Source: Verrucomicrobiota bacterium | GTDB taxonomy: Bacteria; Verrucomicrobiota; Verrucomicrobiia; Limisphaerales; UBA11358 | Direction of reading: 5' to 3' | DNA length: 61,143 bases | NCBI GenBank assembly: GCA_050015635.1 | Contig: JBEKBA010000002.1 | Coordinates: 1 to 61,143, forward strand | In this document: one piece after another, positions 1 through 61,143 of the stretch | How the letters are laid out: every line of letters starts with the position of its first letter | Numbering within the stretch: the stretch's first letter is position 1 | Translations under genes and position numbers: made by a program | The notes under the pieces: model-generated | Seen by the model: the letters and a program-made list of their open reading frames with translations, nothing else | Database searches by the model: none | Told to the model about the DNA's origin: nothing

Positions 1-163
1 TGGGAATTTTCTTGTTGCCATTGGGCAAAAAGGCGGCGCAGTTCATGGCGCACTCAGCCTGGCTCAGTTCTACGCAGATGCGAACCCGGACGGGGTCGGA
101 CAGGGCATACAAAATGCCCTGCACGGTAATGTCCTTCAGAGATGGATGATAAAGTGGCCGCAT
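1..163 (-). CDS. ArsR/SmtB-family HTH transcriptional regulator (N-terminal part only; gene runs off the left edge)
   Basis: Own translation of the minus strand from ATG at 163-161: MRPLYHPSLKDITVQGILYALSDPVRVRICVELSQAECAMNCAAFLPNGNKKIP. LSDPxRxxI is the typical start of the ArsR winged helix. Divergent from the SDR ORF at 291. Confidence 0.55.
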   Translation of the reverse strand, partial: MRPLYHPSLKDITVQGILYALSDPVRVRICVELSQAECAMNCAAFLPNGNKKIP

Positions 164-290
164 AAAAGAAGCATATCACAGCTTGACAAGATTGTCCACT
201 TGTTCCATATTTCAGAACTATTGAACGTCTTAGTCAACTAAAGCAGTTCGATTATTCGCAAACACAATAAGTTTAAACACAGAGAAAATT

Positions 291-878
291 ATGCAAAAAT
301 TAACAGGAATCAGTGACGGGAAGTTGAGTGGCAAGGTCGCCGTTATCACCGGCGGAACCACCGGCATCGGCTTGGCGACTGCTAAATTGTTCATCAGCGA
401 AGGTGCACGGGTGATCGTGACTGGTCGCAACCCTGCAACGATCAAGGCGGCCCAGGCTGAGCTTGGCGATAACGCCGTTGCCATCAGCAGCGATGCCACC
501 TCGCTTCCCGATATGGATGCTTTGGCGAAGAAGGTGAAGGAGACGTTCGGCAAGCTCGATGTGCTTTTCGTCAATGCGGGATATGGTCAATGGGTCCCAT
601 TTGAGGCGGTGACTGAGGAAGTTTACAACGAGATGCTCAGCCTGAACCTCAAGGGACCGTATTTCATCGTCCAGAAACTGGTGCCGCTCATGCCGCAAGG
701 AAGTTCGGTGGTCTTTACCACTTCGATTGCCAACGTGAAGGCGGTGGGGCCATTGAGCGCTTACGGCGCCGCTAAAGCAGGGCTTCGTTCACTTACTCGG
801 AGCCTTGCCGCTGAGCTCATGCCCCGTGGAATACGTGTTAATGCGGTGAACCCGGGTCCAATTGGATCGACAACCTAG
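291..878 (+). pseudogene. SDR-family oxidoreductase, C-terminally truncated (195 aa instead of ~250)
   Basis: TGGTTGIG Rossmann motif, NAG motif and catalytic YGAAK are present. The ORF stops right after NAVNPGPI, where the substrate-binding C-terminal ~50 aa should follow. Confidence 0.6.
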
Positions 879-1363
879 CCACATTTTCTGAAAAAGAGTT
901 CGGAGGTGATCGCGCCGCTGGCGCCGAAGCCATTCTGCGTGGCTCCTCGAAAGTGACTTACCGGGCGAACACAGCCTACGCTGATGCCAAGGTATTTGTC
1001 GCATGGTGGGTTGCAGTGCTTGCGCGCAAGATTCCGGAAAAAATGGGCATTTATGCCATCTCGCCTGGGAGCACTCCCGACACCCAGGGACTTCGTAGTG
1101 GAAGTTTCATGTTGCGGTATGTGATGGTGCCAATCTTGAAACTCCTTCCTGGAATGACCCAAACCCCCGAAGAAGCAGCAAAGAGATATCTCGCTGCTAT
1201 CAATTTTGGTGTTGAGACCTCGGGCAAGTTCTTTGCGTCGCCTCCAAAAAAGATGACGGGTCCCATTGAGGTCATGCGCCATGAGCATTTCCATGACCGC
1301 GTAAATCAGGACGCCCTTTGGCGGGCGGTTGTAAAAGTTTCTGGGGTTGACATTGATGCCTGA
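842..1363 (+). pseudogene. C-terminal fragment of a second, different SDR-type oxidoreductase (no Rossmann N-terminus)
   Basis: The frame is open from 842 and contains YADAK (YxxxK) and ISPGSTPDT, but no GxxxGxG region. It overlaps the end of the preceding SDR fragment in another frame. Confidence 0.5.
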
Positions 1364-1526
1364 GTTTTTCAGAAAGTCCCCAAAGACGATTTTCTGTCTC
1401 TAGATCAAGCGCTTTCCCCATTGTTAATTGTTTCACATTTAATGATCTTTTGGATTTTGGTCAAGTCTAAGTCTTGGAAGAAATGAGGTATTACCCTTTG
1501 GAATTAAGATGGCTTGGCTTATCTAA

Positions 1527-1913
1527 ATGAAAGCAAAACGAACCGAACATTTCAAAAATCCACGAGGCCTTCAAATATTCTCGACCGCTGACATCCCGAA
1601 TCTCAACCTCAATTTGGTCGGAAAGAATATAGCCAAATTGCGGCACCAACGAAGTTGGGCGCGGGAAGAAATGGTTGCCAAACTTCAGTTGCTTGGTTGT
1701 AATGTCACCCTCCGAATTCTAACCCGAATCGAATCACTTGGTTGCATTGTGACTGACGCACAGCTTGCTTTTTTTTCTGAAGTGTTTTCCGTTCCAATCA
1801 TAGACTTATTTCCACGTGTGCCGCAGTCCGGTAATCGAAAAATGCTGCAGACGAAACATCGTTTGACTCGGACATCATGGAACAGACGCTTTGAGAAAGA
1901 CACAAAATCTTGA
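1527..1913 (+). CDS. XRE-family helix-turn-helix transcriptional regulator
   Basis: 128-aa ORF. NLVGKNIAKLRHQRSWAREEMVAKL...ILTRIE resembles a Cro/C1-type HTH. It lies in an AT-rich stretch. Confidence 0.5.
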   Translation: MKAKRTEHFKNPRGLQIFSTADIPNLNLNLVGKNIAKLRHQRSWAREEMVAKLQLLGCNVTLRILTRIESLGCIVTDAQLAFFSEVFSVPIIDLFPRVPQSGNRKMLQTKHRLTRTSWNRRFEKDTKS

Positions 1914-2230
1914 TGTTCACGGGCAAGAGGAAAGCTTTTGTTTATGCGGCTCCACTAATATCGGTTTAAAGCAAAAAAGAATATTTTTACGGGAGTTGGC
2001 TTACGGAATTCCTTGCTGATACTTACGGTAGGGGTGAACACCTAATAGCGCCCGCACGCTGGCCGTGAGTAAGTTCACATGATGAATGCACAAGCGATTC
2101 GCGGCGACGACACAAAGACCCTACTTGTTTGCGGGATTGCTCATGAAACAATCGCAGGTGACAAAAACAATCATCGCACGATCCTCCCAACCAAACCCTC
2201 GTGAATCTGCCTTAACGAGATAAGAAAATT

Positions 2231-2815
2231 GTGAATTATTCAATCATCGGCTCGGGTAATGTCGGCACCGCGCTGGCCCGACAGTTCGCACGCAGCAACA
2301 TTGACGTTGCCATCGCCAACAGTCGCGGGGTCAGCTCCCTCGCTCCGCTCGTGGCGGAACTGAAGGGGAAAATTCGCGCTGTCAATTTATCGGAAGCGCT
2401 GGAAGCTGACATGGTCATTCTGGCGGTTCCGTTTCCCGCCTTCCCAAACGTAGCCCGCACCAAGACCAACTGGAGCGGGCAGATCATTATCGACGCCATG
2501 AACCGCCGTGAAAAAGTGAGCGGGCCAATGTCCAGCGAGGTGGTGGCCGGTGAATTTCCAGGTGCAAAGGTGGTCAAGGCCTTCAACCAGTTACCAGCGG
2601 CACTACTGGCGATTGATCCTTCGCAGGCTGGCGGCCGGCGCGTCATGTTCGTGTCAAGCAACGATGCGGACGCCAGCGCCACGGTCGCGAAACTGGCACG
2701 GCAGCTCGGTTTCGCACCCATCGAACTTGGGCGACTCGATGAAAGTGGACGTCTTTTACAATTCCATGGTCCGCTGGTGCTCCATAACCTCATCGAACAC
2801 GAATTTGAAGGATAA
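2231..2815 (+). CDS. NAD(P)-binding oxidoreductase, NADPH-dependent F420-reductase-like
   Basis: GTG start. The N-terminal IIGSGNVGTALA dinucleotide-binding motif and the ~194 aa length are typical of the NADP_oxidoreductase/F420 family. Confidence 0.65.
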   Translation: MNYSIIGSGNVGTALARQFARSNIDVAIANSRGVSSLAPLVAELKGKIRAVNLSEALEADMVILAVPFPAFPNVARTKTNWSGQIIIDAMNRREKVSGPMSSEVVAGEFPGAKVVKAFNQLPAALLAIDPSQAGGRRVMFVSSNDADASATVAKLARQLGFAPIELGRLDESGRLLQFHGPLVLHNLIEHEFEG

Positions 2816-2877
2816 GACATATGAATTCAAAAACACCAGCCGGACCCCGAAGCCAACGAACGTAGGAAATTTAAATT

Positions 2878-3471
2878 ATGTCAACTGCAATTCAACCTTC
2901 AGCATTAAATCAATTGTTTGACGGAGCGAGAACCTACAATCAATGGAGCGATAAGCCCGTCAACGAGAAAACCATTCACGAACTCTACGACCATTTGAAG
3001 TGGGGGCCCACCTCGGCCAACTGCTGCCCGGCGAGATTTGTATGGGTGAGAAGCGCGGAGGGCAAAGCGAAGTTGGCGGCGCTTGCGATGGAACCCAATC
3101 GACCAAAAATCCTTGCGGCGCCTGTCACCGTAATCATTGCACATGATCTTGCATTCCCTGAGACATTGCCGAAATTATTTCCTCAGCAAGGAGAGGCGAT
3201 GCGACAGTTTTTTAAGCAACCAGGCATGGCTGAAGTGAACGCACTGCGCAATGGCACCCTGCAAGGTGCCTACCTCATTATCGGTGCGCGCGCTCTCGGC
3301 CTCGACTGCGGGCCTATGTCCGGGTTTGATAATGCGGGTGTCGATGCGGCCTTCTTTTCAGGCATGACAATAAAGTCGAACTTTATCTGCAGTATCGGAT
3401 ATGGAGTGCCCGGCACACCCTACCCGCGTAACCCGCGTTTGACGTTCGAGGAGGCTTGTCAGTTTGCTTGA
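2878..3471 (+). CDS. Nitroreductase-family protein, RutE-like (malonic semialdehyde reductase family)
   Basis: 197 aa. KWGPTSANCCPARFV, GLDCGPMSGFD and LTFEEAC align by eye along the whole length with E. coli RutE as I remember it. There is no rut operon context. Confidence 0.75.
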   Translation: MSTAIQPSALNQLFDGARTYNQWSDKPVNEKTIHELYDHLKWGPTSANCCPARFVWVRSAEGKAKLAALAMEPNRPKILAAPVTVIIAHDLAFPETLPKLFPQQGEAMRQFFKQPGMAEVNALRNGTLQGAYLIIGARALGLDCGPMSGFDNAGVDAAFFSGMTIKSNFICSIGYGVPGTPYPRNPRLTFEEACQFA

Positions 3472-3635
3472 AAGGTGTTTGAGATTATTATTTATGTGTT
3501 CAATTCAACAGCCATGACGAGTTTTGCGCGTGCGGGTTATACCCCATGGCGATGCATCGAGCATGGCGTAACAATCAGTTAGCTAGACGAATGCCAGACC
3601 ACTTTTGTCGTCACACTGGCGGTATAAACAATATT

Positions 3636-4586
3636 ATGAGCATCGCAAAATTAAATTCATGGATGGAAAACCATCCAGTCACGCAACAGGATAAAGTCGC
3701 TATGGCCGCGATGAGGGCCATCGTCGAGCCAAACAAAGGACGAATGCGAGGCACGGCTGCCCGCGATGCATATGACGGCATAATGAACCGGGTCAAAGCA
3801 CCGTCTGGGGTGACTTTTCATGAGGACAAGCTTGGCGAGGTTTCAGGCTGGTGGTGCCGTCCTGCCAATATCCAGCCGGGTAAGGCTATTGTTCACTTCC
3901 ATGGCGGTTGGTTCAATTGGGGATCGGCCCGAGCTTTCCGCCACCTGGTGGGACAGATTGCTGCCCAGACCCAAGTTGAAGCCTTTATCCCAGAATATCG
4001 GTTGGCACCTGAGCATCCTTTCCCGGCGGCGATTGAAGATGCTCAATCTTGCTACCATGAATTGGTGAATCGCGGAACATCCCTTGTCGCGCTCACTGGT
4101 GACTCGGCCGGTGGAGGTTTGGCCCTGTCATTGCTGGCGATAGCAACGAATTCAGCAATTTCTAACGGGGTGACACCTGTCGGCGCAGTCGTTCTGTCCC
4201 CCGTTACCGACTTAATGCTTAGTGGCCAAAGTTGGCAAAGTCGCGCAGTCGCTGATCCTTATTTTATCCAATCTCAAGCTGCTGGTTTGGTAAAGGCTTA
4301 CTTGGCCGGCGCAAATCCGAACGATCCAATGGCTTCACCTCTCTATGGTAGCTTGGCCGGACTTCCACCGATACGCGTTCAGGTGGGCGACGATGAGGTC
4401 TTGCTCGACGATTCTCGCCGTTATGTGGAGCGAGCCATCGAAGCCGGGGTTGATGCGAAACTCGATGTGTGGGAAGGCATGCCACATGGATTCTTGGGCG
4501 GCATCGGAACTTTCAATGCCTCGGCGCAGGCGCTCGAAGCGATTGGAGAATTTCTGGCCGAGAGATTCGCTAAGTCCAACGCTTGA
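3636..4586 (+). CDS. Alpha/beta hydrolase, hormone-sensitive-lipase (family IV) type esterase
   Basis: HGGWF oxyanion motif and GDSAGG nucleophile elbow, with a C-terminal DxxxxD...H pattern. I prefer the internal ATG at 3636 (MSIAKL...) over the track start at 3546. Confidence 0.7.
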   Translation: MSIAKLNSWMENHPVTQQDKVAMAAMRAIVEPNKGRMRGTAARDAYDGIMNRVKAPSGVTFHEDKLGEVSGWWCRPANIQPGKAIVHFHGGWFNWGSARAFRHLVGQIAAQTQVEAFIPEYRLAPEHPFPAAIEDAQSCYHELVNRGTSLVALTGDSAGGGLALSLLAIATNSAISNGVTPVGAVVLSPVTDLMLSGQSWQSRAVADPYFIQSQAAGLVKAYLAGANPNDPMASPLYGSLAGLPPIRVQVGDDEVLLDDSRRYVERAIEAGVDAKLDVWEGMPHGFLGGIGTFNASAQALEAIGEFLAERFAKSNA

Positions 4587-4648
4587 AAATATATAAAAGA
4601 AAATAGTTATGAAAATTAAAAACAGCAATTCAAAAGGAGTCTGCACCC

Positions 4649-5419
4649 ATGAACATCAACGGGAATAATACCATTCTGATTACGGGCGGAGGGTCTGGTA
4701 TTGGTCGCGGGCTCGCCGAGGCCTTCCACAAGTTGGGCAATACCGTCGTCATCGTTGGCCGGCGCAAGGCGACGCTCGATGCCGTGACTGCTGCCAACCC
4801 AGGCATTCTCTCCAAGGTGGTTGACGTGCAAAACACAGGCAAGCTCAAGGACTTTGCGTCCAACATCGCGGCTAAATATCCGAAGCTGAACGTTCTGATT
4901 AACATGGCCGGAATCATGAAAGCGGAGACACTGGACAAAGCCCCGGATTACGACGTGATCGATTCCACCATCGCCACCAATTTAACCGCTCCCTTGTATC
5001 TCACGGCCGCTCTGCTCCCGCTCTTGAAGCGTCAGCCGGAGGCAACCATCATGACAGTGACTTCGGGTCTTGCCTTCACCCCGCTTGTGCTGACGCCAAC
5101 CTATTGCGCCACCAAAGCCGCCATGCATTCCTGGTCGCTCTCCCTGCGTTACCAGCTCAAGGATACCCCGGTCCGTGTTCTGGAGCTTGTGCCCCCATAT
5201 GTTCAGACCGAACTGATGGGTAAGCGCCAGGCCAATGATCCCAAAGCCATGCCCTTGACCGACTTCATCGCCGAGGTCATGCAGATTCTCGCCACGCAGC
5301 CTGAGGCGAATGAGATCCTCGTCAAGAAAGTCTATCCCCTCCGATTTGCCGGCGACTTTAATGCGAAGAAGTTCGAGAGCTTCTTCGAGCAATTCAATGC
5401 GGCGATGGCTAGCCACTAA
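4649..5419 (+). CDS. SDR-family oxidoreductase
   Basis: 256 aa with [12 protein letters not shown] and YCATKAA (YxxxK) motifs. Confidence 0.8.
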
Positions 5420-5432
5420 AGGAGAAATCATC

Positions 5433-5651
5433 ATGCGTATTTTTGTAACCGGAGCAACAGGATTCGTTGGTTCGGCGCTTGTGCCGGAGTTGGTCCAGGC
5501 AGGACACACTGTGTTGGGGCTGACGAGATCGAAGGCTGGCGCCGCCGCGCTGCGAGCGGCAGGAGCCGAAGTGCAACATGGCAGAGTGGAATATCGCAAC
5601 AGTCTTCGCGCAGGAGCAGCCAACGCGGACGGCGTCATTCATTTGGCATAA
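5433..5651 (+). pseudogene. N-terminal fragment (72 aa) of an NAD(P)-binding epimerase/NmrA-type atypical SDR
   Basis: The ATG at 5433 follows a GGAG Shine-Dalgarno. [17 protein letters not shown] is the classical Rossmann start. The ORF ends after GVIHLA, where ~200 further residues are expected. Confidence 0.55.
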
Positions 5652-5708
5652 GAGGCGAACGCCCGTGAACCACACAAAAAACTGATTTCAGCAATCCCAA
5701 TTTCTGTT

Positions 5709-6743
5709 ATGAAAAAGAAGGCAATAACGCAACTCGGAATGGTGGGACTGGGCCGGATGGGCTCCAACATGGTGCGACGGCTAATCAAGGGCGGCCATCA
5801 GTGCGTGGTTTTCAACCGCTCGCCGCAGAAGGTGAAGGACTTGGTAAAGGAGAAGGCTGTCGGCGCCTCCTCGCTCGCCGACCTCGTGAAAAAACTCCAG
5901 AAACCTCGGGCAGTTTGGTTGATGGTGCCCGCCGAAGTCGTGGACAGCTTCATCTCGGACCTGATGCCACTGCTGGAGCCCGGCGACATCCTGATTGACG
6001 GCGGCAATTCCTGTTACGTGGACGACATCCGGCGCGCGAAGGAACTTGGGCCGAAGAAAATTCATTATCTGGATGTGGGAACCAGCGGCGGTGTTTGGGG
6101 ATTGAAACGCGGCTACTGCATGATGATCGGCGGCGAGAAAAGCGTGGTGCGCCATCTCAATCCTATCTTCGCCACGCTGGCTCCAGGCATCGGCGACATT
6201 CCGCGCACGACCGAACGCAAGAAGACCGGCGGCACTGCGGAGCAGGGTTATCTGCATTGCGGACCGAACGGGGCCGGCCACTTCGTCAAGATGGTCCACA
6301 ACGGTATTGAGTATGGCCTCATGGCCGCCTATGCCGAAGGGCTTAGCGTCCTGCGCGAAGCCAATATCGGGAAACGAGCGCACAATCCCGACGCCGAGAC
6401 GACGCCTCTGCGCGATCCTGAGCATTATCAATATGACCTCAATCTGGGCGACATCGCCGAGGTATGGCGGCGCGGCAGCGTCATCGCTTCGTGGCTGTTG
6501 GATTTGACGGCGGATGCGCTGGCCAAAGATTCCAAGCTCGCGCAATTCGCGGGCCGGGTGTCGGACTCCGGCGAAGGCCGATGGACGATCAAAGCCGCCA
6601 TTGATGAAGGTGTGCCGGTGCCGGTGCTTACCACGGCGCTTTATGCGCGATTCGCTTCGCGCGGCGAGGCGGATTTCCAAGGCAAGCTGCTCTCGGCCAT
6701 GCGCTACGGATTCGGCGGCCATTTGGAGAAATCCGCGAAATGA
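5709..6743 (+). CDS. gnd: 6-phosphogluconate dehydrogenase (decarboxylating), short Gnd/GntZ-like form
   Basis: 344 aa with GLGRMGSNM NAD(P)-binding start and GHFVKMVHNGIEYG motif, followed by a zwf fragment. Confidence 0.85.
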   Translation: MKKKAITQLGMVGLGRMGSNMVRRLIKGGHQCVVFNRSPQKVKDLVKEKAVGASSLADLVKKLQKPRAVWLMVPAEVVDSFISDLMPLLEPGDILIDGGNSCYVDDIRRAKELGPKKIHYLDVGTSGGVWGLKRGYCMMIGGEKSVVRHLNPIFATLAPGIGDIPRTTERKKTGGTAEQGYLHCGPNGAGHFVKMVHNGIEYGLMAAYAEGLSVLREANIGKRAHNPDAETTPLRDPEHYQYDLNLGDIAEVWRRGSVIASWLLDLTADALAKDSKLAQFAGRVSDSGEGRWTIKAAIDEGVPVPVLTTALYARFASRGEADFQGKLLSAMRYGFGGHLEKSAK

Positions 6744-6753
6744 GGAACGACGC

Positions 6754-7140
6754 ATGAACCTCCCTCACTCCGACGCCCTCGTCTTCTTCGGGGCCACTGG
6801 CGACCTCATATTCAAGAAGGTTTTCCCCTCCCTGTATGCGATGGAAAGGCGGGGTCATCTCATGGTGCCCGTTATCGGGGTCGCGAGGTCGGATTGGACG
6901 ATCGAGAAGTTTCGGGCGCGTGCCCTTGCGAGCGTCAAGAAACAGGACGGCTTCGACGCGGCGGTCTTCGCGAAATTCCAAAAGCGGCTCCGTTACATCA
7001 GTGGCGACTACAGCGCTGCGGCCACCTACGCCGCACTCCGCAAGGAACTCGGCAAGGCGGCGCACCCGCTGCACTTTCTCGCCATTCCTCCCAGTGTGTT
7101 CACGGGAGTGATCAAGGGACTCGGCCAGCAATTCTCTTAA
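6754..7140 (+). pseudogene. zwf: Glucose-6-phosphate dehydrogenase, N-terminal 128 aa only
   Basis: FFGATGDLIFKKVFPSLY is the Zwf NADP-binding signature. The ORF stops at 7140 (full length is ~480-500 aa), and none of the three downstream frames continues Zwf-like sequence. Confidence 0.7.
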
Positions 7141-7635
7141 AACTGACAATCCCCGACAATCCAAATGTTGGCGATCAAGTGCTTCAATGCGTGTCACAAA
7201 TCCGCGGGATCACTTGCATTCAACAACTGCATCCTCTGATTCTCCCTTCATTACATTGGCTAACGGTCGGTCCGTTTACTTCTGGACAATATTGCGTGAA
7301 AAGCACACCCGTTTCCATGCCAAAAACGGCGGCAAAATACATGATATGCTCTTGAGTTGAGGCAGCGGCAAGCCGTCTCTCTCAAAACTTGCAACAGCCA
7401 GGCACCTGCAATAATTCCACGCAACGCAGACGCCCTTCTACCCCAAGTCTGCCTGCCCGCGCCGCTCAAATTCTTCTCGCAGTGGTGAAATAAAAATTCA
7501 CGCGGAATTTTGTCTTCGATAACTTTGCCTTTGCTGGGCGCAAATTTGCCCGCCATTTTCAGGCAAAAATAATTTGAAAATTCTTCAATTCTCCTGCACT
7601 CTTCCTGCACAACTGTGCAAGTTGTTGAAGCTGAA

Positions 7636-7709
7636 TGGAGCGGGCGAAGGGAATCGAACCCTCGTAACCAGTTTGGAAGACTGGCGCTCTACCATTGAGC
7701 TACGCCCGC
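7636..7709 (-). tRNA. tRNA-Gly (anticodon UCC), CCA encoded
   Basis: The reverse complement reads GCGGGCGTAGCTCAATGGTAGAGCGCCAGTCTTCCAAACTGGTTACGAGGGTTCGATTCCCTTCGCCCGCTCCA. It folds as a cloverleaf with a 7-bp acceptor stem, anticodon loop CTTCCAA and a GGTTCGATTCC T-arm. Confidence 0.9.
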
Positions 7710-7725
7710 TTTTTCCGGCGTGCGA

Positions 7726-7753
7726 ATCATACCGTCCGCGCTTGCCTTGTCAA
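7726..7753 (-). promoter_or_regulatory. Putative sigma70-type promoter of tRNA-Gly
   Basis: Minus strand has TTGACA (7753-7748), a 16-nt spacer and TATGAT (7731-7726). The -10 element ends 16 nt upstream of the tRNA 5' end. Confidence 0.35.
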
Positions 7754-7776
7754 TCATGGCAAGATAAACTCATTCC

Positions 7777-9153
7777 GTGAATTCGCTGCTTCTGACCGGC
7801 GGCCGGGTGATTGATCCCGCAAATCATTTCGATTCTTCCGCCGACCTGCTTATCATTGACGGAAAAATTTCCGCCCTCGGCCAAAACCTTTCCGCGCCAG
7901 AGGAAATCGAGCGGTTCGATGCCGGGGGAAAAATTATTTGTCCCGGCCTGATTGATCTGCACGTCCATTTGCGTGAACCCGGCCAGGTCGCCAAGGAAAA
8001 TCTCGCCACCGGAACGGCCGCCGCCGCGCGCGGTGGCTTTACGTCGGTCGTTTGCATGCCGAACACCTCCCCGGCGGTTGACAATGCTGGAACCGTCGCG
8101 CTCATCCACGAACGCGCCGCGCAAGAAGGGGTTGTGAATGTTTTTGTCGCGGGCGCGATCACCAAAAACATCGCGGGCGAAGAACTCGCGCCGATTGGTT
8201 CGCTCAAAAAGGCCGGAGTCGTCGCCGTCACCGACGACGGCCATTGCGTGCAGAACAATGAACTCATGCGCCGCGCCTGCGAATACGCGAAGATGTTCGA
8301 CCTGCCGGTTTTCGATCATTGCCAGGATTACTCGCTTGTGACCGACGGCGTCATGCACGAAGGTTATTGGAGCGTCGCGCTCGGTTTGAGCGGCTGGCCA
8401 TCGGCGGGTGAGGAGATGATCGTCGCGCGGAACATTTTGCTGGCTGAACTTACGGGCGCAAGAATCCACTGCCAGCACTTGAGCGCGGCGGGCAGTGTCG
8501 CACTGTTGCGTGAAGCAAAAAAGCGCGGCGTGCCGATCTCCGGCGAAGCGTGTCCGCATCATTTCACCTTGACCGACGCGGCGGTTTCCGGAAGCGAAAA
8601 ATTCTGGGGCGACGACGGAAAATTTTTGGCGAAATCTCAAAACGGCGGACTTCCCGAATGGCCGGCTTACGACACGAATTTCAAAATGAATCCGCCGCTG
8701 CGTTCCGCGCGCGACCGCGAGGCGATTCTTGAAGGTCTGGCCGATGGCACGATTGAGATTTTGTGCAGCGACCACGCGCCGCACTGTGATTATGAAAAGG
8801 AAGCCGAGTTTGATTACGCGCCGTTTGGCATCACCGGCCTCGAAACCGAACTCGCGCTCTCGCTCATGCAACTGGTTTGCACGAAACGCATTGAGCTTGC
8901 GGATTTGCTTGCGAAATTCACCATTAATCCGGCGCGGTTGTTGAACTTGAACAAAGGCACGTTGAGTATCGGAGCGGACGCGGATGTGACGGTTTTTGAT
9001 CCCGATGTGGAATGGGTTTTCCGCGCGGAAGAAAGCGCCAGCAAATCAAAAAACAGTCCGTTCTCCGGCTGGAAACTCAAAGGCAAAGCTGCGGCGACCA
9101 TCGTCGGCGGCAAAAAAGTTTGGACCGGACAAAATGAGTTGGTCGCAGCCTGA
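7777..9153 (+). CDS. pyrC: Dihydroorotase (class I, amidohydrolase)
   Basis: 458 aa, GTG start. DLHVHLREPG metal-binding motif and overall DHOase/allantoinase-like layout. Confidence 0.9.
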   Translation: MNSLLLTGGRVIDPANHFDSSADLLIIDGKISALGQNLSAPEEIERFDAGGKIICPGLIDLHVHLREPGQVAKENLATGTAAAARGGFTSVVCMPNTSPAVDNAGTVALIHERAAQEGVVNVFVAGAITKNIAGEELAPIGSLKKAGVVAVTDDGHCVQNNELMRRACEYAKMFDLPVFDHCQDYSLVTDGVMHEGYWSVALGLSGWPSAGEEMIVARNILLAELTGARIHCQHLSAAGSVALLREAKKRGVPISGEACPHHFTLTDAAVSGSEKFWGDDGKFLAKSQNGGLPEWPAYDTNFKMNPPLRSARDREAILEGLADGTIEILCSDHAPHCDYEKEAEFDYAPFGITGLETELALSLMQLVCTKRIELADLLAKFTINPARLLNLNKGTLSIGADADVTVFDPDVEWVFRAEESASKSKNSPFSGWKLKGKAAATIVGGKKVWTGQNELVAA

Positions 9154-9228
9154 TGAATTGAAAAAAAGCCAGCGCCGCGCTCGAAAGACAACATCGGGCG
9201 GGTATCCGAGCCGCCTGCGCGGAAATAT

Positions 9229-9639
9229 ATGAACGACGAGATCAATCAAGAGATACTGACAGAACTTCGTAGAATCAGGCGCTTATTTAAAGTGTTTTGT
9301 ATTTTCATTATTGTGAGTCTAGTGCCCAGTTTCTATTATGGAATTAGACAGGATTCCTCTCAAGCAGACTCTTGGGAACGGGTTAGGACAGAAATGAGTC
9401 GGCAGGATTTTCCAAAGGCTTTGTCTATGGCGCAGTCATTAGTTTACCGCGAGCCAAATTACGATTACGGGCATACTTACCTTGGGTATGTCTATTTGGC
9501 GATGGGCGACATTACGAATGCAGAGGCACAATATTTGCGGGCAGATGAGTTATTTCCAGATGAGGAAAACGACAAAAATGTGGCTGCGGTTCGGAAACGA
9601 CTGGTGACAGGAACAAGCTTCAATTTACTTTCTAAATGA
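9229..9639 (+). CDS. Hypothetical membrane-anchored TPR-like protein
   Basis: 136 aa with one N-terminal TM helix (FKVFCIFIIVSLVPSFYY). YLGYVYLAMGDITNAEAQYLRADELFP looks like a TPR unit. The gene is visibly AT-richer than its neighbours. Confidence 0.5.
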   Translation: MNDEINQEILTELRRIRRLFKVFCIFIIVSLVPSFYYGIRQDSSQADSWERVRTEMSRQDFPKALSMAQSLVYREPNYDYGHTYLGYVYLAMGDITNAEAQYLRADELFPDEENDKNVAAVRKRLVTGTSFNLLSK

Positions 9640-9966
9640 TGCTTCATTTGTTGTAACAGGTATATTATTACAGTTTCAAGGACGGCCCTCCAGCGCTAAT
9701 CGCAAAGCTGGCCTTACATCGGGCAATCTCATCCAGATAATTTTACCTGCCGGTATCAACGGAATAGGCCGGGGATCAGGAGCGGGGGTAATGCAGCCCG
9801 GCTGCAGCGGTGCTGCAACCCTTCTGCAATGGGGCTGCAGTGGGGCTGCGGCGGGGAAATTGAGCAGCCTCCAACCCTTTTCAGTATGTTTTTTTAACCC
9901 TTTTCAATCTTTTCGTTCGGTTACGCCGGGCGCGCCAAGTTTCTGCCGCGTTTTTTTGTTAAAAAC

Positions 9967-9994
9967 TTGACCCGTGGTCGCGCAACTTTAGCAT
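9967..9994 (+). promoter_or_regulatory. Putative sigma70-type promoter of carA
   Basis: TTGACC (9967-9972), a 16-nt spacer and TAGCAT (9989-9994), 12 nt before the carA ATG region. Confidence 0.3.
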
Positions 9995-10006
9995 CGCGCA
10001 GCCGCA

Positions 10007-11176
10007 ATGAATTTAACAAAAGCCATTCTCGCCCTCGAAGACGGCTCGGTTTTTCACGGCCAAGGTTTTGGTGCGCGCGCCTCCGCGTGTGGCGAAGTCT
10101 GTTTCAATACCTCGATGACCGGCTACCAGGAAATCCTCACCGACCCGTCCTACAAAGGCCAGATCATCACGATGACGTATCCGCTCATCGGCAATTACGG
10201 CGTGAACGCGGTGGATGTGGAATCGTGGCGGCCGCACGCCGCCGGTTTTGTCATCCGTGAACTGTCGCCGGTCGTAAGCAACTGGCGCGCGGATTGTTCA
10301 CTCGCGGAATATCTGGAGAAAAATGGCATTCCTGGCATTCAGGGAATTGACACGCGCGCACTCACAAAAAAACTCCGCGTGCGCGGCGCGTTGAACGGAT
10401 TTATTTCGCCGGAAGAAATTGCGGACGCCGAAGCCGTTTCCTGCGCGAAAAACTGGCCCGGTCTCGCCGGCGTGGATTACGTCAGGGAAGTCACGCACCA
10501 AAGTGCTTTTAACTGGGACGAAAAGGACGAGCAGAGCGCGGCCTTTGATTTGGTTCGCGGAACAAAAAATACCGGCGCGCGCGACGCGCGCAAGCCGTTG
10601 CCGCCCGCCGATATTCCCATTGTCGCGTTTGATTACGGAATGAAATACAACATCTTGCGCCGGTTGCGGCAGCACGGTTTTGCAACGCGGGTTTTGCCGG
10701 CGACTGCTTCCGCCACCGATGCGCTCAAACACAAGCCCGCGGGAATTTTTCTCTCAAACGGCCCCGGCGATCCGGCGGCGCTTGATTATATTGTGCGCGA
10801 AGTCAAGGTACTCGTGGACACGGGCATTCCAATTTTTGGCATTTGTCTCGGCCATCAGATTCTCGGTCAGGCGTTCGGCGGAAAAACCTTCAAATTAAAA
10901 TTTGGCCATCGCGGGGGCAATCAGCCGGTAAAGGATTTGGAATCCGGCAGGGTTGAAATCACTTCGCAAAATCATGGCTATGCCGTTGATCCAAAAACCC
11001 TGCCGTCGGATGTTGCGGTGACCCGCATCAATCTCAACGACCGGACGGTTGAGGGCATGAGCCACAAAACGAAACCGGTTTTTTGCGTGCAATATCATCC
11101 CGAAGCATCGCCCGGCCCGCACGATTCGACGCCGTTGTTCGCCGACTTTCGCGCGCGGATTGAAAGGCGCGGTTGA
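10007..11176 (+). CDS. carA: Carbamoyl-phosphate synthase small (glutaminase) subunit
   Basis: 389 aa. The N-terminal LALEDGSVFHG and the FGICLGHQ catalytic Cys motif, plus HGYAV/QYHPE, are all typical of CarA. Confidence 0.95.
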   Translation: MNLTKAILALEDGSVFHGQGFGARASACGEVCFNTSMTGYQEILTDPSYKGQIITMTYPLIGNYGVNAVDVESWRPHAAGFVIRELSPVVSNWRADCSLAEYLEKNGIPGIQGIDTRALTKKLRVRGALNGFISPEEIADAEAVSCAKNWPGLAGVDYVREVTHQSAFNWDEKDEQSAAFDLVRGTKNTGARDARKPLPPADIPIVAFDYGMKYNILRRLRQHGFATRVLPATASATDALKHKPAGIFLSNGPGDPAALDYIVREVKVLVDTGIPIFGICLGHQILGQAFGGKTFKLKFGHRGGNQPVKDLESGRVEITSQNHGYAVDPKTLPSDVAVTRINLNDRTVEGMSHKTKPVFCVQYHPEASPGPHDSTPLFADFRARIERRG

Positions 11177-11198
11177 AATTTTGTTTCTCGATTTCCGT

Positions 11199-11226
11199 TT
11201 GACTTGAAGCGCGTCGTGACCATAAT
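11199..11226 (+). promoter_or_regulatory. Putative sigma70-type promoter upstream of the FHA gene
   Basis: TTGACT (11199-11204), a 16-nt spacer and CATAAT (11221-11226). Confidence 0.3.
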
Positions 11227-11243
11227 CGTTTTACCGTAAATTT

Positions 11244-11765
11244 ATGGTCAAACTTGTTATCCTGAACCAGGGCATGACGGGTCGCGCGCACGAACTCAAC
11301 GTGGATCGCACCACGATCGGCCGCGTGGAAGATAACACGTTCCAGATAGCCGACCCGTCCGTTTCCAGCCATCACTGCGAGGTGCATTTTCGCGGCAGCG
11401 ACATCGTGATCAAGGATTTGAATTCGACCAACGGCTCCTACGTCAACGGCGAAAAAATCACCGAAAGTGTTTTGAAACCCGGCCAGACCTTGCGGCTGGG
11501 GCAAATCGAATTAAAATTGGAAGCCGAAGGCGCGCTGCCTGCTCCCGCCAAAAAAACGGTCGAATCCACGATGGTCATGCCGCGCGGCGTCAGCTTGAGC
11601 GATTTGGAAAGCGGCGGTCGTCCGCTGGGATTCGACACCAACCAGGCGTTTTCAAAGAAGAAAAACAAGTTTGGCATTTATTTTTGGATCGGCTTTGGCA
11701 TCGTCATTCTCGTGATTATTGCCCTCCTGCTTTACGCGCTTTCGCTGGCCAGCCCGCATAAATAA
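11244..11765 (+). CDS. FHA-domain protein with C-terminal transmembrane anchor
   Basis: TIGRVEDNTFQIADPSVSSHHCEV...DLNSTNGSYVNG is a canonical FHA core. The C-terminal segment IYFWIGFGIVILVIIALLLYAL is hydrophobic. Confidence 0.8.
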   Translation: MVKLVILNQGMTGRAHELNVDRTTIGRVEDNTFQIADPSVSSHHCEVHFRGSDIVIKDLNSTNGSYVNGEKITESVLKPGQTLRLGQIELKLEAEGALPAPAKKTVESTMVMPRGVSLSDLESGGRPLGFDTNQAFSKKKNKFGIYFWIGFGIVILVIIALLLYALSLASPHK

Positions 11766-11779
11766 CCTCCGTCGCGGCC

Positions 11780-12436
11780 ATGAAACCGCGCCTTTCAAAT
11801 CAAAGAAACCGGGCGCTGACGTTGGTTGAAGTGTTGGTGGTAATAGCAATTTTGGCCGTTCTTGCGGCGGTTTTTTTGTCTGCAACAGACGACAACGACA
11901 AAAAGGCCCTGCGAATCAATTGCGTGAGCAATCTCAAACAAATCGGCGTTGCTTATCGAATTTGGGCTGGCGACCACAACGGTAAATATCCAATGCAAAC
12001 CTCTGTAACGAATGGTGGCGCAATGGAATTGATTTCTACTGGAGATGTTTTTGCTAATTTTCAAGTGATGTCCAACGAGTTGAGTACGCCTGAAATTTTG
12101 GTTTGTCCAGCAGATGCGAACCGGGTGGCTGCCACTAATTTCACAACCGATTTCAACAACAGCAAAATCAGCTATTTCGTTGGTTTGGACGCGGTTGATA
12201 CCTCTCCACAAACGTTTCTTTCTGGCGACGACAACTTCGCCGTAGATGGCGTTCCCGTAAAATCCGGCTTGTTGGAACTTTCAACAAATGTTTCAATTTC
12301 TTGGACGGCTGCGCGGCATAAGTTTGCTGGTAATATTCTCTTGGGCGACGGCTCGGTTCAAGAAGTCACCACAAAAGGCCTTCAAAACGCGCTTCAGCAA
12401 ACCCGTTTCGCCCCTAATCGCCTCGCGATTCCGTGA
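11780..12436 (+). CDS. Prepilin-type N-terminal cleavage/methylation protein with H-X9-DG motif (DUF1559-like pseudopilin)
   Basis: N-terminus RALTLVEVLVVIAILAVLAAV (G/A-FTLxE class). The C-terminal HKFAGNILLGDG fits H-X9-DG exactly. This family is expanded in PVC bacteria. Confidence 0.8.
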   Translation: MKPRLSNQRNRALTLVEVLVVIAILAVLAAVFLSATDDNDKKALRINCVSNLKQIGVAYRIWAGDHNGKYPMQTSVTNGGAMELISTGDVFANFQVMSNELSTPEILVCPADANRVAATNFTTDFNNSKISYFVGLDAVDTSPQTFLSGDDNFAVDGVPVKSGLLELSTNVSISWTAARHKFAGNILLGDGSVQEVTTKGLQNALQQTRFAPNRLAIP

Positions 12437-12642
12437 AACTTTTTTACACCGGCCCGGTCGTGAATGCCGAGATGCTCGTCGTCATGCTGGAAAAGCACGG
12501 CATTGCCGCCACTCAAAACTTTGTTGATCCCGACTTGCCGGACGACGGCGATTTGAGCCGGCTGGCAAAGGTTTTTGTGCCGGAGGCCGACTACGACCGC
12601 GCGTTCCAGCTATTTTACGCCGAACGCGAGGACGAGCTTTAG
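12433..12642 (+). CDS. Small DUF2007-like (putative signal-transducing) protein
   Basis: 69 aa, GTG start overlapping the previous stop (GTGA). The pattern LFYTGPVVNAEMLVVMLEKHGI...FVPEADYDRA resembles DUF2007. Confidence 0.45.
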   Translation: MKLFYTGPVVNAEMLVVMLEKHGIAATQNFVDPDLPDDGDLSRLAKVFVPEADYDRAFQLFYAEREDEL

Positions 12643-12672
12643 AGCATTGGCAGAATTGATGGAAATGCTCTA
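12640..12672. repeat. Palindromic element TAGAGCATT-N15-AATGCTCTA (copy 1); terminator-like hairpin containing the upstream stop codon
   Basis: The 9-bp perfect arms lie at 12640-12648 and 12664-12672. The TAG at 12640 is the stop of the 12433..12642 ORF. The same arms recur at 14741-14764. Confidence 0.7.
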
Positions 12673-12718
12673 ATTTTCCTTTCTGGCTTCTGAATCCGGA
12701 CTTCTATATTCTACGCTG

Positions 12719-13871
12719 ATGTTTGAACCCATTTCCGTCCAATTGACGACCGCCACCGACAAACTCGCGCATTTGCGGAGGTTTCTTTGACGTTCCCGCC
12801 ACCCAAAAACGGTTGGGCGAAATCAGCGCCCTGATGGCCGCCGACAATTTCTGGAACAATCGCGAAAAGGCGCAGGCGCTGATGGAAGAGGTCAGTTCGC
12901 TCCGCAACAAAATCGAGCCGCTGCTTCAGGCGGAGAAACATCTGGACGATTTTCGAGTCATGGTCGAACTCGGCGAGGCCGAACCTGCCGATGCCCGGCC
13001 GAAAATTTTTCAGGAGTTGGAACGCGACGTCGCGAATTTTCTCAAGGAACTCGACGCGCTGGAACTGAAGGTTTTTTTGAGCGGCCCGCACGACCGGAAG
13101 AATTGCATCCTGACCATCAACTCCGGCGCGGGCGGCACGGAGGCGTGCGATTGGGCGAATATGCTCCTGCGGATGTATCAGCGGTGGGCGGAATCGCGCG
13201 GCTGGGAAGTGGAAGTCACTGACGCGCTGCCGGGCGAAGGCGCGGGCATCAAGAGCGCGACGCTGCTCATCACCGGCGAAAACGCCTACGGCTTTTGCAA
13301 GGCCGAACGCGGCGTGCACCGGCTCGTGCGCATTTCGCCGTTCGATTCAAACAAGCGTCGCCACACCAGTTTCGCCAGCGTGGACACGATAGCGGAAATT
13401 GAGGAGAACGATTCTGAAATTGTCATTCCGCCGAACGAATTTCAGGTGGACACATTTCGTTCCGGCGGTAAAGGCGGGCAGAACGTGAACAAAGTTGAAA
13501 CCGCCGTGCGTATCACGCACCTTCCGACCGGCCTCGTCGTCGCGTCGCAAACCCAGCGGTCGCAACACCAAAACCGGGCGACGGCGATGAAACTTTTGCT
13601 TTCAAGAATTTACGCGCAACGCCTTGACGCGGCGAAGGCGGAGATGGAACGGTTTTACGGCGAGAAAGGCAGCGTGTCGTGGGGCAACCAGATTCGCAGC
13701 TACGTTTTCCAGCCGTATCGCATGGTGAAGGATTTGCGCACCGGCGTCGAAACAAGCAACGTTCAAGCCGTGATGGACGGCGATTTGGATGCGTTCGTGA
13801 ACGGCTGGTTGCGCGCTGGTTGCCCGACCAAACGGATGCAGGGCGTGAAGGATGAAGAAGAACATAATTAG
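12719..13871 (+). CDS. prfB: Peptide chain release factor 2, expressed via programmed +1 frameshift
   Basis: ORF0 runs from ATG 12719 (MFEPISVQLTTATDKLAHLRRFL) to in-frame TGA 12788-12790. The site reads GGAGG-TTT-CTT-TGA-C, and the +1 frame from 12789 continues DVPATQKRLGEISALMAADNFW... to 13871. SPF and GGQ motifs are present. Confidence 0.92.
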
Positions 13872-13942
13872 CCGCTGGGATGCGAAGAACGCCATGATTT
13901 TGAATTATAGGTAAGGAGTTTCCTGGCGGTTCAAAAAAAACT

Positions 13943-14743
13943 GTGAACATTCTCGATAAAATCGTTGAACAAAAAAAACTTGAAGTTGCGAAATTGCCCG
14001 CGCGCTTGATTGCGGCGGGTGATTTGCGCGATGCGTTGCTCGAACACGGCGAACGACGTGATTTTCTTGCCGCCTTGCGCAAACCGCGGCACGGTGACAT
14101 TGCGTTGATTGCCGAGGTCAAAAAGGCGTCGCCGTCGGCGGGCGTGATTTGCGAAGATTTTAACCCGGTTCGCATCGCCAGGGAATTCGAGGCGGCGGGC
14201 GCGGGTTGTCTTTCCGTTCTGACCGACGAAAAGTTTTTTCAGGGTTCGCTCGATTATCTCCGGCAAATCCGCGCCGCCGTGAAATTGCCGTTGCTGCGCA
14301 AGGACTTCATCATTGATGAACGGCAAATCCTTGAAGCGATCGAATGGGGCGCGGATGCGATTCTGCTCATCACCGCGATTTTGAATGACGGACAACTCGC
14401 GAAATTCCATTCGCTTGCCATCGAAGCCGGGCTCGCGGTTTTGGTTGAAGTTCACGACGAAGCGGAATTGGAACGCGCGTTGAAGATCGGCGCGGAACTT
14501 ATCGGCGTGAACAACCGCGATCTGACAAATTTCAAGGTGGATTTGGCGACGACGGAAAAGCTGGCAAAAAAAATGGGCGCGGATAATTTGCAAAGTAAAA
14601 TCCTCGTTGCTGAAAGTGGCATTCACACTCGCGCAGACATGGAACGATTGAAACAATGCGGCGCGAAAGCGGTTTTGGTTGGCGAATCGTTGATGAAAAA
14701 CGGCGATATCCGGACAAAAGTCCGCGAATTGATCGGCGCTTAG
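13943..14743 (+). CDS. trpC: Indole-3-glycerol-phosphate synthase
   Basis: 266 aa, GTG start, with IAEVKKASPSAG and VNNRDL motifs. Confidence 0.9.
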   Translation: MNILDKIVEQKKLEVAKLPARLIAAGDLRDALLEHGERRDFLAALRKPRHGDIALIAEVKKASPSAGVICEDFNPVRIAREFEAAGAGCLSVLTDEKFFQGSLDYLRQIRAAVKLPLLRKDFIIDERQILEAIEWGADAILLITAILNDGQLAKFHSLAIEAGLAVLVEVHDEAELERALKIGAELIGVNNRDLTNFKVDLATTEKLAKKMGADNLQSKILVAESGIHTRADMERLKQCGAKAVLVGESLMKNGDIRTKVRELIGA

Positions 14744-14764
14744 AGCATTGACGGAAATGCTCTA
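14741..14764. repeat. Palindromic element TAGAGCATT-N6-AATGCTCTA (copy 2) between convergent trpC and pdxA
   Basis: Arms at 14741-14749 and 14756-14764. The first TAG is the trpC stop, and the last CTA is the complement of the pdxA stop TAG. Confidence 0.75.
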
Positions 14765-15754
14765 ACTTTTATTTTCTGCCAGTTGTTTCGCCAGTCGGAT
14801 TGCCGAAATCATGCTCGATGGATCGGCAATGCCTTTTCCCGCAATGTCGTAAGCCGTGCCGTGGTCGGGCGAGGTGCGGATGAACGGCAGGCCGAGCGTC
14901 CAGTTCACTCCGGTGTCAAACGCCACGGCTTTCAGCGGCGCAAGTCCCTGATCGTGATACATCGCAACGACGGCGTCAAAATCTCCGCGCAGGGCGTAAT
15001 GAAAAACCGTGTCGCCGCTCAGCGGCCCGACGACATCGCGTCCGCGTTTTTGTGCGGCGAGAATCGTCGGCGTGATGACTTTGATTTCTTCGTCGCCGAA
15101 TTCACCGCCTTCGCCCGCGTGCGGATTCAAACCGCAAACGGCGACCCGTGCTCGCGGCAATTGCAAATCGCGGCACGCTTGCGCGGCAAGTTCGATGGCA
15201 AGCGTGATTTTCCCCGGCGTAAGTTTTTCAGCAACGGTTTTCAGCGGAATATGGATCGTGGCCAGTGCCACGCGCAGCCAGTGTCCGTGTTTGTCGTGAC
15301 CGAGCAGCATCATCGCGGTGCGATTTGTGTTCGCCAGTCCGGAAAGAAATTCGGTCTGGCCGACAAATTTCTGTCCGGCGCGGTTGATGGATTCCTTGTT
15401 GACGGGCGCGGTGACCAGCGCGTCGAGTTCGCGGCTCAGGCAGCGTTCCGCGCCATCGCGCAGCCACGCGATTGAAGCACGCGCGGCGATTGGCGAACCG
15501 GCGGTCGGATTTTCCGGAAAGGGTTCGCCAAATGGATTGGTGACGAAGAATCGGCCGGCATCGGCGTAACTGGAGAATTTTTTCAGCGGAAGTTTGAGTC
15601 CGAGTTTTTGGTTGAGTTGATCGATGGAATCCGTGTCGCCGATCAATAGGTAGCGCGTTCCGTCATTCGCGGCTTCGGCGGCAAGGGCCTTGAGCACGAC
15701 TTCAGGGCTGATGCCGGTGACATCGCCGAGGGAAATCCCGACCCATCGGGTCAT
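14762..15754 (-). CDS. pdxA: 4-hydroxythreonine-4-phosphate dehydrogenase
   Basis: GLNPHAGEGG and HGTAYDIAGKG motifs. I prefer the ATG at 15754 (MTRWVGISLGD...), which forms an ATGA overlap with the upstream stop. Confidence 0.9.
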   Translation of the reverse strand: MTRWVGISLGDVTGISPEVVLKALAAEAANDGTRYLLIGDTDSIDQLNQKLGLKLPLKKFSSYADAGRFFVTNPFGEPFPENPTAGSPIAARASIAWLRDGAERCLSRELDALVTAPVNKESINRAGQKFVGQTEFLSGLANTNRTAMMLLGHDKHGHWLRVALATIHIPLKTVAEKLTPGKITLAIELAAQACRDLQLPRARVAVCGLNPHAGEGGEFGDEEIKVITPTILAAQKRGRDVVGPLSGDTVFHYALRGDFDAVVAMYHDQGLAPLKAVAFDTGVNWTLGLPFIRTSPDHGTAYDIAGKGIADPSSMISAIRLAKQLAENKS

Positions 15755-16710
15755 GGGATGATGCGGATGTAGTTTTTTTTCTTCAACGAATCGATCCACT
15801 GCTGTTCAAGTAGTTTTTGCTCCTGCGCCCGGAGGGTGGCTTCGATTTCATCACGCACGTCATTGAGCGGCTTGACGTGGGCGGAACGCTCTTGTTCGAC
15901 GAGCATGAGGTAACAGGCTTCGGGCGTTTCAATCACATCGCTGATTTTGCCCGGTTTGAGTTTGAAGGCGGTATCGGCAAGTTCTTTGCGGAGCACGGAG
16001 CGTTCGACCCAGCCCCAATCACCACCCTGGCTGCGTTGCGAGCCTTGCGAATAAAGCGACGCCATTTCCGGAAAGGTCGCGCCTTGTTTGATTTGATCCA
16101 GAATTTCATTGGCCATGCGGCGCGCGTCCATGTCGTCCGGGGAGGCTTTGTTGAGGATGATCATGCGGAGTTTGATTTCGTCCTCGAGTTTGAAGTCGTC
16201 CTGATGCGCGAGGTAATAATTTTCAATTTTGTAGGGTGAGACGATGATTTCCTGCGAGACTTTTTTGGAACGCATAAACGTCACAATGTTTTGATCGCGT
16301 ATCTGTTCGCGATACTGTTCGAGCGTGATGCCCTGTGCTTGCAGGGTCTTGATCAACGTGATGCGGTCGCCAAATCGCTTGCGAATGCTGTCCTGCACCC
16401 AGTCATCAAGGACGCTGTCGGGCAATTTATAACCTTCGACGTCGAAATCATGCAGAATCAACTGGCGTTCAATCAGTTGCTCAAGGCCGTCGTTGAGCAA
16501 CTCGCCGAGTTTTTGCTGGAACACGTCCGGCTGGTCGGCGTATTCGCCCCGCAACGCGTCAATCTCCGGTTCGGTGAATTCCGCAACTTGCGCGTAGGTG
16601 ATGACCGTGTCGTTGACGATGGCATTGATGCCATCGGCCATTTCCGCGCGTACCGGCGCGCCGGGGCAAAGCAAAACCACCAGAATCAGGATGAAACGGA
16701 AGAATCGCAT
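15751..16710 (-). CDS. SurA-like periplasmic chaperone / parvulin-type peptidyl-prolyl isomerase
   Basis: Signal peptide MRFFRFILILVVLLCPGAPVRA, a SurA_N-like region and one PpiC/parvulin-like domain (GGDWGWVERSVLRKELADTAF). The surA-pdxA order matches E. coli. Confidence 0.75.
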   Translation of the reverse strand: MRFFRFILILVVLLCPGAPVRAEMADGINAIVNDTVITYAQVAEFTEPEIDALRGEYADQPDVFQQKLGELLNDGLEQLIERQLILHDFDVEGYKLPDSVLDDWVQDSIRKRFGDRITLIKTLQAQGITLEQYREQIRDQNIVTFMRSKKVSQEIIVSPYKIENYYLAHQDDFKLEDEIKLRMIILNKASPDDMDARRMANEILDQIKQGATFPEMASLYSQGSQRSQGGDWGWVERSVLRKELADTAFKLKPGKISDVIETPEACYLMLVEQERSAHVKPLNDVRDEIEATLRAQEQKLLEQQWIDSLKKKNYIRIIP

Positions 16711-16782
16711 CAATTTTTGAATGCTAGCAACAACCGGCGGAGGGTCAAGCGCGCTGGATTCAAACTGTACCATCACTGGATG

Positions 16783-16968
16783 TCAGAAGGGTCTGTGATC
16801 GAACCAATACAATAACGCGCTCAAAATGGCCGACGCCGCCAACGCGGCGATGACCGTCCATCCGAGAATGAAATTCTGCTTGCGCCGCCAGGCTTTTCCT
16901 CCCAAGCCCGGCAACAGGTAAAAACGGTGGGGCTCTTTTTCGTCTTTGTTCGTTTTGTAGCGAAACAT
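16783..16968 (-). CDS. Small hypothetical membrane protein
   Basis: 61 aa with a basic N-terminus and one TM helix (ILGWTVIAALAASAILSALLYW). It lies directly upstream of, and co-directional with, the surA-like gene. Confidence 0.4.
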   Translation of the reverse strand: MFRYKTNKDEKEPHRFYLLPGLGGKAWRRKQNFILGWTVIAALAASAILSALLYWFDHRPF

Positions 16969-17065
16969 ATTGGAATAGCCACCTTTTTAACAGAAATTGC
17001 CCCCATGTTCAAGCAATGAATAAGAATCCCTGTAACGGCATTTTTCAATGCTGGTGACCGTGAAT

Positions 17066-18637
17066 TCAATGCGTTGCGGCAACGGGTTTTTGCGCGGTTT
17101 TGATTCGTTTGAATAGAAAAATCAGCGGGATGCCGCCGAGCGCAATCAGGCCGAAGATATAAAAATTGTCCACGAACGCCCATAGGTGTGCCTGTTGGTC
17201 GAGGACGTTGTAAATGGCTGCGTAAGCCTGCGTCGTCGCGTTGGCGGGGTTGGTATGTTGCGCCAGCGCGTGTTGTGTGGTCGCGAGCCGCTGTGTGAAC
17301 GCCGGGTCGGTCGGCGTCAGATGTCCAACCATGTAGGCTTGATGCACCTGCGCGCCGCGCGCGAGCATCGTGGTCATAAACGCGATGCCGATGCTGCCGC
17401 CGAGATTGCGCATGAGATTGTAAAGACCGCTGGCGTTGCCGATTTGCTGTTGTCCCAACTGGCTCATCGTTGCCGTTGTCAGCGGCACAAAAATAAAACT
17501 GATGGAGATGCCGTTGATGACACTCGGCCAGATGACGCTCGCCATGCCGACTTGCAGGTTGATGTCGCTCAACATGAACGACGATACCGCCAGCGTGAAA
17601 AAGCCAAAGCCCAGCATCCAGCGCAGCCGGATTTTTCCGACGAGCCGCCCGACGCACCACGTCGTGAAAAACGCCGCGATGCCGCGCGGACTCATCGCGT
17701 AACCGCTTTGCAGTGCCGGATAGCCCATCAGCGTCTGTAAAAAGAGCGGCAGTTGCGCCGTCGTGCCGTAAAGAATCGCGGCGAGTGATGTCATCAGGAT
17801 GAGGCCGACGGTGAAATTGCGGTTTTTGAAAACGCGCAAATCCACCAATGGATGCTCGATGGAAAATTCCCACGCGATGAAGCCGATGAACGCCGCGACG
17901 GAAATTGTCGTGAACCAGCAAACCCAGTTAGCGCCGAACCAATCCACCTCCTGACCTTTGTCGAGGACGATTTGCAACGTCGCCAGCCAGACTGCCAGCA
18001 GTCCGAACCCGATGAAATCAATCGCCGCCGCCTTGTTGCGCTTGATGTAAGGCGGGTCTTCGACCGCCCATTGCGCCACGAGCATCGCGAGAATGCCCAC
18101 CGGCAGATTGATGTAAAAAATCCAGCGCCAGGAATAACTGTCCGTGATCCAGCCGCCGATGGTTGGCCCCAGAATCGGTGCCACCACCACGCCTTGCGCG
18201 AACACCGCCATCGCCGCGCCGCGTTTATTCGGTGGAAAACTTTCGAGCATGATTGCCTGCGCGATGGGGACCATCGCCCCGCCGCCCGCCCCCTGCAAAA
18301 TGCGCGCGAGAATCAGCGTCGGCAGACTCCACGCCAGCCCGCATAACGCCGAGGCAATCGTGAACATCACAATGCACGAAATAAAAACGCGCTTGCGGCC
18401 AAAATAATTTCCCAGCCAGCCGGTCATCGGCAGGATGATTGCGTTGGAGACAAGGTAACTCGTCAGCACCCACGTCGCCTCCTCCGGCGTCGCCGACAAA
18501 CTGCCCGCGATGTGCGGCAGCGCAATGTTGGCGATGGACGTGTCGAGCACTTCCATGAAAACCGCCGTCATCACGCTGAGGGTGATTAGCCACGGATTGT
18601 GGCGCGGATGCCATTCCGGTTGGAATGCGTCAGCCAT
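17066..18637 (-). CDS. MFS drug:H+ antiporter, DHA2 (EmrB/QacA) family
   Basis: 523 aa with about 14 hydrophobic segments. N-terminal LDTSIANIALPHI and the LGxxFGRKR motif are typical of EmrB-type pumps. Confidence 0.85.
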   Translation of the reverse strand: MADAFQPEWHPRHNPWLITLSVMTAVFMEVLDTSIANIALPHIAGSLSATPEEATWVLTSYLVSNAIILPMTGWLGNYFGRKRVFISCIVMFTIASALCGLAWSLPTLILARILQGAGGGAMVPIAQAIMLESFPPNKRGAAMAVFAQGVVVAPILGPTIGGWITDSYSWRWIFYINLPVGILAMLVAQWAVEDPPYIKRNKAAAIDFIGFGLLAVWLATLQIVLDKGQEVDWFGANWVCWFTTISVAAFIGFIAWEFSIEHPLVDLRVFKNRNFTVGLILMTSLAAILYGTTAQLPLFLQTLMGYPALQSGYAMSPRGIAAFFTTWCVGRLVGKIRLRWMLGFGFFTLAVSSFMLSDINLQVGMASVIWPSVINGISISFIFVPLTTATMSQLGQQQIGNASGLYNLMRNLGGSIGIAFMTTMLARGAQVHQAYMVGHLTPTDPAFTQRLATTQHALAQHTNPANATTQAYAAIYNVLDQQAHLWAFVDNFYIFGLIALGGIPLIFLFKRIKTAQKPVAATH

Positions 18638-18643
18638 GATTTT

Positions 18644-19870
18644 TTACGCCTCCCTTTTCCGGTTCAGAAATTTTTTAAAACCAAGGACCGCCGCGATTGC
18701 CAGAATCACCGCAAGCAGGCCGATGACCCAGTCCGGCAAACTGAAGGAACTGACTTGCACGCTCGGCGTCACCGAAAGCCCGGGGCCAATCGTGTGGTCG
18801 GCGGGCAGCGGTTCATCAAAAATAATTTTCACCGGCACGCGTTGGACGACTTTCACGAAATTACCCGTCGCGTTTTCCGGTGGCAACAGGCTGAATGCCG
18901 CGCCGCTGCCCGCCTGCACGCTGTCCACGTGCGCGCGGAATTTCCTGCCGCCGAGCGCGTCAATTTCTACGCGCACCGGCTGGCCGGGCTTCATTTTTCT
19001 CAACTGCGATTCCTTGAAATTGGCCACGACCCAGACATCCACCGGTACGATGGACATGATGGTCTGGCCGGTTTGCAGATAATCCCCGGCTTCAACCTGC
19101 TTGCGCGTCACGCGTCCGTCGCCCGGCGCGAAAATTTTCGTGTAGGATAGATTCAGTTTGGCCGCCACAACGTTCGTCTGTGATTCCCGCCATTGTGAAG
19201 CAGCCAGGCCGGCTTCGGCTTCCGCCGCTGCCAGTTGCGATCCGGCTTCGTCCACTTTGGAAACTTCGACCGCCGCGTTTTCCTGCGCGGACACCAAATC
19301 GGCCTGCGCCGATTGGTTTGCCGCCTGCGCGGCGTCAAATTCCTGTTGCGAAATCGTCTTGTCTTTCAGCAGGGATTTCGTGCGCTCGAAATTCGTCGCC
19401 GTGAGTTTCGCGCTGGCCGCGCTCGCGTCCACGTCGGCCTGGGCTTTGCGGGCGCTGGCCTCGGCGGTCGTGACTTTTTTGCGCATCAACTCATCCGCTG
19501 CGAACACCGTCCTGACGTTCGCCTCTTGTGATTCGGCGGCGGCTTGTTTTTGCGCGACGGCAATCGCGTAATCCTCCGGATCAATTTCCACCAGTAAATC
19601 ATTCGAGTGAACCATTTGGTTGTCCAGGACGTGAACGGCGGAAACCTGTCCATCAATCCGGGGCGCGATGGAAACGATGTGTCCGGTGATAAAGGCGTCG
19701 TCGGTGGATTCATGCGTCAGCGCGTCGGCAAAATAATCCAGCCCGACAAACAAAAGTACCGCGAGCGCAACGGCGGCGGGCCAGATGAAAAACGGCGTAT
19801 TCAGTTTTGCCAGCCGTTTGCCGTTTCCGTTTGCAACGGGCGGCTCTGGCGGATTTGGATTTTCATTCAT
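18644..19870 (-). CDS. HlyD/EmrA-family membrane fusion protein
   Basis: 408 aa with an N-terminal TM anchor, a long Ala/Gln-rich coiled-coil hairpin and a beta-barrel C-terminus. It lies immediately upstream of the EmrB-like pump. Confidence 0.85.
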   Translation of the reverse strand: MNENPNPPEPPVANGNGKRLAKLNTPFFIWPAAVALAVLLFVGLDYFADALTHESTDDAFITGHIVSIAPRIDGQVSAVHVLDNQMVHSNDLLVEIDPEDYAIAVAQKQAAAESQEANVRTVFAADELMRKKVTTAEASARKAQADVDASAASAKLTATNFERTKSLLKDKTISQQEFDAAQAANQSAQADLVSAQENAAVEVSKVDEAGSQLAAAEAEAGLAASQWRESQTNVVAAKLNLSYTKIFAPGDGRVTRKQVEAGDYLQTGQTIMSIVPVDVWVVANFKESQLRKMKPGQPVRVEIDALGGRKFRAHVDSVQAGSGAAFSLLPPENATGNFVKVVQRVPVKIIFDEPLPADHTIGPGLSVTPSVQVSSFSLPDWVIGLLAVILAIAAVLGFKKFLNRKREA

Positions 19871-22800
19871 GACGGATTATTCTTTTGGGCGGGTCCGGAA
19901 ACCTCCCCGCCGTGGTCTTTGGCAATTAAAACGTAGATGGACGGAATCACCAGCAGGGTAAAGAACGTGCCGATGACCATGCCGGCAACGAGCACGATGC
20001 CAATGGAATTGCGCGCCGCCGCGCCCGCGCCCGTGACGAGCGTGAGCGGAAAATTTCCGGCGATGGTGGCCACGCTGGTCATCAACACCGGCCGCAGCCG
20101 CAACAGCGCGGCTTCACGGATTGCGTCGAGTTTGTTCCGCCCCTGCCGTTGCAGTTCATTGGCGAACTGGACGATCAGGATGCCGTTTTTGGAAATCAGG
20201 CCGACAAGCGTGACGAGCCCGACCTGCGAATAAATGTTCAGTGTCGTCGTCCAGCCATTCGTCCAGAATGGCAGATTCGGATTTGGCATTTTCAGGAAAC
20301 AGAAAATCAGCGCGCCGAACATCGCCAGCGGCACCGAGCCGATCAAAATGATGAACGGATCACGAAAGCTGTTGAACTGCGCCGCGAGCACGAGGAAAAT
20401 CAGAACAATGGCGAGCAGAAACGCGGGCAGGAATTTATTGCCTTCCGTCCGCAACTGGCGCGACTCGCCGGTGTAATCAATCTTGTAACCCTCCGGCAAA
20501 ATCCGCGCGCATTCCGTTTCCAGAAATTTCAGCGCCGTATCCGACGGCACCACCGCAACGCCGCTGATTTTGACGGAATTTAATTGTTGAAACCGGTTGA
20601 GCGCGCGCGGCGTGGTGTGCTTTTCCAGATTCGCAAACGTGCTGACGGGAATCAACTGGCTGCCCGGTCCCCGGACATAAGCGTCTTCCAGTTGGTCGGC
20701 GGTCAGCCGCGCGCCGCGCTGGAGTTGTGGAATCACCTTGTAGCTGCGCCCGGCAAAATCAAACCGGTTCACGTAATTGCCGCCAACGAGCGCGCCCAAA
20801 TCTGCGCCGACCGTCTGCATGTTCAGGCCGAGCGCGGCTACCTTGTCGCGGTCAATGACCAGTTCCTCTTCCGGCTGATCCAATTTCGTGTCAAGGATTG
20901 GCGGAAAAGCGAACATCCCGTTGGTCTCGCATTCCTGTTCCAATTGTTGCGCGTAGTTCAAAATCTGTTCCGGCTCGGCGGTCGAGGAGAGAACGAACTC
21001 GATGGGAAATTGTCCGCCGCCGGGCAGGGCTGGCGGCGTGACCATGAGCAGCCGGATACCGGGAACCTGATTCACCATCGCCTGCGCTTCCGGCTGGATT
21101 TGGAAGACGGTCCGTTTTCGCTCGCCCCACGGCTTGAGCACCATGCCGCTGAAACCGCTGTCGGGCATGGTGAGTTGAAACGACTGTTCCATCTCCGGAA
21201 TTTTTTTGTATTCCCCGCCCGCCGCGTCTGCGTAATAGGAAACCTGCTCGATCGTCGCGTCGGGCGGCGTGTCCACGACGCCAAAAATCACGCCTTGATC
21301 TTCCGCCGGCGCGAGTTCGCTGGGCGACATCAGAAACATCGGTAACGTCAGCAAACTCAACGCGATCCATAATACATAAACCGCCGGTCGCGCCGATAGG
21401 GTGATGCCCAGCACGCGGCCGTAAAATTTCCGCAACCGGTCGAAATCGCGATTGATGCGTCCGACCAGTCCATGTTCCTCGCGTTCGTGATTCAATAATT
21501 TTGATGCCATCACCGGCGACAACGTGAGCGCGACGATGCCGGAAATGAAAACCGCGCCCGCGAGCGTCAGCGCGAATTCACGGAATAGCGAGCCGGTCAA
21601 ACCGCCTTGAAACGCGATGGGCGCATACACCGCCGCCAGCGTGATTGTCATCGCGATGATCGGGCTGACCAGTTCGCGTGCGCCGACCAGGGCTGCGTTC
21701 AACGGCGTCAGCCCTTCACGGATGTGGCGTTCCACGTTTTCCACAATCACAATCGCGTCGTCCACCACCAGCCCGACGGCCAGGACAATCGCCAGCAGCG
21801 TCAGCAGGTTTAGCGTGAAGCCGAAAATCTGCATCAAAAACACCGCGCCGATGAGCGACATCGGAATCGCGACCAGCGGAACCAGCACCGACCGCAGCGA
21901 GCCGAGAAACAAAAAAATGACGACCGACACGATCATCAATGTCACGATCAGTGTCTTCAAAACTTCGTGAATGGCCGCGTTGATGTATTTGGTTGCGTCG
22001 TAGGCCACGCGCGCGTTGAGGCCGGTCGGCAAATCTTTCTGGATGGATTCCATTTCCTTGCGCACGCTTTTGATGACGTCGAGCGAGTTGGCGTTGGGCA
22101 AAACCCAGATGCCCATGAACACCGCGCGTTCGCCGCTGAAACGCACTTCGCTGTCATAATCTTCCGCGCCGAGCACCACTTCGGCCACGTCACTCAACCG
22201 CACCAGCTGGTCGCCGTTGCGGCGGACAACGAGGTTTTTGAATTCTTCGACCGAGCGCAAATCCGTGTTGGCCGTCAGGTTCACCTGCACGAGTGAACCT
22301 TTGGTGCGGCCGATGGCCGAAAGAAAATTGTTCGCCGCCAGCACCCCGCGAATCTCGTTCGGACTGATGTTGTAGGCTGCCAGCCGGTCCGGTTTGAGCC
22401 AGATGCGCATCGCAAACGTGCGTCCCCCGAGAATGTCCGCGCGCTGCACGCCTTCGAGCGCGGTCAGGCGCGGCTGCACGTTGCGCGTGAGGTAATCGGT
22501 GATTTGATTCGCCTGAAGCACGTCGGACGAAAAACTCAGGTAGGCCGACGCAAATTGCGAATCAGCGGTTTCGATGCTGATGGTCGGAACTTCGGCTTCC
22601 GGCGGCAGGTCGTTGCGCACTTGATTGACTTTGGCGTTGATTTCCGCGATCGCTTTTTTGGAATCGTAATTCAGCCGCAGGTGCGCGGTGATGGTGGACA
22701 GGCCGAGCGCGCTGCTCGATTCGAGATAATCAATGCCGTCGGCGGCGGCGATGGCGCGTTCAAGCGGCTGCGTGACAAAGCCGCGCACCAGTTCCGCGCT

Positions 22801-22965
22801 CGCGCCGACATAGACCGTCGTGACCGTGATGGTCGCATTTTCGCTGAGCGGATACTGGCGGACATTCAGCGAGCGGATGGCTTGGAAACCCGCGATGAGA
22901 ATCACGAGGTTCACCACCACGGCCAGCACGGGCCGCCGGATAAATAAGTCGGTGAAGGATTTCAT
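19867..22965 (-). CDS. RND efflux transporter permease (AcrB/MdtB/HAE1-like)
   Basis: 1032 aa. The start MKSFTDLFIRRPVLAVVVNL and the 12-TM, two-large-loop layout fit the family. The stop overlaps the next start (ATGA). Confidence 0.9.
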   Translation of the reverse strand: MKSFTDLFIRRPVLAVVVNLVILIAGFQAIRSLNVRQYPLSENATITVTTVYVGASAELVRGFVTQPLERAIAAADGIDYLESSSALGLSTITAHLRLNYDSKKAIAEINAKVNQVRNDLPPEAEVPTISIETADSQFASAYLSFSSDVLQANQITDYLTRNVQPRLTALEGVQRADILGGRTFAMRIWLKPDRLAAYNISPNEIRGVLAANNFLSAIGRTKGSLVQVNLTANTDLRSVEEFKNLVVRRNGDQLVRLSDVAEVVLGAEDYDSEVRFSGERAVFMGIWVLPNANSLDVIKSVRKEMESIQKDLPTGLNARVAYDATKYINAAIHEVLKTLIVTLMIVSVVIFLFLGSLRSVLVPLVAIPMSLIGAVFLMQIFGFTLNLLTLLAIVLAVGLVVDDAIVIVENVERHIREGLTPLNAALVGARELVSPIIAMTITLAAVYAPIAFQGGLTGSLFREFALTLAGAVFISGIVALTLSPVMASKLLNHEREEHGLVGRINRDFDRLRKFYGRVLGITLSARPAVYVLWIALSLLTLPMFLMSPSELAPAEDQGVIFGVVDTPPDATIEQVSYYADAAGGEYKKIPEMEQSFQLTMPDSGFSGMVLKPWGERKRTVFQIQPEAQAMVNQVPGIRLLMVTPPALPGGGQFPIEFVLSSTAEPEQILNYAQQLEQECETNGMFAFPPILDTKLDQPEEELVIDRDKVAALGLNMQTVGADLGALVGGNYVNRFDFAGRSYKVIPQLQRGARLTADQLEDAYVRGPGSQLIPVSTFANLEKHTTPRALNRFQQLNSVKISGVAVVPSDTALKFLETECARILPEGYKIDYTGESRQLRTEGNKFLPAFLLAIVLIFLVLAAQFNSFRDPFIILIGSVPLAMFGALIFCFLKMPNPNLPFWTNGWTTTLNIYSQVGLVTLVGLISKNGILIVQFANELQRQGRNKLDAIREAALLRLRPVLMTSVATIAGNFPLTLVTGAGAAARNSIGIVLVAGMVIGTFFTLLVIPSIYVLIAKDHGGEVSGPAQKNNPS

Positions 22966-22982
22966 GCCCCCTGGAATTAAAA

Positions 22983-24104
22983 TCAGCCGTTCGGCGGGTT
23001 CGGCGTCATGCTCGGTTTGGGCGCGATTTCATTATTCACCGTCACGGCCATGCCGTTGCGAAGTTTGAACAATCCCGCGCTCACGACGCGGTCGCCGGGT
23101 TTCAACCCGGCCAGCACGCTCACGAAATCACCGTGCGACTCTCCCGTGCGGATGAATTGCTGCTGCACCACCAGCCCGCCCGCCGGATTCGTCTGCGGCT
23201 CGATCACATAAACCGAATCGCCATACGGCGCGCTCAAAATCGCCGTCGCCGGAATTGACAGCGCTGGACGTTCTTCCGGCAAAACCACTTCCACGCGCAC
23301 AAACATTCCCGGCCGCAGCAATTGGTTCGTGTTTTCAAATGTCGCCCGCAGCGTCACGCTCCGCGTCACTGCATCCAGGGCGGGATTGATGGCCGTCAAT
23401 AGGCCGTCAAATTTTTGGCCGGAATAGGCGTCGCTGGTCGCCTGCACCGCCAGTCCGGTTTTCAACTGCGCTAGATTTTGCTGCGGCAGCGAAAAATCCG
23501 CGTACACCGGCGTGAGCGATTGCAGCGGGACGATGGACTGGCGCGCTTCGAGCGACTGGCCGACGGTCACCAGCCAGATGCCCAGCCGTCCGGCAAATGG
23601 CGCGCGGATGGTTTTCTTTTCAATGGCCGCGCGGATGAAATCGGCGTTGGCCTCGTTCTGTTTCAACGTCGCCTCCGCCTGGTCCAGTTCCGATTGGGAA
23701 ACGGTGCTGTCCGCGCGCAACCGCCGCGTCCGCTCGGCATTGAGCCGCGACAATTCCGTTTGCGCCTCGGCCTCGCGCAATTGCGCCTCTTCCGACGACG
23801 TGTCCAGCCGCAAAAGCAGGTCCCCCTTTGCCACCACCGTGCCGTCCGCGACCGCGATTTCCGCCACTGTGCCCGCGACTTCCGAGGCCATCGTCAAGCC
23901 GTGTTGCGGGTCAATGGAGCCGACCGCCGATAGCGTGTCCTGCCATTCTTCCTCGTGCGCAACGGCGGATGAAATTGTTTCCGGCGGTGGCACAAAGGAT
24001 TTGCCAAAGGCAATCATGGCGTGTATCTGCAATGCCTTGATTGCGGCCAGCCCGATTAAAATTGCCGCAACGATTCCCGCCGCGATGTATATTTTCCGTT
24101 TCAT
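22983..24104 (-). CDS. RND-type periplasmic adaptor (membrane fusion) subunit
   Basis: 373 aa with an N-terminal anchor, a lipoyl/coiled-coil/beta-barrel pattern and a C-terminal GDRVVSAGLFKLRNG. Confidence 0.85.
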   Translation of the reverse strand: MKRKIYIAAGIVAAILIGLAAIKALQIHAMIAFGKSFVPPPETISSAVAHEEEWQDTLSAVGSIDPQHGLTMASEVAGTVAEIAVADGTVVAKGDLLLRLDTSSEEAQLREAEAQTELSRLNAERTRRLRADSTVSQSELDQAEATLKQNEANADFIRAAIEKKTIRAPFAGRLGIWLVTVGQSLEARQSIVPLQSLTPVYADFSLPQQNLAQLKTGLAVQATSDAYSGQKFDGLLTAINPALDAVTRSVTLRATFENTNQLLRPGMFVRVEVVLPEERPALSIPATAILSAPYGDSVYVIEPQTNPAGGLVVQQQFIRTGESHGDFVSVLAGLKPGDRVVSAGLFKLRNGMAVTVNNEIAPKPSMTPNPPNG

Positions 24105-24724
24105 GATTTTTTTGATCTCGTTTTTTTCTTTGCGCCTGCGCCCGCTAAAAATAATTCCACGACGCGTTCCGCCGCGCGACGGTTCAGCCGGTAATCCGGC
24201 ATCAGCAAATGCGCCGTGATGTAAAAATTGGTCTGTCCGTAAAAACCGTAGGCCAGGTCCCGGCTGTCAAAACGATCGTCCAGTTCGCCCGCCGCCTGCG
24301 CCCGCCGGATGAGCGTGTGGATGAACTCCAGGTTGCGTTTGCATTTTTCAAGATGATTCAATCCGGGCGGCAATTCGCCCGGCGCGGCGTAAGCCGTCGA
24401 AAACGCGATGCGCGTCAGCTCGCGGTTCCTGTGAAAGTAATCGAACAACGCCGTGAGCACTTCCCGCAACTGCCCGGGAAAATCTTTCGCGCGGGCGGCG
24501 GCTTCCTGCACCACGCGAAACCGTCCGTCGTGCGCCTCGTTGACCAGCGCCTCGAACAACGCGGCCTTGTCGCGGAAATGATAATACAGCGCCGGTTTGG
24601 ACACTTTCGCGTCGCCGACGATCTGCTGGACGGACGTGGCGGCGTAGCCGGCGTTGGCGAAATGTTTCAGCGCCGCCCGCAAAATCTGCCGCCGCGTTCC
24701 CGAATTGTTCGCGGCCTGAACCAT
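24101..24724 (-). CDS. TetR/AcrR-family transcriptional regulator
   Basis: 207 aa with the N-terminal HTH FANAGYAATSVQQIVGDAKVSKPALYYHFRDK. It is the first gene of the efflux operon and overlaps the next start. Confidence 0.85.
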   Translation of the reverse strand: MVQAANNSGTRRQILRAALKHFANAGYAATSVQQIVGDAKVSKPALYYHFRDKAALFEALVNEAHDGRFRVVQEAAARAKDFPGQLREVLTALFDYFHRNRELTRIAFSTAYAAPGELPPGLNHLEKCKRNLEFIHTLIRRAQAAGELDDRFDSRDLAYGFYGQTNFYITAHLLMPDYRLNRRAAERVVELFLAGAGAKKKTRSKKS

Positions 24725-24803
24725 AAAAACTTACCGAACGGTAGGTAATAAACGGGAAACTGTCAAATGGATTTGTCAGGCGCGGTTGCGGCGTTTGGTC
24801 TGG

Positions 24804-24935
24804 TGGGACTGCTGCGCTCCCGTTTTTTGATTCCCGATTTCCTGGACCCCATCCACCATCCCTGGTGCCGCTAGGCGCATTGATTTCATGGTAGGGACCG
24901 GTGGCCGTCCGCAAGGACTTCCACCACGTCCCATT
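24804..24935 (+). repeat. Intergenic repeat family, copy A (~130 bp)
   Basis: Near-identical to 26083-26215 over ~103 bp (GCGCTCCCG..TTTTT.ATTCCCGATTTCCTGGACCCCATCC.CCATCCC...GCATTGATTTCATGGTAGGGACCGGTGGCCGTCCGCAAGG). It contains the internal hairpin GGGACCGGTGG...CCACCACGTCCC. Confidence 0.75.
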
Positions 24936-25209
24936 TCAATTCGTTTTGCCTTGGCGTTCTTGGCAACATCATTGCCACCATCATGGCCAGCCACATCAAC
25001 AGGAACATCGCGGCGGATGCCGTCCGGGTTTGGCCTGACATCCGCATCCACATCATTGACATCATCCAGTCGCCCGGCATGTCCATCCTGCCGGACATTG
25101 AACGACGGAAAAAAATCGTGGCTGACGCACTGACAACGAATACCAATCCGCTGAGCACAAAAAACGACGCGCGCGCGCGGCGGACGGCCTCAGTCCTTGT
25201 ATTGGTCAT
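24886..25209 (-). pseudogene. DUF2182-family (predicted metal-binding membrane protein) N-terminal fragment, truncated by repeat copy A
   Basis: From ATG 25209: MTNTRTEAV...WMRMSGQTRTASAAMFLLMWLAMMVAMMLP is DUF2182-like for ~83 aa (to ~24961). The frame then reads into repeat A and stops at 24886; full length would be ~250 aa. Confidence 0.5.
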
Positions 25210-25921
25210 GGTAACGCACCCAGTCTTGGGTACGATCAGGATTCTCATCGCGCCCCTTCGCGGTCAGATCCAGAAAATTATACGTCGTGTTCAACAGGTC
25301 AATCCCGCGCGAGTAGGTCGAGTAAGTGTGAAATATATCGCCACTTTTGTCTTTGTAGAATGCGCTGGTTCCCTGGAGTTCATCAATCTTCATTTTGATT
25401 TTGCCGTAATTGTAGGACAACGTCCCGCTTTTGATCTCTTCCGGCGTGAACGACACGTGATAATCAAAGTTGAAATCGCTTTTGAACGAGGAGAGCCATT
25501 TGAACTTCCATCCCATCCGCTTCTTGAAAGGTGCGATTTCTTTCAAAGGAGCGCGGGAAATGACTGCCAAAGTGGTGTCCCGCTGGTTCAGGTGAACCAG
25601 AGCGCCCTCGAAATGGTCAACCCAAAATGAGCAGTGCGGACAACCTTCCTTCCAACCCGGACCGAACATGAAATGATAGACGATGAGCTGGCTCTTGCCG
25701 CCAAACAGTCCGGCCAGCGTCTCGTTGCCGTTCGGTCCGTCGAAGATGTATTCTTTATCCACCTTTACCCACGGAAGATTCCGTCGTTGTTGGTTTAACT
25801 GATCGCGCAATCGGTTGAACTTCTTCTCCTTCGCAAGCAGAGCTTTGCGGGCGGCGAGCCACTCATTTTCTGATACGACCTTGTGTTCTTTTGTGCCGTT
25901 TATCATTTTTATTTTAGCCAT
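25190..25921 (-). CDS. DUF899 thioredoxin-like protein
   Basis: I prefer the ATG at 25921 (MAKIKMINGTKEH...) after a GGGAGA Shine-Dalgarno. NEWLAARKALLAKEKKF, LIVYHFMFGPGW..GCPHCSFWVDHF are typical of DUF899. Its 3' end overlaps the DUF2182 start by 20 nt. Confidence 0.75.
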   Translation of the reverse strand: MAKIKMINGTKEHKVVSENEWLAARKALLAKEKKFNRLRDQLNQQRRNLPWVKVDKEYIFDGPNGNETLAGLFGGKSQLIVYHFMFGPGWKEGCPHCSFWVDHFEGALVHLNQRDTTLAVISRAPLKEIAPFKKRMGWKFKWLSSFKSDFNFDYHVSFTPEEIKSGTLSYNYGKIKMKIDELQGTSAFYKDKSGDIFHTYSTYSRGIDLLNTTYNFLDLTAKGRDENPDRTQDWVRYHDQYKD

Positions 25922-26082
25922 TGGGTTCTCCCTTGTTTGTTTTTTATGGTGATTGTTCCTTCGAGACAGGTAACTCTTCCCGGTTCTCAACCGGGATTTC
26001 CCGTTGGGTTTTTTGCCCACGACCGGCGTGGACCTTTTCGTGATTTTCTTCCTGCTCCACGGATTTGCAAGTCACTTTTCCA

Positions 26083-26215
26083 GGGACAGCGCGCTCCCGC
26101 TTTTTTATTCCCGATTTCCTGGACCCCATCCCCCATCCCCGCACCGTTCAGGTGCATTGATTTCATGGTAGGGACCGGTGGCCGTCCGCAAGGTGCTTCG
26201 GCGTCCACGCCGAAT
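26083..26215 (+). repeat. Intergenic repeat family, copy B (~130 bp), direct orientation relative to copy A
   Basis: See copy A. The shared core lies at 26091-26193. Confidence 0.75.
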
Positions 26216-26235
26216 GCCTTCCCATTTTTATTTGC

Positions 26236-26265
26236 ATACACATTTAAGTTTGATATTGTGTGTAT
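26236..26265 (+). promoter_or_regulatory. Inverted repeat ATACACA-N16-TGTGTAT immediately upstream of vapB (candidate autoregulatory operator)
   Basis: Perfect 7-bp arms at 26236-26242 and 26259-26265, ending at the vapB ATG (26266). Confidence 0.3.
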
Positions 26266-26472
26266 ATGATTAAACGGACAAACATCGTCATGGATGAAGG
26301 CTTGGTGCGGCAGGGATTGAAAGCCACGGGCATCAAAACCTGTCGCGCACTCGTCCATCATGCGTTGCGGGAATTGGTCCGCCGCGAAAAGCAAACCGGC
26401 CTGCTTTCGCTTAAAGGCAGGATTCGCTGGACGGGGAATCTTGACGCAATGCGCCGCAGCCGGATTCCATGA
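26266..26472 (+). CDS. vapB: Type II antitoxin, VapB-like (DUF2191/Arc-MetJ type)
   Basis: 68 aa. MIKRTNIVMDEGLVRQGLKATGIKTCRALVHHALRELV is typical of this family. The stop overlaps the PIN gene start (ATGA). Confidence 0.7.
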   Translation: MIKRTNIVMDEGLVRQGLKATGIKTCRALVHHALRELVRREKQTGLLSLKGRIRWTGNLDAMRRSRIP

Positions 26473-26861
26473 GACTGCTGGTTGACTCGACGGTATGGAT
26501 TGATTTTTTCGGCGGAAGGAAAACAACGCAGACCGGGAAATTGGAATTGTGCGTTCAAAACCGCGATGATATTTGCTGTTGCGGCTTTGTGCTGGCCGAA
26601 ATTTTGCAGGGCGTCCGCGATGAAAAACAATTCGTCGCCGTCAAACGGCAATTTGAGAATCTCATTTATCTGGAAGACGACCGGACAACGTTTGAGTTGG
26701 GCGCGACCATTTACCGCGAACTGCGGCGCAAGGGGATGACCATTCGAAATTCCATGGATTGCCTGATTTCCGCCGTTATCATCCAGCAGGGTGTGAATTT
26801 TTTGGAGAACGACCGCGATTACAAATTCATTGACCGGCATTATCCGCTGAACCGGATTTGA
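26469..26861 (+). CDS. vapC: Type II toxin, PIN-domain ribonuclease VapC
   Basis: 130 aa with an LLVDSTVWIDFF start (first acidic residue), later E and D residues (AEILQG, MDCLISA) and a C-terminal NDRDY. Confidence 0.8.
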   Translation: MRLLVDSTVWIDFFGGRKTTQTGKLELCVQNRDDICCCGFVLAEILQGVRDEKQFVAVKRQFENLIYLEDDRTTFELGATIYRELRRKGMTIRNSMDCLISAVIIQQGVNFLENDRDYKFIDRHYPLNRI

Positions 26862-27133
26862 AAGCACGCCGTTTGCAGGCGCGTTGCAGGGTTTGAACCT
26901 GCAAAAAACATCTGATTCATTAGGAAATCCAGATAGTGCCTCACAAAAAATCGGCCAGACGCTTCATGGCTTGGATTCCGTAGTCGAGGCTTGGCCGCAA
27001 CTTCCCGCCGCCCACCGGCGAAGGCTCCTTGTAGAATTCCTATGTCTAAATCCGATGGGTTAGGCGAGGGCAAAATTCAGAAAGTCAGGATGCTTGATGA
27101 AGGCAAACAAGAAAAGGAGGATTAGCACTGTGG

Positions 27134-27379
27134 TCAATTTAATTCTTTGCCAGTTGCGATTTGTCCGGGCTGCAAAAAGGTTTTGATGAGTTCGCCCTCG
27201 CCGCAGACGGTCATGCCGGAAAATTTCTTGAACCATTTTTCATCCGGCACTTCTGGCCGGGTGTCGAGCCATTCGGCCAGCAAACCTAATTGTTCGGCGG
27301 AGATGTTCCGGGATTTGATGCGGTCGAGCAGATGTGCAAACACCGGGCGCGGAAGATTGCTGCGCTGGATGCGGGACAT
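27134..27379 (-). CDS. Hypothetical 81-aa protein, downstream partner of an antitoxin-like gene (candidate toxin of unrecognised family)
   Basis: The ORF starts 2 nt after the stop of the upstream 69-aa ORF. I could not recognise a RelE/ParE/PIN/HicA/MazF motif. Confidence 0.4.
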   Translation of the reverse strand: MSRIQRSNLPRPVFAHLLDRIKSRNISAEQLGLLAEWLDTRPEVPDEKWFKKFSGMTVCGEGELIKTFLQPGQIATGKELN

Positions 27380-27381
27380 GC

Positions 27382-27591
27382 CTAATTGCCGTAGAAGCCG
27401 TGAGCCAGAGCGGATTTCAATTTTTCAACTTCGGCAAGGTCGTCGGATTCAACCATGCGCTGCGCGAGGGCGGATAGTTCGCTTCCGGCAAGGCGGCGCG
27501 TGCGAGCGAGTTCAACGGCAAATTGAATGACGCGCGATTGTTCGCTTGGCGGCAGGTGCTTGATTTCTTCAATCAAGGCTGTTGCTGTCAT
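27382..27591 (-). CDS. Small addiction-module-antitoxin-like protein
   Basis: I prefer the ATG at 27591: MTATALIEEIKHLPPSEQSRVIQFAVELA... The 'LIEEIKxLPxxEQ' N-terminus is characteristic of the putative addiction-module component family. 69 aa. Confidence 0.45.
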   Translation of the reverse strand: MTATALIEEIKHLPPSEQSRVIQFAVELARTRRLAGSELSALAQRMVESDDLAEVEKLKSALAHGFYGN

Positions 27592-28010
27592 ATTGGAACC
27601 ATAACGGACATTGAAACGGAATTCAAATAAAAAGGTGTGCGCAGAGAAAATCAACGGATTTTCAATTTTCCGTTAGCGATCCGCCCAAGCGATTATCCCG
27701 TCCGGGGCAAAATCCAGCCAAATCGGAAAAACGTCCGCCCTCTGAAAGTGCTTCGTAAGCCGCCGTTTTGCCGAAACCAACATTTTTCAAAGCCGCAACT
27801 GCCCCTGTCCGCGTTAGCGCGCGTGCGCTGCGTTGAAAGACTGTCGCCAGGTCTTCCCGTGTCACAAATTTCTTTTTGATCGGCGGCAGTGCTGGTGCTT
27901 CGCGTATTGAGCTGCAACCAAATTAACCATTGGCTTTTGACACGGTTGTGTTAAAGTCCGCGTCCGCTTTTTCGTTTGAAAGCGGCAAAAACTTTTAACC
28001 AAAATAATTT

Positions 28011-28166
28011 ATGTCACAGCATCGCAGTCTGCGCGCGGCGTCCACTCTCGGCGGCAAGCGCAATGTCCTCAAGCGTTTCGAGCGCACCGAACTTCTCAAG
28101 AAACGCGGCCAGTGGAAGGACGGCGACCGCATTACGGGTCTTCGCAAAACCAAGCCGGAGGCGTAA
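28011..28166 (+). CDS. Small basic protein (51 aa), PVC-type
   Basis: Below the 60-aa cut-off of the ORF track. Own translation: MSQHRSLRAASTLGGKRNVLKRFERTELLKKRGQWKDGDRITGLRKTKPEA. It resembles the 'small basic protein' family of Planctomycetes/Verrucomicrobia as I remember it. Confidence 0.55.
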   Translation: MSQHRSLRAASTLGGKRNVLKRFERTELLKKRGQWKDGDRITGLRKTKPEA

Positions 28167-28171
28167 GCCCA

Positions 28172-28885
28172 TTGCCGGTTCGACTTCAAAAATTCCTGGC
28201 GGACGCAGGCGTGGCTTCGCGCCGCGCGGCGGAGAAAATCATTTTGGACGGCAAAGTCCGCGTCAACGGCCAGATCATCCGCCTCCTCGGAACAAAGGTT
28301 GATCCAGTCCACGATGAAGTTTCGGTGGACGGAAAAGCCATTCGCACCAAACGGAAGCTTTACATCGCGCTGCACAAGCCGCCCGGCTGCGTGTGTTCGC
28401 ACCGGGATGAACTGGGTCGCCCGACGATTTACGATTTGCTCCCCAAAGAGTGGCAAATCGTCCATTCGGTGGGGCGTCTGGATTTTAACACGGAGGGATT
28501 GATTTTTCTGACGAATGATGGACAATTCGCCCTGCACCTGACGCATCCACGCTACGGCGTCCGCAAAAAATACATCGCGACGGTCGAAGGCCGCGTGGAA
28601 CCGGAGATGCTGGCACGGTTCATGCGTGGTGTTTTTCACGGCGGTGAAAAATTAAAGGCGGAAAAAGCGCGGCTCATGGGCAGCAGCCGGGCGAAGAGCG
28701 TGGTGGAGTTGGAATTGAGCGAAGGCAAAAACCGCGAGGTGCGGCGGCTGTTTGAATCGCAAAATTTAGTGGTGCAACGGTTGCAACGCGTGCAGATTGG
28801 AAAAATCAAACTGGGCGAGTTGAAATTAGGTCGCTGGCGGACATTGACAGAGACGGAGATAAGAACTTTACTTTTAGAATTATGA
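28172..28885 (+). CDS. Pseudouridine synthase, RsuA/RluB family (S4 domain + catalytic domain)
   Basis: S4 motif VRLQKFLADAGVASRRAAEKIILDGKVRVNG and catalytic GRLDFNTEGLIFLTNDG. The start is uncertain: TTG at 28172 is preferred, because the track start at 28112 would overlap the small basic protein gene. Confidence 0.8.
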   Translation: MPVRLQKFLADAGVASRRAAEKIILDGKVRVNGQIIRLLGTKVDPVHDEVSVDGKAIRTKRKLYIALHKPPGCVCSHRDELGRPTIYDLLPKEWQIVHSVGRLDFNTEGLIFLTNDGQFALHLTHPRYGVRKKYIATVEGRVEPEMLARFMRGVFHGGEKLKAEKARLMGSSRAKSVVELELSEGKNREVRRLFESQNLVVQRLQRVQIGKIKLGELKLGRWRTLTETEIRTLLLEL

Positions 28886-29922
28886 AAATGAATTGCTGGT
28901 TGATGCTGGGCGCGACGCTCGCAACAAGCGCCATCGCGCAGGACAACACGAACACGCTGCCGCCCATCCCCGCGCCAATCACTTCGCCGACGGATACAAT
29001 GTCTGCGACCGAACCCGCGGTTGTTGATACTAACGCGCCGGCGGTTCAACCAAAACCCAGGCACGTCAAGCATAGGCACCGCAAGCCCGCCGCAGTGGCA
29101 AGCGCGCCCATTACCGAGCCGACGGTGACGCTGGTTCCCGGTCCGGCGACGGTTGGCGTGAAAAACGTCAACGTTCGCGGCCAGGCCGGCCTCCGGGGCG
29201 AGGTTGTCGCGCATCTCAACCAGGGCGACGCCGTGACGGTTTTGGACCAGATGAATCTGGACAAGCATAAGGCCGGTGAACCGGCGCAATGGGCAAAAAT
29301 CGCCTTGCCGGCGAACACTCACGTCTGGGTTTTTGCCTCTTTTATTGACGCATCGGGCAAAACGGTTTTGCCGAAGAAATTAAATTTGCGCGCCGGGCCG
29401 GGTGAAAATTACAGTGTGCTTGGCGTCATCGAACACGGCACGTCAGTGACCGAAATCACCACCAAAGGCAAGTGGATGCAAATTGACCCGCCGCCGAACG
29501 CCTACGCCTTTGTCGCCGCGATGTATTTGACGCAGGAAGCGGTGGCAGCCAGTCCGGCTCCGGTGGCAACCACACCGGTTCCCGCGCCGCCGCAGATGGC
29601 CCCCGCTCCGCCGCCGCCGGTGGTTGAGACAACCCCGGCAACTCGTGTGGTCACACATGAAGGGGTTGTGGGCCCGGTCGCCAGCATTGTCGCCCCGACC
29701 GCCTATAAACTTTTTGACCCGGATACTTATCAGACCATTGACTATCTCTACACGACCGAGACGAACCTCGACTTGAGCCGTTACAACAATATGCGGATTG
29801 TCGTCACCGGCGAAGAGGCCCTCGACGAACGCTGGAAAGACACACCGGTGCTCACGGTTGAGAGCATTCAGGTGATTGATACAAACGCCGTCCAATTCAC
29901 CCCCATCAAGCATGCTCATTGA
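28882..29922 (+). CDS. Secreted protein with two bacterial SH3 (SH3b) domains and Pro/Ala-rich linkers
   Basis: Signal peptide MKMNCWLMLGATLATSAIA. VNVRGQAGLRGEVVAHLNQGDAVTVL and LNLRAGPGENYSVLGVIEHGTSVTEI are SH3_3-like. Confidence 0.65.
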   Translation: MKMNCWLMLGATLATSAIAQDNTNTLPPIPAPITSPTDTMSATEPAVVDTNAPAVQPKPRHVKHRHRKPAAVASAPITEPTVTLVPGPATVGVKNVNVRGQAGLRGEVVAHLNQGDAVTVLDQMNLDKHKAGEPAQWAKIALPANTHVWVFASFIDASGKTVLPKKLNLRAGPGENYSVLGVIEHGTSVTEITTKGKWMQIDPPPNAYAFVAAMYLTQEAVAASPAPVATTPVPAPPQMAPAPPPPVVETTPATRVVTHEGVVGPVASIVAPTAYKLFDPDTYQTIDYLYTTETNLDLSRYNNMRIVVTGEEALDERWKDTPVLTVESIQVIDTNAVQFTPIKHAH

Positions 29923-30796
29923 CGGCCGTGCCATCGCCGCGAAAGTTCAAGGCGGATTGTCGCACGTCATCAACGGCTTGAAAAAGGATGGGGTCCAACC
30001 CGGCCTCGCCTTTGTGCGCGTGGGTGAAGATCCCGCCTCAAAAGTTTATGTCGGCCGCAAGGAAAAAGCCTGCGCGGAACTCGGCATTTTTTCTGAAACA
30101 TGCGTTTTGCCCGAAAATTGCGGTGAAGGGACATTGCTCGAACTAGTCGGGAATCTCAATGTTGATCCGCGTTTCCATGGAATTTTGGTTCAAGCACCGC
30201 TGCCGGGAGATTTTTCCGAGGCGAAGGTTTATTCGAGTGTGATGCCGGAGAAGGATGTGGATGGTTTTCATCCGGTGAACGTCGGTAAACTGATGCATGG
30301 CGACCCGACGGGGTTTCGGCCATGCACTCCGGCGGGCATCTGTGAATTGCTCGCGCATTCGGAGGTGAATACCGTCGGCGCGGAGGTGGTGATTCTCGGA
30401 CGCGGTAACATCGTCGGTAAGCCGCTCGCCGCCATGCTTTGTCAAAAAGGCCGGCACGCGAACGCGACGGTGACGATTTGTCATTCCGCCACGCGCGACA
30501 TCAAGGCACATTGCCAACGTGCCGATATTTTGATCGCCGCGATGGGCGTCGCGGAATTTGTGAAAGCGGACATGGTCAAAACGGGCGCGGTCGTGATTGA
30601 CGTGGGCGTCAACCGCCTGAACGGAAAATTGGTCGGCGACGTGGATTTTGCCGCCGTCCAAAAGGTCGCCGGCAAAATCACGCCGAATCCCGGCGGCGTC
30701 GGCCCGATGACCATTGCGATGTTGATGGGAAATATCGTGGAAGCCGCCCGGCGGTTTGCCGCGCAAAAAATCTGTCAAACCACAAAACAATCATGA
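29912..30796 (+). CDS. folD: Bifunctional 5,10-methylene-THF dehydrogenase / methenyl-THF cyclohydrolase
   Basis: MLIDGRAIAAKV start, with GRGNIVGKPLAAML and PGGVGPMTIAML motifs. An internal ATG is preferred over the track start at 29876. Confidence 0.9.
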   Translation: MLIDGRAIAAKVQGGLSHVINGLKKDGVQPGLAFVRVGEDPASKVYVGRKEKACAELGIFSETCVLPENCGEGTLLELVGNLNVDPRFHGILVQAPLPGDFSEAKVYSSVMPEKDVDGFHPVNVGKLMHGDPTGFRPCTPAGICELLAHSEVNTVGAEVVILGRGNIVGKPLAAMLCQKGRHANATVTICHSATRDIKAHCQRADILIAAMGVAEFVKADMVKTGAVVIDVGVNRLNGKLVGDVDFAAVQKVAGKITPNPGGVGPMTIAMLMGNIVEAARRFAAQKICQTTKQS

Positions 30797-30813
30797 AATA
30801 AAAATTAACCATT

Positions 30814-31248
30814 ATGCAACCCACCCGAATTCTCCCCGATTTGCAAGCCTCGCTGCTGTGCGAGGAAGTCCGGCAGGAAGCTAATGGAAATTTCTTCCTT
30901 GTCGGCGTTATCAACCTCATCCGTGTGCCCCAACTGCCGGTCGTCGCCGGGCGGCTCTGCGTCTTCAACCGCTGGACGGCGGGCATCGGCCAGTTCACCG
31001 AAACCGTCCGGCTGATTGCGCCGGACCAGACCACGGTGCTGCGCAAAGCCGAAGTAAAGTTTCCGTTGAAGGATGCGGCGCTGCACGCGACGAATATAAC
31101 GGTGTTCGGGCAACTTGAATTCAAAACCGCCGGAACGTATTTCATCGAAGTGCTCGTGGACGACGTGATGAAATTGCGTTATCCGGTGCCGGTCATTCAC
31201 GCGCCGCCGCCGAATCAAAATCCGCCGCCGGAAGAAAAAACGGCTTGA
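30814..31248 (+). CDS. Conserved hypothetical protein
   Basis: 144-aa ORF with coding-like composition and a proline-rich tail. I could assign no motif. Confidence 0.45.
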   Translation: MQPTRILPDLQASLLCEEVRQEANGNFFLVGVINLIRVPQLPVVAGRLCVFNRWTAGIGQFTETVRLIAPDQTTVLRKAEVKFPLKDAALHATNITVFGQLEFKTAGTYFIEVLVDDVMKLRYPVPVIHAPPPNQNPPPEEKTA

Positions 31249-31282
31249 CGGCTTCGCCCACAAATCAAACGCGGGTTGGTTC

Positions 31283-32146
31283 TTGAAAGGCGGAATGGTT
31301 TGTGGTCAAAAGTCCGTGTTGGATCCGTTTGAATCTATGGCTTTGATGACTGCGTCCGCCCCTGCCTGGGAACCGCTGACGCCCCGTGGCGTGGCGACCT
31401 TCGCGCACGCGCCTTTCAGCCGCCTGCTGCTCGTGCAATTTATTGTGGCGCTGCTCATTGCCGCGTCCGTCGCCTGGTTTCTCTACGACGGCTGTTTTCC
31501 AACCCTGCGCAAGGCCATTCACAATCTGCCCGCCGCCGGGGAAATCCGCTCCGGCCGGCTCGACTTGTCCGGCGACTCGCCGCAACTGCTCGCCGAAGGA
31601 AGATTCCTTGCATTCGACATTGACCCGAATCACAGCGGCCAGATTCACTCGACCGCTGATGTGCAGATTGAATTCGGCGGGGAAACCATCCGTGTTTTTT
31701 CGCTGCTCGGTTACGCGGAATTTCAGTATCCGTCCGGCCTCATCATTTCGTTTAATCGCACGGAATTGGAACCGCTGTGGGGCGCGTGGACGGCGGAGAT
31801 TTTGCTGGTTGCCGCTGCCGCGACTGTGGTCGGCTTGCTACTGGGCTGGGCTGCGCTCGCAACCCTTTATTGTTTGCCGGTCTGGGCTTCCGGCCATTTT
31901 ACCAGACGCGACCTGGATTTTTGTGCAAGCTGGAAATTATCCGGCGCGGCGCTGATGCCGGGCGCACTGCTGATGGCGGCGGTGATTTTCTTTTATGATT
32001 TTGGCGCGCTTAATCTGGTCCAGTTTAGTTTCGTCTTTGGTGCCCACTTTGTGCTCGGCTGGATTTATCTGTTTGTCAGTTTACCGTTCGCGCCGCGACT
32101 TGCCCCCGCCCCGCCCGGGGGTAACCCGTTCGTGCCGCGCAATTAA
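31283..32146 (+). CDS. Hypothetical integral membrane protein
   Basis: About 5 hydrophobic segments. The start is uncertain (TTG 31283, ATG 31295 or ATG 31337). Confidence 0.45.
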   Translation: MKGGMVCGQKSVLDPFESMALMTASAPAWEPLTPRGVATFAHAPFSRLLLVQFIVALLIAASVAWFLYDGCFPTLRKAIHNLPAAGEIRSGRLDLSGDSPQLLAEGRFLAFDIDPNHSGQIHSTADVQIEFGGETIRVFSLLGYAEFQYPSGLIISFNRTELEPLWGAWTAEILLVAAAATVVGLLLGWAALATLYCLPVWASGHFTRRDLDFCASWKLSGAALMPGALLMAAVIFFYDFGALNLVQFSFVFGAHFVLGWIYLFVSLPFAPRLAPAPPGGNPFVPRN

Positions 32147-32184
32147 AATTGCCACCAACAAACCTCGCCTTTAGCCTGCCGCCC

Positions 32185-33474
32185 ATGTCTCGACTGCCGT
32201 TTGAACTGCTCCTCGCGCTACGTTACCTGCGGCCCAAACGGACGTTTGTTTCCATCATCACCCTCATTTCCGTCATCGGCGTCGCGCTCGGAGTCGCCGT
32301 GCTCATCATCGTCATCAGCGTCATGAGCGGATTTGACCATGACTTGCGCTCAAAAATCCTCGGCTTCAACGCCCACTTGAAGGTTTTCGCGCTCGATAAA
32401 ACGGGAAGAGCCGGAACGATGGATAATTATGAAGACGTGATGAAGCGCGTCGCGTCCAACAAAAATGTCCGCGGCATCGCGCCCTTCGTGCTCGGCCAGG
32501 TGCTGCTCGAAACGCAACCATCAAACAAGGAACCGTCGCTCGTCGGCGCGCCGTGGATTCGCGGCGTTGACCCGGACAGCGAAAGTTCGGTCAGCGTTTT
32601 GCCCAAAAGCATCATCAACGGCGAATTTGATTTAAGCGGACGCGGTTTGGTCGTCGGCAGCGCCTTCGCGCAAAGCCTGAATTTGTCCGTCGGCGACCGC
32701 GTTTCAATCTATTCGCCGGACGATTTGAAAAAAATGAAGGAGCAGCAGGGCAAGTCGAATGCGGAAGCCGTGTTGCCCGACGACTACGAGGTGCGCGGGA
32801 TTTTTGACGTGGGTTATTATGATTACAATGCGAACGTCATCGTCACCTCGCTCGAAAACGCGCAGGACCTTTACGACCTCGACGACACCGTTCATGGCCT
32901 GATGGTGATGCTCAACGATCCCTATCAGGCGCCGGAAGTGCGGCAACAATTGGAGCAAACCCTCGGGCCGGATTTCAACATTACGACTTGGATGCAGGAA
33001 AATTCACAATTTCTCGGCGCCATCATTGTCGAAAAGAACATGATGTTTTTCCTGCTCTTTTTCATCGTTTTTGTGGCTGCCTTCGGTATCACCTGCACTC
33101 TCATCACCTTCGTTATGATGAAAACACACGAAATTGGTTTGATGAAATCTATCGGTGCTTCAAACAAACAGGTGATGTTCGTTTTTGTCATTCAAAGCAT
33201 GGTCATCAGCTTTTTTGGCATCGCGACCGGAGTCGGATTGGGGCTGTTTGCGATATGGATACGTAATGATTTTCTTCATTTAATGAACCGGTTGACGGGT
33301 TTTGAACTCTTTCCCGCTTCCATTTACGGCTTCAGCGATTTGCCGGCCGTAGTTAATTTGAGCGACATCGCAATAATTTGTGGAGGTTCACTCGTCATTT
33401 GTTTGTTGGCGGCGATATTGCCCGCTCACCATGCCAGCAAAATGAAACCCGTGGAGGCGTTGCGCTATGAGTGA
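32185..33474 (+). CDS. Lipoprotein-releasing system permease, LolC/LolE (FtsX/MacB-type) family
   Basis: MSRLPFELLLALRYLRPKR start, a large periplasmic loop and a C-terminal FtsX-type 3-TM bundle. It overlaps lolD by 8 nt. Confidence 0.8.
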   Translation: MSRLPFELLLALRYLRPKRTFVSIITLISVIGVALGVAVLIIVISVMSGFDHDLRSKILGFNAHLKVFALDKTGRAGTMDNYEDVMKRVASNKNVRGIAPFVLGQVLLETQPSNKEPSLVGAPWIRGVDPDSESSVSVLPKSIINGEFDLSGRGLVVGSAFAQSLNLSVGDRVSIYSPDDLKKMKEQQGKSNAEAVLPDDYEVRGIFDVGYYDYNANVIVTSLENAQDLYDLDDTVHGLMVMLNDPYQAPEVRQQLEQTLGPDFNITTWMQENSQFLGAIIVEKNMMFFLLFFIVFVAAFGITCTLITFVMMKTHEIGLMKSIGASNKQVMFVFVIQSMVISFFGIATGVGLGLFAIWIRNDFLHLMNRLTGFELFPASIYGFSDLPAVVNLSDIAIICGGSLVICLLAAILPAHHASKMKPVEALRYE

Positions 33475-34162
33475 ACCGTTGCTGCGCGCCCGCGCCCTCA
33501 CAAAAACCTATGCCATGGGCAAACGCTCGCTCGAAGTGTTGCGCGACGTTCATCTCGACGTGGCGCGTGGTGAATTTCTCGCGTTGCGCGGTGCGTCCGG
33601 CGCGGGCAAAAGCACGCTGCTGCATTTGATCGGCGGCCTGGACACGCCGAATGCCGGTGAAATCTATTTTGCCGGACAAAACCTCGTGAATTTTTCCGAA
33701 CGCGAGCTGGCCCATTTCCGTAATCGCCGTATCGGTTTCGTTTTTCAGGCGTATCATCTTTTGCCCGAACTTGACGCGCTGGAAAATGTTTGTCTGCCCG
33801 CGCGCATGGCGCGCATTTCCACTGCCAAAGCTGAAGGGCATGGCCGCGAATTGCTCGCGCGCGTCGGTCTTGGCGAACGCATGGATCATAAACCGTCCGA
33901 ACTTTCCGGCGGCGAACAGCAGCGCGTCGCCATCGCCCGCTCGCTCATCAACGAACCGGAATTGCTGCTGGCCGACGAACCGACCGGCAATCTTGATTCA
34001 CAAACCGGCGGTGAAATTATTGAACTGCTTAAAAGTCTGCGTGTCGAAAAACAAATGACGCTTATTATTGCCACGCACGACACGGAAGTCGCCGCGCACG
34101 CGCAGCGCGTCCTTGAACTTGCGGACGGTCGCATTGCCGTCGCCATGCAAAATCGCCGTTGA
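33467..34162 (+). CDS. lolD: Lipoprotein-releasing system ATP-binding protein
   Basis: Walker A GASGAGKST, signature LSGGEQQR and Walker B LLLADEPT, in a MacB/LolD-type ABC ATPase. Confidence 0.85.
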   Translation: MSEPLLRARALTKTYAMGKRSLEVLRDVHLDVARGEFLALRGASGAGKSTLLHLIGGLDTPNAGEIYFAGQNLVNFSERELAHFRNRRIGFVFQAYHLLPELDALENVCLPARMARISTAKAEGHGRELLARVGLGERMDHKPSELSGGEQQRVAIARSLINEPELLLADEPTGNLDSQTGGEIIELLKSLRVEKQMTLIIATHDTEVAAHAQRVLELADGRIAVAMQNRR

Positions 34163-34193
34163 AAACCCGCCGTTTGGCGATTAGTTTTTCCCC

Positions 34194-35093
34194 ATGCTTG
34201 AAGATCGTGACTATATGCGCCAGCCGGCTTACCGTGAGTCGCGCGTCTCCTTCACGGTCGCGCTCCTGATTCTGTGCGCCATCGTCTTCGTCATCGAATG
34301 TATTGTCTGTGGCTACCCGCCGGCTTTTTCCGAAGGCAACTATTTCACGTTGAGTGTTGATGGACTGAAGCATGGCTTCGTCTGGCAGTTGCTGACGTAT
34401 CAATTCATGCACGCCGGATTGATGCATATTTTGCTCAATGGCTGGGCGATTTACATTTTTGGCCGCGCCATCGAGGAAACGCTCGGCGGCAAGAATTTCC
34501 TGATTCTGTTTCTAACCAGCGGAGTTATCGGCGGCTTGGTGCAAATGCTGGCCGCGTGGCTCTGGCCTGATTATTTCGGCGGCCCGGTCGTCGGCGCCTC
34601 GGCGGGCGCATTTGGACTGGTGGCGGCATTCGCGGTTTTGTTTCCGGAACGCGAACTGATGTTGCTCCTGTTTTTTGTTCTGCCGTTAAGGTTGCGCGCA
34701 AAAACCTTGTTGTGGTTTGCAGCCGCGCTGGCGGTGTTTGGCTTGGTTGTTCATGGCGACAACATCGCCAATGCGGCGCATTTGGGCGGAATGTTGACGG
34801 GCATTATCTTTATACGGCTGTTCATTCAAGGCCGCTGGCATTGGCCGCAATGGGGATTTCCGGAGCGCCGCGCCGCGCCGCGTGAATTTGTCGCTGCCGG
34901 ATCAGGCAAAAGCAAAGGTGGATTTTGGCGTTCCGCTGTGGGCAAATCCGACGACGATTCGTCCACCGACGAATTTTTGAAAAATGAAGTTGACCCGATT
35001 CTCGAGAAAATTTCCGCCCATGGCATCCAAAGCCTCACCGCGCGGGAACGCCAGATTCTCGAAAAAGCCCGCGCGAAAATGGCGAAACGTTGA
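34194..35093 (+). CDS. Rhomboid-family intramembrane serine protease
   Basis: HILLNGW (HxxxN), the GASAGAFGL catalytic Ser motif and AAHLGGM catalytic His, plus a soluble C-terminal extension. Confidence 0.85.
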   Translation: MLEDRDYMRQPAYRESRVSFTVALLILCAIVFVIECIVCGYPPAFSEGNYFTLSVDGLKHGFVWQLLTYQFMHAGLMHILLNGWAIYIFGRAIEETLGGKNFLILFLTSGVIGGLVQMLAAWLWPDYFGGPVVGASAGAFGLVAAFAVLFPERELMLLLFFVLPLRLRAKTLLWFAAALAVFGLVVHGDNIANAAHLGGMLTGIIFIRLFIQGRWHWPQWGFPERRAAPREFVAAGSGKSKGGFWRSAVGKSDDDSSTDEFLKNEVDPILEKISAHGIQSLTARERQILEKARAKMAKR

Positions 35094-35094
35094 A

Positions 35095-35195
35095 TTTTGA
35101 ACCTCAACCTATTCTCGACTCGCGCGAACGTCAGCGATTCCAATTTCATGGTAGGGACATTGGCCGGTGCGGCTCGCACTTCCACGTCGTCCCCG
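35095..35195 (+). repeat. Intergenic repeat family, diverged copy C
   Basis: The core ATTTCATGGTAGGGAC...GGCCG...CTTCCACGTCGTCCC (35142-35192) matches copies A and B, and the left part is only loosely similar. It fills the gap between the rhomboid stop and the stop of the 35197..35664 ORF. Confidence 0.5.
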
Positions 35196-35196
35196 T

Positions 35197-35664
35197 TCAG
35201 TTTTGTTCTCGCTCCCCGGAGCAATTTGGTATCTCACTCAGCGTCTCCCGCGTCTTCGTCACGTCATGCTTCAGGAATTGTAGTTGTTTGCCAATGCCTA
35301 AACCTTTCATTGGGATTTTGTAATCCCTGATGTGAGCCATCAAGTTGTCTCGATATATTTGCCCAGCGAGAAAAATAAAATGGTCATTCTTCACGTCGGT
35401 TTTTTCTTTGAGTTGAGCGGCAACCCCATTGGCCCATTCTTTTCGTTGTGCCGATGTCATCTCTTTGAGCGTAACGTCATAACGTTCTATCTCGGTTTCT
35501 AAATCAAGCAGACCATACTTGGCTGAAAGAATGAAAATGGCGTCAGGGTTTTGATTTCTCGTATATCGCAGGGCTAGTTTAAACCAAGGGCTAATGTATA
35601 AATCACCGGCCTTCGCCTTGGATCGTTTCGTTTTAACACAGGAAATCAGAACTATTGTCTTCAT
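35197..35664 (-). CDS. Hypothetical 155-aa protein with N-terminal 'LISCVKTK' motif (possibly DUF6884-like)
   Basis: MKTIVLISCVKTKRSKAKAGDLYISPWFKLALRY... It is the last gene of the R-M-like cassette. The family assignment is from memory only. Confidence 0.45.
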   Translation of the reverse strand: MKTIVLISCVKTKRSKAKAGDLYISPWFKLALRYTRNQNPDAIFILSAKYGLLDLETEIERYDVTLKEMTSAQRKEWANGVAAQLKEKTDVKNDHFIFLAGQIYRDNLMAHIRDYKIPMKGLGIGKQLQFLKHDVTKTRETLSEIPNCSGEREQN

Positions 35665-35677
35665 GGTTCAGGTTTGA

Positions 35678-35836
35678 TTAGACAAGTTCGCCCTCCTCTT
35701 TCGCCCGCTGCATTTTTGGTGTTTTGACTTTTGCGGTTTTGGCTTCTTCCGCTGCGCGTTCAAGATTCAGAGTGAGCAACTTTTCCAGAATATCGCGGAC
35801 GGCGAGCAGAATGATGCTTTTGACACTACGCTTCAT
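35678..35836 (-). CDS. Hypothetical 52-aa Lys/Glu-rich protein
   Basis: MKRSVKSIILLAVRDILEKLLTLNLERAAEEAKTAKVKTPKMQRAKEEGELV. Its ATG (35836-35834) overlaps the methylase stop as ATGA, suggesting translational coupling. Confidence 0.4.
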   Translation of the reverse strand: MKRSVKSIILLAVRDILEKLLTLNLERAAEEAKTAKVKTPKMQRAKEEGELV

Positions 35837-36795
35837 TTTGTGCGGTGCGATTTTTTCGCAACCGATGAAACTTTGTAAGCTGTCGGTTCTTCTCGAAAAA
35901 TTCCGCCATCTTCGACCCAATCAAGATTGCGACCAATTAACAATTCGTCCATCTCGGCGTGATGTGTGTTTTTCATCGCCACGGGTTTTGTCTTGAAGCC
36001 ATGTTGCTCGGCCAATGCGCGAACTTCTTCGGCATTGTCGTATGTCATCAGAAAATCTCCGCGCAGTTTTTCACAAACAGAAAAGAGATGCTCGTGGTCA
36101 ATTTCTGAATGTGTGTAAAGCCGCGAGCCAGCACGCTTGCCACCAGCGGTGTATGGCGGATCAATAAAAAATACGGCATCCCGCTCTTTCTGAAAACGAG
36201 CCAGCACGTCAAAAGCATCGCCGTGGATAAATTCAAGACGGTTTGCAACGTGTTCAATGTTTGTAATCCGTTTGGCAATCGTTTGCGGATACCAGCGCGA
36301 CAAAATTCCTTTTCCGTTCTCACCATTCTTTAGCACACCAGCACCTTCCGCCAAAATTCCGCCGTGTGCCGTCCGGTTTTTGAGGACTGTCTGGAATGCG
36401 CGTTCGCATTGTGACTTTGGAGATTTGGCAAACTCTGCTTTGGCGGATTCTGGCGACAAATCGAAATTCATTATTCGTTTGGCCAGCCATCGCGCATCGC
36501 CCGCAAGAATTGTCTGCCAGACAGCGGCAATTTGGTCATCGAGTTCAACCATGACGACGGAATCGGCAAGATGCTCAAATGCGGCAGTAAGACTGATAAT
36601 TCCGCCACCAGCAAAAGGCTCAACCAGAACTTTTGGCTGGCTCGGAAGGCTCATCATCCAACGACGGAAAAGTGGCACGAGCCAAGTCTTCCCGCCGGGA
36701 TAACGAAACGGGCTGCGTTGCGGCACAGACGCCACATTCACCGGCCTGTCACGTTCAACGAAGTCTGGTAATAAAAATGTTTGCGAGACGCTCAT
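35833..36795 (-). CDS. DNA N6-adenine methyltransferase, D12 class (Dam family)
   Basis: 320 aa with FRYPGGKTWL, EPFAGGG (motif I) and FFIDPPYTAGG (DPPY, motif IV). Confidence 0.85.
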   Translation of the reverse strand: MSVSQTFLLPDFVERDRPVNVASVPQRSPFRYPGGKTWLVPLFRRWMMSLPSQPKVLVEPFAGGGIISLTAAFEHLADSVVMVELDDQIAAVWQTILAGDARWLAKRIMNFDLSPESAKAEFAKSPKSQCERAFQTVLKNRTAHGGILAEGAGVLKNGENGKGILSRWYPQTIAKRITNIEHVANRLEFIHGDAFDVLARFQKERDAVFFIDPPYTAGGKRAGSRLYTHSEIDHEHLFSVCEKLRGDFLMTYDNAEEVRALAEQHGFKTKPVAMKNTHHAEMDELLIGRNLDWVEDGGIFREEPTAYKVSSVAKKSHRTK

Positions 36796-37673
36796 TTGCC
36801 AAAAGGATTTTCCAGTGTGCGATTTATTGGCGGCGTTTCCAGTTTCTCGTCAACTTTTTCCTGCAAGTGGCTGATAAAATCTTCCATTTTTCCGGGACGC
36901 GATTTTGTGATCTGATTCAATGCGGGTTCAAAACGTGTATAAACAATCCGCTCTCGGAATAATTCATATTGATCACCTGCATTTGCGGGCGGCTTCAAAT
37001 CATAAATCATCCAGGCAATGTCGGCTTTGTCTTTTACAACTTCCGGCAGCTTTGGCAGCGTGTTGAAAAACGCTTTATTGAGCGCGACGGCAGTTTTCTT
37101 GCCCCAGGCGTTGATAATTCCGCCCTTGAAAATTAATTGCGGAGCGAGCCGTTTTCGGGATGAAGATAAATAATCCGGTCGTGGATAATTGGCTTCGTTT
37201 GCCCAATCCATTTTACAATTTTTGGCCGGAGATTCCATGTAATGCTCAAACGGATTTCGCACGTTGCCTGAAATATACACAGCTTGAACTTCAAGCGCGC
37301 CGAAATCATAAACTTTCCCGGATTTATCGTAAGCACAGACAACAATGTCAATATTGCCCGCTGAACCTCCGTCGGCATCTTTCAGGCGAACTTCCGTGAG
37401 TGTTGTCCAGGTTGCATTCGGAGCGAAGAAAAAGTCCGCCGCATCATCGGCGATCATCCAGCTTTGACGAAAACGGATCGGACAGGTGATGACTACTTCG
37501 CCGTCGTGAAATACACTGCACACGCCGAGCGGATTTTGGGCTTTATCTTTTGTGCAATTCGGAACTTTATTGTTGAATGGGCAGAGACGTTTTGTCCGAT
37601 GGCGATTGGCCTTGGCACTCATGTCCGTTGTCGTAAAGCCGAAAACTTCTGCGAGTGGATGCTTTGTATTCAT
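36792..37673 (-). CDS. Type II restriction endonuclease, NotI-family-like
   Basis: 293 aa. The N-terminal LAEVFGF...CPFNNKVPNCTKDKAQNPLGVCSV...ITCPIRF matches the Cys4 metal-binding pattern of NotI (AEFFG..CPF..C.K..GVC..CP.R), and ALEVQAVYISGN matches NotI VLEIQTMDFHGS, as I recall it. The stop overlaps the methylase ATG (ATGA). Confidence 0.6.
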   Translation of the reverse strand: MNTKHPLAEVFGFTTTDMSAKANRHRTKRLCPFNNKVPNCTKDKAQNPLGVCSVFHDGEVVITCPIRFRQSWMIADDAADFFFAPNATWTTLTEVRLKDADGGSAGNIDIVVCAYDKSGKVYDFGALEVQAVYISGNVRNPFEHYMESPAKNCKMDWANEANYPRPDYLSSSRKRLAPQLIFKGGIINAWGKKTAVALNKAFFNTLPKLPEVVKDKADIAWMIYDLKPPANAGDQYELFRERIVYTRFEPALNQITKSRPGKMEDFISHLQEKVDEKLETPPINRTLENPFGK

Positions 37674-37935
37674 TTGAAGTTGTCACAGTAGTAGAGCGTG
37701 TCCATGCCGCGATTTTGCGCGGGAAATTCGCCACCGTCAATCCACCATCTGAAATGCAAAAAAACGTTCTGTTAAATGCAGGACACCCACGCCCGACAAT
37801 TGCCAATCGCAGCTTTTCCCATCATTCCGTAAACCCGCTGCTGCAATCGCGCTGGCTGGAAACGCGGGGTTTTGTGCCGGCAACGGCCCGGTAGTTCAGG
37901 CTTTTAATTTTTCCTTTTTCGTTTTTAATTCCCCC

Positions 37936-39273
37936 ATGATTACGCGCTATTCCCGGCCGGAAATGCGGGCCATCTGGACGGATGAAAACAAGCTCCGCAT
38001 CTGGCTGCAAATCGAACTCCTCGCCAGCGAAGCGCTGGTTGGGGAAGGGATCGTGCCCAAGGCCGATTTCGCTAAAATGAAAACTGGCGCGGAGAAATGT
38101 TTGGCGGATACGAAAGCCTTGGCCGCACGCGCGAAGGAATTGGAAAAGACGCTCAATCACGACGTCATCGGATTCACGACGGCCGTCGTCGAAAAAATAA
38201 ATGACCGCGCCGGCCGCTGGCTGCATTTCGGTCTGACCAGCAGCGACATCGGCGACACCGCGTTCGCCGTTCAAATGACGCAGAGCGCGGATATTCTCAT
38301 CTCCGACGCAAGGCAATTGCTGCCGGTCATCGCCCGCCGCGCGAAGGAATACAAATTCACGCCCTGTATCGGGCGCAGCCACGGCATCCACGCCGAGCCG
38401 ACGACGTTTGGTTTGAAACTTGCCCTCATGCGCGACGAATTTGGCCGCGCTCTGGAACGCCTCGAGCGCGCGCGCAAGGTCGTCGCCGTCGGAAAAATTT
38501 CCGGTGCTGTCGGCACGAGCGCGCATTTGTCACCGCGCGTGGAAAAATTTGTCTGCAAAAAACTCGGGTTGAAGCCCGCGCCCATCGCCACGCAAGTGGT
38601 TCAGCGCGACATCCACGCCGAGTTCATGAGCGCGCTCGCCCTCGTCGGCGCGAGCATGGAGCGTTGGGCGGTCGAGTTCCGCCACCTCCAGCGCACGGAA
38701 GTGCTCGAAGCCGAGGAACCGTTCACGAAAGGCCAAAAGGGCTCAAGCGCCATGCCGCACAAACGCAATCCCATCACTTGGGAACGCCTTACCGGCCTCG
38801 CCCGCGTGCTCCGTGGCAACGCCGTCGCCGCGCTGGAAAACGTCGCCCTCTGGCACGAGCGCGACATCAGCCACAGTTCCGTTGAGCGGATTATTTTCCC
38901 CGATTCCTGCACGCTCCTCGACTACATGTTCGACCTGCTCACGCGCCTGATGGAGGGTCTCGTCGTCTATCCGGCGAACATGAAAAAGAATCTCTGCCTC
39001 TCGCTCGGCATGTGGAATTCACAGACCGTTTTACTCGCATTGATCAAAAAAGGCCTGACGCGCGAAGAGGCTTACGACCTCGTCCAGCGCAACGCGATGA
39101 AAACGTGGGAAGTCAAACACGCCGGTCGCGACGACGCGGATTTTCTCGAAATCCTGAAAGCCGACCCGGACGTGGCAGGGCATTTCCAGCAGGGTGAACT
39201 GGAAAAACTCTGCTCGCTTGACTTCCATTTCAAGGAAGTGAAGAGCCGGTTCAAAAAATTGGGACTGAACTAA
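37936..39273 (+). CDS. purB: Adenylosuccinate lyase
   Basis: 445 aa with MITRYSRPEM start and GSSAMPHKRNP signature loop. Confidence 0.95.
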   Translation: MITRYSRPEMRAIWTDENKLRIWLQIELLASEALVGEGIVPKADFAKMKTGAEKCLADTKALAARAKELEKTLNHDVIGFTTAVVEKINDRAGRWLHFGLTSSDIGDTAFAVQMTQSADILISDARQLLPVIARRAKEYKFTPCIGRSHGIHAEPTTFGLKLALMRDEFGRALERLERARKVVAVGKISGAVGTSAHLSPRVEKFVCKKLGLKPAPIATQVVQRDIHAEFMSALALVGASMERWAVEFRHLQRTEVLEAEEPFTKGQKGSSAMPHKRNPITWERLTGLARVLRGNAVAALENVALWHERDISHSSVERIIFPDSCTLLDYMFDLLTRLMEGLVVYPANMKKNLCLSLGMWNSQTVLLALIKKGLTREEAYDLVQRNAMKTWEVKHAGRDDADFLEILKADPDVAGHFQQGELEKLCSLDFHFKEVKSRFKKLGLN

Positions 39274-39277
39274 ACCT

Positions 39278-40270
39278 ATGATGTATTCACCCGCTCCAAA
39301 TCGTTATGACTCGCCGCAATTTTACCGCCGTTGCGGTCGCTCCGGCGTCATGCTCCCGCTCATTTCGCTGGGGTTGTGGCATAACTTCGGCGCAAAGGAT
39401 TCGTTCGACAACGCCCGCGCCATCGCCTGCCGCGCGTTTGATCTGGGCGTCACGCATTTTGATCTGGCCAACAACTACGGTCCGCCGGACGGTTCGGCGG
39501 AGGAAACTTTTGGCCGCATCCTGCGCGAAGACTTGGCAAAGTGGCGCGACGAACTGATTATTTCCACCAAGGCGGGTTATTATATGTGGCCCGGTCCTTA
39601 CGGCGAATGGGGTTCGCGCAAATACCTCCTGTCGTCGCTCGACCAATCGCTGCGCCGCATGGGTCTTGAATACGTGGACATCTTCTATTCCCACCGGCCC
39701 GACCCCGACACGCCGCTGGAGGAAACGATGGGCGCGCTCGCGCACGCCGTCCGCAGTGGCAAGGCGCTTTACGCCGGAATCTCGAATTATCAACCCGCCG
39801 AAACCGCACGCGCAACGAAGATTCTGCGCGAACTGGGCGCGCCGTGCCTCATCCATCAGCCGCGTTACAGCATGTTCGACCGTTGGATTGAATCGCAACT
39901 GCTCGCCACCCTGGAACAGGAAGGCGTCGGCAGCATCGTCTTCTCGCCGCTCGCGAAAGGATTGTTGACCGACCGTTATTTCAATGGCATTCCCGCCGAT
40001 TCGCGCGCGGGGCATGATAAAAGATTTCTCCGTCCGGCGGACATCACCGAAACGGTGCTGGCAAAGACGAAAAAGCTAAACGACCTCGCGCAAGCGCGCG
40101 GGCAATCACTGGCGCAGATGGCGCTGGCGTGGGTGCTGCGGCACAAAACGGTGACAAGCGCGCTCATCGGCGCGAGCCGCGTGAGCCAGGTGGATGATTG
40201 CGTGGGCGTGATGCGTAACCTGATTTTCACGAGCGAAGAACTTGTGCGCATTGAACAAATCCTCGCGTAA
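39278..40270 (+). CDS. Aldo/keto reductase (YghZ / Kv-beta-like subgroup)
   Basis: 330 aa with FDLANNYGPPDGSAEE, GISNY and SALIGASR motifs. Confidence 0.85.
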   Translation: MMYSPAPNRYDSPQFYRRCGRSGVMLPLISLGLWHNFGAKDSFDNARAIACRAFDLGVTHFDLANNYGPPDGSAEETFGRILREDLAKWRDELIISTKAGYYMWPGPYGEWGSRKYLLSSLDQSLRRMGLEYVDIFYSHRPDPDTPLEETMGALAHAVRSGKALYAGISNYQPAETARATKILRELGAPCLIHQPRYSMFDRWIESQLLATLEQEGVGSIVFSPLAKGLLTDRYFNGIPADSRAGHDKRFLRPADITETVLAKTKKLNDLAQARGQSLAQMALAWVLRHKTVTSALIGASRVSQVDDCVGVMRNLIFTSEELVRIEQILA

Positions 40271-40605
40271 CAGACTCTCGCGTAGCAACTTGTGTTTTAG
40301 CAATGGCATATAACGGGTCAATGACCGCGCTATGGACCTTTCCCTTCGTAACTCACCATCACACACCATCATCCACCGTTGCCCATGGCTGAGCGTTTTG
40401 TGGCGCCGTCACACCGGATAGCAGGAACATGAACGCGGCCCCCACCAGCCACATGGCCGCCGCCATTGACTGAAGACAAAACAACCCGGCCGGTTCGGCG
40501 TATTCGTCCCATCGGATTGGTTTTTTACCCCCGCGAAAGGATACACAGACACCCGAAAATTCAAGTCCGGCTTTGTGCCGTCTGCATAAAATTAAGAACC
40601 GCGCC

Positions 40606-40633
40606 TTGACACAAGGCGGTTCATTGCTAACCT
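40606..40633 (+). promoter_or_regulatory. Putative sigma70-type promoter of the rpmH operon
   Basis: TTGACA (40606-40611), a 16-nt spacer and TAACCT preceded by TGC (an extended -10-like element), ~55 nt upstream of rpmH. Confidence 0.3.
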
Positions 40634-40688
40634 CTCGCGTTCTATCAACGGGGTTTTCCGTGCAAACGCGCGAACAAGAATCTGATTT

Positions 40689-40826
40689 ATGAAACGCCAG
40701 TATCAACCATCGAAAATCCGCCGCAAACGGCAGCACGGATTTCTTAACCGCAATTCGAGCAAGAGCGGCAAGGCCACGCTTGCCAATCGCCGTCGCGTCG
40801 GTCGCAAGCGTCTGACACCAGTTTAA
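40689..40826 (+). CDS. rpmH: 50S ribosomal protein L34
   Basis: Not in the ORF track (45 aa). Own translation: [45 protein letters not shown]. Confidence 0.92.
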
Positions 40827-40837
40827 CTCGCGTGTTC

Positions 40838-41209
40838 ATGCCCGCCGAATCGTCGAAACGCCTGCGCTTGAGTCGTGCTGCGCGGCTTCAACAGAGCCGT
40901 GACTTTGCGCGCGTGCGGCAGCAGGGGCAGCGCCTCGCGCTCGGCTGTCTCATCGCTAATTGGAATAGTTTGCCGGAAGGCGCAAAACCAAAATTGGGCG
41001 TCGTCACGAGCAAACGTATCGGCGGCGCGATTGAACGCAGTCGCGCGCGGCGTCTGTTGCGCGAAAGTTTCCGGCAGCATCAAAATGAATTGTCACGGCC
41101 AGTCGAACTTGTCCTCGTTGCGCGGCCTTCAATTGCCGGATGCGGCTTTGCGGAAGTTGAAAAGGATTTTCTGACGACGCTGCGGCGCGCGGGTTTGCTA
41201 AAAAATTAA
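40838..41209 (+). CDS. rnpA: Ribonuclease P protein component
   Basis: [22 protein letters not shown] is the typical RnpA start, and the gene follows rpmH. GTG 40832 or ATG 40838 could be the start. Confidence 0.8.
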
Positions 41210-41223
41210 GGAGTGAAACCAAC

Positions 41224-41496
41224 TTGAATCCAGTCCAGCACATTTTCATCTTTGTTATTCGCGCTTATCGCTGGACATTTTCACCCGCACAAATTTTTCT
41301 CCTTGGCTCAACCGGCGGCTGCCGCTTCACACCAACCTGTTCACAATACGCGATTGAAGCGATTCATTCGCATGGCACCCTGACGGGAAGCATACTGGCG
41401 GCGAAACGTATTTGCCGGTGTCATCCGTGGGGCGATTGCGGTCATGACCCGGTTCCGCAAAACGAATTCAGCATCACAACGGGGCATATTCACTGA
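41224..41496 (+). CDS. yidD: Membrane protein insertion efficiency factor YidD
   Basis: [10 protein letters not shown]....[17 protein letters not shown]...G.....RI.RCHPW motif. TTG start. Confidence 0.85.
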
Positions 41497-41502
41497 TTTT
41501 TC

Positions 41503-43284
41503 ATGGACCGAACTGGTATTATTGTTGTTTCGATTTGCGTTGTGTTGCTCATCGCCTGGGTTGTCGAGACGGAAAAACAGGCCATGCGCTTGCAGCAACA
41601 ACAGGCCCAGTTTGCCGCGACCAACAAAATCGATTTAGCGCAAACGACAACAAGTTCGACGTCGGCGGCAGTGGCAATCGCCGCTTCAGACTCAATTTTC
41701 GGCACAAACATTCCCGAGCAGATGATTGTGCTGACGAACACACGCGCGCGTTACACTTTCACTTCGCGAGGCGGCGGTTTGAAATTGGTTGAATTGATCG
41801 ATTATCCCGAAACGGTTTCAGCCCGCTGGAAAAAACAGAACGAGAACCCGACCAACAGCGTTGCGACGTTGAACACGCGGGCGTCCGTTCCGATTCTCAC
41901 AATTCTGGGCGATCCAAGTTTCGTCGGTGACGGCAATTTCACTTTGACAAAAACGGACGACGGCGTTCGCGCGGAAAAAACGCTGACAAACGGCTTGGTT
42001 CTTTTGAAAGAATTTCACCTCAACTCGAATTATTTGATCAACGCAAGTGTAAGTTTCACAAACATGTCCGTGAAGCCGCTCGCGTTGCCCGCGCAGGAAT
42101 GGGTCGTGGGCACGGCGACGCCGATGGGTCCGGATGACAACGGTTTCACCGAGGGCGCGATGTGGTTCGACGGCGCAAAGCCGCAGGATGAAAGTCTGGC
42201 GTATTTCGGCACCAACACCACCGTTTTATTTTTCTTCCCGCGAACGCCAAAAACAGAATATCGCGCGGGTGCGGGCAATGTGGTTTGGGCGGCGGCACAC
42301 AACCAGTTCTTCGCGTTGTTAGCCATGCCGGAAAAACCGGCGCAACAAATTGTTGCGCTTCCGGTCACGTTGCCGCCCTTCCCGAATGTTGAGTCAATGC
42401 CGGGCACGCCGCCGCCACGGGGAGTCCAAACTGCGCTGGTTTATCCGGCGCAAACGCTCGCGGCAAATTCCTCGGTCGAGCGGCAAATCACTTTTTTTGC
42501 CGGGCCGAAGGAGTATCGGACATTGGCGCGCATCGGCGAGGAATTCAACAATCGCGCCGACTTGGTGATGCAATTCGGTTTTTTCGGATTTTTTGCGAAA
42601 GCATTGTTGCTTGGAATGAACTGGCTACATGACGTGACGAAATTGGGCTACGGTTGGACGATAGTTTTGATTACGGTGATCATCAAAATAACATTTTGGC
42701 CGTTGACGGCGGCGAGCACGCGCTCGATGAAACGGATGCAGGCGCTCACGCCGGAGTTGAAGGCGCTCAAGGAAAAATACAAGGATGACCCGCAAAAATT
42801 TACCCAAAAGCAGATGGAGCTTTGGAAGAAAAACAAGGTCAGCCCGATGGGCGGCTGCCTGCCGATGCTCATTCAAACGCCCGTGTTCATTGGCTTTTTC
42901 ACAATGCTTCGCAGCGCGATTGAATTGCGTGGCGCTCATTTTCTATGGGTCGCGGATTTATCGAAACCAGACACGCTATTCATGATTCCGGGACTGAATT
43001 TCCCTTTTAATTTACTACCGCTATTGATGGGCGGAGCAATGTTGTGGCAGTCGCACCTTCAGCCGCCATCGCCGGGCATGGATCCGGCGCAGGCAAAAAT
43101 GATGAAATATCTACCGCTGATGTTTTTGGTTTTTCTTTACAACTATTCGGCGGGTTTGGCACTGTATATGACCGTGAATTATCTACTGACCATCGTGCAG
43201 ACCAAATTGACAAGAACAGCAGGAAATGTTCCGATGGCAAATACCATTCCCGCCTTGACGCCGCTGTCAAAAAAGAAAAAATGA
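41503..43284 (+). CDS. yidC: Membrane protein insertase YidC
   Basis: 593 aa with an N-terminal anchor, a large periplasmic domain and a C-terminal 60-kDa-IMP core (KMQALTPELKALKEKYKDDPQK...GCLPMLIQTPVFI). Confidence 0.9.
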   Translation: MDRTGIIVVSICVVLLIAWVVETEKQAMRLQQQQAQFAATNKIDLAQTTTSSTSAAVAIAASDSIFGTNIPEQMIVLTNTRARYTFTSRGGGLKLVELIDYPETVSARWKKQNENPTNSVATLNTRASVPILTILGDPSFVGDGNFTLTKTDDGVRAEKTLTNGLVLLKEFHLNSNYLINASVSFTNMSVKPLALPAQEWVVGTATPMGPDDNGFTEGAMWFDGAKPQDESLAYFGTNTTVLFFFPRTPKTEYRAGAGNVVWAAAHNQFFALLAMPEKPAQQIVALPVTLPPFPNVESMPGTPPPRGVQTALVYPAQTLAANSSVERQITFFAGPKEYRTLARIGEEFNNRADLVMQFGFFGFFAKALLLGMNWLHDVTKLGYGWTIVLITVIIKITFWPLTAASTRSMKRMQALTPELKALKEKYKDDPQKFTQKQMELWKKNKVSPMGGCLPMLIQTPVFIGFFTMLRSAIELRGAHFLWVADLSKPDTLFMIPGLNFPFNLLPLLMGGAMLWQSHLQPPSPGMDPAQAKMMKYLPLMFLVFLYNYSAGLALYMTVNYLLTIVQTKLTRTAGNVPMANTIPALTPLSKKKK

Positions 43285-43302
43285 CGGCAACATATTTGAT
43301 TT

Positions 43303-43755
43303 ATGCCCGCGCAACCCAAAGAAACTCTGGAAAAAATCCTCGCGACGCTCGGTTTTCCAGCAACGGTTGAGGAACATAAACTTGAGGAAGGCGTTTTGCT
43401 CGATGTGAAGACCGATGAAGACGCCGGTCGGCTCATTGGTCGACAGGGCCAGATGCTTTCCGATTTACAATACATCACGAACCGTCTGCTTTTCCAGCAG
43501 GACGCAAGTTCGGCCAAGGTGACCGTGGACGTGGGCGGTTATCGCGCACAAGCGCGTGCAATGCTCGTTAAAAAAGCCATGGATGCTGCCGACAAGGTGC
43601 GCCGCTGGGGCGACGTGGTGGAACTGGAGCCGATGAACGCTTTTGATCGGCGGATCGTGCATCAAGCCTTGAAAGACGACCCCGCCGTACAAACCCACAG
43701 CGTCGAAGTGGACGGCACGGACAAAAAAGCACTCCTGCTCAAGCCGCGCCACTAA
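43303..43755 (+). CDS. jag: Jag-like RNA-binding protein (KH + R3H domains)
   Basis: 150 aa. GRLIGRQGQML (KH-like) and FDRRIVHQAL (R3H), positioned after yidC. Confidence 0.75.
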   Translation: MPAQPKETLEKILATLGFPATVEEHKLEEGVLLDVKTDEDAGRLIGRQGQMLSDLQYITNRLLFQQDASSAKVTVDVGGYRAQARAMLVKKAMDAADKVRRWGDVVELEPMNAFDRRIVHQALKDDPAVQTHSVEVDGTDKKALLLKPRH

Positions 43756-43762
43756 CCACGGC

Positions 43763-44140
43763 TTACTGATCGATTATCTTTAAATCATACAACGGTGAAT
43801 AAGCGCTATTGAGCTTGGGTGGCGTGCCGAAATCGTTGTATTGATAGTCGAATTTGAAACGGTAGCTGATTCCATTCTCGTTCGGCGGCACCGGCACGAA
43901 ACCTTCCCAGCGGTTGGTGATCATCGGCACCTGGCGCATATCATAAAGCTGGCCGCTCACGAGCACATAAGGATGAATCGTCTCCCAACGCAACGATTGT
44001 TGTTGCGAGTCGAAGATGACTTCGACGGGATAAAGGTTATTGGGATTGCGTAGCTGTTCCAGCGGCGTCACCCTGGTGAACGTCGCAGCGCAACCTGTCA
44101 ACAACAACAACGGCAAAAGCGACAGAATTTTTTTCCACAT
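43763..44140 (-). CDS. Hypothetical lipoprotein
   Basis: Start MWKKILSLLPLLLLTGCAATF with lipobox LLTGC. No other motif recognised. Confidence 0.5.
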   Translation of the reverse strand: MWKKILSLLPLLLLTGCAATFTRVTPLEQLRNPNNLYPVEVIFDSQQQSLRWETIHPYVLVSGQLYDMRQVPMITNRWEGFVPVPPNENGISYRFKFDYQYNDFGTPPKLNSAYSPLYDLKIIDQ

Positions 44141-44217
44141 AATGCGGAAGCTTCGCAAAATGTGGACGATTTGTAAAGTTGGATTTCAAGGCTTGAATCA
44201 CGATTCATTTAAGACTA

Positions 44218-45600
44218 TTGCTTCGCCAGTTTATGAATCCTCCAAGTCAAATCAGGCCCGCTTCTGGTAATTATCGTTGGGTCATCTGTGGGCTGTTGTT
44301 TTTCTCCACGACCGTCAACTACATGGACCGGCAGGTCATCAGTTATTTGAAGGAATTTTTTTGCACGCCCGCTGAACAAGGCGGCTTCGGCTGGACAAAC
44401 ACAGACTTTGCCTATTTGACTTCATTTTTCACCGGCATTTACGCCGGTTTCACCATCGTGGCCGGCTGGGTCATTGACCGGATCGGCACCAAACTTGGTT
44501 TGACGATTTCTCTCATCATCTGGTCCATCTTTGGCGTTCTCAATGCATTTGTCGGACAACTGGTCGTGATGCACATCGCCGTGCGCAGCGCATTCGCTAT
44601 TGGCGAAGCTGGTAATTTCCCCGCGTCCATCAAAACCGTCGCCGAATGGTTTCCCAAACGCGAACGCGCTTTTGCCACGGGCATTTTCAACAGCGGCTCC
44701 AATTTCGGTGCAATGGTCGCCGCGCTGTTCGTACCGTGGTGTATGATTCATTTTGGCGATCAAGAAGGCTGGAAAATGGCGTTCATTCTGACAGGCTCGG
44801 TCGGATTTCTTTGGTTGATTTTTTGGTTCTGGCTTTATGAAACTCCGGCGCGGCAAAAACGATTATCGAAAGCCGAATACGATTACGTTCACATTGACGA
44901 CGATACTGCGGCCGATGCGCAAACTGGCGACAAAGCCAAAAAAGTTCCATGGGGCAGGCTATTTGGTTACCGGCAAACATGGGCGTTTTTTGTCGGCAAA
45001 TTCATGACTGATGGCATCTGGTGGTTTTATCTGTTCTGGCTGCCGGATTATTTGCACAAACAATTCGGCATGACCAAGCACGATATTATGCTACCGACGT
45101 TCATCGTTTATGCAGTCGCCATCGTCGGCAGTATTTACGGTGGCAGCATTCCCATGACACTCATCAAACGTGGAATGCCGGTTTATACAGCGCGTATGAC
45201 GGCTATGTTCATCATCGCCATTTTTCCGCTGACTGTTTTGACAACGCAATATTTCGGCAACGTTGAACACTTTGGAAAAATGGCCGCCGTGCTCGCCGTT
45301 GCCACCATTTGCATCGGCGCGGCGGCGCATCAAGCATGGTCGGCAAATCTATTCACAACCGTGTCCGATATGTTTCCCAAAAAAACAGTCGCGAGCGTTA
45401 TTGGCATTGGCACGATGGCTGGCGGCATTGGTGGCGGCGTCATTTTGCAAATGCTCGCCGGCAGGCTGACCGACCACTTCAAACAAACGCCGCAAACGGC
45501 TTACCTCATCATGTTCATAATCTGTGCGTTGAGTTATTTAATCGCATGGGGAATTATGAAAGCGCTCGTGCCGCGCCACGAACCGATCACTGATTTGTAA
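44218..45600 (+). CDS. MFS transporter, ACS/hexuronate (ExuT)-like
   Basis: 460 aa, 12 TM segments, with the N-terminal NYMDRQVIS motif typical of the anion:cation symporter subfamily. Confidence 0.75.
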   Translation: MLRQFMNPPSQIRPASGNYRWVICGLLFFSTTVNYMDRQVISYLKEFFCTPAEQGGFGWTNTDFAYLTSFFTGIYAGFTIVAGWVIDRIGTKLGLTISLIIWSIFGVLNAFVGQLVVMHIAVRSAFAIGEAGNFPASIKTVAEWFPKRERAFATGIFNSGSNFGAMVAALFVPWCMIHFGDQEGWKMAFILTGSVGFLWLIFWFWLYETPARQKRLSKAEYDYVHIDDDTAADAQTGDKAKKVPWGRLFGYRQTWAFFVGKFMTDGIWWFYLFWLPDYLHKQFGMTKHDIMLPTFIVYAVAIVGSIYGGSIPMTLIKRGMPVYTARMTAMFIIAIFPLTVLTTQYFGNVEHFGKMAAVLAVATICIGAAAHQAWSANLFTTVSDMFPKKTVASVIGIGTMAGGIGGGVILQMLAGRLTDHFKQTPQTAYLIMFIICALSYLIAWGIMKALVPRHEPITDL

Positions 45601-45669
45601 AAAATTCTGAAAACAAAAGGCCCTTTGAAGCGATCACTCCAACAGGCTGAATTCTTTGCGGTAACAATC

Positions 45670-46443
45670 TTAAATCGTCATCGCATCAAAACCGCCATCC
45701 ACGACCAATTCCGTTCCGGTGATGAAACTGCCCGCATCCGACGCCAGCAACAGAGCCGCACCGGCGAGTTCATGCGCTTCACCGAAACGTTTCATCGGCG
45801 TCTTGGCCATGATTTGAGCCACGCGTTCGGGGTTCAGCACCTTACGATTTTGTTCCGCCGGGAAAAACCCCGGAACCAAAATGTTCACGCGTACCCCTTT
45901 CGCCGCCCATTCGCGCGCAAGGTTTTTAGAAATGTTGTGAACCGCCGCCTTCGAAGCCGAATAAGTGAACACGCGCGACAAGGGGTTCAGTCCCGAAGCC
46001 GAGCCGAGATTGATGATGCTGCCCGAACCTTTCTCGACCATGTGTTTCCCGAAAATCTGGCACGCGAGAACAAGCCCTTTCAAATTCACCGTGATGATTT
46101 TGTCAAACTCCTCCTCGCTGATGTCAAAAAACGGCGTCGGTGAATTCACGCCCGCACCATTCACCAAAACATCCACGCGACTGAACTTTGCCAAAATATC
46201 GGCCAAAAGTTTTTGCAAGCCAGTCTTGGAAGTCGTGTCACACGGGAAAAATTTTGACCTGCCGCCGCCCTTCGCGATTTTGTCCATGCGCGCTTTGGCT
46301 TTGGCTGGATCGCGACCGACAAGCGCAACCGCCGCGCCTGCCGCCGCAAAACCCTCGGCCATTGCACCGCACAATTCGCCCGTGCCGCCGATGACAACCG
46401 CCACCTTGCTTTTGAGTGAAAAAAGTTCCGCTGGTGTTTTCAT
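45670..46443 (-). CDS. SDR-family oxidoreductase (KduD / gluconate 5-dehydrogenase-like)
   Basis: 257 aa with [14 protein letters not shown] and YSASKAAV motifs. Confidence 0.8.
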
Positions 46444-46451
46444 AATTTTGT

Positions 46452-47549
46452 TCAGCGTTGAACGCGCGCACTGCCGCCGCCGAAAGTCTTTTCGACTTCC
46501 TTGCGCGTGGCCATCGAAATATCCCCGGGCGTTGTCGAGGCAAGCGCACCATGCGCCGCGCCATATTCAACAGCTTTCTGCGCGTCATTGAATTCAAGAA
46601 AACCAAATTGCAAGCCGCTCGCGAAGCTGTCGCCGCCACCGACGCGATCCAAAATTTCGAGTTCAGGATATTTCCGGCTCTCGAAAAATCTTCCATTATG
46701 CCACAGAATCGCACTCCAGTCGTTCTTCGTCGCGGTGATGACGCGTCGCAACGTTGTCGCGGTCACCTTGAAATTTGGATACGTCTTCATGGCGGTTTCG
46801 ATCATCGTCTTGAACGCATCCGTTTCAATCGTGCCCAAGTTGTGATCCGCGTCTTTGATCTCGAAGCCGAGGCTCGCGGTGAAATCCTCCTCGTTGCCGA
46901 TCATCACGTCCACGTATCTGGCGATCTCCTTGTTGACCTCACGCGCCTTCTTGAGGCCGCCAATGGATTTCCAGAGCGACGGACGATAATTCAAGTCGTA
47001 GCTGACGATGACACCGTGTTTTCTTGCCGCCTTCACCGCTTCAATCGTCAACGCCGCCGTTGTTTCGGACAGCGCGGCGAAAATACCGCCCGTGTGCAGC
47101 CAGCGCGTGCCGATTTTCCCGAAAATATGATCCCAATCGAAGTCGCCAGGCTTGAGTTGTGATGCAGCGGAATTGCCGCGATCCGGCACGCCGACCGCGC
47201 CACGGATGCCGAAGCCGCGTTCGGTGAAATTCAGACCATTGCGGATGCTGCGGCCGATGCCGTCATCTTCGCGCCATTTGATGAAGTCGGTATCCACGCC
47301 GCCCTGCATGATGAAGTCCTCGATGAGATGGCCGACCTCGTTGTCCACGAACGCGGTGCAGACTGCGGTTTTGTAACCGAAACATTTGCGCAAACCGCGC
47401 GAAGCGTTGTATTCACCGCCGCCTTCCCACGCGGTGAAATGCCGCGCGGTACGGACGCGCCCTTCGCCGGGGTCAAGCCGCAGCATAACTTCGCCGAGCG
47501 AGATTTGGTCGTATTTACAAGTGGATTTGTCTCGAAGTTGAATTGCCAT
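46452..47549 (-). CDS. PfkB-family sugar kinase (2-dehydro-3-deoxygluconokinase-like)
   Basis: 365 aa with the [15 protein letters not shown]-binding motif near the C-terminus. Confidence 0.8.
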
Positions 47550-47579
47550 AAAATTTTCAGTTGTGATTTTCGTGAAAGT

Positions 47580-48677
47580 TTATACCTGTACCGATTTGAA
47601 TTCAGCCAAATTCCAAGCCGGTTCGCCAACCTCATGCACGAGATGATTCAATTCCTCGATCTCCGCCTTTGTGAATAGCAGACCGCCGTTTTTCTTCGAC
47701 AATTCGCCCCAGCGGGCTTCCGGCTGCCCGGGCAACAGGCACTTCTCATTGCCGTGACCGAGCACGTCTTCGATGACCGCCCTGACGTTTTGGATTTGCG
47801 AACGGCCTTTGACATAATCGTTGCCTTTCATCGCATCCGGGTGGATGACTTGAAAATAAAACGTCGAGCCACGCTTCTCGCCTTCGCCGCCGCGCGACGT
47901 GCCGCGGATTTCCGGCAGCGAACCGCCGATGAAACCCGCGTAAAGCTCATCAATCAAACCGAGGCCGTAACCTTTGTGTTGCCCAAACGGCAGCAATGCC
48001 ACGGCTTTGTTTGGATCGGTCGTCGGATTGCCTTCCGCATCCACGGCGCAACCGGGCGTAAGCTGTTTGCCTTCACGTTTGAACTGTTGCACACGCCCCA
48101 TTGCCACGGTCGAAGTCGCCCAATCAATCACAATGGGAAAACCAATCGCTTCCTGAGTCGGGAACGCCCACGAATGCGGGTTCGTGCCCATCGTCGGCGT
48201 TTTACCGCCGAACGGCACGACTTCAGACGTGGCCGAGGTGCAATTCGTGTAGGCGATGTAGCCCTTGAGCGCGGCATCCATCACATAGCCGCCGCCCCAG
48301 AGATAATGCGTCGCGTTGTCCACACTGACCATACCCGCGCCGAATTTGTCGGCGAGCTTCATGCAGGTACCCATCGCCTCGTACGCGACGGCCTGGCCGA
48401 GCTTGTAATGTGCGTTCCAGATTTCGGCAGCGGCGAAGCGCGACGGCAGCTTCTCGATCTTCGCGCCGGGCTTCCAGCGGCCGACCTTGCTGCCGAACAA
48501 TTCGTCAAGATGCAGCGCCTTGATGGCGTTGTGCGTGCGGATGCCGTAATACGCGGCGCTGGCGCAAAACCGCGCGCCGGCGGCGGCTTCCACGGCGTCG
48601 TAACCGCGTTTGAGATACGCCTTCGTCACCAGTGTGTCGTGTTTGTCTTTGGGAATGATGTAGTAGGTTTCGGGCAT
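47580..48677 (-). CDS. Ldh_2-family (malate/L-lactate/sulfolactate/diketogulonate) dehydrogenase
   Basis: 365 aa with GGKTPTMGTNPHSWAFP, IDWATSTVAMGRV and LLPFGQHKGYGLGL motifs. Confidence 0.75.
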   Translation of the reverse strand: MPETYYIIPKDKHDTLVTKAYLKRGYDAVEAAAGARFCASAAYYGIRTHNAIKALHLDELFGSKVGRWKPGAKIEKLPSRFAAAEIWNAHYKLGQAVAYEAMGTCMKLADKFGAGMVSVDNATHYLWGGGYVMDAALKGYIAYTNCTSATSEVVPFGGKTPTMGTNPHSWAFPTQEAIGFPIVIDWATSTVAMGRVQQFKREGKQLTPGCAVDAEGNPTTDPNKAVALLPFGQHKGYGLGLIDELYAGFIGGSLPEIRGTSRGGEGEKRGSTFYFQVIHPDAMKGNDYVKGRSQIQNVRAVIEDVLGHGNEKCLLPGQPEARWGELSKKNGGLLFTKAEIEELNHLVHEVGEPAWNLAEFKSVQV

Positions 48678-48698
48678 AAAATTATTAAATAGCGAAAG

Positions 48699-49181
48699 TC
48701 AAGTTATGGCTAAATCAACTTTTCTGCCGTTAATTTTTTCTGGAAATTCAAAATTAAAACGGCTCGCAACGGTTTTTAGCGCACCCCCCATAACGTTTGA
48801 AAGATAAACGCGAAATGCTTTGCCGCGAAGGCCATAATCATTTCGTGAATGTGCGGTGTTATCGGCTTTGCAATATAGAACAGGTTCATGCCAAATGGCC
48901 CAACGAAAGAAATGGTACGAATGAACCCACGCGACAACTGACTCATCAAAAAAATCCGCAATATAAACTGGAATGAGATAATATCCGCAGATTCCTCGCG
49001 GCCATTTTGCAAGCTTGCTAGATTTTGCTGCCAAATAAAGAGAAGGAATCTTTAAAACGACTTGTTGAGTAGTTAGTGAATTACTTTCAATAGGAAAAAC
49101 TCCAGAAACCAGATATGTGCCGGAAACCCACTGTGCAAGAAACGTGGGTTCCGATGCATTTATCTGGAATGTGGCTGGCAT
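48699..49181 (-). CDS. Hypothetical 160-aa protein, AT-rich orphan inside the sugar-acid cluster
   Basis: ATG at 49181 (MPATFQINASEP...). The upstream part of the track ORF overlaps the dehydrogenase gene and is rejected. No motif recognised, and the stretch is visibly AT-richer than its flanks. Confidence 0.35.
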   Translation of the reverse strand: MPATFQINASEPTFLAQWVSGTYLVSGVFPIESNSLTTQQVVLKIPSLYLAAKSSKLAKWPRGICGYYLIPVYIADFFDESVVAWVHSYHFFRWAIWHEPVLYCKADNTAHSRNDYGLRGKAFRVYLSNVMGGALKTVASRFNFEFPEKINGRKVDLAIT

Positions 49182-49201
49182 TTTTTTGAAAAATTGACGC
49201 G

Positions 49202-50179
49202 TTAAACCACTTTCTTCACCGGCACTTCGGGATTCACCTGCGCGATGGGTTTTTCGCCGTTCATCGCGAGGATGAGATTTTTCACGGCGGTCGTGGCCTG
49301 GCGCACCACGCTTTCGTAAGTGCGCGACGCGACATGCGGCGTGCAAACAACGTTTGGCAGCTTGAGCAGTGGATGATCGGCGGGCGGCGGCTCTTTATCC
49401 AGCACATCCGTGCCATAACCGTCAATCTGGCCTGATTTCAAAGCAGCCACCATGTCGTTAGTGTTCACGATTTCACCGCGCGCGCAGTTCAAAATGAGGA
49501 CGCCCTTCTTCATCTTGGCAATGGATTTGGCGTTGATCATGTCGCGCGTTTCCGGTGTGAGATTTGTATGGAGTGAAATGTAATCACCCGTGGCAAAAAC
49601 TTCGTCGAGCGACGCGGCCTTTTTCACGCCGTATTGTTTGCCAAACGCGTCGTCAAAATGATTGTCGTAAGCGATGATTCTCATGCCGAAAGCGCACGCG
49701 CGAATGGCCACTTCTTTTCCGATGCGGCCAAGTCCGATAATGCCGATGGTTTTCTCAAATAGTTCATGGCCTGTCTTGCGTTTCCAGCCGCCAGCACGGG
49801 TCGAGTCAGTGTGAAAAAGAAAATTTTTCTCCAGCGAGAGCAGCAGCAAAAAATTATGTTCGGCAACCGTCATATGATTGACGCCAGGCGTGAAGAGCAG
49901 CGGAATTCCAAATTCGGTGCAGGATTTCACATCAATCTTGTCCACGCCGATGCCGTATTTGCTCAACACTTTTAGCCTCGGATGCGCCTTTTCCAGAACC
50001 TTGCGCGTGATTGCGTCATCGCCGCAAATATAACCGTCCACGTTGCCGACGAGCGCGAGTGTGTCTGTTTCACTTAACGGCCCGCGCGCGGTGATGATTT
50101 CCCAACCGGTTTGGGCCAGTAAATCATGATGCGCGCCGGGCGTATCCTGAAACGAGGTGGTGGTGAGTAAAATTCTCAT
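49202..50179 (-). CDS. D-isomer-specific 2-hydroxyacid dehydrogenase (PGDH/GhrB-like)
   Basis: 325 aa with the GIIGLGRIG NAD-binding motif and the catalytic R/E/H pattern (ARG...TPH). Confidence 0.85.
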   Translation of the reverse strand: MRILLTTTSFQDTPGAHHDLLAQTGWEIITARGPLSETDTLALVGNVDGYICGDDAITRKVLEKAHPRLKVLSKYGIGVDKIDVKSCTEFGIPLLFTPGVNHMTVAEHNFLLLLSLEKNFLFHTDSTRAGGWKRKTGHELFEKTIGIIGLGRIGKEVAIRACAFGMRIIAYDNHFDDAFGKQYGVKKAASLDEVFATGDYISLHTNLTPETRDMINAKSIAKMKKGVLILNCARGEIVNTNDMVAALKSGQIDGYGTDVLDKEPPPADHPLLKLPNVVCTPHVASRTYESVVRQATTAVKNLILAMNGEKPIAQVNPEVPVKKVV

Positions 50180-50190
50180 GGGCTTATTCT

Positions 50191-50222
50191 AAAAAAAACA
50201 ACCTCCGCAGCAATCGCGGAGG
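50191..50222 (-). terminator. Rho-independent terminator downstream of the 50262..50597 ORF
   Basis: Minus strand has a CCTCCGC-(7 nt loop)-GCGGAGG hairpin (50222-50202) followed by TTGTTTTTTTT (50201-50191). Confidence 0.6.
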
Positions 50223-50261
50223 TTAATTAAAAAGTGCCACTGACTTTGAAATTTTGCACGT

Positions 50262-50597
50262 TCACCCCGCGCCCATTCGGGAATGAGCCATCGAGATCAA
50301 GCGCGCCTGCGCCTGTTTGGAAACGCCGGTGAAAACGAACGACACGCGGTAACCGGCGTGCTTATTCCCGGAACAGGCGATGACGACGCCACTGCATTGG
50401 AGCTTGCTGCCATCCCGTGGCGAATGCAGCGCCATGGTCATTTCCGTCCATTCCTTGAATGGTGTCGGGCTGCGAAACTCGATGCCGCTTTTGTGAACGG
50501 TCACCGATTCAGCGGAAAGTTCCAAGTGTGCCTGCCGACCTGCGATGGTGACTGGCTGCCGCAACAAGCCGATGCTTCCGAGTTTTCTTGCGCTCAT
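50262..50597 (-). CDS. Small hypothetical protein, possibly a non-canonical PilZ-like beta-barrel
   Basis: 111 aa. The pattern ...VHKSGIEFRS...SGVVIACSG...YRVSFVF resembles PilZ topology, but the RxxxR / DxSxxG motifs are not intact. Confidence 0.3.
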   Translation of the reverse strand: MSARKLGSIGLLRQPVTIAGRQAHLELSAESVTVHKSGIEFRSPTPFKEWTEMTMALHSPRDGSKLQCSGVVIACSGNKHAGYRVSFVFTGVSKQAQARLISMAHSRMGAG

Positions 50598-50644
50598 AAA
50601 TTCATTCTCAATCTAACACGTTTTAGCCAACCGTCAAACCGCGT

Positions 50645-51670
50645 TTACCATTCAATTATCGCCGCGCCCCACGTCAGACCCGCGCCGAAAACGACAAGCA
50701 AAACCAAATCACCGCGCTGGATTCTTTTTGCCGCGACCGCTTCGTCCAGAGCGATGGCCACCGACGCCGCCGACGTATTGCCGTATTTATCAAGGTTCAC
50801 AAAAAATTGCTCCGGCGTCGCGCCCAGCCGTTCGCCAACCACATCAATGATGCGCCGATTCGCCTGATGCGGAATGACGCATTTGATTTTTGAAATGTCG
50901 AGCTCGCAACGGCGCAGCGCCTCCTGCGCCGCGTTGCACATCGCCTGCACGGCGTTTTTGAAAGTCTCGCGTCCCTCCATTTGCAAATAATGAAGTTTTG
51001 CCGCGACCGAATCCGCCGTCGCCGGACAACGGCTACCGCCGCCGGGCATGAAAAGCAAATCCGCCTTTTCTCCATCCGCGCCCATCACCGCCGTCAAAAG
51101 CCCGTGCGAGTTGGGGCGATTTTGCAAAATTGCCGCGCCCGCACCGTCACCAAAAAGTACACAGGTATTACGATCCTTCCAGTCCACAATCGAGGAAAGT
51201 TTTTCCGCGCCAATGACCAGCACAGTATCGTAAGTGCGCGACATGATGAATTGCTGCGCGACTTCTAGTCCGTAAATGAACCCGGAACAAGCGGCTTCGA
51301 GATCGAACGCCGCCGCGCGCCGCGCGCCGATTTTGTGTTGTACAAAACATGCCGTTGCTGGGAACGGCATATCCGGCGTGACAGTGGCGACAATGATGAG
51401 ATCAATTTGTTCGCCGGTGACACCGGCCATTTTCATCGCGCGTTGCGCCGCGTGTGCACCCATGTCAGAAGTGAATTCGTCCTTCGCCGCCACGCGCCGT
51501 TCCTTGATGCCGGTGCGTGTGGTGATCCATTCGTCCGAAGTCTCTACCATTTTTTCCAAGGCGGTGTTGGTCAAAATTTTCTCCGGCACATACGAACCGA
51601 CGCCGGTAATGGAACAAGAACGGCCTTGGAAATTGTGTTTGGCGCGCGGGTTTTTGAATTTGGTGTTCAT
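50645..51670 (-). CDS. fabH: Beta-ketoacyl-ACP synthase III
   Basis: EAACSGFIYGL (active Cys), HQANRRI and GNTSAASV motifs. The ATG at 51670 forms ATGA with the plsX stop. Confidence 0.9.
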   Translation of the reverse strand: MNTKFKNPRAKHNFQGRSCSITGVGSYVPEKILTNTALEKMVETSDEWITTRTGIKERRVAAKDEFTSDMGAHAAQRAMKMAGVTGEQIDLIIVATVTPDMPFPATACFVQHKIGARRAAAFDLEAACSGFIYGLEVAQQFIMSRTYDTVLVIGAEKLSSIVDWKDRNTCVLFGDGAGAAILQNRPNSHGLLTAVMGADGEKADLLFMPGGGSRCPATADSVAAKLHYLQMEGRETFKNAVQAMCNAAQEALRRCELDISKIKCVIPHQANRRIIDVVGERLGATPEQFFVNLDKYGNTSAASVAIALDEAVAAKRIQRGDLVLLVVFGAGLTWGAAIIEW

Positions 51671-52710
51671 GCAGAAACAGCACAACTGGAATCGTCGCCC
51701 CCGTTCAATTTTTCATTCGCGCGCGCTATTTCACGGGCGATGATTTGATTAACCTGGTGCTGTACGGCATCGGCGGTGACACGCAACGCGCTGGCAATGG
51801 CGCGTTCGCGTGCCGAACCGTGCGCCTTGAAAACCATGCCGTTGAAGCCGAGCAACGGCGCGCCACCATAAACTTCCGGGTCCATGCGCCGCCGGATGGC
51901 GCGAAAGGCATCTTTCGCAAGATACGCGCCGATTTGTCGTTTCGGACTCTGTGTCAACTCGCGCTTGAGCATTGAGAACATCGCGACGGCGAGGCTCTCG
52001 GAAGTTTTCAAAACGATATTGCCAACAAATCCGTCGCACACGACAACATCCACATGGTCTTTGAATAAATCGTGGCCTTCAACGTTGCCAATGAAATTCA
52101 ATTCAAGATGCTTGCACAGTTTGAAGGCGTCAAGCGTCAGTTCGTTGCCTTTGGAATCCTCGGTGCCGATACTCAAAATGCCGACACGCGGCTTTTTGCG
52201 GCCGAGTACTTCACGCGAATAAACGCTGCCCATCACCGCGAATTGCGCGAGGTGAAACGGTTTGCATTCGATGTTTGCACCAGCATCAAGCAGCACAAAT
52301 TCGTTACCCTGCCGCGGAATGACCGTCGCAATGCAACCGCGATCCACGCCGGAAATGCGCCCAACCTTGAACGTGGCCGCCGCAAAAATACCGCCCGTGT
52401 TACCGAGTGAAACGACCGCGTCAGCCTCGCCATCACGAACGAGTTCGGCGGCGCGCGCGATGGAGGAATCTTTTTTTTTGCGGAGTGCGACGACCGGTTT
52501 GTCATCCATCGTCACCACTTCACTAGTGTGGATGACGCGCACGCGATGGTCACGGAAGCCGCGCGGCGGCAACGCCGCGTGGATGGCATCCTGATCACCG
52601 ACGAGGTAGAGGGCGGTGATTTTTTTGTTGGCCTCAAGCGCCAGCTTGGCACCTGCGATGACCACTCCGCAACCATGGTCCCCGCCCATGACATCCACTG
52701 CGATTCGCAT
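51667..52710 (-). CDS. plsX: Phosphate acyltransferase
   Basis: MRIAVDVMGGDHG start (ATG at 52710), FVGNIVLK motif, and the rpmF-plsX-fabH order. Confidence 0.9.
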   Translation of the reverse strand: MRIAVDVMGGDHGCGVVIAGAKLALEANKKITALYLVGDQDAIHAALPPRGFRDHRVRVIHTSEVVTMDDKPVVALRKKKDSSIARAAELVRDGEADAVVSLGNTGGIFAAATFKVGRISGVDRGCIATVIPRQGNEFVLLDAGANIECKPFHLAQFAVMGSVYSREVLGRKKPRVGILSIGTEDSKGNELTLDAFKLCKHLELNFIGNVEGHDLFKDHVDVVVCDGFVGNIVLKTSESLAVAMFSMLKRELTQSPKRQIGAYLAKDAFRAIRRRMDPEVYGGAPLLGFNGMVFKAHGSARERAIASALRVTADAVQHQVNQIIAREIARANEKLNGGDDSSCAVSA

Positions 52711-52758
52711 AGATGAAATGAAAAAATGCGGAAAAAATTTCCGCAACACGCAATTAAA

Positions 52759-52947
52759 TTACGCGCCTGCTGTGACGCTCAAAACCTGGCGGCCTTTGTA
52801 GTAACCGCACGCCGGACAGACGCGGTGCGGCACATACGGCGCAGCACATTGCGGGCAAGTCTCCAGTTGCGGCAGTTTCAGCACGCTGTTATAAGCACGG
52901 CGCATACGCTGCCGGCTCCGAGATGGTTTACGCTTGGGAACACCCAT
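52759..52947 (-). CDS. rpmF: 50S ribosomal protein L32
   Basis: MGVPKRKPSRSRQRMRRA... with the CxxC...CxxC zinc ribbon. Confidence 0.9.
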   Translation of the reverse strand: MGVPKRKPSRSRQRMRRAYNSVLKLPQLETCPQCAAPYVPHRVCPACGYYKGRQVLSVTAGA

Positions 52948-52962
52948 AAAAAAAATTCAAAA

Positions 52963-53442
52963 TTACAATTTTAATTTGTCCAATTTCGTCCACACCGATG
53001 AAATAATTTTGCTTTCGCCGCCGGTTTTGGCCTTGCCAGTGGAGATTTTCTCCAACCCGCGACAGTCCGCCTTGCACAACGGATGTTGCGGAAACTCAAG
53101 GAGAATATCTTCGCGCATGAATGGCGTCAAGTCCACGCAATCGTTATCCACAGTCACCGCTTCCTCGCCTGCGAGTGGCAAATGCAGCGTCCACGGATTC
53201 AATGCCAGTTCGCGCGTGAATTTTTTCAAACAACGAACGCATTCACATTCCAGTGTAACTAGAAGTTCACCTTGAACCAAAAGATCGTCGTCCAATTTTT
53301 GAACTTTGAAATCGTGGCGTAGCGGCTGCAAGACGCGGATCATTTCGTCGTGCGCGTCCAAGTTCAGTTCAGACAATGGCAGCTCGCCCTGCAAACGAAT
53401 TTCGCACACCTCCAAATGGCGAAGATTGACGGTCAACGGCAT
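52963..53442 (-). CDS. yceD: YceD-family (DUF177) protein
   Basis: 159 aa, upstream of rpmF as in most bacteria. It has an acidic hairpin region and a CKADCRGL motif. Confidence 0.75.
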   Translation of the reverse strand: MPLTVNLRHLEVCEIRLQGELPLSELNLDAHDEMIRVLQPLRHDFKVQKLDDDLLVQGELLVTLECECVRCLKKFTRELALNPWTLHLPLAGEEAVTVDNDCVDLTPFMREDILLEFPQHPLCKADCRGLEKISTGKAKTGGESKIISSVWTKLDKLKL

Positions 53443-53485
53443 AAATTATTAACCTGAGGACACGCTGGCGCAAAAAATTTGCTGC

Positions 53486-53980
53486 TTATGCCTTTGTGCC
53501 TTCGCGGTTCATGATTTTTATCAAAGCCTTCTGAACGTGCGCGGGGACGAACGCGCCCACATCGCCGCCAAGCCGCGCGATTTCCTTCACAATGCGCGAG
53601 CTTAAAAATGTGTAAGTGTCCTTCGGCATCATGAAAATTGTCTCGATATTTTCGTTCAACTTCCGGTTCATCAACGCGAGCTGAAACTCAAATTCAAAAT
53701 CCGATACAGCGCGCAACCCGCGCACAATCGCCTGCGCCTTTCGACTCACAACGTATTCCACGAGCAGGCCATCAAACGTGTCGGCTTCGACATTCGGCAA
53801 ATGTTTCACGGCCTGTTTTACCAGCGCGAGTCGTTCGTTAGATGTGAAGAACGGTTGTTTTCCTTCATTTTTCGCCACCGCCATGACGACGCGGTCGAAC
53901 AATTTGGCCGCGCGCTGCACCACGTCCAGATGACCATTGGTGAGCGGATCGAAACTGCCGGGATAAATCGCCGTGCGCAT
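53486..53980 (-). CDS. coaD: Pantetheine-phosphate adenylyltransferase
   Basis: AIYPGSFDPLTNGHLD (HxGH-type motif) and ISSRIVKEI near the C-terminus. ATG at 53980. Confidence 0.9.
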   Translation of the reverse strand: MRTAIYPGSFDPLTNGHLDVVQRAAKLFDRVVMAVAKNEGKQPFFTSNERLALVKQAVKHLPNVEADTFDGLLVEYVVSRKAQAIVRGLRAVSDFEFEFQLALMNRKLNENIETIFMMPKDTYTFLSSRIVKEIARLGGDVGAFVPAHVQKALIKIMNREGTKA

Positions 53981-54025
53981 TAAAATCAATCTAACAAACT
54001 CGAAAAAATTGACGAGGAAGAAAAA

Positions 54026-56290
54026 TCACTTCGGTGGCGGCAATTGCCACTGCACTTCATAAACTCTCACCGCGTCGCGGAAGCCTTTGACGGTGGCGGG
54101 AAACATTTCCACGCACGCCGCTGCCAGCGCCGGATCGTCACGGAGTAAATGATGGTAAGTCGTATAACTGATGATGATGCGGCCGCTACCGGAAACACCT
54201 TCAAGGCGGCTGGCCAGATTCACTTCGCGGCCAAAGACGGTGTAATTCAAAATGTGCGCGTCCGAACCCATCAGGCCGACATTCACGAGGCCGGTGTTGA
54301 TGCCGGTGCCGAGTTGCAACGCAGACAACGGCGATTTGGGCGGCAGACCGGCGGAAACGCGCGCGTGATTTTCAAGTTCGCGCTGGGAATTATTCGCCAG
54401 GCGTTTTTGATTCAATTCATGAATGGTGCGCTGCGTGTCAATCGCCGCATGCACGCAGGCCGCCGCGTGCTTTTCGTTCGGCGTGGGCGCGCCCCAAAAC
54501 GCCATTACGCAGTCGCCGATGTATTTATCGAGCGTGCCACCGTGTTTTTTAACCGCGTCTGCGACGATGGCGAGATACAGGTTGACCGTTTCCAGTGTTT
54601 CGCGCGCGGATTCATCAAAGCATTTTTCCGCGTCGGTGGCATCAAGCTGGCGCGCGTTTACAAACTCCGCCACGTGTTGCTGTATCTCGTCCGTGAACGT
54701 AGTGAAGCCGCGCACATCGGCGAAGAACACAGTGATTTCGCGGCGCGCGCCGCCGAGGGAAAGTTTTTTGGCCTGCAGCAGTTCGTTCACCACGTTCGGC
54801 GAAACGATTTTGGAAAAAACGGATTTGACACGCCGCTGTTCGCGTTCTTCAAAAACGACGCGGTAGGTGACCAGGCTGATATGCTCCAGCAACATCGCGC
54901 CCGCCATCGGAAATACTATCGGCAGCCAGTAACGATGCTCGACGAAAACGAAAAATGCGACAGCAATGTAAGCGACCATCAACAGCAAAATTGTGGCGGA
55001 GGCCAGAAACGCACGAAGTTGCCAGGTGAGAAACACCGTCACCGCGCCAAGAAAAACAATCAGCGCCAACTCGGTCGGCAACGAAGCGCGCCGGATAAAC
55101 TGCCCGGTGACGACGGAATTGGCAATGTTCCAGTATTGGCTGACGAGCAGAGTGTCTTTTTCCAACGGCGTCGCGCCACGGTCGGTCAGATCATTGCCCG
55201 TCGCCGCCGACCCGACGACGACCAGTTTGCCGTGAAACTCGTCGTTGAGTCCGTTCGTTTCGCCCGACAATCGCTGATAGTCCTGCCAAAGCAAACTTTC
55301 AATGGGCGCGCGTGTGAGCTTTGGATCATTCGGCGTGAGCCGCCAATCAATGTAAAAATATCCATTGGCATCCACGGGAATCACGCGCTCGACGCCGCTC
55401 ACACCGTGCAAAGTGATTTTGCCATGCGGCAAGTCCACATCAGCATGAGTCAAATCAAGTTTCAATTCCCGCGCGGCGAGTATGATGCCCATCTGCCAGA
55501 CACGTTCATCGGTGAAGGCTCTGGCTCTGGGCGCGACGCTGGGCGTCAGTTTGTCGCCAAGAAAGTCGGCCAGTTCAAAATTGTTTTTTGCATCCACGGG
55601 AACTTCAATGACGTTTGTCGTGCCGGTTTGTGGCAGAATAATTTTGCCGCGAGCGAATTGCGCCTTGCTCAAGTCCACGCCCAATTCGGGATCATCTTCC
55701 AGTTTTTTAAAGAGCGGATGCCATCGGCGATAAACATTAAAGGCTTTGGCGCGCCGCAGAATTCCATCGGAATCTTTTTCCGTGGAAATGCCGCCGAGCG
55801 CGAGCGCGTTAGTAGCGAACAAATCGGGCGGTATCACATCAGGTGTGGCGGCGATAAGAGTGTTACCCGCGCGGCGCATTTGCAGCGCAAAAAAATCGTC
55901 GGACTCAATCAGACTGCCATCGGCCATTTGCACGGGCGGGTGGTCGGGGCGCAACTCGCCGAACAGGACGTCGAAGGCGGTGCCGTTGTCACCTTGCGCC
56001 GAAAGTTCCTCGACAAGCCGGCCATAAACCTGCCGCGGCCAATAAAGGCCGAAGCGATAACCGAGCCTGCCGCTTTGAACCGCCGTGATGCTCGACTCTT
56101 CAATCGAAACGAAGGCGAGGTTGGTGGCAACCGGCGTGGAAAAATTCAGAGCCGCCTTTGCGCGCAGGTCGTAAGTCATCCACTCCAGGCGCTCGAAAAA
56201 GTCAAATTGTCGCAACCGGACAATACAGATGAGCGTCAGAGTGAGGATGGCCACCAGAACCGTCGTGCGTTGGAAGGGTTTCAGCTTCAC
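54026..56290 (-). CDS. CHASE2-domain sensor adenylate/guanylate cyclase (class III)
   Basis: 754 aa with an N-terminal TM, a large extracytoplasmic CHASE2-like region and a 3-TM block. The C-terminal cyclase domain carries ITVFFADVRGFT and GDCVMAFWGAP. Confidence 0.85.
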   Translation of the reverse strand: MKLKPFQRTTVLVAILTLTLICIVRLRQFDFFERLEWMTYDLRAKAALNFSTPVATNLAFVSIEESSITAVQSGRLGYRFGLYWPRQVYGRLVEELSAQGDNGTAFDVLFGELRPDHPPVQMADGSLIESDDFFALQMRRAGNTLIAATPDVIPPDLFATNALALGGISTEKDSDGILRRAKAFNVYRRWHPLFKKLEDDPELGVDLSKAQFARGKIILPQTGTTNVIEVPVDAKNNFELADFLGDKLTPSVAPRARAFTDERVWQMGIILAARELKLDLTHADVDLPHGKITLHGVSGVERVIPVDANGYFYIDWRLTPNDPKLTRAPIESLLWQDYQRLSGETNGLNDEFHGKLVVVGSAATGNDLTDRGATPLEKDTLLVSQYWNIANSVVTGQFIRRASLPTELALIVFLGAVTVFLTWQLRAFLASATILLLMVAYIAVAFFVFVEHRYWLPIVFPMAGAMLLEHISLVTYRVVFEEREQRRVKSVFSKIVSPNVVNELLQAKKLSLGGARREITVFFADVRGFTTFTDEIQQHVAEFVNARQLDATDAEKCFDESARETLETVNLYLAIVADAVKKHGGTLDKYIGDCVMAFWGAPTPNEKHAAACVHAAIDTQRTIHELNQKRLANNSQRELENHARVSAGLPPKSPLSALQLGTGINTGLVNVGLMGSDAHILNYTVFGREVNLASRLEGVSGSGRIIISYTTYHHLLRDDPALAAACVEMFPATVKGFRDAVRVYEVQWQLPPPK

Positions 56291-56371
56291 CGCGCCGAAT
56301 TAAACAAAAAAACCAGAGCAACTCAAGGCTGCTCTGGCCGCAAACCAACGACGAGCCGCAAAGTAACAGAA

Positions 56372-57193
56372 TTATGTGCCGCAAACTGGAGTGACGTAAA
56401 CTGTCACGCCATTATCTTGGAAAATCATTGGACCATAGTAAGTACCCACTAAAACGTTCGGTGAAACATTGCCTTCAGGATTAGTTGAAATACCAACGTT
56501 GGGAGTATAGGATTGGCCGGCAGAAATCGTTTCCGTTAATGTATTAAATTGCTGTGGATTGGTATTAGGAACAGGAATACTATAGGAAATCGTCACCGAT
56601 CCCTGGGTCACCGTCACCGTACCTCCCGCGTCGATGTAAAAACAAGTGCCACGAATACCGGCAATACCATTGGGAATTTTCACTTCAAATTCAGACATTG
56701 CGGAAAGCTTTTTCACATTTCCAAAGATTTTCCCCGCGCGCAAATCCAATTCCGTGTCACCCACCAAGTCGGCTCCCGTGTCCGAATAGTTCAACTTGTC
56801 AATCGCCAACACTGCATTGTCATACATGCGGATTACATTCTGACGAACTTTGGCATTGTAGACAACATAGCCGCGAACATTGGGATCGGCAGCCGAAGAA
56901 AGAGCTGCCGGGGTCGGAAACGCAGAATTGGGATAAGCCACTTGAATGGGAACTTCGCCCAATACAAGGTCAACCGTCGAATCAACGGCGGTCTGAATGA
57001 CAGCTCCAGCCCCAAGAATTTTGCCGGCGACCAGCGGATGCCAAACATTGTTGCCCAATGAATATCTGGCTTCTCCCTGAATACGCACCACGGTAGCCGT
57101 TCCCTGTTTGGTAGATTGCGCTGACGCATTATTGGCGAACATTAAAGCTACGCCACACAATGTCATAACCACCAGTGTTTGTATGTGTTTCAT
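56372..57193 (-). CDS. Secreted FecR-domain-like protein
   Basis: Signal peptide MKHIQTLVVMTLCGVALMFANNASA. ATVVRIQGEARYSL...PLVAGKILGAGAVIQTAVDSTVDLVL resembles the FecR domain. It lies directly upstream of the CHASE2 cyclase. Confidence 0.55.
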   Translation of the reverse strand: MKHIQTLVVMTLCGVALMFANNASAQSTKQGTATVVRIQGEARYSLGNNVWHPLVAGKILGAGAVIQTAVDSTVDLVLGEVPIQVAYPNSAFPTPAALSSAADPNVRGYVVYNAKVRQNVIRMYDNAVLAIDKLNYSDTGADLVGDTELDLRAGKIFGNVKKLSAMSEFEVKIPNGIAGIRGTCFYIDAGGTVTVTQGSVTISYSIPVPNTNPQQFNTLTETISAGQSYTPNVGISTNPEGNVSPNVLVGTYYGPMIFQDNGVTVYVTPVCGT

Positions 57194-57293
57194 AAATTGA
57201 ATTCTTTGTTATTCTTAGTTGTGAATAACTATATGCATAACTTGTCAATTGTCAACTGGTAATTTTCACATAACCCGGCTAAAGCTGTGCTGG

Positions 57294-59183
57294 CTAACTG
57301 CCTTTGCCCGAGGCGTTTTCAAAAAGTCTCTGCTGGACCAAATCCAGGTAGGTGCGGGCGATGTCATTGTCCTGCCAGTGGAGGCGCATTGACCGCTCAA
57401 GCCACGGCCGGGCGGCGGCGTAATCCCCGACCTGAGCGTAATGCCAGCCGATATTGGCGGCGGTGTAATAGCTGTTGGGGTCAAGCGCGTCTGCGCGGCT
57501 GAAAAATGTTTCGGCCTTGTCGTGGTCATCAAGCCAGTCAAGGCACATTCCGTAACGCAAATAATCGTAGCCGTCGTAGTGGTTGAGATTCCAACTGCGC
57601 TCATACCACTGCATCGCGGTCTTTGCCAAGTTTTCGTAATTTTCCCCGCCGTCAAAACTTTCGATGCGATAGCATTCGCCGATGTTGTAGGCGGTTTCAA
57701 AATTGAGTGGTTCGGCAGTAAAGGCTTTTCCCAAAGCCGCCGCTTGTTCGGGTGAATAAATCGGCAAGCGCTCCGCACGCGCCAGCCGGACGGTTTCGTC
57801 GCCGCGCCGCCATTCCTGCCAGCCCAAATACGCGATGCCCAGTGCGAGTGGGAACGTCACTAAAATTTTGAGCGGCAGGCGGATGTTCAACCAGTAATTT
57901 TCCGTGGCGAACCGCAGGTTGCTGCTAACAAGCGCAAGCAGCGTGACGCCGAGAATCGCGTTGGCCGGAATGTGCAAATTGAAATCTACCAATGAATGTG
58001 TCGCCAGCGCGAGCAAGCCCGCAACCGCGCCGAGAAAAAAAGCGTGACGATTGCTCATGGCGCTGCCGAAGTGATTTTCCGAACGGCGGACGTAACCGTG
58101 TGTTTTCCATAAACCAAGGGCAAATGTTGCCATACCCGCCAGCACAATGATCCCACCCGCCGTGCCCCAGTCGGCCAATAAATTCAAATAATCATTATGC
58201 ACGTGGCCGGGACGCATTTGCAAACTTTCGGGGCGATATTCGGCGAAACGATAGTCAAAATGCGCCGGCCCGACGCCCCACCAGAAATGGTCCTGCCACA
58301 TTCGCGCCCCCGCCGCCCATATTTCCCGCCGCACAGTGATATCAAATGGGTCGTTGCCGGCCGTCTTTTCCACGCGTTGAATATAAGTGGGTGCCTTCGC
58401 CAGGTAATTTTTCACAAAAAACGCGCCGCCACCCAGCCAGATGACCAAAAACAAAAGCGCCGGAATCCGATAATTGCGGTGACAAACCAGATTCAAGAGC
58501 AGTACCAGCAAGCCAACGGTGGCCGCCACCCAGCCGCCGCGCGAAAAACTCACGACCATTCCGGCGAACATGACCAGCGTCGCGTCACCGATCAAAATTC
58601 GCATCGCCGGTTTCATGCGTCCGACCAAGACGTAAGCGACCGCCAGCGGCAAAAGCATTTCGAGAAAACCCGCAAAATTATCCGGCGAAATGTAAGTGCC
58701 GGAGGCGCGACCCGCATAAGGTGAAGTGAAATTCCAAACCCGATTTGAATGCGTCAAAAATTGATAAACCGCGAAGCATGAAATTCCCATCGCCAGAAAA
58801 ATCAAGGCGAAGCTAATGGTTTGTGCTGTTTCCTGCCGATACAAATTGTTGACGATGGCGAAAAATAAAAACGCGCACACCAAAATCTGAATCAATTCCT
58901 GCCGCGCGACGTATTCGATGTCCGCTGTGAGATACCGCGCGATGGCGTAAATCGTGAATGCGAGCACGACCCAGCAAATAGGCGGCCAGAGCAATTGCGG
59001 TTTGGGGCTGATCCAAAGCCGCAACGCCCACAAAAGCATCACGCCGATCGTGAGTCCCTGCACCACCAGAAAGGCCCATGCATCCACCGCGCCCATTGCA
59101 AGCGGACCAAAAACTAAAATGGCGAGAACGAGCGCCAGAATTCCGCGCTCGCACCAATTGTCCCAAGTGTCACGATTCGCCAT
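57294..59183 (-). CDS. O-antigen ligase (Wzy_C)-family membrane protein with C-terminal TPR repeats
   Basis: 629 aa with ~12 TM segments and a Wzy_C-like loop (SFSRGGW...GHVHNDYLNLLADWG). The soluble C-terminal ~180 aa has TPR-like units. Confidence 0.7.
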   Translation of the reverse strand: MANRDTWDNWCERGILALVLAILVFGPLAMGAVDAWAFLVVQGLTIGVMLLWALRLWISPKPQLLWPPICWVVLAFTIYAIARYLTADIEYVARQELIQILVCAFLFFAIVNNLYRQETAQTISFALIFLAMGISCFAVYQFLTHSNRVWNFTSPYAGRASGTYISPDNFAGFLEMLLPLAVAYVLVGRMKPAMRILIGDATLVMFAGMVVSFSRGGWVAATVGLLVLLLNLVCHRNYRIPALLFLVIWLGGGAFFVKNYLAKAPTYIQRVEKTAGNDPFDITVRREIWAAGARMWQDHFWWGVGPAHFDYRFAEYRPESLQMRPGHVHNDYLNLLADWGTAGGIIVLAGMATFALGLWKTHGYVRRSENHFGSAMSNRHAFFLGAVAGLLALATHSLVDFNLHIPANAILGVTLLALVSSNLRFATENYWLNIRLPLKILVTFPLALGIAYLGWQEWRRGDETVRLARAERLPIYSPEQAAALGKAFTAEPLNFETAYNIGECYRIESFDGGENYENLAKTAMQWYERSWNLNHYDGYDYLRYGMCLDWLDDHDKAETFFSRADALDPNSYYTAANIGWHYAQVGDYAAARPWLERSMRLHWQDNDIARTYLDLVQQRLFENASGKGS

Positions 59184-59297
59184 GGATTGCGCGCGGCAAA
59201 ATGAATTGAGCGTGTTGCCGAGTAAAGCGCAATTCCCTGACGGTTTTTATGCTGTGGCAAATTTTGGGGATTCCGTTTAATTTATCCGCGAAAACTT

Positions 59298-60407
59298 ATG
59301 ACCGATCCGCGTTACAAAAAACTGTCAAAACTGCTCGTCAATTATTCCACGCAAATCAAAAAGGGCGATCGCGCGTTGCTCGACATGATTGACGTGCCGG
59401 ATGAATTCACCGTCGAACTCGTCCGCGCAGTCCGCGCCGCCGGCGGCACGCCGCTGGTCGAGGTGCGTCACACACGCGTTTCCCGCGAATTGCTGCTGGT
59501 GATGAATGACGCGCACGCCGCGCTGGTGCGCGACATTGAATTGTCACGCATGAAGAAAATGCAGGCTTACATCGCCATTCGCGGCAGCGCCAACGCGAGC
59601 GAAAACGCCGATGTTCCGAGCGAGCGGATGCAATTGTATTCAAAAATCACCCGCTCCGTGCAGGATTATCGCGTCAATAAAACGCGCTGGTGCGTGTTGC
59701 GCTGGCCAACGCCGAGCATGGCGCAGGCTGCGGGCATGAGTACCGAGGCATTTGAAGATTTATATTTTGATGTTTGCACAATGGATTACGCGAAAATGGC
59801 GCGTGCAATGATTCCACTCGAAAAGCGAATGAAGCGTGCTGATCGCGTCCATTTCAAAAGTCCCGGAACGGATTTGACGTTCAGCATCAATAATATTGGC
59901 GCGAAAATGTGCAAGGGCGACCGCAACATTCCTGATGGCGAAGTTTTTTCGTGCCCGGTGAAAAATTCTGTGAACGGTGTGATTCAATTCAACACGCCGA
60001 CGATTTATGCCGGTACAAAATTTGAAAACATCCGGCTGGAATTCAAGGACGGTAAAATCATCAAAGCGGCGGCAAATAATACGAGGCGCTTGAATGAAAT
60101 TTTGGACACGGACGCGGGCGCGCGTTACATCGGTGAATTTTCCCTCGGCTTCAATCCCTACATTTTGAATCCGATGTGCGACATTTTATTCGATGAAAAA
60201 ATCGCGGGGTCACTGCACTTCACGCCCGGCCAGGCTTATGAGGAATGTGATAATGGCAACCGTTCTGCCGTGCATTGGGACATGGTTTTGATCCAGCGCA
60301 GGGAATGGGGCGGCGGTGAAGTGTGGTTTGACGGCGAACTGATCCGCAAGGACGGAATTTTTCTGCCGAGGGATTTGAAACCGCTCAATCCGGCGAATTT
60401 GAAATGA
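59298..60407 (+). CDS. Aminopeptidase, M29 (AmpS/PepS) family
   Basis: 369 aa. KLSKLLVNYS start, NIPDGEVF and HWDMV motifs are typical of thermophilic-metalloprotease M29. Confidence 0.85.
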   Translation: MTDPRYKKLSKLLVNYSTQIKKGDRALLDMIDVPDEFTVELVRAVRAAGGTPLVEVRHTRVSRELLLVMNDAHAALVRDIELSRMKKMQAYIAIRGSANASENADVPSERMQLYSKITRSVQDYRVNKTRWCVLRWPTPSMAQAAGMSTEAFEDLYFDVCTMDYAKMARAMIPLEKRMKRADRVHFKSPGTDLTFSINNIGAKMCKGDRNIPDGEVFSCPVKNSVNGVIQFNTPTIYAGTKFENIRLEFKDGKIIKAAANNTRRLNEILDTDAGARYIGEFSLGFNPYILNPMCDILFDEKIAGSLHFTPGQAYEECDNGNRSAVHWDMVLIQRREWGGGEVWFDGELIRKDGIFLPRDLKPLNPANLK

Positions 60408-60410
60408 TTT

Positions 60411-61143
60411 TCAAATCACCTCCTTGAGCAGCGCGAGAAATTGTTTCATCGCGGGCGAAAGCACCTTGTTTTTTTTGTAAATCGCGGCGAGCGGCCGGTA
60501 GAAGTCACCGTCCTCGATCGACACGGCGGCGAGCGTCTGCTTGGCAACTTCCTGCGCAACCGTGGCCTGCGGCACGATGGAAATGCCCGCGTCAATTTCC
60601 ACCGCGCGTTTCACGGTCTCGATGTTGTCGAATTCCATGATATGTTGCGCGTCCACGCCATGTTCCTTCAAAATTTTGTCCAGCGCTTTGCGTGTTGGAA
60701 TGTCCGGTTCAAACCCGATGAATTTCTGCCCGGCGAGCACTTTTAATTTCACCGTTTTCTGTTTGGCGAACGGATGTTGCGGATGACAAATCAGCACCAG
60801 CGGCTCTTTGCGCAGCGGAATGATTTCCAATTTTGAATCTTTGACGGGATACGCAACCAGCCCTATATCCACGACGTTGCTCAACACGTCGTCATAAACC
60901 TGGTTCGCGCGCCGGTATTCGACGTGGACATTCACCGTCGGATAACTCTTCATGAATTTTTTGATGTACGGCGGCAAATCATGCAACCCGATGCTGTAAA
61001 TCGTCGCCACACGGATCATGCCGGAAATGATGTCCTTCAATTCCTGCAACTTGCTATGCAGCGACTCGTAGGTCTGGATGATTTGCTTGCTGTATTCGTA
61101 AAGCGCCTGTCCTTCGCGCGTGAGCCGGAATTTTTTCTTGCTG
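60411..61143 (-). CDS. LysR-family transcriptional regulator (C-terminal ~240 aa; N-terminal HTH lies beyond the right edge)
   Basis: The frame stays open to the window end (…KKKFRLTREGQALYEYSKQIIQTYESLHSKLQELKD...), with a LysR substrate-binding fold. It is convergent with the aminopeptidase. Confidence 0.8.
   Translation of the reverse strand, partial: SKKKFRLTREGQALYEYSKQIIQTYESLHSKLQELKDIISGMIRVATIYSIGLHDLPPYIKKFMKSYPTVNVHVEYRRANQVYDDVLSNVVDIGLVAYPVKDSKLEIIPLRKEPLVLICHPQHPFAKQKTVKLKVLAGQKFIGFEPDIPTRKALDKILKEHGVDAQHIMEFDNIETVKRAVEIDAGISIVPQATVAQEVAKQTLAAVSIEDGDFYRPLAAIYKKNKVLSPAMKQFLALLKEVI

Follow-up and report, generated by a model that had tools for sequence, protein, structure and literature searches.

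A Type II restriction-modification module among fragments of other defence systems: a probable mosaic islet in a Verrucomicrobiota genome

NotI, the namesake of a family of Type II restriction endonucleases (PF12183), is reported to hold Fe in a Cys4 motif and to have a glutamine where the PD-(D/E)XK signature has its lysine (PMC4081073). The PDC systems are untested candidates; they were collected because they are embedded in BREX, DISARM and Type I restriction-modification (R-M) loci ("guilt-by-embedding"; bioRxiv 10.1101/2024.01.29.577857). One of them, PDC-M57, is a pair of a DUF6884 protein (component A) and a GIY-YIG protein (component B). For DUF6884, it has been suggested that the protein binds DNA in a cleft of positive charge and has a putative active site for base flipping (PMC11701544). 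In a full-text literature search the term DUF6884 is discussed in the Pfam 2024 paper only, and no paper was found for the term PDC-M57.

Four co-directional minus-strand ORFs lie between a rhomboid gene and purB in the window, i.e., the whole stretch of 61,143 nt of Verrucomicrobiota DNA that was analysed (Table 1). The initial annotation named two of them as a NotI-family-like nuclease and a D12 adenine methylase and listed DUF6884 among the profiles to be searched, and the Pfam matches bear out all three families. The locus is probably a defence islet that arose by successive gain and loss, a patchwork around one Type II R-M system and not a four-gene machine. Three butt-joined segments of separate ancestry would make up this islet, set in foreign low-GC DNA in one Verrucomicrobiota lineage.

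Table 1. Features of the rhomboid-purB locus (positions in the window; a dash as strand is the minus strand).
Feature	Position	Strand	Basis
Low-GC insertion between rhomboid and purB	35126..37935		homology breaks relative to L181, and GC; limited to one lineage
Promoter-like TTGACG-17-CAAAAT upstream of nuclease gene	37712..37740	-	consensus match only
NotI-family Type II restriction endonuclease, 293 aa	36792..37673	-	Pfam NotI 1.6e-60
D12-class (Dam-like) N6-adenine DNA methyltransferase, 320 aa	35833..36795	-	PF02086 1.6e-13
52-aa ORF (from ATG)	35678..35836	-	residues 16-52 (35681..35791) are a 3′ relic of an MmeI-like Type IIG R-M gene
DUF6884 / PDC-M57A gene, 155 aa, begins MKTIVLISCVKTKRSK	35197..35664	-	Pfam DUF6884 (PF21818) 1.1e-44
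Host repeat copy with core ATTTCATGGTAGGGAC	35143..35200		GGGAC...GTCCC hairpin between convergent rhomboid and DUF6884 genes

The rhomboid stop codon is at 35093 and the purB ATG at 37936. Alignment with a relative that has an empty site (L181) breaks off at 35125 and picks up again at 37936. The rhomboid-purB spacer is 57 nt in this relative and in L182, and 102 nt in L185; the rhomboid genes of the relatives with the short and the longer spacer are 90% and 78% identical, respectively, to that of the window. Thus the 2.8-kb segment is a true insertion. Its GC content is 47.8%, as against 55-56% on both flanks, and is the lowest among 292 sliding 2.8-kb windows. That the cassette is AT-richer than its surroundings and occupies the rhomboid-purB gap, as initially described, is therefore correct. 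An exact-sequence look-up of the rhomboid of the window returned the same contig only, and no empty site was obtained from identical matches. Gene order is identical in all 14 contigs that carry the exact DUF6884 protein. These contigs represent one clonal population (at most one SNP in 3 kb across 10 contigs, which are otherwise identical).

The insert was also said to touch a copy of an intergenic repeat at its 3′ edge. This stands for a 16-nt core, ATTTCATGGTAGGGAC, which is found at 35143-35158 and again at 24883 and 26160, i.e., in three exact copies in the window, and none of 100 shuffles reached three or more copies; outside the core there is only a loose resemblance to the other two copies. 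The hairpin is situated just beyond the DUF6884 stop codon and has a fold z-score of -2.4 on the minus strand. An Rfam scan gave no match within or near the cassette.

The first of the three segments consists of the nuclease and methylase genes with their own upstream region. Judged from their sequences, the two appear to be an intact pair that forms an ordinary two-gene Type II R-M system. The nuclease scores 204.8 bits against PF12183 (cut-off 22) and covers profile positions 5-238 of 238. More than 6000 homologs are present, the best of which are 70-88% identical, and C31, C40, C52 and C64 together with D109...E128-V-Q130 are invariant in 24 homologs. NotI (3bvq_B) is the only PDB match at E ≤ 0.001 in a Foldseek search (E 4.5e-5, probability 1.00, TM 0.41), made with a mediocre model (pLDDT 62.8). 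The Cys region has a pLDDT below 50; at the level of the pattern, the putative Cys4 and D...ExQ arrangement agrees with the description of NotI (PMC4081073). Searches of PDB chain sequences with the single nuclease sequence and with a 24-sequence profile gave no match; the connection to NotI is thus made through the Pfam model and the fold search only.

The methylase, whose start overlaps the nuclease stop, displays the SAM-binding FxGxG motif as EPFAGGG (residues 59-65) and a catalytic DPPY (211-214). It matches PD-Lambda-5_B (1.9e-40) and MTase_II (1e-25) in PADLOC, and an adenine methyltransferase in the PDB (7m6b, 5e-9). Among 80 related metagenome loci, 74 have the methylase gene immediately downstream of the nuclease gene, and the remaining ones are contig ends or have truncated nucleases. 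The initial assignment of the pair to an R-M system is upheld. DNA homology of the module covers about 37746..35832; on the upstream side it reaches 37746 in one relative (L101) and 37743 in another (L110). The promoter-like sequence is the sole sigma-70-like match within 34900..38100, and is inside the R-M part common to relatives. In operation, the methylase would guard the host sites and the nuclease would cleave unmethylated incoming DNA. The methylase is predicted to modify adenine, and we therefore infer that the target site of the nuclease contains an A and cannot be the GCGGCCGC of NotI.

The initial annotation also suggested that the four genes could form a composite defence module, with ATGA overlaps at the first three junctions and a coupling that looked conserved. 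Four genes have three junctions, and these are two ATGA overlaps (36792-36795 and 35833-35836) and one 13-nt gap. The coupling is likewise not a conserved feature: of the ~70 relatives examined, about 15 have an ATGA at the methylase stop. Three of these (L103, L104 and L108) show no ORF of at least 30 aa beyond the ATGA, although the contig of L108 stops 17 nt later; others have unrelated ORFs downstream.

According to the composite reading, DUF6884 as sensor or effector and the 52-aa ORF as small controller would be translationally coupled to the R-M pair and selected together with it. The co-directional ORFs, the two overlaps, the short gap and the lack of predicted terminator-like sites between the four genes suit such a unit, as does the arrangement that is unchanged in all 14 contigs; however, these contigs belong to one clonal population, and the ATGA is already present in the methylase family. 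Neither the 52-aa ORF nor the DUF6884 gene is present in the 80 loci of NotI-like nuclease relatives. Conversely, no NotI-like gene, no gene for this methylase and no 52-aa ORF were detected within about 6 kb in 81 loci of DUF6884 relatives. Thus the two downstream genes are not conserved with the R-M pair. In addition, homology to sources that are unrelated to one another breaks off abruptly at every junction, and the 52-aa ORF is a Type IIG stump without a helix-turn-helix (HTH) or any other domain. A four-gene module is therefore highly improbable. The initial annotation had itself named such a comparison of loci as a way to refute the module, and on that count it is refuted; it could be revived only through a phenotype that depends on the two additional genes.

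The second segment is the 3′ portion of the 52-aa ORF, which is the last 37 codons and native stop codon of an MmeI-like Type IIG gene, the remainder of which would have been lost. A phmmer search with the 52-aa sequence against 1.84 billion representatives gave 35 matches, which with few exceptions lie at the very C-terminal end of the matched protein. PADLOC classes the five of these proteins that were scanned as Type IIG C-terminal fragments (REase_MTase_IIG, with E-values down to 1.2e-52). Weak Pfam matches below the gathering cutoff were also obtained, to MmeI_C for four of them and to MmeI_TRD for one. In tblastn the homology is confined to 35791..35681, and the homology of the R-M module stops at about 35832. 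Residues 1-15 are without a homolog. The start codon is the ATG within the AAATGA stop context of the methylase, a context that recurs in several relatives, and ribosomes that terminate on the methylase could reinitiate there and produce a 52-aa by-product peptide without a domain. The upstream parts of Type IIG proteins that bear this tail gave no match to the window at E ≤ 1.

Stumps of this type are not restricted to the window. In L115 the same R-M module abuts a Type IIG tail, which forms a 74-aa ORF after the methylase, and in L126 it abuts the C-terminus of a Type II methyltransferase. The tail in L115 is of a different Type IIG subfamily and is an independent stump.

The 74-aa ORF has to be considered along with the notion that the 52-aa ORF encodes a genuine microprotein, e.g., a coiled-coil adaptor derived from a Type IIG tail, which modulates the methylase or nuclease. 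The ORF shares its frame with the ATG that is coupled to the stop of the methylase, and its tail motif (residues 16-52) is conserved in the parent family, with 58-74% identity over about 40 residues. However, in the parents this segment is simply the last ~40 residues of roughly 1000-aa enzymes (judged from PADLOC model lengths of 959-1136), the tail behind the methylase in L115 comes from another subfamily, and the first 15 residues are without a homolog. The 52-aa ORF is also missing from the closest R-M relatives (L100-L102), which show 92% identity. A microprotein function is thus scarcely to be expected.

Several other readings of the 52-aa ORF were assessed and rejected. A new controller was among the roles initially suggested for the additional ORFs, but the 52-aa ORF has no HTH, no family was matched in Pfam or NCBIfam, and its homologs are Type IIG C-terminal tails only. 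Nor is it a C-terminal part of the D12 methylase that a frameshift has cut off, as the methylases of relatives end at the same place and its homologs are Type IIG tails. Nor are Type IIG genes common upstream neighbours of DUF6884 genes; no homolog of the tail was found in any DUF6884 locus.

The third segment carries gene A of PDC-M57. The 155-aa protein matches PDC-M57A (PDLC04712) at 6.1e-54 over profile positions 1-136 of 138. Its acquired part is 35269..35669, followed by a non-native tail of 23 codons (35197..35268), and the DNA is 82-87% identical to that of four relatives (L092, L097, L098 and L011) over 35669..35269 only. The homology ends sharply at CTGAAG, 15 nt short of the native stop codon, and the ORF reads on. 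The tail has a host-like GC content of 54%, compared with 42% for the gene body, and its residues 141-155 are disordered (pLDDT below 50). The protein displays the motifs CxxxK (C9-VKT-K13) and LSAxxG (L46-S-A-KY-G51), as defined in PMC11701544. The AF2 model has a pLDDT of 83.5, and the top PDB fold match is YaaA (5caj, E 7.5e-4), whereas a search of PDB sequences with the DUF6884 profile gave chance-level matches only. The YaaA-like fold is in line with the Pfam 2024 paper, and the product is predicted to be a YaaA/DpdC-like DNA-binding protein, probably base-flipping.

In DUF6884 relatives a gene of ~212 aa is found downstream of gene A, and all 32 that were tested proved to be PDC-M57B (E down to 1.6e-106). 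Of 81 related loci, 67 have B next to A or fused to it, and elsewhere the A+B pair adjoins BrxL, a Type I S subunit and PDC-S41. All four closest relatives (72-81% identity) carry B with an 8-nt overlap with A; Pfam annotates GIY_YIG_3 in three of these B proteins, and the fourth (L098/L099), which is cut by a contig end, is unannotated. No B sequence, intact or degraded, was detected in the 61-kb window with a B-family HMM and six-frame tblastn (nothing better than E 0.06), and only about 100 nt separate the stop codon of A from the rhomboid gene. The search covered 61 kb, and a B gene may be present in another part of the genome. Gene A would have been severed from B before its own stop codon, with read-through into the host-like tail, and its transcription is probably passive, by way of the R-M promoter. 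Taken as a PDC-M57 system, it is incomplete, and most likely inert or decaying. The suggestion that a second system hitch-hikes on the R-M operon is half right: DUF6884 belongs, as component A, to a candidate system of its own, but the obligate-looking partner is missing here and the 3′ end of the gene is cut.

B is absent in 13 of 80 related loci and also in 24 of 25 more distant phage-borne copies, and thus an A-only function is possible. The orphan protein could work alone, as a DNA-lesion or modified-base binding or processing factor that hitch-hikes on the R-M transcript; it would perhaps make protection wider or repair self-damage. Its reading frame is intact and keeps both motifs and all clade-invariant residues, and the protein is modelled confidently with a YaaA-like fold. 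A-only arrangements account for the above 13 cellular loci and most viral loci, and such copies sometimes adjoin genes of DNA enzymes (AGOG-like glycosylase, HNH). The dN/dS of the window gene relative to partnered relatives is below 1 (0.30-0.51); it is nevertheless raised compared with the value among partnered relatives (0.15-0.27), a difference that is suggestive only, being based on five sequences and averaged over the time before and after loss of B. Further points weigh against a stand-alone role: B overlaps or is fused in each of the four closest relatives and in 67 of the 81 members of the clade, the native C-terminus has been exchanged for a disordered read-through tail, positions that hardly vary otherwise are substituted (A35T, and R in place of P in the EIEPY motif), and the gene is never found with this R-M system elsewhere. 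Such a role is therefore unlikely. A more specific proposal is less probable still, with only a slim chance of being correct: DUF6884, expressed with the R-M operon, would have been kept after partner loss as a stand-alone DNA reader that flips bases, senses damaged or hyper-modified bases in incoming DNA, or restriction nicks, and thereby alters the outcome of restriction. If true, this would be a first functional link of a YaaA/DpdC-like protein to classical Type II R-M.

For the mosaic origin, which we consider the probable one, the module boundaries, the empty site, the absence of the partner gene from the window and the lack of conservation of the two additional genes are direct observations, and the order of gains and losses, the transcription and the loss of function are deduced. 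This origin carries a caution: closely spaced genes that overlap by ATGA in a defence islet can be butt-joined fragments of unrelated systems. A composite system should therefore be proposed only after its additional genes have been compared with related loci. The locus also offers a natural example of R-M turnover, with an R-M module placed on the stump of another; L115 and L126 are independent cases. The nuclease belongs to a well-populated clade with a NotI fold, which is thereby added to the family; its members are accompanied by an adenine methylase, and their site is presumably other than that of NotI. Attention is also drawn to the widespread candidate pair PDC-M57, for which intact copies elsewhere are worth testing, and not the broken one described here.

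In comparison with described systems, the R-M pair is closest to the NotI-family Type II systems, which likewise have separate nuclease and methylase genes. The nuclease matches the NotI Pfam model strongly, and its four invariant Cys and D...E-x-Q motif follow the pattern described for NotI. However, it is 293 aa as compared with the 352 residues of the NotI PDB chain (3bvq_B), and its partner is a Dam-like N6-adenine methylase. The methylase also resembles that of PD-Lambda-5, a two-gene R-M-like system in PADLOC, but the nuclease has no match to PD-Lambda-5_A at E up to 1, and the resemblance is that of a Dam-like methylase only. Residues 16-52 of the small ORF resemble the conserved C-terminal tail of the MmeI-like Type IIG (IIL) enzymes and the related DrmMI methylase of DISARM. 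Here, however, 37 of roughly 1000 residues are present (the matching PADLOC models are 959-1136 long), and the window has no N-terminal nuclease, helical, gamma-MTase or TRD domain of such an enzyme.

The DUF6884 protein has a fold in common with YaaA (DUF328) and DpdC, the latter of the dpd 7-deazaguanine DNA-modification cluster, with 5caj as top match and weak PADLOC matches to DpdC (1.3e-5). It differs in being about half the size and in belonging to another Pfam family; its gene has no dpdA or dpdB neighbours, and its chemistry is putative. With PDC-M57 the locus shares a component A match and a position among R-M genes, which is the typical setting of this candidate. It differs in that half of the candidate system is present here, with B absent and the 3′ end of A replaced.

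The four minus-strand open reading frames between the rhomboid gene and purB were found exactly where the initial annotation had placed them. The nuclease/methylase and methylase/52-aa ORF junctions are ATGA overlaps and the third junction is a 13-nt gap; the count of three overlapping junctions was thus one too many. The AT-richness ascribed to the cassette is borne out, with a GC content of 47.8% versus 55-56% in the flanks, the lowest of any 2.8-kb stretch of the whole window. The names carried by near homologs of the rhomboid and the nuclease place the source organism in the Verrucomicrobiota. The public annotation also calls a 79-aa ORF as a gene on this contig (L001 5771-6010); it overlaps the nuclease gene start in another frame, has no family match and is probably spurious.

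Features of the window, and neighbours of related genes in other metagenome loci (L-numbers)
Feature	Position	Strand	Evidence
NotI-family nuclease	36792..37673	-	Pfam NotI 1.6e-60
D12 methylase	35833..36795	-	Pfam MethyltransfD12 1.6e-13
52-aa ORF	35678..35836	-	No Pfam family match
DUF6884 gene	35197..35664	-	Pfam DUF6884 1.1e-44; PADLOC PDC-M57A 6e-54
79-aa ORF	37567-37806	-	
Aldo-keto reductase gene	39278-40270		
tRNA gene	7639-7709	-	Only Rfam match in the window
Repeat copies sharing the exact 16-nt core	24814-24916, 26091-26193, 35143-35200		
Recurrent neighbours of B-less DUF6884 elsewhere	L067:6416-7210; L022:6584-7750; L015:4943-6001		

The rhomboid-purB spacer is 57 nt in metagenome loci L181 and L182, whose rhomboid is 90% identical to that of the window, and 102 nt in L185, a 78% relative. 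Alignment of the window with L181 breaks off at 35125 and restarts at the exact purB ATG, at 37936. Thus 35126..37935 is lineage-specific and is an insertion. The same arrangement is present in all contigs with the exact DUF6884 protein, and these represent one clonal population (at most 1 SNP in 3 kb). An aldo-keto reductase gene found directly after purB, also in L001 in its own coordinates, is missing from L181, where rpmH comes after purB; it is a second lineage-variable gene at this locus.

The initial annotation had suggested that the four coupled genes could form a composite defence module, or that the two extra ORFs could be a second system hitch-hiking on the R-M operon. In a neighbourhood comparison, the 52-aa ORF and the DUF6884 gene are not conserved with the R-M pair. 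Neither gave a tblastn match at E <= 0.01 in 80 R-M loci, and they are missing even from L100-L102, despite a nuclease and methylase 88-92% identical to those of the window. Homologs of the nuclease, methylase and 52-aa ORF were likewise absent within ~6 kb in 81 loci of DUF6884 relatives. This is the outcome that the initial annotation had set as counting against its proposal. The arrangement was largely described correctly, and its interpretation is largely refuted.

The 52-aa ORF is the stump of a Type IIG R-M gene. In an exhaustive phmmer search against 1.84 billion representatives, 35 sequences matched at E < 1e-3, with 58-74% identity across ~40 residues; in nearly all of them the matched stretch is the extreme C-terminal end. 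Five matched targets were scanned with PADLOC, which assigns all of them to the C-terminal portion of MmeI-like Type IIG R-M enzymes (best E 1.2e-52 for REase_MTase_IIG; DrmMI matches too). On four of the five, Pfam shows weak matches to MmeI_C, and on one a match to MmeI_TRD, none of which reaches the gathering cutoff. The similarity is limited to 35791..35681, i.e., the last 37 codons and the native stop. No upstream Type IIG parts were detected in any frame of the window, and the first 15 codons of the ORF are homologous to nothing. Its ATG lies within the AAATGA with which the methylase gene itself ends. That ending occurs in ~15 of ~70 methylase relatives examined, followed by unrelated ORFs or, in L103, L104 and L108, by no ORF of at least 30 aa (the L108 contig ends 17 nt past the stop), so the coupling is not the conserved feature it had seemed.

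In two other metagenome loci this NotI-like R-M module is followed, via the same ATGA, by stumps of other R-M genes: a different Type IIG C-terminal tail (..LVYELYGLTEDEIKLVEG; L115:2788-3009) and a fragment from the C-terminal end of a Type II methylase (L126:2520-3395). These cases are consistent with repeated replacement of one R-M by another, and suggest that the NotI-like module has inserted at, or displaced, resident R-M genes more than once. Loci L134 and L135 (5001-5657) have nuclease copies that are 92% identical but match residues 4-222 only; no methylase was detected on these 10-kb loci, and they are apparently decayed R-M copies.

The DUF6884 gene, whose family assignment stands, is probably the orphaned half of PDC-M57, a known candidate system that is present here only in part. 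The protein also weakly matches DpdC (PADLOC). In 67 of 81 related loci a ~212-aa gene is fused to A (DUF6884) or overlaps it by 4 or 8 nt, and all 32 copies tested are PDC-M57B, the GIY-YIG gene (E down to 1.6e-106); B is missing from 13 loci with enough room for it. The four closest relatives (72-81% identity) all have the downstream gene, overlapping by 8 nt. Three bear a precomputed GIY_YIG_3 Pfam label; in the fourth (L098/L099) the gene is cut by the contig end and unannotated, with a start that agrees with those of the other three B genes. No trace of PDC-M57B was found in the window. The DUF6884 DNA is 82-87% identical to the closest relatives from 35669 (5 nt before the ATG) to 35269. 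There, at CTGAAG, identity is abruptly lost; in the relatives the B gene starts 10 nt farther on and the A gene stops 15 nt farther on. Beyond this point the ORF extends 23 codons, with a host-like GC (54%), a predicted disordered product and a stop beside a host repeat hairpin. The dN/dS is 0.30-0.51 between the window and partnered relatives, somewhat higher than the 0.15-0.27 among the latter, and substitutions are present at near-invariant positions (T35, and the R in the EIEPY motif).

The host repeat has a 16-nt core, ATTTCATGGTAGGGAC. Of its three copies, two are parts of a 103-nt repeat (88% identical), and those at 24883 and 35143 form GGGAC...GTCCC hairpins whose inner stems differ. 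Rfam has no match to the repeat, which may act as a terminator or be REP-like.

The cassette is a mosaic with three junctions (~35832-35791, 35678-35669 and 35269/35268) that part an intact R-M module, a Type IIG 3′ stump and a 3′-clipped PDC-M57A gene. The tight spacing, formerly taken as a sign of a four-gene unit, is a consequence of the joins between segments. Defence-island turnover is the most economical history: the NotI-like R-M, together with a deletion, may have overwritten an older Type IIG and PDC-M57 islet, or such an islet may have been the source of a 2.5-kb fragment acquired in one piece.

The Pfam 2024 paper (PMC11701544) treats DUF6884 as distantly related to YaaA, notes its CxxxK and LSAxxG motifs and its basic cleft, and cites a lesion pull-down of B. 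subtilis YfjM and, from an AlphaFold3 model, the flipping of a base. The window protein has both motifs, and the top PDB match of its model (pLDDT 83.5) is YaaA 5caj. The 145 PDC systems are untested candidates, put forward on account of their location inside BREX, DISARM or Type I R-M loci (bioRxiv 10.1101/2024.01.29.577857); in line with this, intact A+B pairs in other genomes adjoin BrxL, a Type I S subunit and PDC-S41. Single ~350-aa ORFs fusing DUF6884 to the PDC-M57B domain (six loci: L018, L025, L046, L069, L072, L088) support a physical A-B complex in intact PDC-M57.

B-less DUF6884 genes in Chloroflexota (L023, L039, L064, L065, L086) have upstream, overlapping or closely abutting, a ~250-aa family with no Pfam match. 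Other B-less loci have an overlapping AGOG-like N-glycosylase/DNA lyase, an HNH_2 endonuclease or a DUF7225 protein as neighbours. The same DNA-reading module may pair with these neighbours instead of B. B is also absent from most of the more distant copies, which lie in viral contigs. Since partnerless A sometimes lies beside other DNA enzymes (AGOG-like glycosylase, HNH) and is common in viral contigs, an independent role of the orphan protein is conceivable though unlikely, and the residual novelty lies there.

The nuclease and methylase, whose Pfam assignments were confirmed, are a genuine conserved pair. Nuclease homologs number in the thousands, many 70-88% identical, and the methylase lies directly 3′ of the nuclease in 74 of 80 metagenome loci, the exceptions being contig ends or truncated nucleases. 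DNA homology to R-M loci covers the window from ~37746 (at most) down to ~35832; a promoter-like TTGACG-17-CAAAAT (37740-37712) lies within this span. EPFAGGG and DPPY motifs are present in the methylase, which resembles the solved adenine methylase 7m6b. With such a partner the target site should contain A, and the nuclease would therefore not be a NotI isoschizomer. Its AlphaFold model is mediocre (pLDDT 62.8), with NotI 3bvq as the sole significant PDB match (E 4.5e-5). Its 24 aligned homologs all keep four Cys and a D109...E128-V-Q130 motif, in agreement with published accounts of NotI, in which Fe is reported to be bound by a Cys4 motif and Q to replace the PD-(D/E)XK lysine (PMC4081073). 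The pair is the only cassette component with a well-supported mechanism, a NotI-family/Dam-like Type II R-M, i.e., a known kind of system.

Follow-up and report, generated by a model that had tools for sequence, protein, structure and literature searches.

The segment 35,197-35,836 of the 61,143-nt DNA of a Verrucomicrobiota bacterium analysed here (the window) is likely the scar zone of a mosaic genomic island of 2.6 kb and not a functional addition to the restriction-modification (R-M) cassette that lies beside it. To judge from the homologies of its two ends, the 52-aa ORF of this zone is a junction chimera and probably no independent gene, and it belongs to no gene family; the 155-aa ORF is, by its sequence, a new, damaged member of the known DUF6884 family. 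Neither ORF is novel, neither is part of the R-M cassette, and adjacency is their sole link with it. The features of the locus are collected in Table 1.

Table 1. Features of the island, its flanks and the two ORFs under study (positions in the window)
Feature	Positions	Strand	Basis
Rhomboid (rhomboid-protease) gene	34194-35093	+	island flank
Mosaic genomic island, 2.6 kb, between rhomboid and purB	35234-37826		comparison with host relatives
155-aa ORF, DUF6884 / PADLOC PDC-M57A, orphaned and 3'-truncated	35197-35664	-	PF21818, PDC-M57A
Non-homologous 3' extension of the 155-aa ORF, 23 codons and stop	35197-35268	-	blastn break; comparison with L181
Part with homology to intact PDC-M57A genes (codons 1-132, preceded by 5 nt of leader)	35269-35669	-	blastn
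52-aa ORF, chimeric junction ORF, probably no independent gene	35678-35836	-	two halves with separate homologs, no family match
Codons 16-52 and stop of the 52-aa ORF, 3' remnant of an MmeI-family type IIG/IIL gene	35678-35791	-	phmmer, PADLOC, nucleotide alignment
Codons 1-19 of the 52-aa ORF, mini-ORF-derived	35780-35836	-	alignment with L152, L102, L127, L111
D12-class N6-adenine DNA methyltransferase (MTase), intact, 320 aa	35833-36795	-	PF02086, PADLOC
NotI-family type II restriction endonuclease (REase), intact, 293 aa	36792-37673	-	PF12183
purB	37936-39273	+	other island flank

The restriction-modification pair and the boundaries of the island

The gap between the rhomboid gene and purB holds, according to the ORF listing, four minus-strand ORFs of 293, 320, 52 and 155 aa. 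The first of them matched the Pfam NotI family (PF12183, E=1.6e-60), and its cluster includes members titled 'NotI family restriction endonuclease [Verrucomicrobiota]'; the second matched PF02086 (E=1.6e-13) and the PADLOC models PD-Lambda-5_B (1.9e-40) and MTase_II (1e-25). A metagenome scan with the methylase as query provided the R-M comparison set of 80 metagenome loci, with MTases 58-94% identical; in 70 of them the MTase is preceded by a NotI-family gene. The nucleotide homology to the sister cassettes extends in the window from about 37675, the REase start, to about 35830, the methylase stop, and then ends; being confined to the REase and the MTase, it defines a conserved R-M unit of two genes. 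A single promoter-like site (37740-37712) lies in the island leader upstream of the REase, and no terminator-like site was found between the MTase and the DUF6884 gene. An Rfam scan of the window gave one tRNA only, far from the island.

The earlier note had regarded the two small ORFs as the novel part of the cassette, and this was contradicted by the co-occurrence counts as well as by the end of the R-M homology, which lies at the methylase stop or at a 26-codon mini-ORF described below. None of the 80 related NotI-family/D12 cassettes contained DUF6884, GIY-YIG or an MmeI-type tail, neither of the two ORFs being present in any of them, and none of the 82 DUF6884 loci described below contained this R-M pair. 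In agreement with the same note, no C-protein HTH, Vsr, toxin or antitoxin domain was detected in either ORF with Pfam, NCBIfam, PADLOC and PHROGs.

The boundaries of the island follow from two host relatives. The close relative L181/L182, with flanks 88-92% identical, is homologous to the window up to 35231-35233 and again from 37824-37827 on, with about 800 nt of unrelated filler at the same site; the other relative (L184) has the empty site, with 86 nt from rhomboid to purB. The GC content of the island is 47.3%, and 41.9% in its DUF6884 part, against 55-57% in the flanks. No convincing terminal direct or inverted repeats, as a mobile-element signature, were found at its ends. In nine strain-variant contigs, whose flanks are 0.2-1.1% divergent, the island contains 0-1 SNPs against 4-25 expected (24.7 in L001 and 22.7 in L002; P about 1e-10), which points to its recent acquisition or recent spread by recombination. 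Because the island is effectively SNP-free in all nine variant contigs, the population variants were uninformative as a measure of selection on the 52-aa ORF or the DUF6884 gene. A further contig (L185), considered as a second junction of the tail with a DUF6884 gene of the normal 138 aa, was recognized as this very island, containing a stretch of Ns.

Composition of the 52-aa ORF

The ATG of the 52-aa ORF (35836-35834) overlaps the TGA of the methylase (35835-33) as ATGA, as had been noted before, and the description of the product as charged and helical also holds: 20 of its 52 residues (38%, counted by hand from the sequence) are charged, and helices are predicted at residues 5-37 and 40-50 by single-sequence AF2 (pLDDT 81). 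The overlap exists because the last codon of the methylase, AAA, is followed by a TGA stop, and the same AAATGA end is found in at least 14 sister cassettes with unrelated ORFs downstream. No Pfam or NCBIfam match was obtained for the ORF, and both it and its 80-aa version lack a Pfam match even at E<=1, the nuclease, helical, MTase and TRD domains of MmeI being absent. As a whole, the ORF is confined to this island, since its 90% cluster comprises two members, both from the same island, and no homolog of the whole chimera was found outside the island among the cluster members or by phmmer against 1.84e9 representatives. Its conservation beyond this genome, which the earlier note had treated as decisive for its proposal, was thus not observed. 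Each of the halves has its own separate homologs elsewhere.

The C-terminal part resembles the end of MmeI-family enzymes. The phmmer search against the 1.84e9 representatives gave 35 matches at E<1e-3 (2e-6 to 1e-3) with 58-74% identity. They all begin at about residues 10-16 and reach residues 47-52, and for 33 of the 35 targets the match ends no more than three residues from the target C-terminus. The longer targets carry MmeI_TRD and MmeI_C, and the tail that follows the AAYGWPADL motif in the MmeI-family targets reads …DEQILEKLLALNLERAAEEAKAAKVKKPKTSRAKxxDELI. Two PADLOC type IIG profiles (REase_MTase_IIG) were matched at their C-termini (positions 910-949 of 959), and the same tail terminates 93 of the 119 close homologs of one MmeI-family fragment (P0154), the titles of which include 'type IIL restriction-modification enzyme MmeI [Limisphaerales]'. 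At the nucleotide level, the window is similar to two MmeI remnants (L017 and L018) from ATTCTGGAAAAG (codon 16) as far as the common stop codon. The ORFs of 240-480 aa with the MmeI tail are, on long contigs, isolated or placed behind other MmeI fragments, by which they are recognized as decayed genes. Many decayed MmeI copies of this kind were seen on other PVC-group contigs. When the tail was compared with plasmid enzymes by tblastn, the matches stopped at MmeI_C, the Trichlorobacter enzyme ending 18 nt further, so that the charged tail is either limited to certain lineages (PVC-group hits) or hidden by the low-complexity filter.

The N-terminal part corresponds to a 26-codon mini-ORF with the same ATGA start, which is present behind the MTase in four sister cassettes (L102, L111, L127 and L152), reads there MK(R/C)(S/T)xKxIxxLTVxEILDExIAKKLx, and ends at the exact point where the four cassettes cease to resemble each other. 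About 6 of the 80 related cassettes possess it, and its variable columns are distributed over the three codon positions as 14/5/15, the second position varying least. The mini-ORF MKRSHKVIVALTVQEILDEHIAKKLA* was aligned to MKRSVKSIILLAVRDILEK of the window, which makes up residues 1-19 of the 52-aa ORF. This N-terminal match and the MmeI tail at the C-terminus together show that the ORF is a chimera, with the common I-L-E/D-K (35780-35791) as the junction.

The DUF6884 gene, its usual partner and its truncated end

The 155-aa product begins with MKTIVLISCVKTKRSKAKAGDLYISPWF, in which 'SCxKTK' and then YISPWF are found as described in the earlier note, and the likeness to DUF6884 that was suspected there has been confirmed: PF21818 was matched at E=1.1e-44 (152.3 bits against a cut-off of 30) by residues 4-132 on model positions 1-134 of 135. 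The PADLOC model PDLC04712 PDC-M57A (E=6.1e-54, 1-135 on 1-136 of 138) and phrog_5935 (2e-28) were also matched, together with weak matches to four PADLOC DpdC models (1.3e-5 to 1.8e-3) and to Pfam H2O2_YaaD, and the homologs of the ORF number more than 2000 at E<=1e-5, well above what chance would give. The CxxxK motif is represented by C9-V-K-T-K13 and LSAxxG by L46-S47-A48-K-Y-G51, in columns that are invariant or nearly so across 30 homologs. All 23 columns invariant across these homologs, including C9, K13 and L46-S47-A48, are retained, and the product departs at two (A35T, P61R) of the 48 columns that are conserved, a value typical of the family; with its frame open and so few columns deviating, it may still fold. 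The AF2 model has a pLDDT of 85.4, with values below 50 for residues 144-155, and its comparison by Foldseek, an approach already advised in the earlier note, gave YaaA (5caj_A) as the only significant PDB neighbour (E=1.8e-4, probability 1.00, TM 0.59 by the query).

The Pfam update assigns to DUF6884 two motifs, CxxxK and LSAxxG, together with a YaaA-like 'cantaloupe' fold that has a basic cleft, and one of its members, YfjM of B. subtilis, flips a base in an AlphaFold3 model and has been pulled down on abasic and ribonucleotide lesions (PMC11701544). DpdC carries DUF6884 (PMC11888242) and was shown to convert preQ0-DNA into ADG-DNA in vitro (PMC11888242, PMC10164549). Apart from the Pfam update and a survey of dpd islands, our literature search gave no mention of DUF6884, and it gave no paper naming PDC-M57. 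To our knowledge, DpdC is the sole member of the family with known chemistry.

The usual context of the gene was assessed in 82 loci with DUF6884 genes 55-81% identical, derived from 80 species-representative genomes of many bacterial and archaeal phyla and from two metagenome contigs. A GIY-YIG nuclease (PDC-M57B) is placed directly downstream of DUF6884 or fused to it in 68 of the 82 loci, seven of which have both in a single fused ORF; three other loci end too early for the partner to be judged, and GIY fragments only were found in L028 (which also ends early), L045 and L049. Some 70 of the genome loci extend far enough downstream, and about nine of these have no PDC-M57B-type GIY-YIG (about 10% of those sampled), and some of the GIY-less loci contain HNH endonuclease or AGOG/HhH-GPD-like glycosylase genes instead. 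The nearest relatives of the 155-aa ORF, with 138-139 aa, are 81% and 77% identical in protein and 86-87% in DNA, and they share 8 nt with the GIY-YIG gene that follows them (Pfam GIY_YIG_3; PADLOC PDC-M57B, 3e-94). No Pfam family occurs in more than three of the 146 genes flanking the DUF6884/GIY-YIG modules, and these genes gave no systematic linkage with R-M systems or defence islands. With flanks so heterogeneous, the pair behaves as an autonomous two-gene unit untied to R-M. PD-(D/E)XK, PIN, GmrSD_N, type I S subunit, UvrD and others are the families seen among the flanking genes.

On viral contigs, 107 DUF6884 homologs were confirmed, the best 80 of which were examined. Most viral homologs are stand-alone, a GIY-YIG partner being found in two of these best 80; QueC and GTP cyclohydrolase I adjoin five of them, including the three closest (49-57% identical), and a DnaB-like helicase precedes DUF6884 in 56.

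The gene in the window has lost its end. Its blastn similarity to the intact copies (L011, 87% identity; L016, 86%) covers exactly 35269-35669 and breaks after ...CAATTCCTGAAG (codon 132), and the intact homologs stop about five codons past this point, where the GIY-YIG gene begins. The adjoining 35234-35268 is filler, and 35197-35233, from which the 155-aa ORF takes its final 12 codons and its stop, is the native rhomboid-purB intergenic DNA. The same intergenic …TCAGTTTTG(T/A)TCTCGCTCC…CCGGAGCAAT is present in L181, which has no island; the ORF end is therefore a read-through to a chance stop, only about 100 nt from the convergent rhomboid gene. The pairwise dN/dS of the DUF6884 gene is 0.44-0.53 with the window copy against 0.27 between the two intact copies, a sign of relaxed constraint, and a three-taxon split of the pairwise distances, made by hand and from few substitutions, gave about 1.0 for the window branch. 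No GIY-YIG gene or remnant was found in the 61-kb window by tblastn with two PDC-M57B proteins (best E=0.95), and the PDC-M57 system is thus incomplete for want of its B component.

Proposed history, alternative readings and known systems

The intact unit of the NotI-family REase and the D12 m6A MTase thus abuts truncated remains of two other DNA-targeting systems. The last approximately 37 codons of an MmeI-family gene were fused in frame to the first approximately 19 codons of the mini-ORF via the I-L-E/D-K microhomology, giving the 52-aa ORF, and a DUF6884 gene kept 5 nt of its leader, lost its last five codons together with the near-obligate PDC-M57B, and now runs into intergenic DNA. The 155-aa product, if made, would come from read-through of the R-M operon, as there is no terminator-like site in between, and the 52-aa peptide, if translated via the ATGA coupling, would be a by-product. 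The DUF6884 proteins are probably YaaA/DpdC-like DNA binders, with a base flipped into a pocket of Cys/Lys (CxxxK) and LSAxxG. In the intact PDC-M57, DUF6884 would most likely read or process a particular base, possibly a modified one, and the GIY-YIG nuclease would cut; in view of the DpdC chemistry and the viral preQ0 neighbourhoods, the target may be a modified base, with a lesion as the alternative, and PDC-M57 may plausibly be a modification-dependent restriction or repair-type module. Both the base-flipping or reader role of DUF6884 and the defence role of PDC-M57 are candidate roles only. The window holds the presumed reader half only, which could bind DNA but not perform the nuclease step, and its DUF6884 gene is most likely a recently stranded relic, non-functional or partly functional.

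This account of a scar zone is opposed by the open DUF6884 frame, which is off at only 2 of 48 conserved columns and the product of which may still fold and act, and by the existence of GIY-less genome loci (about 9 of some 70) and of mostly stand-alone viral homologs, which make a solo function possible. The orphan DUF6884 could accordingly be a functional stand-alone enzyme or DNA binder, with base chemistry like that of DpdC or lesion binding like that of YfjM, which is retained as useful and was perhaps recruited to the transcript of the R-M operon. The intact ORF with all invariant residues and a confidently predicted fold, the solo genes in about 10% of the sampled genome loci and in most viral loci, the other partners seen, such as HNH, AGOG and HhH-GPD-like glycosylases, and the pull-down of YfjM on abasic and ribonucleotide lesions (PMC11701544) are consistent with this reading. 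However, the copy belongs to a PDC-M57A subfamily (55-81% identical) accompanied by GIY-YIG in 68 of the 82 loci, its leader and 3' end were lost at recombination junctions, and its branch dN/dS is about 1. No matches to QueC and FolE, and no preQ0 pathway genes, were found in the window, and the genes called up to about 6 kb from the island have housekeeping Pfam domains only, with none of the DpdA/DpdB type; this gene content gives no indication of preQ0 or ADG in the host DNA. A stand-alone function is, on balance, unlikely. More specifically, a DUF6884 protein expressed from the R-M operon might read or modify bases on its own (e.g., 7-deazaguanine-type or otherwise modified bases of incoming phage DNA) and so alter the DNA that the neighbouring REase can cut, which we hold to be very improbable; if true, a solo base reader or modifier of this kind would be a new kind of R-M helper built by recombination.

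The co-orientation and tight spacing of the four ORFs with their ATGA overlap, the presence of a small ORF at the same position in four related cassettes, and the rank of the DUF6884 family as a PADLOC candidate defence component would suit a novel accessory module of the R-M cassette formed by both ORFs, for instance a regulator, addiction module or additional effector. The co-occurrence counts, with 0 of 80 cassettes having either ORF and 0 of 82 DUF6884 loci having the R-M pair, largely refute such a module, and two-thirds of the 52-aa ORF are an MmeI tail, the ATGA is set by the AAA-TGA end of the methylase, which recurs in at least 14 loci with unrelated ORFs, and the HTH, toxin and antitoxin signatures were not found; hardly any credence can be given to it. 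Just as little can be granted to the 52-aa ORF being a real micro-protein, which either keeps the mini-ORF function in its 19 N-terminal residues or has acquired a new function of the MmeI helix. The mini-ORF is indeed of constant length, with its stop preserved, in four cassettes that differ in their downstream DNA, and it varies least at the second codon positions (14/5/15), translational coupling through ATGA is possible, and a confident helix is predicted at residues 5-37; but the window copy is without the last 7-10 mini-ORF codons and carries 33 unrelated codons instead, the mini-ORF itself occurs in only about 6 of 80 cassettes, and the chimera has no homolog outside the island. The scar zone of a mosaic island is therefore preferred by us as the explanation of both ORFs. 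It calls for caution, as tightly packed same-strand ORFs beside an R-M pair can be recombination debris, and the comparison with empty sites and sister cassettes settles quickly whether a module or debris is concerned.

Among the known systems, the MmeI-family IIG/IIL enzymes are resembled by residues 16-52 of the 52-aa ORF, which are 60-74% identical to the MmeI_C end with its charged tail and share the same stop; unlike these enzymes, the ORF keeps only the last approximately 37 codons, with no nuclease, MTase and TRD domains. E. coli YaaA (DUF328, 5caj), the sole significant structural neighbour of the 155-aa AF2 model, shares 12% sequence identity with it and is larger (261 aa), with extra elements; its role is in peroxide and iron stress and not in a nuclease pair. 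With DpdC of the Dpd 7-deazaguanine R-M system, the 155-aa ORF has the DUF6884 domain in common, residues 10-93 giving the weak match, and the closest viral DUF6884 homologs lie in preQ0-synthesis neighbourhoods. However, the ORF is a small single-domain form against the approximately 310 aa of DpdC, about 80 positions of which (46-128) are covered, so that the full DpdC architecture is not present.

With the Pfam DUF6884 family (YfjM, the DpdC domain), the ORF shares the full-length HMM match, the CxxxK and LSAxxG motifs and the YaaA-like fold, and the window DUF6884 copy is in itself ordinary; from the other Pfam members it differs by a junction-made, non-homologous C-terminal extension of 23 residues. 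It matches the A component of PADLOC PDC-M57 (A is DUF6884, B is GIY-YIG) at 6e-54, and its nearest relatives are genuine A-B pairs, whereas the window is without the B component of this candidate defence system. The small form of DUF6884 is almost always paired with or fused to GIY-YIG in bacteria and archaea, and occasionally accompanied by HNH or HhH-GPD/AGOG-type genes instead. This GIY-YIG pairing, together with the viral preQ0 clusters, leads to the testable hypothesis of a modified-base reader coupled to a nuclease, for which the intact pairs, such as L011 and L016, are a better subject than the truncated window copy.

The island and its junction among strains

Across the whole island (35234-37826), only 0-1 SNPs separate the window from the nine strain-variant contigs (L001-L009), while the flanks diverge by 0.2-1.1%; for L001, one island SNP was observed against 24.7 expected, and differences from these contigs are clustered immediately outside the island, at window 34882-34919. 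The paucity of SNPs in the island together with the differing flanks suggests that it was recently acquired or has been spread among the strains by recombination. What lies at the rhomboid-purB junction varies, with different contents in the host relatives L184 and L181/L182, which lack the island, and in the window (Table); the sole ORF called in the L181/L182 filler is of 61 aa. The 79-aa ORF overlapping the restriction endonuclease start is annotated as a gene in public contigs (L001:3771-4010 and others), gave no Pfam match, and is probably a spurious call spanning the island/native boundary at 37826. Against Rfam, the window gave a single match, to a tRNA gene that has no relation to the island.

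Mini-ORF and MmeI-family tails

In four sister restriction-modification cassettes (L102, L111, L127, L152), a MKRSHKVIVALTVQEILDEHIAKKLA-like mini-ORF of 26 codons starts within the ATGA of the methylase stop, and its end is the exact point at which homology among these cassettes ceases. Its variable columns number 14, 5 and 15 by codon position, with the fewest at the second, and the mini-ORF may either encode a genuine micro-protein or mark where the cassette ends. In PVC-group metagenomes, thousands of ORFs of 50-480 aa correspond to the C-terminal part of MmeI-family enzymes and carry a well-conserved charged tail; on long contigs they either stand alone or have other fragments ahead of them. 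That the 3' end survives so often may be due to decay, to breaks in assembly or to recombination at this tail.

Table. Coordinates of the island-related features and of DUF6884 loci
Feature	Location	Remark
Rhomboid-purB junction, L184	L184:6915-7000	empty, 86 nt
Rhomboid-purB junction, L181/L182	L181:6090-6888	unrelated AT-rich filler, ~800 nt
Rhomboid-purB junction, window		2.6-kb island
79-aa ORF	window 37655-37894 (+)	
tRNA gene	window 7639-7709 (-)	
26-codon mini-ORF	L102:4960-5040; L111:4960-5040; L127:2306-2386; L152:784-864	window counterpart 35780-35836
MmeI-family C-terminal pieces	L266:8001-8729; L267:8001-8801; L270:5395-7440; L017:5559-5813; L018:557-703	
DUF6884/GIY-YIG fused ORF	L057:5001-6053; L027:5001-6047; L050:216-1259; L020:1276-2538; L034:4903-5979; L083:1369-2436; L067:4995-6029	
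DUF6884 loci without GIY-YIG, with other neighbours	L048:4218-4982 (also L032, L077); L079:5416-6213; L091:3579-4385; L031:5584-6753; L024:3943-5004	
Viral DUF6884 with QueC/GTP cyclohydrolase I	L186:1840-3546; L187:3402-4444; L188; L193:3171-4423; L260	
Viral DUF6884 block	L196-L258, e.g. L201:2609-4739	56/80 viral loci

Partners and neighbours of DUF6884 in prokaryotes and viruses

The fusion of DUF6884 and the GIY-YIG nuclease into a single ORF of about 350 aa or more in seven genomes supports the idea that the two work as one machine. Where the usual GIY-YIG partner is absent, the genes beside DUF6884 differ. One encodes a conserved protein of ~250 aa that weakly matches EndoIII Fe-S; others encode proteins resembling an AGOG N-glycosylase/lyase or HhH-GPD, an HNH endonuclease, or members of DUF7225, DUF6979 and DUF6946.

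In 56 of the 80 viral loci, a conserved block surrounds the DUF6884 gene, in the order of a ~456-aa DnaB-like helicase, DUF6884 and a ~87-aa ORF, the last without a Pfam match. The viral homologs nearest to the window protein (46-57% identity for L186-L188 and L193) adjoin genes for QueC and GTP cyclohydrolase I, which belong to 7-deazaguanine (preQ0) synthesis, an adjacency that hints at a role like that of DpdC in modifying phage DNA.
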